DNA from: Candidatus Kapaibacterium sp.
Lineage (GTDB): Bacteria; Bacteroidota; Ignavibacteria; OLB7
Assembly (NCBI GenBank): GCA_050248595.1
Contig: JBFWSB010000001.1
Location: 1 to 47,336 of the forward strand
DNA length: 47,336 nt
Direction: 5' to 3'
Part shown: positions 1 through 47,336 of the stretch, piece after piece
Layout of the letters: each line of letters begins with the position of its first letter
How positions within the stretch are numbered: the first letter of the stretch is position 1
The notes under the pieces: model-generated
The model's database searches: none
What the model was told of the DNA's origin: nothing
Seen by the model: the letters and a program-made list of their open reading frames with translations, nothing else
Position numbers and translations under genes: made by a program

Positions 1-884
1 GCATTCTCGTTCTGCCGCATTACGACGATCCCCCCAACCACCTCTCCTCTCCCATCTTTCTCCAAGGAACCGCGCCGAATATCTCCACCCAGTTGAACGT
101 TGGCAACCATCCCTATCGTAATTGGCACTCCTCCCGACTTTGCGTTCACCAACGTTCCCTCAATATCTTCACGACTCTCAAAATATCCTTGCCCCCGCAC
201 GAAGAACTCGGCATCGTTATTCTCTATCAGCTTTCCCCCCACCTCATTGTTTGTTAGCCGAATGGCTCGAACCACATCGGAGAATGTGAGGCCATACGAG
301 CGGAGCAGCTCAGGGTTGACATCTACCTGATATTGCTTCACGAAGCCACCTATCGAGGCAACTTCGGCAACACCATCAATTGCTGAGAGCTTGTAGCGAA
401 TGAACCAATCTTGCAGAGAACGGAGTGTGGCCAGATCATATCCTTCCCCTTCAACGGTATACCAGTAGACATGCCCCACTCCTGTTCCGTCTGGTCCGAT
501 TGTCGGGATAACACCCGAAGGGAGGTCGGTTTGTGCAGTGGCAATCCGTTCGGCCACTTGCTGTCGGGCGAAGTAGAGGTCGACACCATCTTCAAAGATG
601 ACGAAGATAAAACTCATGCCGAACATTGTCTGCGCCCGCACCCCCTTCACATCTGGCAACCCTTGCAGCGCGGTTGTGAGAGGGTAGGTCACTTGATCCT
701 CTACGATCTGCGGTGAACGCCCCATCCACTCAGTGAAGACGATCACTTGATTATCGGAGAGATCGGGAATAGCGTCAACCGGTGTTGTGACCACAGCCCA
801 AACGCCAGCCCCGGCAAGGAGCAGGAAGAGTAGGCCGACGAGGAGCCGGTTGTGTGCAGACCAATCTATAATGCGTTCGATCAT
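1..884 (-). CDS. Heavy-metal efflux RND permease, CusA/CzcA family (N-terminal part only; the 3' end runs off the left edge)
   Basis: Reverse strand from ATG (882-884) reads MIERIIDWSAHNRLLVGLLFLLLAGAGVWAVVTTPVDAIPDLSDNQVIVFTEWMGRSPQIVEDQVTYPLTTALQGLPDVKGVRAQTMFGMSFIFVIFEDGVDLYFARQQV..., the canonical CusA/CzcA N-terminus. It is absent from the ORF track because there is no stop in the window. It lies downstream of adaptor and TolC-like genes on the same strand. Confidence 0.9.
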   Translation of the reverse strand, partial: MIERIIDWSAHNRLLVGLLFLLLAGAGVWAVVTTPVDAIPDLSDNQVIVFTEWMGRSPQIVEDQVTYPLTTALQGLPDVKGVRAQTMFGMSFIFVIFEDGVDLYFARQQVAERIATAQTDLPSGVIPTIGPDGTGVGHVYWYTVEGEGYDLATLRSLQDWFIRYKLSAIDGVAEVASIGGFVKQYQVDVNPELLRSYGLTFSDVVRAIRLTNNEVGGKLIENNDAEFFVRGQGYFESREDIEGTLVNAKSGGVPITIGMVANVQLGGDIRRGSLEKDGRGEVVGGIVVMRQNEN

Positions 885-940
885 TTGAGAGATAGTAGAT
901 AGCTGTTAGCAGATAGCAGTCTGTGGATAGTTACCTGCAC

Positions 941-1267
941 TCAGTTTTGTCCTTTTGATTGTTGCTTTGTGAGAGCCTTCATATATGCGTTGAGTTGGCG
1001 AAGAAGATTATCGAGCAGTTGTCATATCATTTGAATATCCTCTGTCGATAGTAATTGTCGTTGATAGGCTCTCCTGAGCCAGTGTTGCACTTCATACAAT
1101 GATCCACCTACTATCAAAACAAATCTTCTGTTCTATTTGTAGCTCCCTCGTCCGGCTCCTTCTGCAATGTTCGCGCCGACACTATCGGCTGAGGTGACAA
1201 GCTGTTTGCCGACTGTCTGGCGAGTAAAGGATGACCAACTGATTACGATATTCCATACACGATCCGA
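941..1267 (-). pseudogene. Remnant of a four-helix-bundle protein gene (23S rRNA intervening-sequence protein family), 5'-truncated with two in-frame stops
   Basis: A single minus-strand frame reads ...FTRQTVGKQLVTSADSVGANIAEGAGRGSYK*NRRFVLIVGGSLYEVQHWLRRAYQRQLLSTEDIQMI*QLLDNLLRQLNAYMKALTKQQSKGQN*. ANIAEGxGR followed by GSxxE and a leucine-rich C-terminal helix is the family hallmark. It has no N-terminal part of about 30 aa and contains an internal TAG and TGA. Confidence 0.55.
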
Positions 1268-2584
1268 TCAATGCTGATGCTCTCCACCCGATGACCCACC
1301 ACTCAACTCTCGTTCTGAGTCGAGCAAGTATCCCCCCTCGGCGACCACCTTATCGCCACGGTTAATGTTCCCGGCAACGATCTGATAGTATCCGTTGGAC
1401 TTCATCCCGAGCGTGACTTCACGAGCTTCAAAGGTGTGTTCTCCCGATTCAACGTAAACGAGGTCACGCTCGCCAGTTCGAATTACCGCACCAACTGGGA
1501 CGGCCAAAGCATCGGTGGCAGAGTGGGTAAGTGAAGCGGTCAGGTAAGTTCCCGGTTTCAGTTGCAGGTTCGGATTTGCAAAGACCCCCCGCACCTGAAT
1601 AGTGCGCGACTCAGGGTCTACCATCGGGTAGATATACTCAACACGACCATTCATCACCTTCCCGTTTAGTGAGAGTCCGGTGACCGACATGATCATCCCG
1701 GGTCGGATAAGGTTTGCCTGACTTTCGGAGACGTTGGCAATCACCCAGACAGCAGAGAGATCGACAACTTCGATGAGTGTCGTCCCCTCGTTTACGTAGG
1801 CTCCCTCCACTACGCTCCGGCGGGTGACGATGCCGGAAGCTGTAGAGAAGATCGTGGTAGTTCGAGCAATCTCTCCTCTCTCACGCAACCCCTGAATCTG
1901 TCCGTCGGTCATGCCGAGAAGTTTCAGCCGCTCTTCCGAGGCCACCACCAACCTATTCTCCCCCTCATTCGGGGCAGAGCGTTCTCCTCTCCGCTCGATA
2001 GTTGGAAGGAGTTGCCGATCCCGCGCGTCGAGAGCCAACAGGTATTCCTTCTGTGCGGTGACAAGTTCAGGACTGTAGATCAACGCAAGCGGACTCCCCT
2101 TCCGAACGTAGTCTCCGGTCTTCTGAACGTAGAGTTTCTCGATCCTTCCGGGGAACCAGGCGGTCACCACCTTTTGCGTTTCCTCGTTTACCCCCACCGT
2201 AGCTGGCGCGGTTATATCTGACTGAAGCTGGCGATAGTCAACTTCCACTGTGGCGACATCGGCAATCAGACGTTGTCGAGGAGTGATGTGGACAAGATTC
2301 TCCCCCCCTTCCATCTGTTCACTCATCCCATCAGGGTTGTTCTCCGGCACGAGGTCCATGTGGCAGATAGGGCAGACACCTGGCTCGTTCTGCCGTACCT
2401 GCGGGTGCATTGGGCAGAAGTAGATCGTCTCATCTGCGTGGTTGTGCCCTGCCATCCCAACAAAGCTCGGCAACAGAAAATATCCGGCAGCAACCCCACC
2501 TACGGCGATCAGCAGCCCCACCACCACAATCAAGGCAACACGTCCGCTCCACCCACTCTTACTTTTGAATGTTGAATTGTTCAT
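1268..2584 (-). CDS. Efflux RND periplasmic adaptor (membrane fusion protein) with an N-terminal heavy-metal-binding domain
   Basis: 438 aa with one N-terminal TM. It carries YFCPMHPQVRQNEPGVCPICHMDL (a paired CxxC/CPxC metal-binding module typical of Cus/Czc adaptors), then a lipoyl/beta-barrel MFP-like body. There is a 4-nt ATGA overlap with the upstream TolC-like gene. Confidence 0.88.
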   Translation of the reverse strand: MNNSTFKSKSGWSGRVALIVVVGLLIAVGGVAAGYFLLPSFVGMAGHNHADETIYFCPMHPQVRQNEPGVCPICHMDLVPENNPDGMSEQMEGGENLVHITPRQRLIADVATVEVDYRQLQSDITAPATVGVNEETQKVVTAWFPGRIEKLYVQKTGDYVRKGSPLALIYSPELVTAQKEYLLALDARDRQLLPTIERRGERSAPNEGENRLVVASEERLKLLGMTDGQIQGLRERGEIARTTTIFSTASGIVTRRSVVEGAYVNEGTTLIEVVDLSAVWVIANVSESQANLIRPGMIMSVTGLSLNGKVMNGRVEYIYPMVDPESRTIQVRGVFANPNLQLKPGTYLTASLTHSATDALAVPVGAVIRTGERDLVYVESGEHTFEAREVTLGMKSNGYYQIVAGNINRGDKVVAEGGYLLDSERELSGGSSGGEHQH

Positions 2585-3882
2585 TTTGAATTTCCCGTAA
2601 GTGCTCGGATTTCTCCCCAGGCTCGTGCCATCTCTCCTTCTCGCATTAGAATCTCCTCCCTGCTCATCACAAGCATTTTGTAGACTTCCAGTAACCGGTC
2701 GAAGCCGACGCGGTTGCCGATATAGTCGGCACGCAACGCTTCAAGCTGCTGTTCAAGAAGTGGTATCTGTCGATCTTGATAGAAGTCGACCATCGTTTGT
2801 CCCCGCTCGATCATTCCGTACGGCTTACTCAGCATCGCGGTCATCTCTCGCAGCATTCTCTCCCGTTCGGCGAGCGACTCTTCTGCTGCCAACTCTGCAT
2901 CTTCTGCCTTCCCTTCTGGACCTGAACGAGACCAGGAGGAGAGAGGAAAGGAGAGCATCCCACCAACTGAGATGGCGATCTGTTCACCATGTGTTGCGCC
3001 GGAACTGTGGAACTCGTTCACCATTTCACCTAACGCCCGAGTTCTCACCGGGTGTCCTTCCGGCATCCAAGAGATTCCTCCGCGCACCATGAGCATCGGC
3101 TTCAGATCGCTCCGGGCAGCATCGGCCATCTTCCGCTCCACCTGCGCCATTCGCTCCATCCGAAGCAGGTCGGGATGGCTTGCGAGGCTATCGGCAAGTT
3201 GGTTGAATGGTGGGAGTGGTGGGATATCTGGCTCATCGACGATCACGACCGAGTCGTCAAGACTTCTTCCGACAATAGCGTTCAATCTTCGGCTACTCTC
3301 CTTCCGCTTCTGCGCGAGGATCTTCATCTCCGCATCAAGCCCTTCAATCTCAATTGATAGCCCATATAGGTCTGTTTGCGCCCCCCGGCTGAGGGTATAC
3401 TTGATCTCCACATCTTCGTAGAGGAGTTCGGCAAGGGAGCGATTCTCTCTGTTCAATTCTCGCTTCTTGTCGATCTCCCACATGGTGTAGTATTCTTCTT
3501 CGATCTCCCTCCGCAATCTTCGCTCCAACGCCATCCGCTCCGGTTCGGCAAGAATGGCCATGCTCCGTTCTGCTTCAGCCATTGTCCGCTTCTGTCCACC
3601 GAGAGGAATCATCTGCTCTACCATAAACATCGTCTCCCCCTTCGTCACTGGGTTCGGGTTGAGTGGGGAGAGCATCTGGAATTGCACTCCGGCTTTGGGT
3701 GCATCCCACGCACCGGCTGAGCGGGCACGTGCTTCGGCTCGCTCCTCAGCAAACTCGATCTGCCGGAAACCGGGATCGGTTCTCATCGCCATCGATAGGA
3801 GAGAATCGATCGACTGCGCGGCAACATGCCACGGTATCGTGTAGAGAAGCAGAACAGATGCGAGGAGAATTCTTCGCCTCAT
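2581..3882 (-). CDS. TolC-family outer-membrane efflux protein
   Basis: 433 aa with signal peptide MRRRILLASVLLLYTIPWHVAAQ. It has long Glu/Arg/Leu-rich coiled-coil repeats in two halves, as in outer membrane factor proteins. It is the first gene of the three-gene RND operon. Confidence 0.82.
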   Translation of the reverse strand: MRRRILLASVLLLYTIPWHVAAQSIDSLLSMAMRTDPGFRQIEFAEERAEARARSAGAWDAPKAGVQFQMLSPLNPNPVTKGETMFMVEQMIPLGGQKRTMAEAERSMAILAEPERMALERRLRREIEEEYYTMWEIDKKRELNRENRSLAELLYEDVEIKYTLSRGAQTDLYGLSIEIEGLDAEMKILAQKRKESSRRLNAIVGRSLDDSVVIVDEPDIPPLPPFNQLADSLASHPDLLRMERMAQVERKMADAARSDLKPMLMVRGGISWMPEGHPVRTRALGEMVNEFHSSGATHGEQIAISVGGMLSFPLSSWSRSGPEGKAEDAELAAEESLAERERMLREMTAMLSKPYGMIERGQTMVDFYQDRQIPLLEQQLEALRADYIGNRVGFDRLLEVYKMLVMSREEILMREGEMARAWGEIRALTGNSK

Positions 3883-4144
3883 TTCTTTAAGAGATTAATT
3901 CAGTGCAAAAGAGTTGTGAACAGTAGCTATCACGTTGGTCAGATCATTTACTCTATCAACCTTATCACTTCTCCAGTGGAGTTGATTGCTCTACCTGAGA
4001 AGAAAATCCGAGAGCATTCGCTACAGCGAGCAGAACCTCTGGAGAGGTATAGAAAAGATTGTGGTAGAAAGTAAGATCGGCTCAGCAGAGTAGAGAGCAG
4101 GAGCTATCCACCTTGCCAAGTGTGCTGGTCAGCAAGAGAGGTTT

Positions 4145-4537
4145 TCAGATCAGAAATGAGGAGTTAACGAGGTAGATCGGTTCTCTTCGTTTTTCGAGAG
4201 GAGGGGGGTGTGCTTGTGCCGAGATGGCGTTCGTTCTGTTGAGAAGTGGTTCGCTCAAGAAGAGGGTCCATATTAGAAGTGGACCGAGAGTTGGCGGAGC
4301 AATCTCCACCTTTGCCTTACTGAGCGAGGCTTGGTCGGTATGCTGCAGTTCGATTCTGTTGTGGCAGCATCCGTTCCCTTCCTTCTCCTCCACTTCGTGC
4401 GATGGATCGCACATGCCGCAACTCTTGGCAACCTTCTCTTCCTTCGCCATGTTGCAGGCGTGGACATTCGTCGGCAGACCGATAGAACCGATCAGCAGAC
4501 CGAGAAGAGTGGTTAATATGATAAGCTTGCGCTGCAT
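4145..4537 (-). CDS. Small secreted Cys/His-rich protein, possible metal-binding accessory protein (resembles the HYC_CC_PP-type small proteins found next to Bacteroidota metal efflux operons)
   Basis: The start is placed at MQRKLIILTTLLGLLIGSIGLP (signal/TM) rather than the longer track ORF. Motifs VHAC, SCGMCD, GCCH and APP/PPP are present. It lies directly upstream of the RND operon on the same strand. Confidence 0.5.
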   Translation of the reverse strand: MQRKLIILTTLLGLLIGSIGLPTNVHACNMAKEEKVAKSCGMCDPSHEVEEKEGNGCCHNRIELQHTDQASLSKAKVEIAPPTLGPLLIWTLFLSEPLLNRTNAISAQAHPPPLEKRREPIYLVNSSFLI

Positions 4538-4591
4538 TGTTTGGATAAAAGTAGCCCCAATAACGCTATGGTGCAAGCCATATTGTGAATT

Positions 4592-5173
4592 TCACCACCG
4601 GGCGTACCCTAAGTTGAACTTCAATGGGAAATAGCTGCTCATCCCCTCCGGATATCCAAGTAGGCTATAGAAACCCAAGCCAACAGCCATCCCCCCTGTT
4701 AGACGAATCTGAATTTCTCCCCCCAACTTCACTCGTAACGTAGAATCGGAGATTTTGAGGTTTGTCGTAGCATTACTGATTCCTCCAAGAAGTGAGAAGC
4801 GAAGAGGATTTTTACTCCCCATCCTATAGATAGACCCATATCCGAGCATATCCAAGTGGTAGTACTGCTCTCCCTTCCTACAGGGTGGCGTGTGTCCAAT
4901 TCCAATAAGCTGAATGCAGGTGTTATCCTCTCCCGTATTCACCATCCCTGCACGCAATCCAATCCACGTGCTCGGGATTGGGTGAAACAGATCGATGTCA
5001 AGATTGACTTCTGCGTCGAAGCAGAGCACAAGTTTGGCTACGTCGAACTGAAATGCTCGAAACTGTGGTGAAAAAAATGAGCCTGCCGATGTCACGGCAG
5101 TGGAATCTTCAGTCTGAGCAAAAGATTGATTGGCAAGAAGAACCAACGATAGGAAGAGTATCGCAGAGCGCAT
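4592..5173 (-). CDS. Hypothetical outer-membrane beta-barrel-like protein
   Basis: Internal start MRSAILFLSLVLLANQSFAQ gives a clean signal peptide. The sequence has an alternating hydrophobic pattern, is Gly-rich and ends in ...LGYARW (aromatic C-terminus typical of OMPs). Confidence 0.5.
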   Translation of the reverse strand: MRSAILFLSLVLLANQSFAQTEDSTAVTSAGSFFSPQFRAFQFDVAKLVLCFDAEVNLDIDLFHPIPSTWIGLRAGMVNTGEDNTCIQLIGIGHTPPCRKGEQYYHLDMLGYGSIYRMGSKNPLRFSLLGGISNATTNLKISDSTLRVKLGGEIQIRLTGGMAVGLGFYSLLGYPEGMSSYFPLKFNLGYARW

Positions 5174-5271
5174 ATTGGGTAATCCTTGAAAAGGTGAATG
5201 GGTAATAACTATGCTAAGGGTGAAAACAACAGTCGATCTTCCCAATGTTTCGGCAAACTTGCCAAAGGGAA

Positions 5272-6909
5272 TTAGTGAATCACAACCTGAATAGAGCGGT
5301 TATAGCACTCCTCCTCAGGCGTTGAGGGGACGAAGAAGTTAAGAGGGGATAACGAGTGGATTGCTACGGTGGCAAGTGATCGCGAGTTTATCATTCCATA
5401 GACTTCACTCTCTCGCATCTTGTCCAAGTAGTCACGTACGTGTCGAGCGATTTGCATCCCACGCTTCATACTGAAAGGATCCTTCTCTACATCCCCGAAA
5501 ATGATAGGTTTGCTCTCCCTATCCTTAAGCAGAAGTTCGTCGATTGCCTCGCGTGGTTGATACTTCTCAGCAGCAATCATCAACTCGTCAGCATGAATTA
5601 TTATACTTCCAGTACCACACATGTATGGTTGAAGGCTAATATCCCAACTCGTCTCTTCAATGTCGCCAATCGTTGGGTTCACCATAATCTCTTCAATTAC
5701 TGAGCGAACCTCTTCACTCCCTCCACACGCAAAAGCTTGATCCATCAACCCAGGGCCTTCATCATCGTGAAGGGAACTCTCTCTCTGCCGGGGTACACCA
5801 ACGTACAGGTGCAGCCTTCCGCGCGAACTCATCCGCAACGATGCGTCGAGCATATCTGTAAGTTGAAGCTCCGTATCGCGCATATGGTAAATCGAGAGGG
5901 GCATGATATCCCACAAGGCATAGTAGTGGTGCGATGCTCTTTCAATTAATCGATTCTTATCAGCATTCAACTTTACTAAGAGAAGCTCCGACGTTCTCCG
6001 CTCTCCACTCAGACTGATGACATCAACCCGCACTTCAAACTGAGAGGGGAAAGCTGTACACGAGGATGGAGAAATATCCCAGACTCCTTGAAATGTATAG
6101 ATCGAATCATCTCTTTTCTTGAGAACACGATCGGTACTAACTAAACGATCGTCGAGCCAGGCATGAATTTCGAACGAGGCAATCTCTTCGGACTCCATGT
6201 TCGGTCGTAACTGAAGCTCTATCGGAATAGAGAAAGATGGGTTTAGGGTAACGGCGTAGATAAGTGGTGAAACGATTGTACCTTGCTCGAACTCCATCCA
6301 GACAGCCCTCCCTTCCCTGCGCATCTCTTCGGTGTCGGTTAGCTCTCCCAACAAGCGAGGTTCGCGGAGTGTAATCTGGTCTGCCGGAACATTCCATACT
6401 GTTGTGAGATAGGACCGAATACTCTTAGCCCGCTCCCACCCCGTCTGTTCCCCCTCTTCAAGGTCGGTGGTGTAGCACCCAGTTAAGTAGAGATGCTCAT
6501 CGGAATTTCTCATCCGGTAGCCGATCACGTTCAAGATTTCCCGGTAGACCTCAATCACGCTCTCATCTGGATTGAGGTGAATAATCTCGGAAGCTCTCGC
6601 CTGGCTGAGAGAACTATTCACAGAGGGTAGCCGATAGCGTAAAGGAATTGTAGTTGACCCTGGGCCGTCGAAGAAAACAACCGGAAAGAAGGGGAGCGTT
6701 CTATGGATTTCCAGTTGCCCAACGTTGAGCCGAAGTACTGATTGCCCAATACCCCCCGCCCCCGTTTGGTCAGCGAACGAACCAGTCAACTTTGGGGGGA
6801 AGAATAGAAGTCCATTCTCATCAACGCTCTGTTGCCCCACAACAGCAACAGTACTGCAAAGCAGAAAGGAGGAGACCAGAAGAAGTAAAGAATGAATATT
6901 CTGTGCCAT
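5272..6909 (-). CDS. Secreted hypothetical protein with an OmpA-C-like segment
   Basis: 545 aa with signal peptide MAQNIHSLLLLVSSFLLCSTVAVVGQQ. The segment VYREILNVIGYRMRNSDEHLYLTGCYTTDLEEGEQTGWERAKSIRSYLTTVWNVPADQITL resembles the OmpA/MotB peptidoglycan-associating fold pattern. No other motif was recognised. Confidence 0.55.
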   Translation of the reverse strand: MAQNIHSLLLLVSSFLLCSTVAVVGQQSVDENGLLFFPPKLTGSFADQTGAGGIGQSVLRLNVGQLEIHRTLPFFPVVFFDGPGSTTIPLRYRLPSVNSSLSQARASEIIHLNPDESVIEVYREILNVIGYRMRNSDEHLYLTGCYTTDLEEGEQTGWERAKSIRSYLTTVWNVPADQITLREPRLLGELTDTEEMRREGRAVWMEFEQGTIVSPLIYAVTLNPSFSIPIELQLRPNMESEEIASFEIHAWLDDRLVSTDRVLKKRDDSIYTFQGVWDISPSSCTAFPSQFEVRVDVISLSGERRTSELLLVKLNADKNRLIERASHHYYALWDIMPLSIYHMRDTELQLTDMLDASLRMSSRGRLHLYVGVPRQRESSLHDDEGPGLMDQAFACGGSEEVRSVIEEIMVNPTIGDIEETSWDISLQPYMCGTGSIIIHADELMIAAEKYQPREAIDELLLKDRESKPIIFGDVEKDPFSMKRGMQIARHVRDYLDKMRESEVYGMINSRSLATVAIHSLSPLNFFVPSTPEEECYNRSIQVVIH

Positions 6910-7005
6910 AGGACACCAAACGTTCTTGTGGTTGATGCGATACGACTTTTAAACAATTTACGAGATGGCAAGAGTAATAGTACTCAGGACAACGTTCTAT
7001 TCAAA

Positions 7006-7045
7006 GGGGAAAATGAGGGGTGCTCGTAAAAAACTCTTTTTCCCC
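7006..7045 (-). terminator. Possible stem-loop (GGGGAAAA ... TTTTCCCC) downstream of hpnC and the small ORF
   Basis: 8-bp perfect arms at 7006-7013 and 7038-7045 with a loop of about 24 nt. On the minus strand it is followed by TTTG. The large loop and short U-tract make it weak. Confidence 0.25.
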
Positions 7046-7140
7046 ACTTTCTGCCCCTTGCCACACAGCCACGAATACTCTTTTTGCAGCTGCGATACTC
7101 CACCTTCGAGTTCGGCAAGAATTAGCGACGGATAGACCTC

Positions 7141-7323
7141 TCAAGGAAATTGCCTCTCAATCTGCCATCTCTGCAATAGGTGGAGGGCGTAGCAACCGAA
7201 ACTGATGCTGCCAAGAATAGTTAGCTCGATTCCCCCAGCCATTCCATACAACGAGTAGACTAACCCCCCTGCTCTTTCTTCGATCTTATCAGAAGTAAGA
7301 AATTTCCGTCCTACAAGATTCAT
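7141..7323 (-). CDS. Hypothetical small protein (60 aa), possibly membrane-associated
   Basis: ATG-initiated ORF immediately downstream of hpnC on the same strand, with hydrophobic core GGLVYSLYGMAGGIELTILGSISFGCYALHLL. No recognisable family. Confidence 0.25.
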   Translation of the reverse strand: MNLVGRKFLTSDKIEERAGGLVYSLYGMAGGIELTILGSISFGCYALHLLQRWQIERQFP

Positions 7324-7377
7324 GTTTTGGGCGAATGTTACAGAGCGGCTGTGGAATGTATGAGAAAAGGAGTCCAG

Positions 7378-8328
7378 TTAGATGGAGCGAAGCAGAGAGC
7401 GCACTCCGATCTTGAGCAGATCCCCCTTCTGCACAACTGGTCGACTGTTGAGTAGGCGGTAGTTGAGACCTCTGATTTTCTCCACTACTCTCAATCCGCC
7501 GAGAATGGTGGCCTGAAGTTCAACCCGTAGACGAAAAGAAGAAATCGTCTTCGGTAGAGAATATCCACTGTACAAATGTTCATCAGCCAGATTGCTCAGG
7601 TAGACCATCATCGCGCGGAAAGCTTCGTTCTCTACTCTCCCCTCCAGTTCCTCTATCGAGTAGCCGAAGCGGCGCATCGTCTCACGAGGGATGTTGATTC
7701 GCTCGCGGGGCAGATCGACAGAAATATCTTGCCAAAAGTTGGCCAGTTGCAAACCAGTGCAGATATGGTCCGAGAGAGAAAGGTGCTCCGGTGTCGCTTC
7801 ACCAAATAAGTGGAGCACCAGACGCCCAACTGGGTTTGCGGAGAATTGACAGTAGCGGAGAAGGTCTTCCTCCCGTTCGTAGCCAAGATTGCGAGCATCT
7901 TGCTGGAAGGCTGTCAAGAGATCGGAGAGGAGGGAGAGGGGAATTTCCGTATCGCGAAGGGTAGCCGAAAGAGCCGTAAAGATCGGCCCCTCGGCATTCC
8001 CCAACGCAGCTTCTTCAAGTCGTTGATTCCAGAGATCGAGAGCTGTCAATCGCTCCTCCACCGGCATCTCCCCTTCGTCAGCTAAATCGTCGGCGTAGCG
8101 GGCGAAGGCGTATATCGCTGCCACGTGCCGCCGCGCTCGCTTTGGCAAGAGACGGGAGGCAACAGGAAAATTCTCGTAGTGGTCGCGAGCAGTCTTCTCG
8201 CAATAGGCGTAGGCTGCCTCTTCGGTCCACTCCTCCCTACGGTCAATCAACTCACTATCCACGTTTTTTAATTTCTCAAGAATGTCCGCGAACAAATCCG
8301 TCGAGCGACGGCATGAACGCGACGCCAA
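7378..8328 (-). CDS. hpnC: Squalene/phytoene synthase family protein, HpnC-like (presqualene diphosphate synthase type)
   Basis: DHYENFPVASRLLP and AIYAFARYADDLADEG (Asp-rich motif) are HpnC/SQS-PSY hallmarks. The longest ORF starts at TTG 8328 and overlaps the upstream gene by 53 nt. GTG at 8262 (VDSELIDRRE...) is a plausible alternative start. Confidence 0.85.
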   Translation of the reverse strand: MASRSCRRSTDLFADILEKLKNVDSELIDRREEWTEEAAYAYCEKTARDHYENFPVASRLLPKRARRHVAAIYAFARYADDLADEGEMPVEERLTALDLWNQRLEEAALGNAEGPIFTALSATLRDTEIPLSLLSDLLTAFQQDARNLGYEREEDLLRYCQFSANPVGRLVLHLFGEATPEHLSLSDHICTGLQLANFWQDISVDLPRERINIPRETMRRFGYSIEELEGRVENEAFRAMMVYLSNLADEHLYSGYSLPKTISSFRLRVELQATILGGLRVVEKIRGLNYRLLNSRPVVQKGDLLKIGVRSLLRSI

Positions 8329-8650
8329 GTTTGCTTAGTGCCTTCGTTGCTATCTCATCTGGATTGCCGTATACGTTGAAGCGCTTGATTTCCAACGCAT
8401 CCATGAACCGACCGGCAAAGTTCTCACCAAAGTTCTTCAAGTGCGTTAGGGTTGCCTCAGAATCTGCGTAGCGTTCGTGAATGTGGCAGCGTGTGCCATC
8501 TTCGCTCAGCGAGAATTCGTAGTGAAGTGCTCCCGGCTCACTCTCCTTAGTCGTCTGCACCATCTCCGATACTAAACTCTTCAACTCATCCAGCTTTCCT
8601 TCCTTCACTCCCGCTTCAAGTACCCAGTAGACGTGGTTATCTGCACTCAT
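8276..8650 (-). CDS. Antibiotic-biosynthesis-monooxygenase (ABM)-like small protein
   Basis: Start placed at MSADNHVYWVLEAGVKEGKLDELKSLVSEMVQTTKESEPGALHYEF..., a ferredoxin-like ABM pattern (short beta-alpha-beta with HYEF/ERY). Confidence 0.65.
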   Translation of the reverse strand: MSADNHVYWVLEAGVKEGKLDELKSLVSEMVQTTKESEPGALHYEFSLSEDGTRCHIHERYADSEATLTHLKNFGENFAGRFMDALEIKRFNVYGNPDEIATKALSKLGVAFMPSLDGFVRGHS

Positions 8651-9003
8651 AGAATAGATCTCCTCTGTTGCCTTATAAATAACTTTTAGATGAGTGTTCC
8701 CTCGAACACCCACCTATCCCCCTTGTCGATTAGGAAGAAAAGTAAAGGTACAGGTAAGTGATTGATTCAACAAACAGCGGGAAGACTGTCACCCCCACTA
8801 CTTCTTCTCCCGAACTGCTGCATGGCAAGCCTTTTCTCCCCAATTCACCAGTTCTTTGTCATCTTCGAGGATACAAGAGAAGGTTGGACCTGTAATAGCT
8901 GGAAAAAGCTGATTGCACTAAATTCAATAGAGGAAGTTGTATATCTACTCATCCTCCATTCTCGCTCAGAGTAAAGTGCCACGCATTCCCCCTTTTGAAT
9001 TGT

Positions 9004-9723
9004 TCATTTTAAATTTTGAATTTGATTCTGACTTCCTCTCCGCTCTGCGGCAACCGGACTTGTCCGCACCCACCGAAAGTGCCAGAGGATTAACGACTTG
9101 GTAATACCACTTGTTCCCGCACTGATAATTACTGGCCACCCGGTTGCAACCCCCATCACAAGTCCGAACGAGACAACACTTATATCTTTAATCACTGTTG
9201 TCTGGTGCGTTCGGATTGCCCCAGCCCCGCCATCTCCACTCCGGCGCATAACGTAGACTTGGTGTAGGTCTGACTGGGCAATCAGAATGGCGAGGAACGG
9301 AATCACAAATTCTGAGAACTTTTTGGTGTAGGGGAGAACCGAATCGCCGATACCCCAGGCAACAAAGCCGAGTAGCAGAAAGAGGGTGGAGAGAGCGAAG
9401 ATATATTTGGAGACGGCATCCCGCCGATCAATAAAAATTTCAACTACAATCGTGTAGAGAAGCAGCACCGCCCCAAGATTCAACCAGACGAGGAAGTGGT
9501 TGAAGGGACGAATTGAGTAGCCGTAAATCACAATCACGTAGAAGGCAACGAACCTGACAACGTAGTGATTGAGCGAGAGGATTGCGGTTACCTTCCCTCT
9601 ACTTTCTCCCCCCTCCCTGAAAAACTCTTTCCGCCTGTAGATCGTGCGAAGCTGTATCCAGATGCCCACCAGATTGAGGAAGATGAACGTATTACTGAGT
9701 ATCCCCAGTATGGTGTAGAGCAT
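9004..9723 (-). CDS. Polytopic membrane protein (about 7 TM), possibly PQ-loop-like
   Basis: Start placed at MLYTILGILSNTFIFLNLVG; the upstream extension of the track ORF runs into a repeat fragment. There are two internally similar halves, each with a basic loop after a TM (IQLRTIYRRKE... and QVYVMRRSGDGG...). Confidence 0.55.
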   Translation of the reverse strand: MLYTILGILSNTFIFLNLVGIWIQLRTIYRRKEFFREGGESRGKVTAILSLNHYVVRFVAFYVIVIYGYSIRPFNHFLVWLNLGAVLLLYTIVVEIFIDRRDAVSKYIFALSTLFLLLGFVAWGIGDSVLPYTKKFSEFVIPFLAILIAQSDLHQVYVMRRSGDGGAGAIRTHQTTVIKDISVVSFGLVMGVATGWPVIISAGTSGITKSLILWHFRWVRTSPVAAERRGSQNQIQNLK

Positions 9724-9813
9724 AGCGCGTTGTTGCTGCGTAGAGGGAACTGTTCGGCGCAATCTACGATAATGACCAGAATGACTCTCGTGGACTTTTG
9801 TTCGCGGAAGAAT

Positions 9814-9868
9814 CACGCAAAGACGCGAAGGCGCAAAGAACGCGGAGGTTGTAGTTGGAGATTTTCAG
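9814..9868 (+). repeat. Fragment (head module) of the composite intergenic repeat family
   Basis: CACGCAAAGACGCGAAGGCGCAAAGAA followed by GGAGGTTG, matching the GCGCAAAG-box head seen at 22266, 26925-26965 (rc) and 39040-39142 (rc). Confidence 0.5.
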
Positions 9869-9901
9869 CTCTAAGCAACGTAAGCGTTGAGAGGGGATTC
9901 C

Positions 9902-10396
9902 TTACCTACCAACATTTTCATTGCTCTGCAGATCTGTCTCAATCATATCCCCGACTCGGATTTTTCCTCCTTCAACAATCCTCGCCCGCAATCCTCCTCG
10001 ACCGACCATTGCGGGGAGCACTTCCGGAACGAGAACTTTGGCGAGGTAAGCACAAGGCTCACAGAGACCGACAGCGTAGAGCTTCACATCTCCGAGTCGG
10101 AACTCCCGACCAACTAACTGATTCAACCGGACACCTTGCGTGACAATGTTTCTGCGGAACGCACCGTAGTCGATAGAGAAGCCATGCTCAGCGTTGAATC
10201 GGTCGATCTCCTCCGACTCGATCAGCGTTACTTCATAGTCACGGGTCTCGTCCACATTTTTAGAGAACGTTCCAAGCTCCACGGAATATCGATCCCCCAC
10301 GATTCCTCTCTCCACCACTAACTCCCCCTCTTCACGTGAGATCATTTCTTCACCACTACTTAACGTCGAATAGATACCGAGAATCTTCGGTTCCAT
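9902..10396 (-). CDS. MOSC domain-containing protein
   Basis: 164 aa: GDRYS..., EEIDRFNAEHG, FRRNIVTQGVRLNQLVGREFRLGDVKLYAVGLCEPCAYL, GGLRARIVEGGKIRVGD. This is the typical MOSC beta-barrel with a conserved Cys. Confidence 0.85.
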   Translation of the reverse strand: MEPKILGIYSTLSSGEEMISREEGELVVERGIVGDRYSVELGTFSKNVDETRDYEVTLIESEEIDRFNAEHGFSIDYGAFRRNIVTQGVRLNQLVGREFRLGDVKLYAVGLCEPCAYLAKVLVPEVLPAMVGRGGLRARIVEGGKIRVGDMIETDLQSNENVGR

Positions 10397-10415
10397 AAGC
10401 AGAACTCGTTTACTC

Positions 10416-10997
10416 TTAATGATGTTCAGTTAACGTTCTCTCAATTCGCCGATCTGGAATCAGCCAGATGACAGCAACGAGCACGTAGAGAGCGGAGGCA
10501 ATCATCGGGTGAACAAATGCTAAGGGCATTGCAGCGGCGTAAATCGCTACGGAAACCTTCCCCTTCACATCCTTACCAACTGCCTTCGCCAGTTCTGAAT
10601 TCTCTCCGTGATGTACTAACAACGAGCGCGTTAAGATATAGTAGGCAACACCTGCAAACAGAAGTACGAGACCGTAGAGAGCAACGGGGCGAGCAGTAAA
10701 GTGATTCTCTCCCATCCAAGCAGTGACGAAGGGAACGAGTGAAAGCCAAAACAGGAGGTGGACGTTCGCCCAGAGTATCCGTCCGTTTACCTGCTTCACC
10801 GCTTGCATCAGGTGGTGGTGGTTATTCCAGTAGATCGCCAAGTAGATAAAGCTGAGCACATAGCTGAGGAAGATCGGGATCAGAGGCCGGAGCGACTCGA
10901 AGTCATCTCCGTGCGGCACTTTCAACTCCAACACCATTATTGTGATGATAATCGCCAACACACCATCACTGAAGGCTTCAAGTCGTCCTTTTGTCAT
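10416..10997 (-). CDS. TMEM175/DUF1211-family membrane protein (putative K+ channel)
   Basis: MTKGRLEAFSDGVLAIIITIMVLELKVP is the family signature (RxEAFSDGVxAI). Six predicted TM segments. Confidence 0.85.
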   Translation of the reverse strand: MTKGRLEAFSDGVLAIIITIMVLELKVPHGDDFESLRPLIPIFLSYVLSFIYLAIYWNNHHHLMQAVKQVNGRILWANVHLLFWLSLVPFVTAWMGENHFTARPVALYGLVLLFAGVAYYILTRSLLVHHGENSELAKAVGKDVKGKVSVAIYAAAMPLAFVHPMIASALYVLVAVIWLIPDRRIERTLTEHH

Positions 10998-11101
10998 ATC
11001 TCAGTAGTCCGGAAAAAGTGGCACAGAAGATTGTTGCAACAGATAGCATGAATTGCGAACAAACTTAACCAGTAGAAGCCGAGTGAGCAAAAGGGAATGA
11101 A

Positions 11102-11365
11102 TCACTTCTCTCGCTTGTTTCTTTTCCACCTCTCCCGAACCACTTTCACCAAACCCCAGAGACTGATAGATCCCCAAATTCCCTCCAGAAGAATAAACCC
11201 GTGGCGATCATCAACGATAGCCACAATGATGAGAGAGGTAGAACCGGCGATATTCAATAAGAGGTAGGCTATATCAGACTGACGCAACCAACCAGACTGC
11301 AAAGCAGCGTAGGGGAAAAGGATACAGAAAGCACCGATGATAGAGAGAACCTGTAGGTTAAACAT
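11102..11365 (-). CDS. Small membrane protein (3 TM), CBU_0592-like
   Basis: 87 aa, hydrophobic, with a basic C-terminal tail RERWKRNKREK. Confidence 0.55.
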   Translation of the reverse strand: MFNLQVLSIIGAFCILFPYAALQSGWLRQSDIAYLLLNIAGSTSLIIVAIVDDRHGFILLEGIWGSISLWGLVKVVRERWKRNKREK

Positions 11366-11434
11366 AGTATTGATTGCATCCTGCTTGCAGAGAAGACTGA
11401 ACAGTCTGGGAGAAGGAGCAATCTCGATATTGTT

Positions 11435-13135
11435 TTAAGGGTTCTTCCGAAGGAAGCGAAGGTCGTTCACTCTTCCAACGCTTACAATCATAGCAACAAC
11501 TTCACCTTCACTCCCTCTCTCAAACTCAACTTTGTGTAGAAACCACTCACTCCCCACAAAATGATCCTCCGCTACCGGCGCAAGGAGAACCGAGTCGCCA
11601 TGCGACGACATTGCAATCAACCCTTCTCCCTCGGGAACAAGCCGATAGGTCGTCTCAAGCTCATCGCTGTAGTATTCTCCGGCATAGGCTGGGAGCGCAC
11701 CTGCATCTATCTTGAAAGGAATAACGCGGTGCGCCGTAAAGTCTCCCCCCTGGTGCAGCGTCACGGTCTGGGCACTCCCCTCCTTTTCCCGGTGAAAGGT
11801 CAACGATGCATCAATCTGCGTCAAGAAGAAGGTGGAATCTGAAGAAGGAAAAATCTCAAGCTCTTGCTGCCCTGTAGCTTGACTGTAGTAGCGGTCACCA
11901 TCGCGCCGGAACGTCAAAACGAAGTCAGGTGCAATATCCAGAGCGTAGTCTCCTACGTAGGCGTCGAAGAGCGTAGGATCGAACGCTACTTCTGTTGTGG
12001 GGGGAGTCGGGTCGGGAGAAGACTGATGAGAAGTTGTAGATGCAGGAAGAGAAGATTCGAGAACAATTGCCAAAACCCTTTCAGCCGCCGCCGATGGATT
12101 GCTGACGCCGCAGTTCGAGAGGAGCGCAACGGAAAGGTGTTCCGAAGGGATGCGCATCAACTCCGCCCGGTAACCTCCCCAACTTCCGCCGTGGCTCACC
12201 ACAGGAATCCCCATAAACTCACTCTGCATCAGCCCGAGCGAGTAGTCGAGTGTCTCCCCATTATCGAGAACTCCCCTTCGGAGTAACTCTCGATTCAATT
12301 CCTCTCCACCAACTGTTGGGTGAAAGAAGTTCTCATCCCAGAGCAGGAGGTCTTCTACAGAGGTAAATATCCCCCCATCTCCATTTTGCTCCCAATAGGA
12401 GACATCACGATGCCAAGCCCCATCATCTCCGGGAGAGTAGGCAATAGCCCGATCCTGAATCACCTCCGTGTGATCGTCCACATAGGTTGTGTGAGCCATC
12501 CCGAGAGGAGCGAAAATTCTTTCGGCAGCAAATTCACGGAGAGTCTTTCCCGTTACTCGCTCAACGATCACTGCCCCGAGGAAATACCCAGTATTGCTGT
12601 AGAGGTGCTCTGTTCCCGGCTCAAAATTCAATCCGCGCTGTCGTACAATCACCCGCAACGCGTCGTCGGCTGTGGTTACGTCGTCGATGTCAAATCCACT
12701 CATCGACATCAGTCCGATGTAGTCGCGAAGTCCACTGGTATGGTTCAGCAAGTGGCGAATTGTTATCGGTTTGCCATAGTCTGGAAGCTCTAAAATGTAC
12801 TTCCGCACGTCATCTTCCAGCGACAGTTCCCCCTCCTGTTCTAAGAGGAGCAAGGCCGTTGCCGTGAACTGTTTGGAGGTCGACCCAATATCGAACCGGG
12901 TCTGTGGCGTAATTGGGACAGCATGTTCTAAGTCGGCCATACCGTAACCGGCGGAGTAGATAAGTTTCCCCCCTCGATAGATGCCGAGAGCATAGCCGGG
13001 AGAATCTTGCCGGTCATACCTTGTGAAGAGAGAATCAATTCGGGCAATCTGCGCCTTGGTCAGTGGCTGAGAGAAAAGATTGTGTGGTGCAGTGGAAATG
13101 GCTGCGAGCAAAAACAAGTACCAAGATGGCTTCAT
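11435..13135 (-). CDS. Secreted serine hydrolase of the beta-lactamase/PBP4* family with a C-terminal extension
   Basis: Signal peptide plus catalytic SxxK motif GSTSKQFTA, YSNTGY (YxN) and HGGSWGG (KTG-equivalent region). The extra part of about 180 aa has repeated beta-rich segments. Confidence 0.85.
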   Translation of the reverse strand: MKPSWYLFLLAAISTAPHNLFSQPLTKAQIARIDSLFTRYDRQDSPGYALGIYRGGKLIYSAGYGMADLEHAVPITPQTRFDIGSTSKQFTATALLLLEQEGELSLEDDVRKYILELPDYGKPITIRHLLNHTSGLRDYIGLMSMSGFDIDDVTTADDALRVIVRQRGLNFEPGTEHLYSNTGYFLGAVIVERVTGKTLREFAAERIFAPLGMAHTTYVDDHTEVIQDRAIAYSPGDDGAWHRDVSYWEQNGDGGIFTSVEDLLLWDENFFHPTVGGEELNRELLRRGVLDNGETLDYSLGLMQSEFMGIPVVSHGGSWGGYRAELMRIPSEHLSVALLSNCGVSNPSAAAERVLAIVLESSLPASTTSHQSSPDPTPPTTEVAFDPTLFDAYVGDYALDIAPDFVLTFRRDGDRYYSQATGQQELEIFPSSDSTFFLTQIDASLTFHREKEGSAQTVTLHQGGDFTAHRVIPFKIDAGALPAYAGEYYSDELETTYRLVPEGEGLIAMSSHGDSVLLAPVAEDHFVGSEWFLHKVEFERGSEGEVVAMIVSVGRVNDLRFLRKNP

Positions 13136-13268
13136 AAAAAATGTTTGGATCGTTCAGGTTATTCTGAGCGTCCGCGTCATACAGGATCAGTACTGAAAAA
13201 GATGCAGTCGAAGAGAAGGAATATCTAACTCGTCTGCTGACCAACTTTTCACTAAGCAACCTTTATCC

Positions 13269-14621
13269 TCACCCTTCAAGCTCCCGACAAATCGTATAGA
13301 CCCCGGCGCACTCCGAAACCTGCTGATAGCGAACAACCGTTCCGACGATCTTCTTTTCGATTTGTTCGCACATTTCCTCAGCACTCCAGTAATGTTCTCG
13401 ATGATCCCAGAGGTGTCGCCAACGCTCTTCTGCCAGCTCTCTGATCTTTCCATTTGGGAAGGAGATATCCCCAATCACAATTCGCCCCTTCGGCTTTAGG
13501 TGGTTCTGGACGAGCCGTTCGATCAGTGAGAGCTTCACTTGGTCGTCGAACTCGTGGAGAACGTACCCAGCAACTATCAGGTCGAATTGCCGGTTCAGTT
13601 CTGGCGGGAATGGCGCAGTGAGGTCGGCTTGAATCAACTCGGCGTCGGGCAAAAGCTCGGCAGCTTGCTGGAGCATCTTCTCCGAGAAATCTATCCCAGT
13701 AATGGCACAATCGAACGGGAGGAATCGGACGGCAAGGTTTCCCGTGCCGATACCGAGATCGAGAACTGAAGCGGCGGGAGTCGGGTCGGCCTGCTCCACC
13801 ACTTGATCGAGCACCTCATCATATCCCTGAAACGGGAAGTCGACATTGGAAGATGATGGGTTATAATTCTCCGCCCACTGGTTGAAGATATCCAAACGCT
13901 CGAACGGCTTTGGTTGTTCCGGCAGGGTTTCCCTCTCATGTAAATCAATCGATTCTCTCTTCTTTCTCCCTTGCGTGAACGTATTCTTTACTCGTTTGGA
14001 TAAAGAGACGTAGGCAATCCAGATAGCAGAACGAGCAATCCATTCCAAACTCCCCAAATAATTTTCCCCGTAAAGAACCGAGAGGGTTATTCCATCGCTG
14101 ATTGAAAAGACAACCGAGGCGACCAACGTCCAGATATAGACTTTGGGGAACAGGTAAGATTTACGAAAGAAGAGGAAGATCAGAACGCCGATCATGGTCA
14201 TCAGAGCAAGCTCGAATACCATCTCCCAGAGAATGATCATGCTCAGAAGGAAATCGTAGTGCGGACTGGCCGGATCACTTAGTTGAGTCCACCTTCCATC
14301 AGTAAAGAGAGAGAGGTAGTTACTCTGTAGCCGAAAGAGGCCGATCAGCAGACTCCAAGAGAGATTGATGAAGAGCAAAATGAGCCATCCCCCCAACCCA
14401 CTTGGACCTGAGGCAACAGGCTCTTCTACAACCTTCTCATCTACTGATGAGAGAAGCAGCTCTGCTCGATCAAGTCCCCTTTCCTTCAGCACTCGAAGTA
14501 TTGTTGCCTCCCCCTCCGCCGTAAATCCCCCCTCACGATAGAGAGCAACCAATCCCTCATCGGACATCTCTCGATAGCGGTTGTAGAGTTGTTGCGCTGG
14601 GTCATGACGGGTGTTCGACAT
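13269..14621 (-). CDS. Fusion protein: polytopic membrane domain (DUF2569-like) plus C-terminal class I SAM-dependent methyltransferase
   Basis: N-terminal soluble segment, then about 5 TM (GLGGWLILLFINLSWSLLIGLF...), then VLDLGIGTGNLAVRF (motif I GxGxG), ITGIDFSEKM and DLIVAGYVLHEF. Confidence 0.75.
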   Translation of the reverse strand: MSNTRHDPAQQLYNRYREMSDEGLVALYREGGFTAEGEATILRVLKERGLDRAELLLSSVDEKVVEEPVASGPSGLGGWLILLFINLSWSLLIGLFRLQSNYLSLFTDGRWTQLSDPASPHYDFLLSMIILWEMVFELALMTMIGVLIFLFFRKSYLFPKVYIWTLVASVVFSISDGITLSVLYGENYLGSLEWIARSAIWIAYVSLSKRVKNTFTQGRKKRESIDLHERETLPEQPKPFERLDIFNQWAENYNPSSSNVDFPFQGYDEVLDQVVEQADPTPAASVLDLGIGTGNLAVRFLPFDCAITGIDFSEKMLQQAAELLPDAELIQADLTAPFPPELNRQFDLIVAGYVLHEFDDQVKLSLIERLVQNHLKPKGRIVIGDISFPNGKIRELAEERWRHLWDHREHYWSAEEMCEQIEKKIVGTVVRYQQVSECAGVYTICRELEG

Positions 14622-14664
14622 AGACTTTTGATCTTACGTTGAATAGCTCAACTCTTCAGATGAG

Positions 14665-16014
14665 CTACAGAGTCTGATGAAATACCTGTAGAGGTTGATA
14701 TCGCATTTCCGCACCAACTCGCATCACGATGTAGTATTGCCCTGCAGGTAACTCGTCACTCTGATACCACAACTGATGCTTTCCCGGTTCATACACCCCC
14801 TCCTCCAATACTGCAATTTCAACTCCAAGCGCGTTGTAGAGTGCAAGCCGAACGCCTGAACGTTCTGCAACCTGAAACCGGATCGTCACCAGACCGTGCG
14901 ACGGATTGGGTGTTGCTGGGAATAGTGCATTAGTTAACTCTACATCCGAACCAGCAACCGCTGATATCTCCGGGACTTCGCAGAGGCCGAAGCCAAGGTA
15001 ACCAGCAACCGCGATGTATCTGCTGTCGGAACTGAACTCTCCGTGGATTGCGAAACTCTGTGATGCAGATGGGAAGACATACTTAGCAATCTTGTATGAC
15101 TGTGAGGTAGCAACATTAGCTATCTCGATATTCCCTTCTTTGTATAAAGGAAGAATAAGGATTAACGATCCGTCTCGATTGTAGCGCGCACTCCCGACAT
15201 TCTCGATCTCGGCAGTGTAGATCGTGTTGATGACCTCACCGGTTGCTGTCGAGAGTTCCTGTACTGCGTCGTTAACTGGACTAAATTCTGTGCCATTGTG
15301 CCTTACCAAAATTCGGTTTCCGTCCGGACTAAACTGCATGTCACGATAGAATGACCATGAGCCTATTCTCCACTCTTCTCTCATCGTTGCTATGTCAATA
15401 CACTGTATAGAATCTCTCGGAAATAATGTATTATACATGATTACCTTACTCTCATCCGGACTTATTGCAAAACCTATGTGGAAAAAGTCAGCCGAACCTG
15501 ATATCGGAAGTATCTCCCGCTTGAACTCTCCTGTCGTCAAATCATGAACGTGTACTTTGTAGGGATAGAGTACCCATAGCTCATTTGTCTTGGAAAGGAG
15601 CCTAGCGTCGACGATAGCATAATCCTTAATTCTCTGGATCGAGAACCGGAGCTTCCACGTATCAGTCTCATAGACATTGATTGAATAATAATTGTAGCGC
15701 AAGATCAGCGAACTATCATGGTTAAAGCGTAAAGGCTCATCTTTTTGCCGAAGCGTATCATTGGTAAGAGGCTGTGGCTCACCTAGCAAAAAATCTATAC
15801 TCCAAAGTCGCAAGGGTTGGTCATCTTGTGTCGTAAGAAGATGCTCGTCGTCAGGGAAGAAGACAATCCAGTTAAAGTTGTTCTCTTCATAGGTTGTCAA
15901 CTCAATTTCTTTGATTTCCTGTGCATTGGTAGCTACAACACAAAACGAGTTTTCCAAAACGACTGACAATATCAAAAACACGAGCACTTGCACATACTTG
16001 CTCGCAATACTCAT
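14665..16014 (-). CDS. Secreted beta-propeller-like protein with a T9SS type-A C-terminal sorting domain
   Basis: C-terminus PNPSHGLVTIRFQVAERSGVRLALYNALGVEIAVLEEGVYEPGKHQLWYQSDELPAGQYYIVMRV matches the Por/T9SS CTD pattern. The body has WD40/TolB-like repeats (FSPDG, ISPDES). Start chosen at MSIASKYVQVLVFLIL; the track start at 16041 is the alternative. Confidence 0.72.
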   Translation of the reverse strand: MSIASKYVQVLVFLILSVVLENSFCVVATNAQEIKEIELTTYEENNFNWIVFFPDDEHLLTTQDDQPLRLWSIDFLLGEPQPLTNDTLRQKDEPLRFNHDSSLILRYNYYSINVYETDTWKLRFSIQRIKDYAIVDARLLSKTNELWVLYPYKVHVHDLTTGEFKREILPISGSADFFHIGFAISPDESKVIMYNTLFPRDSIQCIDIATMREEWRIGSWSFYRDMQFSPDGNRILVRHNGTEFSPVNDAVQELSTATGEVINTIYTAEIENVGSARYNRDGSLILILPLYKEGNIEIANVATSQSYKIAKYVFPSASQSFAIHGEFSSDSRYIAVAGYLGFGLCEVPEISAVAGSDVELTNALFPATPNPSHGLVTIRFQVAERSGVRLALYNALGVEIAVLEEGVYEPGKHQLWYQSDELPAGQYYIVMRVGAEMRYQPLQVFHQTL

Positions 16015-16168
16015 GGAGGGTTTACAATGCCAATAACTCATTGCGGTTCTTGGTTCTTCTGTTCGTGAATCTCCGCGTCCTGAGAATGCTTCTTGATGCT
16101 TCGTCGGGAAGTCAACCAGATTGTCAGATCATCACGATTACAGAGTGATTGATGATGTTTACTTCAAT

Positions 16169-16325
16169 TGCAGGTGCGTCAGGTTACGTAACCTCTGTAA
16201 AAGTCGGCACGTAACTACGATAGCTTCTTGGTGGTGATTCACTTCCTTCCGGTCAACTCCTCTTGAAATACCACAAGCAATCACCCAACTGCCTCTATAC
16301 CGCTACGCTCCCTGACGCACCTGCA
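16169..16325. repeat. Perfect 15-bp inverted repeat (TGCAGGTGCGTCAGG / CCTGACGCACCTGCA) bracketing 127 bp
   Basis: Arms at 16169-16183 and 16311-16325, read directly. An internal 14-bp palindrome AGGTTACGTAACCT sits at 16181-16194. It lies in the 311-bp gap between the NmrA stop and the T9SS-cargo start. Confidence 0.6.
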
Positions 16326-16352
16326 AGAAGATTTCAATTTACGATTAGATCC

Positions 16353-17303
16353 CTACGGCATCGGGATATTCTCTTTGTTCTTCTGGAGCCAGGCATCAAA
16401 AGACTGAAGCGATGGATTCAATGCCTTGGTGGTCTCTACACTTCGAGCACCAACAAACTCTTCTTCGAAATCGTGCTTGAATTGGAACATGTTCCCTAAA
16501 TCATCTGCCCCAGGAAAATCGAAACTCCTGTAGACGTCGTGTGGAACGGCATTGTAGGTAATGTTCGTGCCCAAGGCCTTAGAGAGGGAGTTCGCCATCT
16601 CCGCGCCAGTAAGACTTTCACCAACGATACCAACAGTTTTTCCGATGTACTCGGGTCCTGCCTTGAAGATGCCGTAGGCCGACTTCCCAATATCTTCCGC
16701 TGCAATTCCCGGCAACTTCTTATCTCCCATTGGAAGGTTGAAGTAGAGGTTGTCATCAGGTCCCTTTGCTGGCCCCATGCCGAAGTAAGCCAAGTTATCC
16801 CAATAGAAGGATGTCCGCAGCAACGTCACTGGTAAACCAAGCCCAGTGAAATAGTTGTCAGCCTCTCCCTTCGCGTCGAAGTGAGGAACTTTGTAGGCTC
16901 CCATCAGCGTTGGCATCCGGTCATCCTCTAACGGAACCCAGTTGCGGGTATCTTCCAACGTGGACCAGATCACATGTTGAACTCCTGCCTCCTTCGCTGC
17001 ATCGGCCATTCCCTTGGCGTGCGCAAGCTCTTTCTCCGGTGAGAAGTGCTCCCAGAAGAAGGTGACGCAGAAGGCTCCGTAGGCTCCGTCGAACGCCTTC
17101 TTCAAACTCTCCACGTTTTCGACATCCGCCTCTACAACTTCAGCCCCTTTCGCGGCAAGTGCCTTAGCTTTTTCAGAAGAAGCATTCCGCGTGATGGCCC
17201 GCACACTGAACTGGCTATCTGGATCGCTCAGAATGGCCTCCGCAAGGCTGCCCCCCTGTGCACCGGTTGCTCCAACAATTGCGATGATTTTCTTTTCAGA
17301 CAT
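16353..17303 (-). CDS. NmrA-family NAD(P)-binding protein
   Basis: IAIVGATGAQGGSLAEAIL Rossmann motif. Length and overall pattern are typical of NmrA/HSCARG-like proteins. Confidence 0.85.
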   Translation of the reverse strand: MSEKKIIAIVGATGAQGGSLAEAILSDPDSQFSVRAITRNASSEKAKALAAKGAEVVEADVENVESLKKAFDGAYGAFCVTFFWEHFSPEKELAHAKGMADAAKEAGVQHVIWSTLEDTRNWVPLEDDRMPTLMGAYKVPHFDAKGEADNYFTGLGLPVTLLRTSFYWDNLAYFGMGPAKGPDDNLYFNLPMGDKKLPGIAAEDIGKSAYGIFKAGPEYIGKTVGIVGESLTGAEMANSLSKALGTNITYNAVPHDVYRSFDFPGADDLGNMFQFKHDFEEEFVGARSVETTKALNPSLQSFDAWLQKNKENIPMP

Positions 17304-17535
17304 TGTCTCTCCTAATGTTTTTGAATGAGATTATTGATTTCTGAACTAAAGATATGAGTATTGAGTGAAGAGAGGGATAAAGGGAGAGGTAAAATTCGTT
17401 GCAACGCACAATACTGGTATGAGCAGCAACTGGTATGCTGTGCTATCCTCGCAAAGGATAACCACCAAGAACACCAAGGGTAGAATATTTCTCCATTGTA
17501 CAGACTTCACGTGCTGTCTCTATAGCATCTCAGCC

Positions 17536-20409
17536 TTAGTTTGCCGACGTATCGGCTCCTCCGTCCATCTCACCTAACATCTGCTGCCATGCACTCAGAT
17601 TGTTTTGTAGGGCAGGGTTGTTCGGCGAGCCGTAGGCAGCAATGATTTCCCGTAACTCCCGAATTGCCGCAGCAGAATCTCCCTTCACTAAATGCCGCTC
17701 CACCCGAAGTTCTTCGATCAACCCACGAAGCACGGGATCGGATTCCACATCGCGACTCATCGAGCGGTAGCTCTCAATTGCTCTGTCGTAGTCACCGAGA
17801 AGTGCGTGCATTCGGGCACGTATCTGGTAGGGATTGTAGCGTCTGTCTACCGGATGGTTCCGCCACGCATCCCCAACTCTCTCAGCCTGCTCTATCGTAT
17901 GCTCTGCATAGCGTTCTGTCCCCTCACGATTTCCCGCATCTCGGTAGAGCGAGGCGACAACTGCTCCCATCCAATAAGGCATCGGGAAGATGTCGATGGA
18001 AATCGATCGATCTAACGCATCGAGCAGTGCAACGGCCTCTGCCGTGTCGGATCGATTCTTCATCCCATCGGCAGCCAGTGCTAACAGGGCGCGACGGTAG
18101 TAGGTAATCGATTGCCGCTCCTCTAAACCGAAGCCAACGTCAGGATCGTTCAATCCTCGAAAACGGAATCCCCCCTCCCCTTCTGGCATCAGGAGAGAGC
18201 GCATCTTGTCGTGGTTGATCGCAAACTCGGAGAACCCTTCCACCTTCTTCAACCCTCGCTCTGGCACTACACGCAAAGCCATTCCCTCCCACCGGAAGAA
18301 CCGCTCCAACCCTCCCCACCACTTTGATGGAACTGTGATGGCAAAGTAGATCGGTCTCTCGCCGATATTCTGCTCAACAATGTCTTTAATCACCTGTTCG
18401 CGCAGACTGTAACGAACCAAGCCAGAATCGACTTCGGTTCCTCGCCAAGCCCACCAGAGTGTGTCGGTGAGTCCGGTACTATCTTGGCGAACCCTCAGGG
18501 GAACTCGCTGGGCCGAATCAACTCGGTCGTTTAAAGGGGGCTTCACAAGTTTCCCTGCTGGCAGACTCGTCGCAAGTGGAAGCGCGTCCCGACTCCGTTC
18601 GCCTCCCAACTGATCGCGATACCACCAAAGGTTGAGTCGATCGATCTCAACAACGCGAACGTCGCGACGTAGCGACTCGACATCTTGCAAATAGTAGAGA
18701 GGAGATGCAGCGCGACGATTCTCTACGAAGAGAACCGCATTCGAATCGCAACTGACAAGTAGATTCTGAGCAAAGTCGTGGGGGAGGTAGTTATCCCTGC
18801 GACTGTGGAACTCCCACCCACTCCAGACGAGGTTCAACGGGGCAATCAGAAAGCATAAGAGGACGCCTCCCATCACTACATTTTCTTTCCCACCTTTTCT
18901 CTTCTCTTCACTCGCTACAGAGTTCAGCAAACTTCCGGCAATCCCAGTTGTGGCGAAGCCAATCCAGATTGCGGGGAAGATGAGAGAGGAGGCGAAGAGA
19001 TTGTCAATTTCGAAAGCGAGGGGGGGCACGGGATAAAGGTAGAGGGCAAGAAGAGGGCCGAGAGCGAGGAATCCGGCAATCATGCTCAAGGCTGTGCGCC
19101 AGTCGTGGCGGAAGTGGTAGGCAAAACCGATGCAGACAAGGAGAAGTGGGAGAGCGTAAAAGTGAATCGGAAAACTTTCTTGCCGACTGGAAGGGAAGAT
19201 AAACTCATCCTGCTCCTGATCTGAGACAGAGAAGAGAAGTGCGGGTGATCCAACAACATCACTTATCCTCCCCACAAGATTCCAAAGGAGATAGCGGGTG
19301 TAAAGGTGACCGACAGTGTACGATAGAGAGGCATCCGGCTGCGCGCTGCCACGTGGAGTTACGCTGATTGGAGTGTTAGCATAACTGAGAAGGTCAACCT
19401 TTCCCTCGGAAATTGCTTCTTGCTCAACGAAGCGAAGTGGAGGGTGAGCCTCCGACCGAATGACGACTTGAATGTAGGTGGTATATCCTCCCAAGAGAAA
19501 AAGGAGAACAAACGTGGTGGCAAGTGCTCCCTTCCGTAACCTCGGAGTGAAGGAGGCAATCAAGGCCGCAAGAAGTCCTGCTAACAGAGCTAAGAAGAAA
19601 TAGTCGAAGGCGAGGAAGTGCCACAGCAAGAGAAGACCAAACATCCCGAGTGTTCCACTGAGAACGAAGCGTGGAGAGTCTCCTCCCTCCGGAATAAACT
19701 GCACGATCCAGATGAGAAGAGCGGCGGCTGGAAGGATTGCGAGGGCAATTTGGTCGACACCGAGCGCAAGACCGAGCGACCAAGCTGCGAGCAGAAGCCA
19801 GAGTGTGCTCCGCTCACTCCCTAACTGGCGACCCCGATACCATTCTACCACTCCCCAAAGTGTCAGGATCACCAGAAGGGTCCCGGCTGAGTGGGTGGTA
19901 ATCTCTGTGCTGTTTCTCCACTGTGAGTCGAACCAAGCGAAGGAGAGGGCGGCAACAAATCCTCCCCACCCGGCAATCCCTCCAACGATGTTCGGAGGAT
20001 TCGGGGCAGGAGGTGATGTTATCTCTTCATTACTCTCTTCTTCACCCTCACCACTTTCACTATCACTCTGACTTCTATCATCCCCGATTGAGATTTCATA
20101 CTGAGAAGATAAGAGCGATGTTGTTAGAAGATAGAGAAGCATTGCGCTAAGCGCTCCGCAAATAGCGGAGAAGATCACGAGGAGTCGAGCCGGATCGCCG
20201 GGAAGGATGTTGACGAAAGCTCCAGCAATAGTAACCCAGAGAGGAGCACCCGGAGCGTCGAGGACTTGCCCCCCAGAGGCTGCGGCAGCAAGGATACCGG
20301 CATCACCGGGTGAAATCGACGGCCAAGCCGTCAGATAGTAGGTAACGAACGGAACGAGGAACGAGAGGAACGCGAGTGTTCGATGTACGTTGCGACGCTG
20401 ATGCTCCAC
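17536..20409 (-). CDS. DUF2723-type polytopic membrane glycosyltransferase (PMT/ArnT-like) with C-terminal TPR region
   Basis: N-terminal FLVPFVTYYLTAWPSISPGDAG pattern, more than 10 TM segments, and a C-terminal soluble helical repeat region. The track ORF start (20526) overlaps hemW by 107 nt. GTG at 20409 (VEHQRRNVHRTLAFLSF) is the first start beyond the hemW stop. Confidence 0.7.
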   Translation of the reverse strand: MEHQRRNVHRTLAFLSFLVPFVTYYLTAWPSISPGDAGILAAAASGGQVLDAPGAPLWVTIAGAFVNILPGDPARLLVIFSAICGALSAMLLYLLTTSLLSSQYEISIGDDRSQSDSESGEGEEESNEEITSPPAPNPPNIVGGIAGWGGFVAALSFAWFDSQWRNSTEITTHSAGTLLVILTLWGVVEWYRGRQLGSERSTLWLLLAAWSLGLALGVDQIALAILPAAALLIWIVQFIPEGGDSPRFVLSGTLGMFGLLLLWHFLAFDYFFLALLAGLLAALIASFTPRLRKGALATTFVLLFLLGGYTTYIQVVIRSEAHPPLRFVEQEAISEGKVDLLSYANTPISVTPRGSAQPDASLSYTVGHLYTRYLLWNLVGRISDVVGSPALLFSVSDQEQDEFIFPSSRQESFPIHFYALPLLLVCIGFAYHFRHDWRTALSMIAGFLALGPLLALYLYPVPPLAFEIDNLFASSLIFPAIWIGFATTGIAGSLLNSVASEEKRKGGKENVVMGGVLLCFLIAPLNLVWSGWEFHSRRDNYLPHDFAQNLLVSCDSNAVLFVENRRAASPLYYLQDVESLRRDVRVVEIDRLNLWWYRDQLGGERSRDALPLATSLPAGKLVKPPLNDRVDSAQRVPLRVRQDSTGLTDTLWWAWRGTEVDSGLVRYSLREQVIKDIVEQNIGERPIYFAITVPSKWWGGLERFFRWEGMALRVVPERGLKKVEGFSEFAINHDKMRSLLMPEGEGGFRFRGLNDPDVGFGLEERQSITYYRRALLALAADGMKNRSDTAEAVALLDALDRSISIDIFPMPYWMGAVVASLYRDAGNREGTERYAEHTIEQAERVGDAWRNHPVDRRYNPYQIRARMHALLGDYDRAIESYRSMSRDVESDPVLRGLIEELRVERHLVKGDSAAAIRELREIIAAYGSPNNPALQNNLSAWQQMLGEMDGGADTSAN

Positions 20410-20419
20410 CTGATCTACT

Positions 20420-21610
20420 CTATATCGAAGATAGTTGACGGGATCGTTCGGTCGCCTCGATAATCTCCAGAGCGAACCGGTCGGCAAAGATACTTCCTTT
20501 CGCCGTAAGTCGCAGGGAATCTTCATCGAGCAGAGCGAAGCCTTCGTTCAACAACCATTCTACTCTGTCGGCTGCAACGCTCGTCAACTCTTCGCCAACA
20601 GCCTCTTTAAAGTCGTGAAGGTTAATCCCTCGGTAGCGGAGTCCTAACATCACGATCTCTTCCATCCCCTGCTCGGGAGTCAACTCCTCCCGCATAATCA
20701 CCGGACTTCCTCCCGACTCAATTGATTCGAGGTAGGCGTTCAGACTGGAGACGTTTGCCCAGCGTTTCCCCAACACTCCACGACGAGCGAAGCTGTGAGC
20801 CGATGGGCCGTAACCGGTATAGCTCTTCCGTTCCCAGTAGCCGATGTTGTGTCGGCAGGCGTAGCCCGGCTTCGCGTAGTTGCTCGTCTCGTACTGCTCC
20901 AAACCGTGTTGAGCCAGGAACTCTACAGTCTCTTCGTACATGTCGGCTTCAAGATCGTTCGGAGCGGGGTTTACCTTCCCCTTCAATCGCATTGCGTTCA
21001 GAGGTGTGCCCTCTTCAAAGATGAGAGAGTAGGCACTGATGTGATCGGTTCCAAGGTCGACCGCTCGCTCAAGATTGTAGTGCCAACGTTCGGGAGTCTG
21101 TCCCGGCAGTGCAAAGATCATATCGAGCGAGACGTTGTCGAAAACATCGCGGACGATCCGGATATTCTCTTCGGCCTCGGCTGCGGTGTGGATGCGGCTT
21201 AGGAACTGCAACTCATCGTCGTGGAATGACTGCACACCGAAGCTTAGTCGGTTGATTCCCCCCTCGCGGTATCCTTCCAACCAATCACGGTTCAGCGCAC
21301 CCGGATTGCACTCCATCGTGATCTCGGCATCCTCTACAACTGTGTGTGCAGTCCGCAGCGAACTGAGAATTGCACTCATCTCATCGGGAGAGAGCATCGA
21401 GGGTGTCCCGCCGCCGAAAAAGATCGTCCGAATCTCCTCCCGCTCCCCTCTCGTCGACGGGATTTCTCCCGACTGCGCAATCTCCCGGTGCAAGGCATCG
21501 AGGAAACGATCCTTGTTTGCAAAAGACTCAATTGAGTAGAAGCTACAGTAGATGCACTTCTTCTCGCAGAACGGTATGTGTATGTAGAGACCAGACATGG
21601 TGGAATTCAA
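20420..21610 (-). CDS. hemW: Radical SAM family heme chaperone HemW (coproporphyrinogen-III-oxidase-like)
   Basis: LYIHIPFCEKKCIYCSFYS (CxxxCxxC), FFGGGTPS and the HemN_C-like C-terminus. Confidence 0.9.
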   Translation of the reverse strand: MNSTMSGLYIHIPFCEKKCIYCSFYSIESFANKDRFLDALHREIAQSGEIPSTRGEREEIRTIFFGGGTPSMLSPDEMSAILSSLRTAHTVVEDAEITMECNPGALNRDWLEGYREGGINRLSFGVQSFHDDELQFLSRIHTAAEAEENIRIVRDVFDNVSLDMIFALPGQTPERWHYNLERAVDLGTDHISAYSLIFEEGTPLNAMRLKGKVNPAPNDLEADMYEETVEFLAQHGLEQYETSNYAKPGYACRHNIGYWERKSYTGYGPSAHSFARRGVLGKRWANVSSLNAYLESIESGGSPVIMREELTPEQGMEEIVMLGLRYRGINLHDFKEAVGEELTSVAADRVEWLLNEGFALLDEDSLRLTAKGSIFADRFALEIIEATERSRQLSSI

Positions 21611-21643
21611 AATGAAAAGTTCAAAGTGGGGGTAAAGCTATTC

Positions 21644-22225
21644 TCAGGGGATGTAGACTTCGTTAATTCGGGTGACAATACCATCATGCAACTCGAAGCG
21701 GAAGATAGCGGAACGATAGTCGGTTTTCTTTGTGATCAGAAGTTCAACGTCTCCCTTCGCTTCCTCCAAGCTTTGATCTGCTTGGCTATACCAGAACTCA
21801 ACGGTAGCCTGCGCAGCTACAGTAAGTTTCTTCACTTCGCTCCTATCGTTAACGACAAAATAGTCGTTGTATACGAAGTACGTTGTATCCCCATTCTCCC
21901 CAATATCGACTTCTGCTTCTCCCCGTTCTTGAGCGGCAGCGATGGCATCATCATCCTGCGTGTAGAGGAGCAAATCAACATCGACATTATAGGAAGGCTG
22001 CGGGCTACGAGGATCACCCCGATTTATCAACCAAACACGATCAATCCTACCATAAACTGTTCCCGTTTCAGGCACGTCAGCAGGCTCTACAAATCGGTAG
22101 GGTAGAGTGAATGAATCTTTCGGCAGGCTCTCTGTTCTCTGATAGAGATCAGCACCCTGCTCTCTCGAACATGATAGTGCGCAAACAGCACCTATCAACA
22201 CCATTATCTTCCTGAATGTACTCAT
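21644..22225 (-). CDS. Hypothetical lipoprotein
   Basis: MSTFRKIMVLIGAVCALSCS lipobox-like signal. No recognised domain. Confidence 0.6.
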   Translation of the reverse strand: MSTFRKIMVLIGAVCALSCSREQGADLYQRTESLPKDSFTLPYRFVEPADVPETGTVYGRIDRVWLINRGDPRSPQPSYNVDVDLLLYTQDDDAIAAAQERGEAEVDIGENGDTTYFVYNDYFVVNDRSEVKKLTVAAQATVEFWYSQADQSLEEAKGDVELLITKKTDYRSAIFRFELHDGIVTRINEVYIP

Positions 22226-22261
22226 ATAGTCTCGTTCAACTCCTCAGGTTTTATGAACAAA

Positions 22262-22426
22262 GAGAGCGCACAAAGTCGCAAAGAAGAGATCCAACTTTCG
22301 ACTCCTTGACTTGCCAACCTCTACCAATCCGGGCGAAGACTGAAGACCGGTCGGTACTCCTACACTCTCACACTCACGAACTCCCACACTCATACACTCA
22401 ACTCTACGAACTCTACTCCACTCTTT
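22262..22426 (+). repeat. Composite intergenic repeat, copy A (head GCGCA-AAG boxes, core TTGACTTGCCAACCTCTACCAATCCGGGCGAAG, C/A-rich tail CACACTCACGAAC...)
   Basis: It aligns by eye over nearly its whole length with the reverse complement of 38941-39063, and in modules with 24451-24871 and rc 26768-26966. It abuts or overlaps the last codons of lepB (stop at 22413). Confidence 0.8.
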
Positions 22427-23267
22427 TTCCTATCCTTCCCCACCGAATTCCATCTTCTCCACTCGACCAGAAAATCATTATTGCCTCTCCGATTAAATTT
22501 TCATATGGGATAAAACCGAAGTGGCGACTGTCGCGGCTGTTGGCGGAGTTATCGCCGAGCGCAAAGAAATAATCTTGCTTGAAACGGTAGCGGGTTGCAG
22601 GGCCGCCGTTGATAAAGACTATCCGGTTTTTGTAGGTGACGTTGACACCTTCGGCGTAGAGAACATCTTTCCAAGCTTCGGCAGTTATCGAATCGAGTGG
22701 TAGTTCATATCCTTTGTAGGGGACAATCACCATCTTCCTTTTTCGGAGCAGAGGCCAGGCCTTTTTCACATCCATCGGCTCGCGGCGAACTGTCGATAGA
22801 GAGAGAGGCTCAGGTTCTCTCCCATTGACGACAATCACTCCTTCAACCAGAGCAACTGTATCTCCGGGAAGAGCAACGGCACGTTTGAAAAGAGTTGAAT
22901 GATCCTCACTCACGTAAAGTTCGGGAGAGCGAAAGAGGACAATATCTCCACGCTCAAGACTCCCAAGCCCCCCCAACTCAAGGTGAGGGATAGGCCAGTG
23001 AGTGAAGGGAAAGAACTCTGGTGTGCGGATATAGTAGGGCAACTGATTAATGAGGACTGCATCTCCGGAAAGAATCGTCGGTTCCATTGACCTTGTTGGA
23101 ATGGCGTAAGGTGCAAAGACGAAGGTTCGCAGAATCAACAACCCCAACAGGGAATATCCAGTACCCCAGAGGAGTTTGCGAAACGCATCGGATGGAGACT
23201 TTTCCTCTCCTGCAATTACCGCCCCACCTGCCTCCACCGATTCTTCTGTATGATCGGTCTGGTTCAT
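22413..23267 (-). CDS. lepB: Signal peptidase I (paralog 1)
   Basis: One TM, SMEPTI (catalytic Ser box), LFKRAVALPGD (Lys box) and GDNSANSRDSRHFGFIP (box E). Confidence 0.9.
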   Translation of the reverse strand: MNQTDHTEESVEAGGAVIAGEEKSPSDAFRKLLWGTGYSLLGLLILRTFVFAPYAIPTRSMEPTILSGDAVLINQLPYYIRTPEFFPFTHWPIPHLELGGLGSLERGDIVLFRSPELYVSEDHSTLFKRAVALPGDTVALVEGVIVVNGREPEPLSLSTVRREPMDVKKAWPLLRKRKMVIVPYKGYELPLDSITAEAWKDVLYAEGVNVTYKNRIVFINGGPATRYRFKQDYFFALGDNSANSRDSRHFGFIPYENLIGEAIMIFWSSGEDGIRWGRIGKRVE

Positions 23268-23348
23268 TTGCAGTGCGGATAGTCTCTTGCAATGAACAAT
23301 GCCTTACTTCGCGAAACTCTTTCCCTTTTTAGACTTGTAAGCCGAACT

Positions 23349-24356
23349 TTAATCAACACTGTTGAAGATGCGATCCCAGCGAATGCGACCGAGCTTTTCG
23401 CCGATGGAATATTCGTGGCTTGCTGCATCCTTATTCTGCCACGACCAGTAGACGATCAACGGTGTGCCGACAACGTTCTCCACTGGGACAAAGCCCCAGA
23501 ATCGACTGTCGAGCGAGTTGTCTCGGTTATCACCCATACCGAAGACGTAGTCACGTTCAACAGTGTAGGAGTCGACAGTCTGCCCGTCGATCTCTATGAT
23601 CCCCCCCGACCGCCGGATGTCGTGTCCTTCCCGCTCGATAAAGATCTCCCAACCCTGATAGTTTGTGTCGTTCAGCGCGATAACGTCCCCCTCTTTCGGA
23701 ATTCGCATCGGTCCCCAGTTATCGTGCGTCCACTGCCGCCCACGAGGGAAGGTGGTATATATCTCATCGGAACGAACACCATGGTTTCGCACATATTGAA
23801 CCTTCGACGGGGGAACCTCTTTCACGCCGTTAACGTAAACAACTCCGTTTCGAACCTCTAAGGTATCTCCGGCTGTAGCCACGCACCGTTTTAGGTAGTA
23901 TTGAAAGTCTGTTGCCTCAACTTGATCCCGGTCACCTGGATAGATAAAGACAATCACATCCCCTTTCTCAGGATCGCGCAGACCGGGAAGCTTTAGGTAG
24001 GGGAGTGGAATGTTTAGGAAAGGAATAGTCTGCGGTGTAGAACCGCCGTAAATAAAACGGTTGACGAACAAGAAATCTCCGGCCAGAACCTCCCCCTCCA
24101 TCGACTCAGTTGGAACGACGAACGATTGGATCAGCAGACCGTTGACGACCATCACAATTAGGAGTGCACCAAGGATTGTCTTTGCCCAGGAGACTGTCAC
24201 TTCTTGCCAAGTCATCGGCTGCTGGCGTTCCTTACCCTTTCCTTTTCCCTTGGGGTCTCCTTCGCCCGGCTGTGCACTATCTGCCTGCTTTGGGTTCCGC
24301 TGGACTTTCTTTCCCTTACCGGTAAGGATCTGTTTGCGTTCTTCAGGATTCATCAA
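23349..24356 (-). CDS. lepB: Signal peptidase I (paralog 2) with Lys/Gly-rich N-terminal tail
   Basis: SMEGEV, YLKRCVATAGD and GDNRDNSLDSRFWGFVP. The N-terminus is MMNPEERKQILTGKGKKVQRNPKQADSAQPGEGDPKGKGKGKERQQ before the TM. Confidence 0.9.
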   Translation of the reverse strand: MMNPEERKQILTGKGKKVQRNPKQADSAQPGEGDPKGKGKGKERQQPMTWQEVTVSWAKTILGALLIVMVVNGLLIQSFVVPTESMEGEVLAGDFLFVNRFIYGGSTPQTIPFLNIPLPYLKLPGLRDPEKGDVIVFIYPGDRDQVEATDFQYYLKRCVATAGDTLEVRNGVVYVNGVKEVPPSKVQYVRNHGVRSDEIYTTFPRGRQWTHDNWGPMRIPKEGDVIALNDTNYQGWEIFIEREGHDIRRSGGIIEIDGQTVDSYTVERDYVFGMGDNRDNSLDSRFWGFVPVENVVGTPLIVYWSWQNKDAASHEYSIGEKLGRIRWDRIFNSVD

Positions 24357-24450
24357 CTCGTTCTCTATGTTCTGATATACAGGATGTCGTTATCTCTATA
24401 GTTTCTTTTTCAACAAGGCTTCCCTTACGGGGTGGAGGGAAAGGAAGTTA

Positions 24451-24871
24451 CTCACGCAAAGGAGAGTTCTAACTCCTTGAGTTCTGAGTTGATAGACTCG
24501 GCAACCCCTACATTTCCCGACACAGCCTAAAGAGTTGCGGCTACCATGCCTTCCCCACTCATACACTCCCACACTCACGAACTCTTCCACTTCATGTGTT
24601 CTGAATTGATAGCCTTGACTGTCCCCCTACCAATCCTGACGCAACCTAAAGTGTTGCGGCTACCACGCCTTCCCCACTCATCCTCTCCCGCACTCACGAA
24701 CTCTTCCACTTCATGTGTGCTGAATTGATAGCCTTGACTGTCCCCTCTACCAATCCTGACGCAACCTAAAGTGTTGCGGCTACCATCATATCATCCTTAC
24801 TCATACACTCCCACACTCACGAACCCATACACTCCACTCTATAAACTCTCAACTCTACACACTCTACGAAC
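24451..24871 (+). repeat. Composite intergenic repeat, copy C: three tandem units of about 119 bp (24481-24598, 24599-24717, 24718-24871) preceded by a head fragment
   Basis: Units read directly: TTCTGAATTGATAGCCTTGACTGTCCCCCTACCAATCCTGACGCAACCTAAAGTGTTGCGGCTACCACGCCTTCCCCACTCAT...CACTCACGAACTCTTCCACTTCATGTG. Units 2 and 3 are nearly identical in the first 65 bp or so. Each unit holds a GACGCAAC-CTAAAGT-GTTGCGGC hairpin. Confidence 0.9.
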
Positions 24872-24877
24872 TTATAA

Positions 24878-26695
24878 TTAGTCATCATCCATCGACAGAA
24901 CTGCGAGGAAGGCCTCTTGCGGAATCTCGACGGAGCCGACCTGTTTCATTCGCTTCTTTCCCTCCTTCTGCTTTTCGAGGAGTTTTCTCTTACGCGAGAT
25001 GTCACCACCGTAACACTTTGCGGTTACATCTTTCCGCATCGCTCGGATACTGTCGCGCGCAATCACCTTTGCACCAATTGCAGCTTGCACCACGACCTCG
25101 TACATCTGGCGTGGAATCAACTCTCTCAACTTACCACACAATTTCCGTCCGTAATGGTAGGATTTTGAGCGGTGGACGATCAAGGAGAGAGCATCGACCT
25201 TATCGCCGTTCAAGAGAATGTCAACCTTCACAAGATCTTCCTCACGCATGTCAATCACCTCGTAGTCGAAGGAGGCATATCCTCGTGAGATCGACTTTAG
25301 GCGGTCGTAGAAATCGAAAATTACCTCACCGAGTGGAAGCTCGAAGCTCATGTCGACACGATCCTGCGAAAGATACTTCGTATCCTTGAAGATTGCTCGA
25401 CGCTCCATGCAGAGCTTGGTGACCGGGCCGATATAGTCGGAAGGACAGATAATTTGTGCCCGGATGAATGGCTCGGCAATGCCTTCAATATCACCAACTG
25501 CTGGCATCTTCGCAGGGTTGTCCACTTTCAGTTCTTCGCCACTCTTTTTTGTGACTCGGTACTGTACGTTCGGAACAGTCGTGACAATTGTCTGCTCGAA
25601 CTCCCGCTCCAATCGTTCCTGCACAATCTCCATGTGGAGAAGTCCAAGAAACCCGCACCGGAAGCCGAAACCGAGAGCTGTTGAGGTTTCTGGCTCGAAG
25701 ACGAGAGAAGAATCGTTCAGAGCCAGTTTATCGAGCGCGTCGCGGAGTGCCTCGTAGTCGTCAGAATCGGCAGGGTAGATGCCGGCAAAGACCATTGGCT
25801 TCACTTCTTGATAACCCGGGATTGGGTTCTCGGCTCCCCCTCGTGCCAGAGTTACGGTGTCGCCAACCTTTGTATCCTTTACATCCTTGATCGAGGCAGT
25901 GAAGTAGCCAACCGAACCACAGGAGATTTCGGCTCCCTGCACTCGCTTCATGCGCAACAGTCCGCACTCATCTACTTCAAACTTCTTCCCACTGTGCATC
26001 ATGATAATCTCATCCCCCTTCCGCATCACCCCGTCAACAACGCGAACGTAGGCGATAGCTCCACGGTATGGATCGAAGACAGAGTCGAAAATCAAGGCGC
26101 GAAGTGGGGCATCTGGATCACCTTTCGGTGGAGGGACGCGATCGACGAGAGCTTCGAGAATCTCGTGGATGCCAATTCCCGACTTCGCGGAGCTAAGAAT
26201 AATTTCTTCTTCCTTGCACCCAATCAAGTCCATCACCTGCGCCTTCACTGTTTCCAGCGTGGTGGTGGCTGCCGGAAGGTCGATCTTGTTGATGACCGGA
26301 ATAATCTCCAAATCGGCATCAATTGCCAAGTAGAGGTTCGAAATCGTCTGCGCTTCCACTCCCTGCGTGGCATCTACAATCAGAAGTGCCCCCTCACACG
26401 CCTTCAGCGAACGAGAGACCTCATAACTGAAGTCGACGTGCCCCGGCGTGTCAATCAGGTTGAGTGTGTAGACTGACTTATCACCGGTCTCTTTGGGCCG
26501 GATATAGTTCATCTGAATCGCGTGCAGCTTGATCGTGATCCCACGTTCTTGCTCCAGCGGATTATTGTCCAGAATCTGGGCGTTTGTCATCTCCCGCTTC
26601 GTGATCGCCCCGGTATACTCCAACAACCGGTCGGCAAGAGTTGACTTGCCGTGATCTATGTGAGCGATGATGCAGAAATTGCGGATATTGTTCAT
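24878..26695 (-). CDS. lepA: Translation elongation factor 4 (LepA)
   Basis: [22 protein letters not shown] (G1), [19 protein letters not shown] (G3), NKIDL (G4) and the LepA-specific C-terminal domain ...[22 protein letters not shown]. Confidence 0.97.
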
Positions 26696-26767
26696 GCGTT
26701 ATCGATAGCGTTACAAAACAAAGAGAGCCAACATACCTCTAAGAAGCCGAGTGCGCAAGAACAAGAA

Positions 26768-26966
26768 TGTGAGAGTTCATAGAGTTATGAGTTGAGAGTG
26801 CGGAGTGAAGTGTGTGAGTTCGTGAGTGGGGGAGTGGATTGGTGGGGAAGGCATGGTAGGCGTAACTCTTTAGGTTGCGTCGTGATTGGCAGATGGGTCA
26901 AGCCGATCAATTCAGAACTCAGAAAGTCACCCTTCTTTGCGTCTTTGCGCCTTTGCGTGCCCTCTA
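26768..26966 (-). repeat. Composite intergenic repeat, copy D (inverted relative to copies A and C)
   Basis: The reverse complement reads GCACGCAAAGGCGCAAAGACGCAAAGAAGG...GAGTTCTGAATTGATCGGCTTGACCCATCTGCCAATCACGACGCAACCTAAAGAGTTACGCCTACCATGCCTTCCCCACC...CCCACTCACGAACTCACACAC. This is colinear with the units of copy C. It sits in the lepA/mpg divergent intergenic region. Confidence 0.85.
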
Positions 26967-26982
26967 AAACTGACAATCAACA

Positions 26983-27549
26983 ATGTTATCCCGCGATTTC
27001 TTTCTCCGAGACTCCCTAGCACTCGCCCGTGACCTCCTCGGGTGCATCTTAGAAACCAGAATTGCAGGCTCATACACCTCAGGCCGCATCGTCGAAGTAG
27101 AAGCCTACCGACAGGAAGAACCAGCCAGCCACTGTTACCGTGGAAAAACCGAACGGAATAAGGCGATGTTCCTAAATGGAGGCCGACTTTACGTCTACTT
27201 CATCTACGGAATGCACCACTGCGTGAACATCGTTGCCGGGAGGGAAGGATACGGCGAGGCAGTCCTTTTGCGGGGAATTGAGCCGGTTGAGGGAATTGAG
27301 GTGATGCGAGAACGTCGAGGAACGAAGGTGCGCGACCGTGATCTGGCAAACGGGCCGGGGAAACTAACCCGAGCACTCGGCATTGGCCCAGAGCATAATG
27401 GACTTGACCTCCTCACCCCTCACTCTCCAATCAAACTCCTGCAAGGGGAGCCGGTTCCGAACCGAATGGTGGAGACAACCCCAAGAGTTGGTATCTCGAA
27501 AGCTGTGGAGCTGCCTTGGAGGTGGATTATCCGCAAAGATTTGGATTAA
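26983..27549 (+). CDS. mpg: DNA-3-methyladenine glycosylase (Mpg/AAG family)
   Basis: GRIVEVEAYRQEEPASHCYRGKTERNKAMFLNGGRLYVYFIYGMHHCVNIV and GPGKLTRALGI are the family signature blocks. Confidence 0.9.
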   Translation: MLSRDFFLRDSLALARDLLGCILETRIAGSYTSGRIVEVEAYRQEEPASHCYRGKTERNKAMFLNGGRLYVYFIYGMHHCVNIVAGREGYGEAVLLRGIEPVEGIEVMRERRGTKVRDRDLANGPGKLTRALGIGPEHNGLDLLTPHSPIKLLQGEPVPNRMVETTPRVGISKAVELPWRWIIRKDLD

Positions 27550-27563
27550 CTCTCAGCGTTCTC

Positions 27564-28934
27564 CTACAACCCATACTTCTTCATCAACTCGTACATGGTC
27601 GAGCGGCTGACTTGCAGACGGGTTGCTGCTTCGCGGATGTTGCCGTCGGTGATCTCCAGTGCGTGCCGCACCGCTTGCTCTTTCAGTTCTTCGAGAGGAA
27701 CGATTTCGTGTAGCTCGTCGAAAATTGATGGTTGGGGAAGGTCAACAGATTCTCCATCTGCAAAGGCTTGAATGGTGAGGGGAAGGTCTTCTGGCGTAAT
27801 TGTTTCTCCCTCACAGAGGAGAACAGCACGCTCTATTGCACTCTCCAACTCCCGTACATTTCCGGGCCAGGGATAGTTGTGAATCATCTTCAGTGCCGAC
27901 CGGGCAAAGCCCCCCACCTTCTTCTTCTCACGCTCGGTAAACTTCACCAAGAAGTGCTCGGCAAGCAGGAGGATATCGGAGCGGCGAGCGCGAAGGGGAG
28001 GCAATTGAATTGGGAAGACTGCGAGGCGATAGTAGAGGTCTTCGCGGAACGTTCCAGCTCGCGAGGCTTTCAGCAAATCGCGGTTGGTTGCCGAGATGAT
28101 CCGAACGTCCGCCTCCATCGTCTGGTTCCCCCCCACTCGCTCAAACTGCCGTTCCTGAATTGCGCGAAGCAACTTCGCCTGCAAGTTTACTTCCATCTCT
28201 CCAATCTCATCTAAGAAGAGCGTTCCACCATTTGCCCCCTCAAACTTCCCGATCTTCTTCTCAACCGCGCCGGTAAAGGCTCCCTTCTCGTGACCGAACA
28301 TCTCACTCTCCAACAAATCTTTCGGGATCGCTGCACAGTTCACTGCAACGAACGGCCCCTCACTCCGCTTTCCACTGTAGTGAATGGCTCTGGCAATCAC
28401 CTCCTTTCCGGTTCCACTCTCACCTTGAATTAAGACTGAGATGTCACTCCCCTTCGCTTTGTCGACGAGACGTAGAACGGGATCCATTGCACTATCCTGC
28501 GTTACAACGGTTGCGTAGTGGCTCTTCGAGACAAGCTGGCGAAGTTCTCCAACCTCACGTTTCAGTCGGTGCAATTCCAGTCCATTTCGGACAGCATTCT
28601 CCAACTTCGTTAGGTCGATTGTCTTCGGGAAGTAGTCGATTGCACCAAGCTTCAGCGTTTCCACAGCTACCTCAATCTGTCCCTGCGCCGAGAGCATAAT
28701 CACCGGCATGTCGGGGACTCGACCTTTGATCTCTCGGAGCGCATCCACACCACTCATGCCGGGGAGCATAATGTCTAAGATTATAAGGTCGGGTTGTTGA
28801 TCTAAGGCCTCAAGACATGATTCTGCATCGCCGAACTGCTCCATTCGATAACCCCACTTGGTCACCAACCAGTGTTCGAGCAGACGGCGGATCGGCAGCT
28901 CATCGTCAACAACATATATCAGTGCAGTTTGCAT
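27564..28934 (-). CDS. Sigma-54-dependent response regulator (NtrC-type enhancer-binding protein: REC + AAA+ + Fis-type HTH)
   Basis: Receiver DLIILDIMLPGMSGVD, Walker A GESGTGKEV, sigma-54 contact loop EKGAFTGA, Walker B TLFLDEIGE, and C-terminal HTH REAATRLQVSRSTMYELMKKYGL. Confidence 0.92.
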   Translation of the reverse strand: MQTALIYVVDDELPIRRLLEHWLVTKWGYRMEQFGDAESCLEALDQQPDLIILDIMLPGMSGVDALREIKGRVPDMPVIMLSAQGQIEVAVETLKLGAIDYFPKTIDLTKLENAVRNGLELHRLKREVGELRQLVSKSHYATVVTQDSAMDPVLRLVDKAKGSDISVLIQGESGTGKEVIARAIHYSGKRSEGPFVAVNCAAIPKDLLESEMFGHEKGAFTGAVEKKIGKFEGANGGTLFLDEIGEMEVNLQAKLLRAIQERQFERVGGNQTMEADVRIISATNRDLLKASRAGTFREDLYYRLAVFPIQLPPLRARRSDILLLAEHFLVKFTEREKKKVGGFARSALKMIHNYPWPGNVRELESAIERAVLLCEGETITPEDLPLTIQAFADGESVDLPQPSIFDELHEIVPLEELKEQAVRHALEITDGNIREAATRLQVSRSTMYELMKKYGL

Positions 28935-29059
28935 AGTGGGGACGGTTCTTTATTGAGAGTTCAACACAGGCTCTGCGTAGTGATAGCTATTCTTCTCTTG
29001 TCAGTAACAACATAGAGTCTTCCCCTACCTCGATTTTTCTATCTTCCAGCTCTTACCTT

Positions 29060-29440
29060 CTACTTGTCTTTTCCAACCAACCCCTCCAACATCTCTACCA
29101 ATTTGGCCACATCGAAAGGCTTCGTCAGGTAGACATCGGCTCCGGCCTTCAAGCCAGCTTCCATATCGACATGTTGAGCACGGGAGGAGAGAAGAATGTA
29201 GGGAATATCACGCAGGCGTTCCTCTTCCTTCGCCCACCGGCACAACTCGATTCCATCAATGCCCGACATCATCACATCAGAGCAGATCACATCAAAGCGT
29301 TGTTCTTCAAGCAGACTCTTCCCCTCCAGTCCGTTCGAGGCCATCGTTACCTCGAAACCTGCACGCGACAGGTGATGGCGCAGGAGGATCTGCATACTCG
29401 GCTCATCTTCAACAATCAGTACTTGAGGATTAGTTATCAT
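29060..29440 (-). CDS. Single-domain response regulator (receiver only)
   Basis: 126 aa: VLIVEDEPSM, phospho-acceptor context DVICSDVMMSGIDG, and KAGADVYLTKPF. Confidence 0.9.
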   Translation of the reverse strand: MITNPQVLIVEDEPSMQILLRHHLSRAGFEVTMASNGLEGKSLLEEQRFDVICSDVMMSGIDGIELCRWAKEEERLRDIPYILLSSRAQHVDMEAGLKAGADVYLTKPFDVAKLVEMLEGLVGKDK

Positions 29441-29542
29441 GATGTTGGAACTCAGTTACGTCCCCCCTCCTCTCTTGACCGCATCTCTCACTCAACAAGT
29501 GAAAAGCGAATGACAGAAGGCACAAAGAGAAGGGAACGGTTA

Positions 29543-31867
29543 TCAGTGCTTGGGAATTCTCACTCTAAAAGTCGATCCCTGTTCCGGCTGGCTCTCTACC
29601 TCGATGCTCCCACCATGTAGTTCCACCAACTGCTTTACAATTGCCAGACCAAGTCCAGTCCCTCGGATCTCAAGTCCGGGACGGCGCACACGGTAGAACT
29701 TTTCGAAGAGGTGGGGAATATCGTCGTGAGGGATACCAAGTCCAGTGTCGGCAACAGAAATCTCTATCTCGTCCTCTCCTCCACTATCCCCCTTCACAGA
29801 ACCAGCGCGAAGATCAATCCTTCCTCCCGAAGGAGTAAACTTCACGGCATTGCCCAGAAGGTTCACAACAATCTGCGTCATCCTATCGGGATCGAACGAC
29901 GCCGACAGCTCCCCCTCACTAAAAGAATTTTCCAGTTGAATTCCCTTCTTCTCTGCCTGCATCGCCACCGACTGAAGGGCGCGGTTAAGGAGCGGAACCA
30001 GATCGCTCTCCTTCCGCTCCAGCTCTACTCGTCCACTTTCGATGCGGGCAATGTCGAGCAGGTCATTAATTAACTTCGCTAAGCGTCCCCCTTCATCGTA
30101 GATGATCTGCAAGAACTCGGTTCGGGTCTCCGTCGGCAAATCGGGATCAATCATCAACGTCTGGGCAAAACCGATAATCGAAGCTAAGGGGGTGCGGAGT
30201 TCGTGAGAGACGCTGGAGACGAACTCGTTTTTCATCGCGTTCAACTCCTCTAACACGCGCACATGTTCCTTCTCGCGATCTCGCTCAATCTTCAGCAAAC
30301 GATTCGTCTCCTTTAACTCCTCGTTCAGCTCCCTGATACTCTCCTCTGCTCTCTTCCGCTCAGTGTCATCCCGAATGATGCCTGTGAAGTAGATCTGATC
30401 CTCCTCCTTAACCTCGGCAAAAGAGACACTCAGCGGAACTTCGTGCCCATCTCTGTGAAGTCCCGGAAGCTCCAGTGCCTGCCACGAGAGGTGTTTTACT
30501 CCAGTCTCCACATACCGTTCCAGTGCTTTCCTATGAAGGTGCCGAAGATATTCTGGCATCAACATCTCCAAGCTCTTCCCGAGCACTTCTTCCTCTTCAT
30601 ATCCGAAGATGGTTGCAGTAGCTCGATTAGCAAACAGGATAGTGCTCTGTTGATTGACCGTGATAATTGCATCACTTGCAGTTTCAGCCAACAGGCGGAA
30701 GCGTTCCTCACTCTCACGCAACGCATCTTCGGCCCTCTTACGCTCGGTGATGTCGCGGTAGTGCCAGAGATGTCCTTGATAGATTTCATCAATAAAGATT
30801 GGCACGTAGTCCCGCTCCAACACTGTGCCGTCGGCCATGCAAACCTCTTCGGCAACAACCTTGGTGCGGTTGGCCAGAATATCATCGATCCTGCGGACGA
30901 AGAGCTCAGGCTCAGCGAATAGCGACTTAGAGTCTTCCGCTGCCCCGGCACAGTCGGCACCAATTAGAACGCCGGGGGGAGCAGGAATCCGAAACATATC
31001 GCAGAAGGGCTGATTCAGGATTGCGATGTGACGCCTCTCATCTTCTACTAACACTCCCCCCTCTAAATTCTCAACAAGTGCGCCGAGTCGTGATGAGATC
31101 GCCCGAAGTTCATCTTCAACACGCTTCCTGTCGCTGATGTTGCGGGCAGTTGTGTGAATCTCGTAAACCGCTCCCGTCTCAGAGTCAACAAGTGGATGAG
31201 CCGAGGTCTCGAACCAGAGATATTCTCCCGAGATGTTGTGCTTGATTCTGGCAGAGAGGACGAAACGCCTTCCTCGACTCACGTTCAGCAGCAACGCGCG
31301 TTGCACTCGGGCTTGATCCTCCGGGTGCATAATGTCGTAGGCAGTTCTCCCGATTAGGTCATCGGGACGATAGCCTAACAGTGGCGTGCAGGATGGGGAG
31401 ACATAACGACAAATACCGTCGGCATCGTAGCGGACAATCATATCGGAGGCATTCTCGGCAAGAAACCGGAAGCGCTCTTCACTTTGCTGAAGCAATTCCT
31501 CAGCTTCGCGCCGAAGTTCAATTTGCTCGCGCAACGTGTCGGCAATCTGAAGGAGCCTCTCTCCCTCATCCTCTTCACTCTCGGTTGGCCTCTCTAAGTT
31601 CAGTGCTGAGAATGATTGGTGTAGCTTTTCCAAGAGAAGGAGTTGCCGTTCTCTCTCCTGCCATAGTTTCCGATTTGCTGCTAACAGTTCGCCGGAACTG
31701 AGGTCCATTGAACGTTCAATCAACTTCCGATCGACTTCGAAGTGATCGTACGATTCGCTGATCGCCTGCATCAACGGTTGAAGTTCGGGGGGAATAGTCT
31801 TCCCCTCGGCATACTTCCGAAGCTGACGCTCCAACAGAGAGTTATAGGTTCCGCCGTTTTGGTTCAT
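29543..31867 (-). CDS. Cytoplasmic multi-PAS sensor histidine kinase
   Basis: N-terminal coiled coil, three PAS-like repeats (each followed by RDITERKRAEE-type linkers), H-box SVSHELRTPLASIIGF, N-box NLLGNAVKFT, and G-boxes DTGLGI / GTGLGLAIVK. No TM segments were seen. Confidence 0.9.
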   Translation of the reverse strand: MNQNGGTYNSLLERQLRKYAEGKTIPPELQPLMQAISESYDHFEVDRKLIERSMDLSSGELLAANRKLWQERERQLLLLEKLHQSFSALNLERPTESEEDEGERLLQIADTLREQIELRREAEELLQQSEERFRFLAENASDMIVRYDADGICRYVSPSCTPLLGYRPDDLIGRTAYDIMHPEDQARVQRALLLNVSRGRRFVLSARIKHNISGEYLWFETSAHPLVDSETGAVYEIHTTARNISDRKRVEDELRAISSRLGALVENLEGGVLVEDERRHIAILNQPFCDMFRIPAPPGVLIGADCAGAAEDSKSLFAEPELFVRRIDDILANRTKVVAEEVCMADGTVLERDYVPIFIDEIYQGHLWHYRDITERKRAEDALRESEERFRLLAETASDAIITVNQQSTILFANRATATIFGYEEEEVLGKSLEMLMPEYLRHLHRKALERYVETGVKHLSWQALELPGLHRDGHEVPLSVSFAEVKEEDQIYFTGIIRDDTERKRAEESIRELNEELKETNRLLKIERDREKEHVRVLEELNAMKNEFVSSVSHELRTPLASIIGFAQTLMIDPDLPTETRTEFLQIIYDEGGRLAKLINDLLDIARIESGRVELERKESDLVPLLNRALQSVAMQAEKKGIQLENSFSEGELSASFDPDRMTQIVVNLLGNAVKFTPSGGRIDLRAGSVKGDSGGEDEIEISVADTGLGIPHDDIPHLFEKFYRVRRPGLEIRGTGLGLAIVKQLVELHGGSIEVESQPEQGSTFRVRIPKH

Positions 31868-33015
31868 CGTTCGGAAAAAGTGGTAATCGTCATCGTCTGA
31901 TTGTGAAGCTCACAACGAGGAGAATCGATAAGTGGAGATATTTCACCATACGAATAGAAGCCTGTGATTGCTGTCCCCTCACCCAACCGCTGGCCAACAG
32001 CCTCCACCTCTTCCTCGGCACGTCCTGCCAACACTAATTTTCTACCGACGCAACTGACGAGGAGAGCAAGTTCCGGCTGTACCGATCCGAGTGTTTCGTA
32101 GCTGAGGTCGGCAGCGGTGGAGGCTCCGTCGATCAGTCGATCAAAGTTTGCCTTCATCAGGCGAGCGTAGGCTCCCTGCGGAACGTCACCGGCGAAGATC
32201 ATCGACTCCTCTTCATCATCAATGGAGAGGATTGTTCGGACAACAGATTCCCCCATCTCTGAATCACGAATGCTTAGAGGGAAACGGAGTGCCGAGCCGG
32301 GAAGCTCGTCGGCAAGTTCGCCGAGGTATTGTTTGTAAAGACCGAGTGCCGACTGTCCATCCAGTTCGTAGAGAACATTCTTTTGGGATCGAGTGACGAT
32401 GCGGTCGGGACCGAACGAATCCCACCCACCAATCGAACCATATCCAACTCTGAGTGATTCTCCATAGAAACTGATGGCGACGATATTCCCCTCTGCGGGG
32501 GGAGCATCCAGCCCAACCAACGTTTTCTGGAATCGATCACTGTCGCCGGCAAGGCCACCGGTAATTGGCGCAGCCCCCATCAGCCCACGCGAGATACCGT
32601 TAATCAACTCGCTGCCGTTCACATGCTGTCCGTCGGAGATCACCATCAGGTGAACAAGACTCTCCCGAGAGATACTCTTGACTAAAGCCATGCCAGCAGA
32701 ATCACTTTCGTGGAATCCGGAGATGTTGGTGGAGGTAATTGAGAACTTTGACTTCTCAAATTTGATTGCCGTAACCACAATCGTGTTATCGTAGACGTTC
32801 TCCCCTAAAATCTCTCCGGCTGTAGAGCAGGTAATGATGCGCGCGTTCGGGTAGAAGTCTCGTATTTCGTGGAACCGCTCCGAGGTCTCCAGCTCTTCTC
32901 GTGCACCGAAGGCAAAGACAAGCTCATAAGAACTTTGCGAGATTGCTTCTTCTCCTCCTCTTTCTACTTCCTTCCAACCTTCGGTTGAAGACCAGAGCCG
33001 TTGTTGAATGTGCAT
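31864..33015 (-). CDS. FIST-domain sensory protein (FIST_N + FIST_C)
   Basis: 383 aa, soluble. The pattern (LVFAFGA..., ITCSTAGEI, GGLAGD, ...ITGFYSYGEISP) is typical of FIST/FIST_C. Its stop overlaps the kinase start (31864-31867), implying translational coupling. Confidence 0.78.
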   Translation of the reverse strand: MHIQQRLWSSTEGWKEVERGGEEAISQSSYELVFAFGAREELETSERFHEIRDFYPNARIITCSTAGEILGENVYDNTIVVTAIKFEKSKFSITSTNISGFHESDSAGMALVKSISRESLVHLMVISDGQHVNGSELINGISRGLMGAAPITGGLAGDSDRFQKTLVGLDAPPAEGNIVAISFYGESLRVGYGSIGGWDSFGPDRIVTRSQKNVLYELDGQSALGLYKQYLGELADELPGSALRFPLSIRDSEMGESVVRTILSIDDEEESMIFAGDVPQGAYARLMKANFDRLIDGASTAADLSYETLGSVQPELALLVSCVGRKLVLAGRAEEEVEAVGQRLGEGTAITGFYSYGEISPLIDSPRCELHNQTMTITTFSER

Positions 33016-33331
33016 GATCTATCTATTTCTGCGTAAAGTCTTTCAATCAGTTCAGTATAGGTTCTGAGATGAATCACGTATCAAAACGAACTGCTTCTCT
33101 CTCCCTTCTTCAGGAAAGTACCAGACCTGTTCGCTCGATTCATCGAAGATAAAATAATACCCCCGACCATACCCGACCACGTGACCTCATTACTCTCGAT
33201 AGAAGTGAACCGCTGATACTATGCGACCGTGAATATAACGGATAATGCCTTTTACTATCTGCACGAATCCCCTTCCCCCTTTTACGAAGCCTTCTATTCC
33301 CACTTACGAGTGCGGGCGCAGAACCCAGCAT

Positions 33332-33366
33332 TGTCCGATTCCCGGAATCTGTCCGATAACCGGACA
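33332..33366 (+). promoter_or_regulatory. Two tandem palindromes TGTCCG-N5-CGGA (candidate enhancer/UAS for the adjacent EBP)
   Basis: TGTCCGATTCCCGGAA (33332-33347) and TGTCCGATAACCGGACA (33350-33366). The TCCG-N5-CGGA cores are 18 bp apart and lie about 60-90 bp upstream of the -24/-12 element. Confidence 0.4.
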
Positions 33367-33419
33367 CTTTTCAGAAGTCCCGACCTTCGTTTTTAGGCTT
33401 TTTTCCCACTTTCTAACCT

Positions 33420-33436
33420 TCGGCACGCAGATTGGA
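33420..33436 (+). promoter_or_regulatory. Candidate sigma-54 (-24/-12) promoter of the DUF4402 pilin gene
   Basis: TCGGCACGCAGATTGGA versus consensus TGGCACG-N4-TTGCW. The GG and the TTG are correctly spaced, with mismatches at the first T and the last C. It lies about 70 nt upstream of the ATG at 33506, which has a GGAGGT Shine-Dalgarno. A GAFTGA-containing EBP is encoded divergently. Confidence 0.55.
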
Positions 33437-33505
33437 GTATCTCTTTCCAAACGGCAAAACGCCAAGTATCAATAACCACAATTCAATTATCTGGAGGTAT
33501 CCAAA

Positions 33506-34036
33506 ATGAAAAAGCAAATCAACTACCGCACGCTCTTCTTCTCGGCAGCTCTCGCAATCGCCGGAATGTTTGCTCTGAACACCGCCGCACAGGCACAGAG
33601 CAGTGCTTCGGCCTCAGCCGACGCAGAGGCAAAGATCGTCTCCGGCATCTCGCTCGAGAAAGTGCTCGACTTGAACTTCGGCTCTATTGTTCGCTCGGCT
33701 GAAGGTGGAATGGTGACAATCGACCCGAACAGTGGAAACATCTCTTACAGCGGTGTAACGCAAGGACAGAACAGCAACTATCAGGCAGCGCAGTTCGAGA
33801 CGACAGGTGAGGCCGACTATCTCTACTCAATCTCACTGCCAAGCTCCGCAACGCTTAATCGGAATGGTGGGAACGAGACGATGACAGTCACAGACTTCTC
33901 TTACACCGAGGGGGCTGGAACGCTCGACACACAGGGAGCAGAATCCTTCGATGTCGGTGGCACGCTAAACGTCGGCCCGAATCAAGCAACTGGTCGCTAC
34001 ATCGGTTCGTTCGAAGTCTCGGTACAGTATCAATAA
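33506..34036 (+). CDS. DUF4402-family secreted protein (SCPU/CsuA-B-like archaic chaperone-usher pilin)
   Basis: Signal peptide ending AAQAQ; AKIVSGISLEKVLDLNFGSIV; AAQFETTGEADYLYSISLP; MTVTDFSY; FDVGGTLNVGPNQATGRYIGSFEVSVQY. This matches the DUF4402 consensus layout block by block. Confidence 0.85.
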   Translation: MKKQINYRTLFFSAALAIAGMFALNTAAQAQSSASASADAEAKIVSGISLEKVLDLNFGSIVRSAEGGMVTIDPNSGNISYSGVTQGQNSNYQAAQFETTGEADYLYSISLPSSATLNRNGGNETMTVTDFSYTEGAGTLDTQGAESFDVGGTLNVGPNQATGRYIGSFEVSVQYQ

Positions 34037-34065
34037 TCGATCGCAAGGAGGAGAGTGATGAGGGT

Positions 34066-34106
34066 GAGAGGGGCATCAGTGCAGGACTGATAGCCCCTCT
34101 CTTTTG
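34066..34106 (+). terminator. Intrinsic terminator-like hairpin after the pilin gene
   Basis: GAGAGGGGC ATCAG tgcagga CTGAT a GCCCCTCTC (arms 34066-34079 and 34087-34101), followed by TTTT at 34102-34105. Confidence 0.6.
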
Positions 34107-34149
34107 ATCGCGGCTTTTCCCTCCCATGCGGGTGAGCCGCGATCAAAAG
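34101..34149 (+). promoter_or_regulatory. Second 14-bp perfect hairpin whose 5' arm contains the U-tract of the preceding terminator
   Basis: CTTTTGATCGCGGC (34101-34114) pairs with GCCGCGATCAAAAG (34136-34149) across a 21-nt loop. It overlaps the terminator T-run, so the two structures compete for the same bases. Confidence 0.5.
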
Positions 34150-34238
34150 AGAGAAAGAGGAGAGGCAAGGGCAGAGCGGGTCGGAACTACAACTACATCG
34201 TCAATTTTTCCATCACATCTCATACAGTAGGAATCATT

Positions 34239-35087
34239 ATGAAGGCAACGCTGAACGTAGAACGGTTGATCGCTACCACCCTCACTCTTCTGGCCACACT
34301 TCACCTGAGTGCGTCGGCTCAGGGACCAGGTGACCTTCTGGTAACCCCGACGCGAACGCTCTTTGAGGGGGGAAAGCGGAACGAAGTTCTTACCCTGATA
34401 AATCGTGGAAGCGACACGGCAACGTACCGGATGTCGGTACTCCAGTATCGGATGACGAGCGAGGGGAACTTAGAAGTAATCACGACACCGGACGAAGGAC
34501 AACTCTTCGCAACTGATCTGATTCGCTTCTTCCCACGAGAGGTAACGATTCCGCCGGGTGAGACACAGAACGTGCGCGTGCAACTCCGCACGCCTGCCGA
34601 CCTTGCAGATGGAGAATATCGATCCCACCTCTACTTCAGAGCTGTGCCGAAAGTGGAGCCACTGACCGGAGATGAAGACTCTTCTACAACGGAATTCTCG
34701 GTAAAGCTGTCGGCGATCTACGGCGTTTCAATTCCAATGATTGTCCGCAAAGGTGAGCTGGAAGCCTCGGTCACAATGCGCGATCTCACACTCAAATCTG
34801 ATAGTGGTAGAGCATCGGTTAGAATGACCTTCGACCGTCAGGGGAGCAGTTCGGTCTACGGCACAGTCCGCATCTACCACGAGAGCAGTTCGGGAGTGCG
34901 GACGGCAATTGGGGGAATTGGTGGTGTGGCAATCTACACGCCGAACGTTACCCGCTCATTTAGCCTGCCACTCTCTCTACCGGAAGGGATTGATCTGAGT
35001 GAGGGGAGAGTGATCGTGACCTACGAAAGTCAGTCGGAGACCTCTTCAACTCTTTTGACTGAGGGAAGATTGGAGTTGAGTAAGTAG
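34239..35087 (+). CDS. PapD-like periplasmic pilus chaperone
   Basis: Start at MKATLNVERLIATTLTLLATLHLSASAQ (signal peptide); the track ORF extension upstream covers the hairpins. LLVTPTRTLFEGGKRNEVLTLINRGSDTATYRMSV and FFPREVTIPPGETQNVRVQLR...EYRSHLYF follow the two-Ig-domain chaperone pattern. Confidence 0.78.
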   Translation: MKATLNVERLIATTLTLLATLHLSASAQGPGDLLVTPTRTLFEGGKRNEVLTLINRGSDTATYRMSVLQYRMTSEGNLEVITTPDEGQLFATDLIRFFPREVTIPPGETQNVRVQLRTPADLADGEYRSHLYFRAVPKVEPLTGDEDSSTTEFSVKLSAIYGVSIPMIVRKGELEASVTMRDLTLKSDSGRASVRMTFDRQGSSSVYGTVRIYHESSSGVRTAIGGIGGVAIYTPNVTRSFSLPLSLPEGIDLSEGRVIVTYESQSETSSTLLTEGRLELSK

Positions 35088-35117
35088 TACAATCGGCAGC
35101 CCTATCCAGACTTTACC

Positions 35118-45164: not shown

Positions 45165-46070
45165 ATGGCCGACATGACGCAACTGGATTCGCTGATCGGG
45201 AGTGAAGAGTACACCACTCTTCCATCGCCTGCGATTACCTCCTCCCCACTGTTCGACCTTTCGGAACGGGTTGCCGTTGTCACTGGGGGGACAGGACTTT
45301 TAGGAATCAACCACTGCCGCGTTCTCGCCGATGCAGGAGCAACAGTGATTGTACTCGACCTCTCGCAATCAATGTGCGACGAAGTTGCATCAGGCATTCG
45401 GATGACGTTGCCGGGTGATTCTGAAGCAACTGTTCGAGGAATGGCTGCCGACGTCACCGACAAAGATTCCCTCCAGTCAATATGCCGCGAAGTTCTCGCC
45501 GAGTTTGGGAGAGTCGACATTCTGGTAAACAATGCGGCAATCAACGACATGTTCGAGAACCCGACGACGGCAGGAGAACTTTCAAAATTTGAGAACTATC
45601 CGGTTGAACTGTTGGGTCGCTCACTCGAAGTAAATCTGATCGGCACATTTCTCTGCGCACAAGTATTCGGAACGGAGATGGCACGGGCTGGCAAGGGGAG
45701 CATTGTCAACGTTGCCAGCACCTACGGCATCGTTGGGCCGAACCAAGCAATCTACGCTGCCCCAGATGGAACGCAGACCTTCTTCAAGTCGGCAGCATAT
45801 CCGATCACGAAGGGGGGCATCATCTCCTTCACAAAATTCCTCGCCGCATACTGGGGAAGTCGAGGCGTCCGAGTAAACACGCTCTCTCCGGGTGGAGTTG
45901 AGAACGGCCAGACCGAGCACTTCATCAGGAACTACGCAGAACGGACGCCGCTGGGACGGATGGCAAATCCAGCAGACTATCAGGGAGCACTTCTCTTCTT
46001 GGCGAGTGACGCCAGTGCCTATATGACCGGAGCAAACCTGGTGGTAGACGGCGGCTGGACATGCTGGTAA
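45165..46070 (+). CDS. SDR-family oxidoreductase
   Basis: VAVVTGGTGLLGINHC (TGxxxGxG), NNAAIN, catalytic S...YxxxK (SAAYPITKGG), and a C-terminal GANLVVDGGW. Confidence 0.9.
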   Translation: MADMTQLDSLIGSEEYTTLPSPAITSSPLFDLSERVAVVTGGTGLLGINHCRVLADAGATVIVLDLSQSMCDEVASGIRMTLPGDSEATVRGMAADVTDKDSLQSICREVLAEFGRVDILVNNAAINDMFENPTTAGELSKFENYPVELLGRSLEVNLIGTFLCAQVFGTEMARAGKGSIVNVASTYGIVGPNQAIYAAPDGTQTFFKSAAYPITKGGIISFTKFLAAYWGSRGVRVNTLSPGGVENGQTEHFIRNYAERTPLGRMANPADYQGALLFLASDASAYMTGANLVVDGGWTCW

Positions 46071-46163
46071 ATCACCTTTGGGTTATAAGATTTTTTTGAG
46101 AGATACGAACGCCGAGACACTTACTACGATCCACTATCTGTTCACTACTAACTACGAACGACT

Positions 46164-47081
46164 ATGTCTTCAAACTTCATCAAACTCGGGAATCGACTTG
46201 TGGGGGCTGGATGCCCTACATACGTTATCGGAGAGATTGGCATCAACCACAACGGCTCGCTTGACGTTGCAAAGAGATTGATCGACGCTGCGGTTTTAGC
46301 CGGGTGCGACGCCGTGAAATTCCAGAAGCGAACACCGGAAGATTGTGTTCCCTACAGCCAGTGGAACATTGAGCGCGACACGCCCTGGGGACGGATGACA
46401 TACATTGAATATCGCCACAGAGTTGAGTTCAGCTACGACGAGTATGAAGAAATTGACAACTACTGCAAGCAGAAGGGGATTGATTGGTTTGCTTCTCCGT
46501 GGGATGAGCGGGCAGTGGATTTCCTCGAAGAGTTCAATCCAGTCTGCTACAAAGCGGCCTCTGCCTCACTGACCGACCACGCTCTCCTGAAGAAAATGCG
46601 CGACACTGGCCGCCCCCTGATGATCTCCACCGGCATGTCGACATCAGAAGAGATTCAGGCGGCAGTGGACATCCTCGGGACAGAGAATCTACTTATCGCA
46701 CACTCCACCTCAACCTACCCTTGCCCGCCACACGAGCTGAACCTTCGGATGATCTCTACACTCAAGAAAGAGTGGCCAACAGTTCCAATCGGATACTCCG
46801 GTCACGAGACAGGGTTGGCGACAACGTGGGCGGCAGTGGCCCTCGGAGCTGACTTCGTTGAGCGGCACATCACACTCGACCGTGCGATGTGGGGGAGCGA
46901 TCAAGCCGCCTCCATCGAGCCGGGAGGATTGATTCGTCTCGTGGCAAACATTCGGGATATCGAGTTGGCTCTCGGCGATGGCATCAAGCGGGTGTACGAG
47001 AGTGAGCAAGGACCTCGCAAAAAACTTCGCCGCGTGCCTGACATTCACCAAACTCCTGAGAAAGTAGTCGTACGGAAATAG
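46164..47081 (+). CDS. NeuB/SpsE-family sugar-acid (N-acylneuraminate-type) synthase, short form without the C-terminal SAF domain
   Basis: PTYVIGEIGINHNGSLDVAKRLIDAAVLAGCDAVKFQKR, PLMISTGMST, IAHSTSTYPCP and IGYSGHETG are the NeuB TIM-barrel blocks. The protein ends at 305 aa with no antifreeze-like/SAF domain. Confidence 0.88.
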   Translation: MSSNFIKLGNRLVGAGCPTYVIGEIGINHNGSLDVAKRLIDAAVLAGCDAVKFQKRTPEDCVPYSQWNIERDTPWGRMTYIEYRHRVEFSYDEYEEIDNYCKQKGIDWFASPWDERAVDFLEEFNPVCYKAASASLTDHALLKKMRDTGRPLMISTGMSTSEEIQAAVDILGTENLLIAHSTSTYPCPPHELNLRMISTLKKEWPTVPIGYSGHETGLATTWAAVALGADFVERHITLDRAMWGSDQAASIEPGGLIRLVANIRDIELALGDGIKRVYESEQGPRKKLRRVPDIHQTPEKVVVRK

Positions 47082-47089
47082 AAAGACGT

Positions 47090-47336
47090 ATGGGATTCTT
47101 TACAGCAGAAACAGTCGCAACGGGAGGAGTGCTGGGGGCAGCACTCCTCTTGATTCTTCTTGAGCGAGCCATACCCTACAATCCCCGCCAGGTTCTCCTC
47201 CGCAAGGGGTTTTGGAATGACTTAGGGATGTACACAATTGTTCAGAGCTTCGTTCTCTCGCAGGTGATCTTCGGTTTCGCCTTCTGGTTAGATGGAGTTA
47301 CCGGACTCTCAACGAAGGGGATTCTCTCCAACTGGC
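47090..47336 (+). CDS. Membrane protein, probably fatty-acid hydroxylase/sterol desaturase superfamily (N-terminal fragment; runs off the right edge)
   Basis: ATG at 47090 gives MGFFTAETVATGGVLGAALLLILLERAIPYNPRQVLLRKGFWNDLGMYTIVQSFVLSQVIFGF... The LLERxxPxxxxQ start is typical of this family. The His boxes would lie beyond the window. Confidence 0.45.
   Translation, partial: MGFFTAETVATGGVLGAALLLILLERAIPYNPRQVLLRKGFWNDLGMYTIVQSFVLSQVIFGFAFWLDGVTGLSTKGILSNW

Follow-up and report, generated by a model that had tools for sequence, protein, structure and literature searches.

The window analysed here, a stretch of 47,336 nt, is contig C1 of an Ignavibacteria MAG (G000; 4.49 Mb, 511 contigs, 50% G+C, 95% complete). 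Around its signal-peptidase, lepA and methylpurine-DNA glycosylase genes, and next to the gene at 37905-38942, lie four long copies (A to D) of a composite repeat, in which we distinguish a head, a linker, a core and two tails, tail1 and tail2 (Table 1). The + strand of the element is defined as its C/A-rich strand. The original prediction had placed the four copies correctly in position and strand, and a repeat search of the window links them: copy A (22306-22396) matches copy D (38938-39028) at 86% over 91 nt, and the units of copy B (24515-24713) match copy C (26806-26892) at 84-85% over 80-87 nt. Two fragments listed with them are also real, with shifted borders. The head fragment noted at 9814-9868 was found at 9805-9840 by repeat search and TRF, and the tail fragment noted at 37783-37830 was found at 37788-37823, at a threshold that gives 65 matches in the genome and 2 in the reversed control. 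The possible degenerate tail at 17355-17385 was recovered by no module scan.

Table 1 Repeat modules and neighbouring features in the window.
Feature	Position	Strand	Remarks
Copy A	22262-22426	+	head-linker-core-tail composite
Copy A, head units	22268-22285	+	
Copy A, linker	22286-22319	+	
Copy A, degenerate core	22320-22362	+	TCTACCAATCC; weak hairpin CCGG..CTGAAGA..CCGG, then GTAC
Copy A, tail1	22356-22399	+	
Copy A, tail2	22394-22426	+	
Copy B	24451-24871	+	single head unit, then 119-nt unit three times in tandem
Copy B, cores	24508-24545, 24627-24664, 24746-24784	+	
Copy B, tail1	24557-24592, 24676-24711, 24799-24834	+	
Copy B, tail2	24838-24871	+	
Copy C	26768-26966	-	
Copy C, head	26935-26958	-	
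Copy C, core	26855-26893	-	
Copy C, tail1	26808-26843	-	
Copy C, tail2	26768-26807	-	
Copy D	38941-39145	-	
Copy D, head plus linker, twice	39043-39066 and 39107-39131	-	
Copy D, degenerate core	38987-39014	-	same variant as in copy A
Copy D, tail1	38941-38978	-	adjoins the TAA stop of the gene at 37905-38942 (+)
Head-only array	9805-9840	+	CACGCAAAG-ACGCGAAG-GCGCAAAG; repeat search; TRF 9816-9848
Tail1-only fragment	37788-37823	+	ACTC-periodic, G-poor; at most 7/36 substitutions from the tail1 consensus
Signal-peptidase gene	22413-23267	-	its TAG stop is the CTA at 22413-22415 in copy A
193-aa ORF	21644-22225	-	between copy A and the next gene; no Pfam match
Octamer arrays (TTTGAATT)n	21600-21640, 2549-2593, 8979-9023		

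Copy B ends 6 nt from the lepA stop (24878), and TRF counts 2.6 copies of its 119-nt unit at 24515-24824. Its three units in G000 correspond to one at the orthologous site of the congener G002, where the composite downstream of lepA is a single unit. The divergent region that separates lepA from the methylpurine-DNA glycosylase gene holds copy C, whose ortholog is present in G002. The lepA gene is thus flanked by inverted composites in both species (window 24451-26966; G002:C1:1681-3947), so this arrangement is older than their split.

Two further features of the neighbourhood were observed. The 193-aa ORF next to copy A is missing at the syntenic site of G002; there the next gene's (AATTCAAA)n leader directly abuts the composite. 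The octamer tandem array (TTTGAATT)n occurs as 77 arrays in G000, with 0 in the reversed control. These arrays point to gene starts by 2 to 1, often no more than about 10 nt from the ATG, and one of them borders a REP-containing indel between G000 and G002. The array may represent a motif of leaders or promoter regions in this lineage.

Modules, order and placement across the genome

The dispersed family proposed for the window extends through the whole genome, with 180 sites found by blastn using the four long copies as queries and 100 cores found by nhmmer. The head consists of tandem octamers, CACGCAAAG/GCGCAAAG, that is (GCGCAAAG)n, and forms 116 arrays in G000 compared with 7 in the control. 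It is joined to the core by a linker such as ACTCTTCGACTTTGTAGACTCGACAGCC. The core reads TCTAC-YRATCC-YGR-CGCAxy-CTGAAGA-x'y'TGCG-S-CTACC, a pattern that has 73 matches in G000 with one mismatch allowed and 0 in the control. Tail1, ACTCATACACTCCCACACTCACGAACTCATACACTC, has an exact ACTC period of 8, and tail2 is (AACTCTAYRAACTCTCA)n, with 111 nhmmer matches and a pattern count of 89 compared with 0 in the control. Because the counts of head, core and tail2 are far above those of the controls, chance is excluded genome-wide. The remark that the strand opposite the G-poor tail carries runs of G holds for some tail1 copies and fails as a family-wide feature.

A second GTAG-tagged hairpin, hp2, was also found in G000. 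It reads GGAGCAAAAGTTTTTGCTCC-CTAC, or GTAG-GGAGCAAAA(G)TTTTTGCTCC in the opposite direction, and uses the orientation and the tails of the core. We counted 54 nhmmer matches, among which some palindromic sites are counted on both strands; none lies in the window, and an example is C40:6357-6400.

Clustering of all modules gave 254 loci, including 66 with a head only, 38 with tail2 only, 17 with tail1 only and 16 with a core only, the rest being combinations, which bears out the proposal that the modules recombine. Wherever they co-occur, the order is head, core, tail1, tail2 on one strand, and the 15 mixed clusters result mostly from the palindromic hp2. Adjacent cores no more than 300 nt apart were co-oriented in 22 cases and inverted in none.

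The family had been described as entirely intergenic and free of a transposase, and 97 of 100 cores indeed overlap called genes by less than 30%. Their gene contexts are co-directional in 54 cases, convergent in 20 and divergent in 11; convergent regions hold 24% of the cores against a background of 14%, and divergent regions 13% against 17%. In the co-directional contexts, the G/T-rich strand of the core is sense in 42 and antisense in 12 (p = 5e-5), and the same preference is found over all clusters (90 sense, 46 antisense; p = 2e-4). For tails that face the 3' end of a gene, the median distance between tail end and stop codon is 7-10 nt. The stop next to a tail is TAG in 42/80 cases, compared with 32% genome-wide (p = 1.6e-4), and many genes end as ...AGTTCG-TAG-AGTT..., with the stop inside the tail unit, as in the signal-peptidase gene at copy A.

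Replication and transcription are confounded as causes of this orientation bias in G000, where the GC skew of contigs tracks the gene strand (rho = 0.65) and discordant cases are too few to part the two. Among the co-directional cases of G002, 24/33 agree with transcription and 22/32 with skew (40 windows of 20 kb), and a hand tally of the 11 cases that can tell transcription from skew came out at 6 to 5. We also considered the head as a mobile promoter of the Bacteroidota type, given its repeated TTTG, and rejected this candidate: heads lie in convergent regions in 25/89 classifiable cases (background 14%) and in divergent regions in 5/89 (background 17%).

The core hairpin and RAYT genes in other genomes

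An alignment of 85 core copies was used for a covariation test with 500 shuffles and slid controls. The core forms a 6-bp stem, CGCAxy / x'y'TGCG, which covaries: double-sided pair changes filled 78 cells, compared with 31.6 +/- 10.9 in the shuffles, of which 0/500 reached 78, and with 6-12 in the slid controls. The two variable inner pairs are distributed as GC 37 / AU 36 / GU 6 and CG 38 / GC 34, and at least six pairing stem variants exist (AAC/GTT, AGG/CCT, AGC/GCT, AAG/CTT, ACC/GGT and TTGG/CCAA). The loop is CTGAAGA in 63/85 copies. Directly 3' of the stem stands CTAC, the reverse complement of GTAG, in columns at least 90% conserved, and a second tag, TCTAC, precedes the stem by 6-7 nt. 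Read on its G-rich strand, the core is GGTAG-SCGCAx'y'-TCTTCAG-xyTGCG, with GTAG directly 5' of the palindrome, and a GTAG tag beside a palindrome is the signature of GTAG-type REPs (PMC3733652). As to which strand folds, the counts of G-T and A-C mismatches (24 and 32) favour neither.

A structured RNA spanning a whole copy was rejected, with fold z-scores of -0.95 and -0.40, no better than shuffles, and no Rfam hit; the core hairpin is the sole structured part of the copies. Rfam covariance models at gathering score gave no match over the whole window on both strands, and a literature search with the exact sequence of the AGG/CCT-stem variant and its tag junction found no paper in the library searched. 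It was therefore fair of the original prediction not to recognise the sequence, yet the kind of element is known (PMC3733652).

We then searched 185,579 genomes, one per species, for the hairpin sequence CGCANNCTRAAGANNTGCGNCTAC. At least 119 stretches carry it, in many phyla, against a chance expectation of about 2. The MAG labels among the listed matches include Omnitrophota, Limnoglobus and other Planctomycetota, Chloroflexi, Uhrbacteria/Patescibacteria, Rhodothermales and Bacteroidota, as well as Ignavibacteria, Chlorobiota, Binatia, Verrucomicrobiia, Latescibacterota, Acidobacteriota, Alpha- and Gammaproteobacteria, and others. The hairpin, loop included, is almost unchanged across MAGs whose labels span over a dozen names at phylum or class level. 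In some of these genomes it has its own surroundings: three loci of Omnitrophota and Zipacnadia MAGs (L030, L057, L112) contain it as tight tandem arrays with lineage-specific spacers, and in Limnoglobus a second conserved hairpin, GCGTCGCGTCTCGAAGACTCGCCACGAC, always precedes the shared one.

Eight of the genomes matching CGCANNCTRAAGANNTGCGNCTAC were searched for Y1 enzymes. Behind four weak Pfam Y1 matches stood ORFs of 154-166 aa, each bracketed by inverted hairpin copies with GTAG outward, in an Omnitrophota MAG, a Rhodothermales MAG, an Uhrbacteria MAG and G009, a member of the window's GTDB family. The two ORFs scanned with the NCBIfam model NF047646 (REP_Tyr_transpos), those of Uhrbacteria and Omnitrophota, scored 81.4 and 82.7 bits against a cut-off of 80. 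All four retain the HUH motif and the YxxNPV tyrosine region, and a profile built from them matched E. coli TnpA_REP (PDB 4ER8) with E = 2.7e-11.

A profile of this RAYT clade was run over 41 relatives, and strong matches were obtained in G009, G040, G015 and G004 (same family), in G003 (same genus) and in G023. The RAYT genes of G009, G040, G015 and G004 are bracketed by inverted REP copies, and that of G003 by the loop variant GTAGCCGCAGCGCTTTACGCCTGCGG. Because inverted hairpin copies flank RAYT ORFs in relatives and in other phyla, the core appears to be the true REP of a specific RAYT clade. This agrees with the REP/BIME-like reading given at the outset, to which it adds the covarying, GTAG-tagged hairpin.

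The search for a cognate transposase thus succeeded beside the hairpin in relatives and detected none in the window's own genome: neither the RAYT-clade profile nor tblastn with four RAYTs matched anything in G000. No cognate RAYT was found in the congener G002 (98% complete, 10 contigs), where a weak partial match reached 28.5 bits over 35 profile positions, and the profile had no match in G012. As partners, the Y1_Tnp loci of G000 itself (C8, IS200-like; C83; C462) were rejected, with the core absent within 1.5 kb and other hairpins flanking them. At one of them (C83:11255-11854, locus L012), an IS200/RAYT-like Y1 ORF with an open frame of 199 aa is surrounded by GC-rich hairpin repeats, GCCCCGGAGGGGC and CCGTGGGG..CCCCACGG, arranged as a direct array. 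These repeats are unrelated to the core and represent a different repeat system.

We counted REPs per genome with one mismatch allowed, for which the controls gave about 0. There were 73 in G000, 54 in G002, 325 in G009, 133 in G012, 32 in G040, 16 in G015, 13 in G004, 11 in G016, 10 in G003, 7 in G014 and 5 in G001, and no more than 1 in the sampled genomes outside family f1. REPs are near-uniform in the RAYT-bearing G040, G015 and G004, whereas the RAYT-less G000 and G002 contain many stem variants, and the diverse REPs of these two genomes fit old orphan populations.

The modules differ in range. Tail2 is genus-specific (89, 63, 22 and 3 copies; 0 in 37 other genomes), the head occurs in several Ignavibacteria genera (in the genus and in G018, with 120 matches, G016, G040 and G043), and the core is pan-bacterial. 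G018, of the same family and another genus, has the head array as about 60 perfect inverted doublets, CACGCAAAGCCGCGAAGGCGCAAAGAA-N7-TTCTTTGCGCCTTCGCGGCTTTGCGTG, of about 60 nt and often at contig ends (e.g. L009:1470-1540). With no more than 1 core match and no cognate RAYT found in this genome, its head doublets look like an independent palindromic repeat family.

Origin and turnover of the mosaic

The propagating unit exceeds the hairpin. Stem AAC/GTT goes with the 5' flank TACYRATCC and stem AGG/CCT with ACAARMCTTG (p = 2e-5), and AGG/CCT is more often combined with tail1 (stem-tail association, p = 0.02). Several modules have been duplicated together locally, as a 119-nt unit three times in copy B and a 67-nt unit three times on contig C112. 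In copies A and D the stem is broken, yet the two are 86% alike, so some copying needs no intact hairpin.

Turnover was followed by comparison with G002, where synteny with the window is accompanied by 86-91% DNA identity and composites occupy the same places at lepA and lepB. At G002 REP sites with syntenic flanks, the REP is kept in G000 at 22/36. Over 17 shared sites the median identity is 87% in the hairpin, 54% in the repeat zone and 90% in the outer flanks. Most of the differences between the two genomes are indels of modules, one of them bounded by direct (AATTCAAA)n arrays, and no target-site duplication is visible at the presence/absence sites.

We consider it probable that the family is a REP-type mosaic with a GTAG-tagged hairpin core, which was seeded by a RAYT and then orphaned. 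The core would be the single-stranded-DNA substrate of the HUH/Y1 enzyme RAYT (TnpA_REP), and the copies would have been seeded when folded single-stranded DNA was cleaved and rejoined beside the GTAG guide. Since the assembly of G000 contains no REP-flanked RAYT, we infer mobilisation by a RAYT in this genome from the relatives. The enzyme would then have been lost, or its gene left unassembled as a repeat-flanked gene in an assembly of 511 contigs that is 95% complete, and the copies of G000 would now be orphans that change through local tandem duplication, slippage of the 8-nt arrays and recombination. At the level of the genus, the unit comprises the linker, the hairpin and the G-poor, ACTC-periodic, genus-specific tail, often preceded by the (GCGCAAAG)n head, a separate repeat common to other Ignavibacteria genera. 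The mosaic sits in what would be dispensable DNA just 3' of genes, with the G/T-rich strand usually in the mRNA sense. By analogy with other REPs, it is possible that it serves as a 3'-end RNA stabiliser or terminator. What speaks against this explanation, besides the lack of a REP-flanked RAYT in the assembly of G000, is the head-to-tail arrangement of all 22 adjacent core pairs, which is a rare class among GTAG REPs and the opposite of the BIME/REPIN doublets. The likeness of copies A and D in spite of their broken stems also counts against it.

An unlikely alternative is that an ancient cross-phylum REP hairpin outlived its transposase and now belongs to a post-gene cassette that is kept for a host function and spreads by recombination. 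The cassette would, with equally little probability, consist of stop codon, GAGT-periodic tail, hairpin and CTTTGCGC array and act, for example, at mRNA 3' ends or as insulation against antisense or read-through transcription. As a co-opted 3'-UTR cassette, to which we likewise give a low probability, its hairpin would block 3' exonucleases or aid termination, its unstructured tail and head would be protein- or Rho-loading platforms, and, in one version, its G-poor strand would be a rut site halting antisense transcription into the upstream gene. The orientation bias of cores (42/12) and clusters (90/46) relative to transcription is in keeping with such a function, as are the tails within about 10 nt of stop codons, the enrichment in convergent and depletion in divergent regions, orthologous hairpins as conserved (87%) as the coding flanks (90%), and the roles of this kind described for other REPs (PMC3733652, PMC8266576). 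Against it, orthologous copies are about 54% alike beyond the hairpin and differ by large indels, the REP is missing in one species at 14/36 syntenic sites, whole copies fold like shuffles (z = -0.95 and -0.40), a U-tract after the hairpin is absent, and the G-poor strand is antisense in most copies.

It is less likely still that microsatellite-like 8-mers and a hairpin are independent short repeats, co-located in permissive intergenic spots with no propagating unit. The single-module clusters, which make up most of the total (66 head, 38 tail2, 17 tail1 and 16 core), and the differing phyletic ranges, with the head abundant in G018 beside at most 1 core match, would suit independent repeats. 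The fixed order and orientation on co-occurrence, with 15/254 mixed clusters that mostly involve the palindromic hp2, do not suit them, nor do the ties of stem subtype to 5' flank and tail type and the duplication of whole multi-module units (copy B, contig C112 and the pair A/D). The MITE-like alternative named in the original prediction found no support, and a MITE or IS terminal sequence moved by a DDE transposase is hardly credible. The elements are small, dispersed, intergenic and noncoding, as MITEs would be; however, head and tail ends are unrelated, terminal inverted repeats are absent, adjacent cores are all direct, presence/absence sites in G000 and G002 lack a visible target-site duplication, and the only gene consistently bracketed by the hairpin is the Y1/HUH RAYT.

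Significance and comparison with known systems

REP/RAYT is a well-studied proteobacterial class that is now placed in Ignavibacteria. Near-unchanged across phyla and, in several of the MAGs, next to its own RAYT clade, the hairpin may help to decide between horizontal movement of REPtrons and constancy imposed by the enzyme. The genus provides a natural comparison between RAYT-bearing genomes with uniform REPs and RAYT-less genomes with diversified, locally amplified REPs, which bears on how REPs spread and persist. In practice, the mosaics account for numerous contig breaks and spurious short ORFs in MAGs of this kind, and we advise masking them before promoter or sRNA prediction.

GTAG-tagged REPs and REPtrons have been described by Di Nocera et al. 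2013 (PMC3733652) and Nunvar et al. 2010 (PMC2817692). In the GTAG REP survey, stems measure 6-13 bp, most loops 2-4 nt, and head-to-tail arrangement is rare; GTAG REPs often supply the TAG stop, and REPtron loss is described, with REPs persisting without a RAYT (PMC3733652). The same survey reports no GTAG REPs from Chlorobi/Bacteroidetes, where only the CGTC type was found, and makes no mention of Ignavibacteria (PMC3733652). Our family resembles GTAG REPs in its covarying 6-bp stem with an adjacent GTAG tag, its approximately 100 intergenic copies, their enrichment in convergent and co-directional contexts near 3' ends and the TAG stop they often supply. It resembles REPtrons in the RAYT with inverted flanking copies, seen here in related genomes, and in the REPs that persist in RAYT-less genomes. 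It differs from GTAG REPs in the 7-nt conserved loop CTGAAGA, the second tag 6-7 nt past the other side of the stem, the exclusively head-to-tail arrangement and the position of the hairpin inside a fixed-order mosaic with two 8-nt tandem arrays. For a known kind of element this layout is unusual, with head-to-tail cores in a fixed-order mosaic between two lineage-specific octamer arrays.

In the BIMEs of E. coli, REPs alternate in inverted orientation, with conserved motifs between them. Our mosaic is similar to these BIMEs (see also PMC2817692) in combining a REP hairpin with short motifs, in its variable copy number and in local tandem amplification after genes. It is different in that 22/22 adjacent pairs are direct and the octamer arrays are unrelated to BIME motifs. 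The REPIN-RAYT systems of Pseudomonas have as their unit a doublet of REPs in inverted orientation (Bertels and Rainey 2011, PMC3116915). With these systems our family shares a non-autonomous hairpin, service by a single-copy RAYT and vertical persistence, but the inverted doublet was not seen here and a cognate RAYT was undetected in G000 and G002. Measured by inverted REP pairs at regular spacing, the mark of BIMEs and REPINs, the 22 adjacent pairs within 300 nt included 0 inverted ones.

Cleavage and rejoining of folded single-stranded DNA by RAYTs has been shown for the E. coli, Stenotrophomonas and Marinomonas enzymes (PMC3479197, PMC8266576). Compared with the E. coli TnpA_REP-REP system (PDB 4ER8, PMC3479197; PMC8266576), the family has a homologous RAYT clade in relatives and GTAG 5' of the stem, the side on which the proposed guide lies; the sequences are distant, however, and the hairpin here combines a short, perfectly paired stem with a long loop that is conserved, whereas the E. 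coli palindrome is bulged.

Follow-up and report, generated by a model that had tools for sequence, protein, structure and literature searches.

Three tandem units in the lepA-lepB spacer of a Candidatus Kapaibacterium genome: probably a head-to-tail cluster of a dispersed GTAG-type REP element

The stretch of DNA under study (the window, 47,336 nucleotides from Candidatus Kapaibacterium sp.) carries lepA and lepB on its minus strand. The upstream gene of this pair, lepA (24878-26695, minus), encodes a protein of 605 aa that was recognized by the Pfam models GTP_EFTU (1.2e-56) and LepA_C (1.8e-51) and is 99% identical to LepA of G002, an assembly of the same genus. Judged by the ORF coordinates and the sequence, the spacer between the two genes (24357-24877, minus) is exactly 521 bp long, and it holds a tandem array. 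Right after the lepA stop codon, an 8-nt periodic tract of the form GAGTnnnn begins (24786-24873, minus). It was evident from the sequence, from the period 8 and 16 rows of Tandem Repeats Finder, from a genome-wide excess of period-8 GAGT tracts and from an alignment with G002 and G003, another assembly of the genus, according to which the proximal part of the tract is common to both relatives while the tract is extended in G000, the window's own assembly. Three units follow each other on the minus strand. Unit a, nearest to lepA (24715-24840), comprises tract, REP hairpin and tail and scored 85.4 bits with nhmmer; the REP covariance model matched at 24738-24788 (E 3.2e-9). The middle unit b (24596-24713) scored 76.7 bits, with its REP match at 24616-24668, and is further characterized by the module identities given below. 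Unit c, nearest to lepB (24479-24594), scored 92.4 bits, has its REP match at 24499-24549 and corresponds in the alignment to the only unit of G002. Adjacent to lepB, the final 114 bp of the spacer (24357-24470, minus) lie outside the repeat and constitute a native leader, conserved with G002 and partly with the element-free spacer of G001, a third relative within the genus. This leader contains a CTTCC...GGGAAG hairpin (CTTCCTTTCCCTCC-ACCCCGT-AAGGGAAG), which is kept in G002 and recognizable in G001 and which could be the true lepB-proximal signal, either a promoter or an RNA structure.

Downstream of the spacer, two signal peptidase I genes are arranged in tandem (22413-24356, minus): lepB-1 (23349-24356; 335 aa; Pfam Peptidase_S26, 1.7e-37) and its paralogue lepB-2 (22413-23267; 284 aa; Peptidase_S26, 1.5e-35). 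Their products are approximately 30% identical to each other, and since the pair is conserved in G001, G002 and G005, which belongs to another genus, the duplication is old. Between lepB-2 and a HemN-like radical-SAM gene (20420-21610, minus) lies an ORF of 193 aa (21644-22225, minus) without a Pfam or NCBIfam match. It is missing at the equivalent position of G002, in which a REP unit and hemN come directly after lepB-2. The ORF might have been inserted recently or might be spurious. The window contains three solo copies of the unit: one upstream of lepA that is inverted relative to the array (26804-26920, plus; 67.6 bits), one downstream of lepB-2 (22305-22392, minus; 60.6 bits), both with orthologous copies in G002, and a further one at 38942-39039 (plus; 57.1 bits). 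Other short tandem words, e.g. CTTTGCG boxes at 26925-26960, accompany the units.

The array had been pointed out in an earlier note as three head-to-tail units of about 119 bp which nearly fill the spacer. This description was confirmed by Tandem Repeats Finder (period 119, 2.6 copies, 89% matches at 24515-24824) and by a repeat search of the spacer, in which each sub-segment was present in three in-register copies at a spacing of 117-123. The hairpin mentioned in the same note is real as well and reads CGCAAC-ACTTTAG-GTTGCG on the minus strand; the strand itself had been missed, the genes and the sense of the element both lying on minus. The note had also inferred a recent amplification from a near-identical half in two of the units, and the module identities bear this out: units a and b share 96% identity in their REP halves, units b and c 90% in their tract halves, and the remaining pairs 66-74%. 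Such a pattern fits one shifted-register duplication of 119 bp in an array of two units.

To describe the unit, the profile and the aligned copies were read on the minus strand, which is the mRNA-sense and G-rich strand. Three modules can be distinguished. Module A is a G/T-rich octamer tract composed of four to six GAGTnnnn; in the genome, 38 exact period-8 GAGT tracts were counted, compared to 0-7 for control tetramers. Module B, the REP proper, starts with TGGTAG, continues with a 6-bp stem and the loop TCTTYAG, and ends with CGGGAT..GTAGAG. Module C is the tail ..GTCGAGTCTAyhAAgTCAGAAC, which can pair back on GTAGA as a second, imperfect hairpin. This second hairpin (GTAGA...TCTAC, longer in the window copies) is present but nearly invariant and hence without evidence by covariation. 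By contrast, the stem of module B varies in a complementary manner (AAC/GTT, AGG/CCT, AGC/GCT, AAG/CTT, ACC/GGT, TTGG/CCAA). Across 70 copies, 88% of the cells were paired and 66 cells showed changes in both partners, while shuffles gave 27.8 +/- 5.5 and slid controls no more than eight such cells, and RNAalifold recovered the identical helix. G.U pairs (21) and A.C mismatches (19) were about equally frequent in the stem; therefore, selection on a particular RNA strand is not apparent. With its 6-bp stem and 7-nt loop the hairpin is a short palindrome able to form a stem-loop, as expected of REPs (20-40 nt). Directly 5' of the stem, G5, G6, T7, A8 and G9 are each at least 90% conserved (alignment A1), and GTAG followed by C or G precedes 35 of the 54 perfect hairpins with a TCTTYAG-type loop. 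Modules A and B also occur separately, as 31 loci contain the tract without a REP and an array on contig C112 consists of REPs at a 67-nt period without the tract. Rfam 15 gave no gathering-level match over the whole window; with permissive E-values, the best sub-threshold matches over the spacer reached 13-16 bits (E at least 1.5). In some units, a second GTAG-headed hairpin with an 8-bp stem (GTAGGGAGCAAAAACTTTTGCTCCC or GTAGGGGGCAAAAACCTTTGCCCC) sits between the octamer tract and the REP, namely in G000 at C78:12891-13044 and C199:4176-4325, and in G003 just downstream of lepA (L037:3100-3150). It is a second REP family nesting in the first one.

The unit is by no means restricted to the lepA-lepB spacer. 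G000 comprises 4.49 Mb on 511 contigs, with 50% G+C and 95% completeness. A BLAST search of this assembly with one unit yielded 49 matches, three rounds of nhmmer 155 matches at 123 loci, and the REP covariance model 94 matches. A single unit was found at 97 of the 123 loci, two units at 21, three at four and four at one, so that 26 loci are multi-unit. Mixed orientation was encountered at only 3 of the 123 loci, the arrays being otherwise head-to-tail. On the basis of crude ORF calls, 126 of the 155 nhmmer matches are intergenic, which makes the element a high-copy extragenic one. With the same crude calls and the G-rich strand taken as plus, units between co-directional genes were sense in 34 and antisense in 15 cases (binomial p = 0.009), and convergent gene pairs enclosed 25 loci, divergent pairs 12. 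The unit began shortly behind the stop codon of a co-oriented upstream ORF at 59 of 86 loci, with its 5' end at a median distance of 5-16 nt. The orientation bias of about 2:1 could result from selection at the RNA level rather than from purely selfish spread, or from replication-linked insertion into single strands. The period spectrum of Tandem Repeats Finder over the whole genome, in which periods 7-10 were all common at low score, was uninformative without a control.

Two further observations concern repeats elsewhere. In G002, the strand of the REPs is regionally biased: on contig C1, matches below 420 kb are mostly on minus (three at 4-18 kb are on plus) and all listed matches above 800 kb are on plus, and on C8, 10 of 14 matches are on minus. 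This bias, seen on the G002 contigs C1, C7 and C8, suggests that the REP strand might be connected with replication or with the direction of genes. Another dispersed repeat family was noticed in G000 at C83:10560-12760 (locus L022, outside the window). It consists of direct repeats of a unit of approximately 400 bp which is made of several G+C-rich hairpins, e.g. CAGCCGCCCCTTCAGGGCGGA, GCCCCGGAGGGGC and CCGTGGGG..CCCCACGG; these recur 28-62 times on 19-28 contigs, and the first of them has a CTTCA loop, the same as the lepA-lepB REP. An IS200-type Y1 transposase gene (171 aa, C83:11339-11854) is embedded in these repeats.

At the lepA-lepB locus itself, the number of units differs among relatives. 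Within the genus, G002 has a spacer of about 293 bp with one unit, which shares its flanks and the octamer tract after the stop codon with the array of G000. G003 (LepA 94% identical) has the tract plus a REP on a contig that ends before lepB, and G001 (90%) possesses a spacer of about 150 bp without any unit. Units are also lacking in two assemblies of other genera, G005 (78%) and G012 (77%), whose spacers measure only about 10 bp and 170 bp, respectively. The comparison of copy number proposed in the earlier note thus gave three units in G000, one in G002 and none in G001, G005 and G012, and the view that spacers in this operon are normally short held true. Metagenomes were scanned with two patterns for other lepA-lepB alleles; there was no match to the first pattern, and the second one detected one locus only, which is G001-like and element-free. 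According to the covariance-model search, most genomes of the same taxonomic family and class lack this family of REP units.

The unit number was also compared at orthologous REP loci. For this purpose, 22 loci of G002, chosen from its best matches, were mapped onto G000, the DNA identity at these places being approximately 84-93%. While 20 of the 22 loci were occupied in both genomes, the number of units differed at 10 of the 22, the differences between G000 and G002 including 1 versus 3 (twice), 2 versus 0, 3 versus 1, 2 versus 1, 1 versus 2 and 1 versus 0. Since 20 of 22 loci are shared, most insertions predate the split of G000 and G002, and later change has mainly been local gain or loss, which, for loci taken from the best G002 matches, agrees with a lineage that lacks an active RAYT. 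Two sites carry a REP module in G002 but are empty in G000; there, the module of G002 is located within direct duplications of an octamer tract of the AATTCAAA type (L045:1880-2220 and L049:1940-2220 of G002, compared to C392 and C258 of G000; REP modules inside AATTCAAA/AGGCAAAA tracts). At L045, the clearer site, the flanking duplication is about 36 nt long, and the orthologous sites in G000 contain the tract once. Modules can be gained or lost by slippage or unequal recombination at direct repeats of this type.

To trace the REP beyond the genus, a 27-nt IUPAC pattern of module B was searched in a 596-Gb species collection, for which about 0.07 matches are expected by chance. The pattern matched 47 stretches from several phyla. 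Among the records were the Ignavibacteria MAG HK-STAS-BACT-82 (G002) and the 'Bacteroidota' genome ES1.bin.100 (G009), which belongs to the same family, but also MAGs and SAGs labelled Omnitrophota, Elusimicrobiota, Thermoanaerobaculia, Verrucomicrobiia, Chloroflexia and Roseobacter. What these genomes of other phyla have in common is only the GTAG-hairpin core, present as single copies, direct tandems or REPIN-like inverted doublets. As the cross-phylum matches lie in MAGs, mis-binning of small contigs may have contributed to them.

RAYTs are HUH/Y1 enzymes acting on single-stranded DNA that recognize GTAG plus a hairpin. Y1 transposases were sought in the pattern-bearing genomes, and the matches were scanned for the hairpin. 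In five genomes (G004, G009, G015, G020 and G041), the hairpin brackets a RAYT gene (159-174 aa) in inverted orientation with the GTAG ends outside; four of them belong to the family of the window genome, whereas G041 is an Omnitrophota MAG. Inverted REPs around a RAYT gene are the classical REP-RAYT arrangement (Nunvar 2010, PMC2817692; Di Nocera 2013, PMC3733652). The NCBIfam model NF047646, 'REP-associated tyrosine transposase' (cut-off 80), scored 95 bits for the protein of G009, 83 bits for that of G041 and 124 bits for that of G049, and all three proteins contain the HUH motif (MPDH[LV]H) and the Y..NPV motif. The G041 protein also gave a weak but specific match to E. coli TnpA-REP (PDB 4ER8). 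The RAYTs of G009, a genome of an Ignavibacteria family, and of G041, an Omnitrophota MAG, are only 42% identical to each other, yet the same 27-nt GTAG hairpin lies beside both. The single-stranded REP hairpin GGTAGCCGCAACTCTTCAGGTTGCGCC is a putative substrate for binding and cleavage by such a RAYT.

Within the genus, a full RAYT copy (93 bits), flanked by the variant REP GGTAGCCGCAGCGCTTTACGCCTGCGG, was detected in G003. In G000, genome searches with the G009 RAYT and with NF047646 revealed none, and tblastn with three RAYTs gave weak matches on IS200-type genes (best E = 0.015). G002, which is 98% complete on 10 contigs, showed only a fragment-level match of 44 bits. G000 is fragmented and the gene could be missing from the assembly; a real absence is more likely in G002. 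Because neither assembly contains an NF047646-type RAYT, mobilization in this lineage is inferred from relatives only. The Y1_Tnp genes (PF01797) of G000 itself were considered as a source of the cognate enzyme and rejected: none of the three matches (C8, C83 and C462) has a match to the REP model nearby, the proteins on C8 and C83 are of the IS200/IS605 type according to NCBIfam, and the C83 gene lies within the different repeat family described above.

The earlier note had suggested that the array probably affects lepB expression through processing, termination or mRNA stability. Its description as a structured and recently amplified tandem element stands, but the notion of a dedicated device acting on lepB is not supported, given that the unit is a genome-wide repeat of variable number. 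We regard it as very unlikely that the array acts in cis as a dedicated regulator of the lepA-lepB operon which sets lepB expression by one of these routes and was amplified for its usefulness. In favor of such a function, the array sits within an operon that is usually compact, in the sense orientation of the transcript, and the G-rich sense strand folds more stably (-26 to -38 kcal/mol per unit) than the antisense strand (-16 to -24 kcal/mol). Furthermore, REPs in operon spacers of E. coli alter relative mRNA stability. On the other hand, the identical unit type is found at 123 loci beside unrelated genes, and the variation of zero, one or three units in the spacers of close relatives, together with the variable number at nearly half of the orthologous loci, argues against conserved control. 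Neither a sigma-70-like promoter nor an intrinsic terminator was predicted in the region 24200-25000, in the latter case on either strand, and the fold z-scores were unremarkable (-2.3 for the sense spacer, +0.3 to -2.6 for single units). The balance of G.U and A.C in the stem likewise speaks against strand-specific selection on the RNA. None of the RNA runs searched contained the lepA-lepB locus. In E. coli, REPs are reported to influence translation of the preceding gene only when they lie within about 15 nt of its stop codon. Since the first REP hairpin starts 92 nt past the stop codon of lepA, this effect would not apply here. By analogy with E. coli, the hairpins may, as a side effect, protect lepA mRNA from 3' exonucleases or impose polarity on lepB. 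It is also conceivable, though quite unlikely, that the host has recruited the unit as a general intercistronic or 3'-UTR module whose amplification is tolerated or favored throughout the genome, possibly as an array for an RNA-binding protein on GAGU repeats combined with protective hairpins. The location shortly behind co-oriented stop codons, the preference for sense over antisense and for convergent over divergent gene pairs, and the excess of GAGT tracts would agree with this. However, the genes were called as crude ORFs, the bias does not exceed about 2:1 and may instead reflect replication-linked single-strand transposition, and the tract and the REP also occur apart. Moreover, the idea that the tract serves as an all-frame stop device failed its control, as 25 of 37 units closed all three frames compared to 27 of 37 shuffled ones, and the absence of the family from most genomes of the same family and class is a poor fit with an essential host function.

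Two other explanations concern the origin of the array. A MITE, i.e. a deletion derivative of a DDE-type insertion sequence that was inserted three times or duplicated, would likewise be small, non-coding, high-copy, intergenic and patchy among relatives. We consider it extremely improbable, since neither terminal inverted repeats nor short target-site duplications were found, since the comparison of occupied with empty sites revealed that up to about 36 nt of the AATTCAAA-octamer tract are directly duplicated, and since the hairpin with GTAG head that forms the conserved core flanks genes for RAYTs and not for a DDE transposase. A CRISPR array was rejected as well, because the sequences separating the hairpins are repetitive, consisting of tract and tail modules that are found again at other loci. 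Finally, a short-read assembler might have collapsed or expanded a repeat that has fewer units at the true locus. G000 is a MAG of 511 contigs at about 6x depth, unitigs break within the array, and the read layout contained low-confidence 'skip' joints. However, the units differ from each other (REP halves 72-96%, tract halves 66-90% identical). The DNA runs that cover the locus best are landfill metagenomes. In run X1, probably the source sample, error-free unitigs (24000-24582, 24555-24656, 24636-24776, 24756-24865 and 24843-25300) overlap so that both internal junctions are tiled. The a/b junction was also covered without mismatch in X2 and in X4, the latter from a different study, while the b/c junction was covered in X1 only. 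The sides of the skip joints are 22-27 nt at 90% likeness, flagged as typical of other repeat copies, and the joints probably derive from other members of the REP-unit family. These short reads give good support for a count of exactly three units, although it is independent for only some of the junctions; an artefact is hardly credible.

The best explanation, to which we assign a probability of roughly 0.8, is that a GTAG-type REP, contained in a composite unit of approximately 119 bp, has formed a local head-to-tail cluster in the lepA-lepB spacer. The features by which GTAG REP sequences are defined are all present, whereas a cognate RAYT has been found in relatives alone. A plausible course of events is that a unit landed in the lepA-lepB spacer within the genus of G000 and that a two-unit array in the G000 species then gained its third unit by the register-shifted duplication mentioned above, which would have occurred by replication slippage or by unequal recombination between direct repeats. 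If so, present-day changes in copy number are probably independent of a transposase. On the lepA-lepB transcript, the three hairpins might act as barriers to 3'-5' exonucleases or as partial polarity sites, as do E. coli REPs, but presumably as a by-product and not as conserved control. A more far-reaching version, which we consider unlikely, holds that the REP population is orphaned yet still active and that the host has adopted the 119-nt unit as a standard intercistronic RNA module, three copies of which tune the lepA:lepB ratio. It draws on the persistence of over 70-90 copies with changing array lengths in G000 and G002, both RAYT-less assemblies, and on the fusion of the REP to an 8-nt periodic GAGU tract, biased to the transcript sense just past stop codons. 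As a REP cluster, the array illustrates that even a conspicuous tandem arrangement in a housekeeping operon does not have to be regulatory; in the present case, it is a mark of REP activity. The genus with RAYT-bearing (G003) and RAYT-less members (G000 and G002) offers a natural comparison for array change without a transposase, and the number of units at REP loci could serve as a strain marker in metagenomes.

The array is an ordinary kind of repeat, a local accumulation of a small selfish hairpin element similar to REP/BIME clusters, and not a control element dedicated to lepB. Mycobacterial MIRU-VNTRs and the pneumococcal BOX elements are also tandem or modular units of about 50-120 bp in intercistronic spacers, and their number varies between strains or species. 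The variable unit number at 10 of 22 loci resembles these elements, but no relation in sequence is known and the small overlapping ORFs typical of MIRUs are not in evidence here. To our knowledge, neither BOX nor MIRU is GTAG-headed or linked to a RAYT. Another counterpart is the E. coli REP/BIME system with TnpA-REP, the 'REPtron' (PMC2817692; Messing 2012, PMC3479197, PDB 4ER8; PMC8266576). Both systems share the enzyme family, as shown by NF047646 scores above the cut-off and the match to 4ER8, the bracketing of the RAYT by inverted REPs (in relatives of G000) and the occurrence of arrays in operon spacers. What separates them is that BIMEs have alternating REP orientation with defined linkers while the arrays described here are unidirectional, mixed orientation being confined to the three loci mentioned, and that the assemblies of G000 and G002 are without a RAYT. 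REPINs (Bertels and Rainey 2011, PMC3116915) find a parallel in the inverted doublets of the hairpin in the Omnitrophota MAG and in a MAG labelled 'uncultured bacterium' (L100 and L103), whereas nearly all hairpins in G000 stand alone or form direct tandems.

Close similarity exists to the GTAG REPs surveyed by Di Nocera, De Gregorio and Rocco (2013, PMC3733652), which also occur reiterated in tandem along with flanking DNA. In both cases, a 5' GTAG directly precedes a short stem-loop, complementary variants of the stem form sub-families, the elements are high-copy and extragenic and appear as singletons or in tandem clusters with flanking DNA, and some families are common to evolutionarily distant organisms. 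There are also differences. The loop is 7 nt long and conserved (TCTTYAG) while most loops described have 2-4 nt, head-to-tail arrangement dominates although head-tail dimers were reported to be absent or rare in most genomes, and the REP is embedded in a fixed unit of 119 bp with an octamer tract. A GAGT-octamer tract and tail of this kind are found in no described REP. What is less usual here is the predominance of head-to-tail arrays, the conserved 7-nt loop, the fusion to the octamer tract, the host group and the existence of two REP-rich species apparently without a RAYT. With respect to the host group, the survey listed GTAG REPs in Proteobacteria, Cyanobacteria, Chloroflexi and the PVC superphylum, and for Chlorobi/Bacteroidetes solely CGTC-type repeats (PMC3733652), so that the hosts of GTAG-type REPs now gain a genus of the Ignavibacteria (Bacteroidota).

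What the first reader, a model, noticed from the sequence alone, without database searches (positions are those of the whole stretch)
33332..33436. Near-consensus sigma-54 promoter with two tandem TCCG-N5-CGGA palindromes upstream
TCGGCACGCAGATTGGA (33420-33436) matches TGGCACG-N4-TTGC at the spacing-critical GG and TTG positions. About 60-90 bp upstream lie TGTCCGATTCCCGGAA and TGTCCGATAACCGGACA, two dyads 18 bp apart. That is the geometry expected for a pair of EBP dimers nucleating a hexamer. This gives a concrete, testable cis-regulatory model for the pilus operon.
Basis: seen in the sequence. Interest (0 to 1): 0.6.

Follow-up and report, generated by a model that had tools for sequence, protein, structure and literature searches.

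The report
Conserved sigma-54 enhancer-promoter for fibre operon
The two palindromes and the sigma-54-type promoter are real and conserved in the same arrangement in front of fibre-subunit genes in related genomes, so this is an ordinary enhancer-dependent switch, though its -12 box is weak rather than near-consensus.

Summary
Dyad 1 is at 33332-33348, dyad 2 (a perfect palindrome) at 33350-33366, and CGGCACG-N4-TTGG at 33421-33435.

"Near-consensus" is overstated. The -12 C is a G. With a canonical sigma-54 matrix the site ranks about 1113th in the genome and 40th among intergenic sites that face a gene.

Comparative evidence carries the case:
- The 35-bp two-dyad element occurs at 18 loci in 9 of 21 genomes of the family. 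It is absent from 134 genomes of other families, and a reversed control pattern gave no hits.
- A GGCA(C/T)G element lies 89-90 bp after the element's start in 17 of 18 loci, and 100 bp in one (a helical turn more).
- The downstream genes are DUF4402 fibre subunits, and once an usher-like gene.
- A profile built from 16 other loci hits this genome only here (E = 3e-13).
- The module tracks orthologs of the divergently encoded NtrC-type activator: 12 of 16 genomes with the ortholog have it, 0 of 5 without.
- rpoN is present and the activator carries GAFTGA.

Two additions: helically phased T-tracts lie between enhancer and promoter, and the -12 box is non-canonical in 30 of 32 related promoters.

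Verdict: a new member of a known kind, of modest interest. No transcript data could be obtained.

The parts
33332..33348 (+). Distal enhancer dyad 1, TGTCCGATTCCCGGAAT. The left half-site is perfect. The right half-site is CGGAAT, a deviation shared by many related loci (11 of 18 read exactly CGGAAT).
   Evidence: columns TGTCCG and CGGAA are near-invariant across 18 loci.
33350..33366 (+). Proximal enhancer dyad 2, TGTCCGATAACCGGACA. It is a perfect 6-N5-6 palindrome centred about 89 bp upstream of the predicted start.
   Evidence: unique in the genome; this is the dyad retained in G008, where dyad 1 has degenerated.
33390..33413 (+). Three helically phased T-tracts (33390-33394, 33400-33405, 33411-33413) between enhancer and promoter. 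Inferred to be an intrinsic bend that helps looping.
   Evidence: T-tracts peak at -30, -19 and -10 relative to the GG across 18 loci; 24 of 39 windows against 5.5 +/- 2.0 in shuffles, with windows chosen after seeing the data.
33421..33436 (+). Sigma-54-type core promoter CGGCACG-CAGA-TTGG-A. The -24 GG is at 33422-33423. The -13/-12 positions (33434-33435) read GG instead of GC.
   Evidence: GGCA and the T at -15 are invariant in 32 related promoters. The G008 homologs have a canonical GC.
33445..33450 (+). Predicted transcription start, about 33447, which is 24 nt after the -24 G.
   Evidence: Inference from the fixed -24/-12 geometry of sigma-54 promoters. Not measured. The block 33418-33465 is conserved with G003.
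33493..33497 (+). Shine-Dalgarno GGAGG, 8 nt before the ATG.
   Evidence: the GGAG core is conserved in G003, which reads GGAGT.
33506..34036 (+). DUF4402 fibre-subunit-like gene (176 aa, signal peptide, C-terminal G-Y-G-F-V-V-Y strand). First gene driven by the promoter.
   Evidence: PF14352, E = 1.2e-30.
34104..35087 (+). Putative periplasmic chaperone (327 aa).
   Evidence: PapD_N at E = 1.3e-3, below the curated cut-off. 56% identical homolog next to the pilin genes in G008.
35118..37691 (+). 857-aa usher-like outer-membrane candidate. No usher Pfam match.
   Evidence: Syntenic homolog in G008. A homolog in G009 sits directly behind its own enhancer-promoter module.
37905..38942 (+). 345-aa protein with no family match. 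Last gene of the presumed operon.
27564..28934 (-). NtrC-type enhancer-binding response regulator (REC-AAA+-Fis HTH). It has D54, GESGTGKE, GAFTGA at 218, and the recognition helix SRSTMYELMKKY. Proposed binder of the dyads.
29060..29440 (-). Single-domain response regulator (receiver domain only).
29543..31867 (-). Cytoplasmic multi-PAS histidine kinase.
   Evidence: No membrane-type hydrophobic window.
31864..33015 (-). FIST sensor protein, distantly NosP-like. First gene of the divergent signalling operon.
   Evidence: NosP model scores 58 bits against a cut-off of 450.

Best explanation
The region 33332-33436 is the control region of the DUF4402 fibre operon (33506-38942). It has three parts:
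1. A 35-bp enhancer made of two abutting 17-bp dyads.
2. A 54-bp spacer with helically phased T-tracts.
3. A sigma-54-type core promoter with a strong -24 box and a weak -12 box (TTGG).

Proposed mechanism, all steps inferred:
- The cytoplasmic FIST sensor and PAS histidine kinase encoded divergently phosphorylate the NtrC-type activator (27564-28934) at D54.
- Two activator dimers occupy the dyads, centred near -107 and -89, and assemble the AAA+ ring.
- The intrinsically bent spacer brings the ring to the RNA polymerase-sigma-54 closed complex.
- ATP hydrolysis, acting through the GAFTGA loop, opens the promoter.
- Transcription starts near 33447.

Shown by sequence: the elements exist and their arrangement is conserved; the module co-occurs with the activator ortholog; rpoN is present.
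For: - Coordinates and sequences are as reported.
- The composite enhancer occurs at 18 loci in 9 of 21 family genomes. The reversed control gave 0 hits and 134 other genomes of the class gave 0 hits.
- A GGCA -24 element lies 89-90 bp from the enhancer start in 17 of 18 loci and 100 bp in one. Orientation is always the same.
- Relaxed versions stand in front of further subunit genes in G007, G017, G019 and G008.
- The downstream genes are DUF4402 subunits of two sequence classes, and once an usher-like gene.
- Between G000 and G003 only the enhancer, the T-tracts, the promoter to about +20 and the ribosome-binding site align in the intergenic region.
- A leave-one-out profile gives a single genome-wide hit here, E = 3e-13.
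- G008 homologs have a canonical GG-N10-GC.
- rpoN is present with the ARRTVAKYR box, and the EBP has GAFTGA, Walker motifs and D54.
- EBP orthologs (63-86% identity) all keep the recognition helix SRST(M/I/L)Y, while paralogs differ.
- The module is present in 12 of 16 genomes with the ortholog and 0 of 5 without. Fisher one-sided p is about 0.006, my arithmetic, not corrected for phylogeny. G005 has subunit genes but neither EBP nor module.
- No sigma-70-like promoter, Rfam element or other sigma-54-like site lies between the two operons; the only other weak sigma-54-like hit (7.1 bits, 33513, minus strand) falls just inside the pilin coding region.
- P. putida sigma-54 transcribes TTGAAT as well as TTGCAT -12 boxes in vitro (PMC11997794).
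Against: - The -12 C is missing. A canonical matrix ranks the site about 1113th genome-wide and 40th of 231 among intergenic gene-facing sites.
- In the second subunit class the TTG of the -12 box sits one base closer to the GG than the canonical spacing allows.
- G012, G014 and G016 have the EBP ortholog but no module and no DUF4402 gene.
- One metagenome contig has the dyads without a -24 box at the usual distance.
- The 18 loci are homologous and not independent. They form 13 spacer clusters.
Confidence: 0.72

Rival explanations
1. The promoter is sigma-54-dependent, but the dyads are bound by another protein. This could be one of the three other EBPs of the genome or a non-EBP regulator, with the neighbouring EBP acting elsewhere.
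For: The genome has four EBPs. In G007, G009, G011 and G018 the modules lie on contigs other than the EBP's. G012, G014 and G016 keep the EBP ortholog without any module.
Against: The other EBP types have orthologs in genomes that lack the module. The module is absent from all 5 genomes without this EBP. The module is adjacent to this EBP's operon in G000, G004, G008, G013 and G015. The operon's other products have no DNA-binding domain.
Confidence: 0.13
2. The conserved YGGCAYG box is not a sigma-54 -24 element. Another sigma factor, or a factor that binds this box, drives transcription, and the dyads act as an ordinary activator or operator site.
For: Only 2 of 32 related promoters have the GC at -13/-12, and many have the TTG shifted by one base. 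The canonical matrix score is at background level.
Against: GGCA is invariant, and so is the T at -15. The distance to an EBP-type enhancer is fixed, with a variant one helical turn longer. G008 homologs have a canonical GC. rpoN and a GAFTGA activator are present. No sigma-70-type promoter was found.
Confidence: 0.08
3. The motifs are chance matches with no function.
For: A single 12-base palindrome is expected about 0.27 times per genome (my arithmetic). Sigma-54-like matches with two mismatches are at the chance level in the window.
Against: The arrangement is conserved at 18 or more loci. The reversed control and 134 outgroup genomes gave 0 hits. The profile hit is at E = 3e-13.
Confidence: 0.01

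Closest known systems
NtrC at glnAp2 of enteric bacteria (from memory, not checked here)
   Same: A REC-AAA+-Fis-HTH activator. Its 17-bp dyads have the same 6-N5-6 layout (TGCACC-N5-GGTGCA). Two adjacent strong sites nucleate the oligomer upstream of a sigma-54 promoter.
   Different: The half-site sequence differs. Here the dyads abut (18 bp centre to centre, against about 32 bp), lie closer to the promoter (about -107 and -89, against -140 and -108), and the -12 box is non-consensus. The EBP is below every NCBIfam equivalog cut-off, including ntrC, AtoC and ZraR.
GlrR (QseF) at glmY: three TGTC-N10-GACA sites, IHF and a sigma-54 promoter (PMC3045617)
   Same: Outer TGTC...GACA half-sites, multiple activator sites, and a sigma-54 promoter with a bend between sites and promoter.
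   Different: The spacing here is TGTC-N9-GACA with conserved inner CG/CGG bases. There are two sites, not three. Phased T-tracts stand in place of a recognisable IHF site. The target is a fibre operon, not a small RNA.
PilS-PilR control of type IV pilin pilA in Pseudomonas, Myxococcus and Geobacter (from memory)
   Same: A two-component EBP and sigma-54 drive transcription of the major subunit gene of a surface fibre.
   Different: The subunit here is DUF4402 with a PapD-like chaperone and an usher-like protein, not a type IV pilin. The sensor is a cytoplasmic FIST plus PAS kinase pair. The binding motif differs.
A/T-tract intrinsic curvature between the NtrC sites and the nifLA promoter of Klebsiella pneumoniae (from memory)
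   Same: Phased A/T-tracts between enhancer and sigma-54 promoter that can take the place of IHF.
   Different: Curvature here is inferred only from the position of T-tracts across loci. It has not been measured.
NosP with its partner histidine kinase (NCBIfam NF041558)
   Same: A FIST-family sensor protein encoded directly upstream of a histidine kinase.
   Different: The score is 58 bits against a cut-off of 450, so this is not a NosP equivalog. The ligand is unknown.

Membership tests
sigma-54-dependent promoter | GG doublet at -25/-24 inside YTGGCACG | tested here: met
   cGGCACG at 33421-33427. GGCA is invariant in 32 related promoters.
sigma-54-dependent promoter | TTGC(A/T) with the GC doublet exactly 10 bp after the GG | tested here: inconclusive
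   TTGG at 33432-33435: T, T and G are at the canonical positions and the C is replaced by G. Homologs in G008 have GC. Functional promoters without C at -12 exist (PMC11997794).
sigma-54-dependent promoter | rpoN present in the genome | tested here: met
   PF04552 at 201 bits on contig C13, with RpoN box ARRTVAKYR.
sigma-54-dependent promoter | Stands out from the genome background in a matrix scan | tested here: not met
   9.9 bits with my approximate canonical matrix. Rank about 1113 overall and 40 of 231 among intergenic gene-facing sites.
sigma-54-dependent promoter | Transcription start about 12 nt after the -12 box, with dependence on sigma-54 and an activator | not testable with these tools
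The organism is known only as a draft assembly.
bacterial enhancer (UAS) of an NtrC-type EBP | Dyad-symmetric sites suited to a Fis-type HTH dimer, two or more, 70-150 bp upstream of the promoter | tested here: met
   Two 17-bp dyads centred 82 and 64 bp upstream of the GG. The arrangement is conserved.
bacterial enhancer (UAS) of an NtrC-type EBP | A cognate EBP with an intact AAA+ domain, GAFTGA and a C-terminal HTH, encoded nearby or co-occurring | tested here: met
   Co-occurrence is 12 of 16 against 0 of 5. Exceptions: G012, G014, G016.
bacterial enhancer (UAS) of an NtrC-type EBP | Face-of-helix dependence of the distance to the promoter | tested here: met
   Distance is 89-90 bp in 17 loci and 100 bp in one. 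This is comparative evidence only.
bacterial enhancer (UAS) of an NtrC-type EBP | Physical binding of the EBP to the sites | not testable with these tools
   Needs gel shift or footprinting.
chaperone-usher fibre operon (the regulated genes) | Subunit, PapD-type chaperone and usher recognisable by family models | tested here: inconclusive
   DUF4402 at E = 1.2e-30. PapD_N at E = 1.3e-3, below cut-off. No usher model matched. No PDB relatives by sequence for the subunit or chaperone. The AlphaFold model of the subunit failed, pLDDT 38.

The most novel reading that the evidence does not exclude
This family may have evolved a dedicated class of sigma-54 promoters for an uncharacterised fibre system (DUF4402). 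The class would have these features:
- An invariant -24 box with a -12 box that is non-consensus in 30 of 32 cases.
- An enhancer of two abutting dimer sites only about 54 bp from the promoter.
- An intrinsically bent spacer instead of IHF.
- Copies in front of up to 11 subunit genes per genome.

The weak -12 box would then be a selected feature that sets basal occupancy and activator dependence, not decay.
Probability: 0.3. Interest if true: 0.5.

Novelty: new member of a known kind. Interest (0 to 1): 0.35.

Why it matters
The result gives a concrete, testable regulatory circuit for DUF4402 fibres: a FIST sensor, a PAS kinase, an NtrC-type activator, a defined 35-bp enhancer and a sigma-54 promoter. 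No paper in the searched library mentions this protein family. The lineage (Kapaibacteria-like, near Ignavibacteria) has no genetics.

It also provides about 32 natural promoter variants with a constant -24 box and a variable -12 box. These could be used to study how much -12 information sigma-54 needs when the enhancer is close and the DNA is pre-bent. The mechanism itself is textbook.

Tried and rejected
- **Canonical sigma-54 matrix scan** (my approximate weights). It does not single out the site, so I relied on comparative evidence instead.
- **FIST-anchored loci from other phyla.** 78 of 80 lack the DUF4402 neighbour, and 77 lack any dyad within one mismatch outside the two family members (three show only isolated single one-mismatch matches). 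None has this EBP. They were therefore uninformative about the enhancer.
- **Covariation between the EBP recognition helix and dyad variants.** The helix is too conserved to show any.
- **AlphaFold2 of the subunit with 8 sequences.** pLDDT was 38, so the model was unusable and no fold search was run.
- **PDB sequence search for subunit and chaperone.** No hits.
- **Other elements in the intergenic region.** Sigma-70 and terminator scans and Rfam found nothing.
- **Metagenome scan for the composite.** One hit only, without the promoter.
- **Literature search** for DUF4402 and for TGTCCG with enhancer-binding proteins. Nothing relevant.
- **Single dyad plus promoter search in G012, G014, G016 and G020.** No module found.
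- **An IHF consensus in the spacer.** Considered and not seen by eye. No formal IHF matrix was run.

Full report
**1. The observation**

- TGTCCGATTCCCGGAAT at 33332-33348.
- TGTCCGATAACCGGACA at 33350-33366, a perfect 6-N5-6 palindrome.
- TCGGCACGCAGATTGGA at 33420-33436.

The dyads start 18 bp apart. Their centres lie 82 and 64 bp upstream of the GG at 33422-33423. The elements sit in a 490-bp gap between two divergent operons.
- The minus strand encodes a FIST protein (31864-33015), a multi-PAS histidine kinase (29543-31867), a receiver-only response regulator (29060-29440) and an NtrC-type enhancer-binding protein, or EBP, with REC, AAA+ and Fis-type HTH domains (27564-28934).
- The plus strand encodes a DUF4402 protein (33506-34036), a weakly PapD-like protein (34104-35087), an 857-aa protein with no usher match (35118-37691) and a 345-aa protein (37905-38942).

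**2. Is it more than chance within this genome?**

The window is contig C1 of a 4.49-Mb draft assembly of 511 contigs.
- The perfect dyad is unique in the genome, but about 0.27 copies are expected, so this is weak alone. TCCG-N5-CGGA occurs 95 times.
- The core promoter has two mismatches to TGGCACG-N4-TTGC, including the -12 C. The window holds 13 such matches against 10.3 expected.
- With an approximate canonical matrix (weights from my memory of published compilations) the site scores 9.9 bits. It ranks about 1113th of all positions and 40th of 231 intergenic sites facing a gene within 300 bp.
- Canonical TTGC sites do exist in this genome. They are enriched in intergenic DNA at the top of the list: 5 of the top 10 hits are intergenic, although only 11% of the genome is non-coding.

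So 'near-consensus' is not justified.

**3. Comparative evidence**

A relative annotated as Candidatus Kapaibacterium sp. has the same layout upstream of a DUF4402 homolog that diverges from FIST: TGTCCGGATTTCGGAAT-c-TGTACGGAATCCGGACA, then CTGGCACGAAGGTTGGG.

A pattern for the composite (two dyads, up to 2 mismatches) gave these results:
- It matched 18 loci in 9 of 21 genomes of the family, with no hit for the reversed control.
- It matched nothing in 134 genomes of other families of the class.
- At every locus with enough sequence, a GGCA(C/T)G element follows in the same orientation. It lies 89-90 bp from the enhancer start in 17 of 18 loci, and 100 bp in one, G007:C22, which is one helical turn more.
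- The consensus enhancer is TGTCCGGATTCCGGAAT-c-TGTCCGGTATCCGGACA. The deviation from symmetry in the inner arm of the distal dyad (CGGAAT) recurs in many related loci: 11 of 18 read exactly CGGAAT.

Further evidence from related loci:
- Relaxed versions precede more subunit genes in G007, G017 and G019.
- In G008, five tandem subunit genes keep the proximal dyad, and two of their promoters read TCGC, the canonical GC at -13/-12.
- The genes behind the module are DUF4402 subunits of two sequence classes that share the C-terminal Q..G.Y.G.F.V...Y strand. In G009 one is a homolog of the window's 857-aa protein (E = 2.5e-22).
- Between G000 and its congener G003, the intergenic DNA aligns only at the enhancer, the T-tract positions, the promoter through about +20 and the ribosome-binding site. 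In G003 the module is not next to FIST, so it belongs to the subunit gene and not to the FIST operon.
- A profile HMM built from 16 modules of other genomes, with the window's copy left out, hits G000 exactly once, at 33332-33439, with E = 3e-13.

**4. Who binds and who transcribes?**

- G000 has one rpoN with the canonical RpoN box ARRTVAKYR.
- G000 has four EBPs.
- The neighbouring EBP has the phospho-acceptor D54, Walker A GESGTGKE, Walker B, and GAFTGA at residue 218.
- Its closest solved relatives are Aquifex NtrC1 and NtrC4 and ZraR. It is below every NCBIfam equivalog cut-off.

Orthologs of this EBP separate cleanly from paralogs. Orthologs share 63-86% identity and score above 630 bits, while paralogs are at or below 45%. 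Orthologs occur in 16 of 21 family genomes. All keep the recognition helix SRST(M/I/L)YE, whereas paralogs read DPATLWR.

The module, strict or relaxed, is present in 12 of the 16 genomes with the ortholog and in none of the 5 without it. G005 is notable: it has five subunit homologs but neither the EBP nor the module. Fisher's one-sided p is about 0.006 by my arithmetic, without phylogenetic correction.

There are exceptions. G012, G014 and G016 have the ortholog, without a FIST operon beside it, and have no DUF4402 gene and no module. G020 is fragmentary. In several genomes the modules lie on contigs other than the EBP's, so the factor acts in trans on a small regulon. G009 and G015 each have four modules.

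The kinase and the FIST protein have no membrane-type segments. The FIST protein is only distantly NosP-like (58 bits against a cut-off of 450).

**5.

(a) Phased T-tracts. The spacers are otherwise unconserved, forming 13 clusters below 70% identity. Yet they carry T-tracts at -30, -19 and -10 relative to the GG, a period of about 10-11 bp. In the window these are at 33390-33394, 33400-33405 and 33411-33413. T-tracts fill 24 of 39 position windows, against 5.5 +/- 2.0 after shuffling. The windows were chosen after seeing the data, so this figure is optimistic. I read this as an intrinsic bend that helps a very short loop. No IHF-like site is evident by eye.

(b) A non-canonical -12 box. In 32 module-linked promoters the -24 GGCA and the T at -15 are invariant. 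Only 2 have GC at -13/-12, 9 have GG, and in the second subunit class the TTG lies one base closer to the GG. In vitro, P. putida sigma-54 transcribes from TTGAAT as well as TTGCAT -12 boxes, and the strongest promoters are TTGCAT only (PMC11997794). A G at -12 is therefore compatible with function and probably gives a weaker promoter.

**6. Mechanism (inferred)**

1. A signal sensed by the FIST-PAS kinase pair leads to phosphorylation of the EBP at D54.
2. Two dimers bind the abutting dyads, centred near -107 and -89, and seed the AAA+ hexamer.
3. The bent spacer delivers the hexamer to the sigma-54 closed complex.
4. Transcription starts near 33447. This gives a leader of about 59 nt with GGAGG at 33493-33497.

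No other promoter candidate lies between the two operons: a sigma-70 scan, an Rfam search and a scan for further sigma-54-like sites found nothing there, and the only other weak hit (7.1 bits, 33513, minus strand) falls just inside the pilin coding region.

**7. Comparison with known systems**

- The 6-N5-6 dyad layout and the use of two sites match NtrC at glnAp2 (from memory).
- The outer TGTC...GACA resembles GlrR/QseF sites, which are TGTC-N10-GACA in three copies with IHF and sigma-54 (PMC3045617).
- The biological logic resembles PilS-PilR control of pilin genes (from memory).

The differences are the half-site sequence, the abutting 18-bp spacing, the short distance to the promoter, the weak -12 box and the target family. 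No paper in the library mentions DUF4402, or TGTCCG together with bacterial EBPs.

**8. Limits**

- No transcript or binding data could be obtained.
- The subunit's AlphaFold model failed (pLDDT 38), and the chaperone and usher assignments are below family cut-offs. 'Pilus operon' therefore remains a reasonable label and not a demonstrated one.

**9. Verdict**

It is a new member of a known kind, of modest interest.

Noticed in passing
L126:126-141 (G000 contig C13:12490-12505): rpoN itself is preceded, 28 nt upstream of its start, by CGGCACGATTTTGGTA. This is a sigma-54-like -24 box with a TTGG one base closer than canonical. It may reflect autoregulation of rpoN.
   Followed up: no
L157:8475-8491 (G008 contig C35): A perfect TGTCCGCCTTCCGGACA dyad lies inside the FIST coding region of G008. 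It could be chance or an autoregulatory site.
   Followed up: no
L001:1987-2021 (also L112; G004 contig C178): G004 keeps the two-dyad enhancer and TGGCATGCTGATTGTG next to FIST, but no ORF follows. Its subunit gene with TGGCACGCGCATTGG is on another contig (L085). This looks like an orphan module or an assembly break.
   Followed up: partly
L168-L197 (G007, G017, G019); L157:3900-8060 (G008): DUF4402 subunit genes are amplified: 11 matches in G007, 9 in G017 (several are short fragments at contig ends) and five in tandem in G008. Most of the copies whose upstream regions I examined carry their own enhancer-promoter module; several in G007, G017, G019 and G008 show no recognisable enhancer.
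   Followed up: partly
L108, L109, L117, L118 (leaders about +15 to +90 after the promoter): Subunit genes of genus g2 share a structured leader of about 70 nt (predicted -25 kcal/mol) with apparently compensatory changes (GCGGC...GCTGC against GCGGT...ACCGC). The window's own leader lacks it.
   Followed up: no
L158, L159, L160 (G012, G014, G016): Three genomes keep a 67% identical EBP ortholog with the same recognition helix. They have no adjacent FIST operon, no DUF4402 gene and no module. Their target is unknown.
   Followed up: partly
window 31864-33015; L003-L080: The FIST protein has relatives of about 50-58% identity in many phyla (Bacteroidota, Nitrospirota, Pseudomonadota, Verrucomicrobiota and others). 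Its EBP partner and the dyads are confined to this family.
   Followed up: partly
L198:552-620 (metagenome contig Ga0190270_10311088, minus strand): Three tandem TGTCCG-type dyads occur without a -24 box at the usual +89 distance.
   Followed up: no
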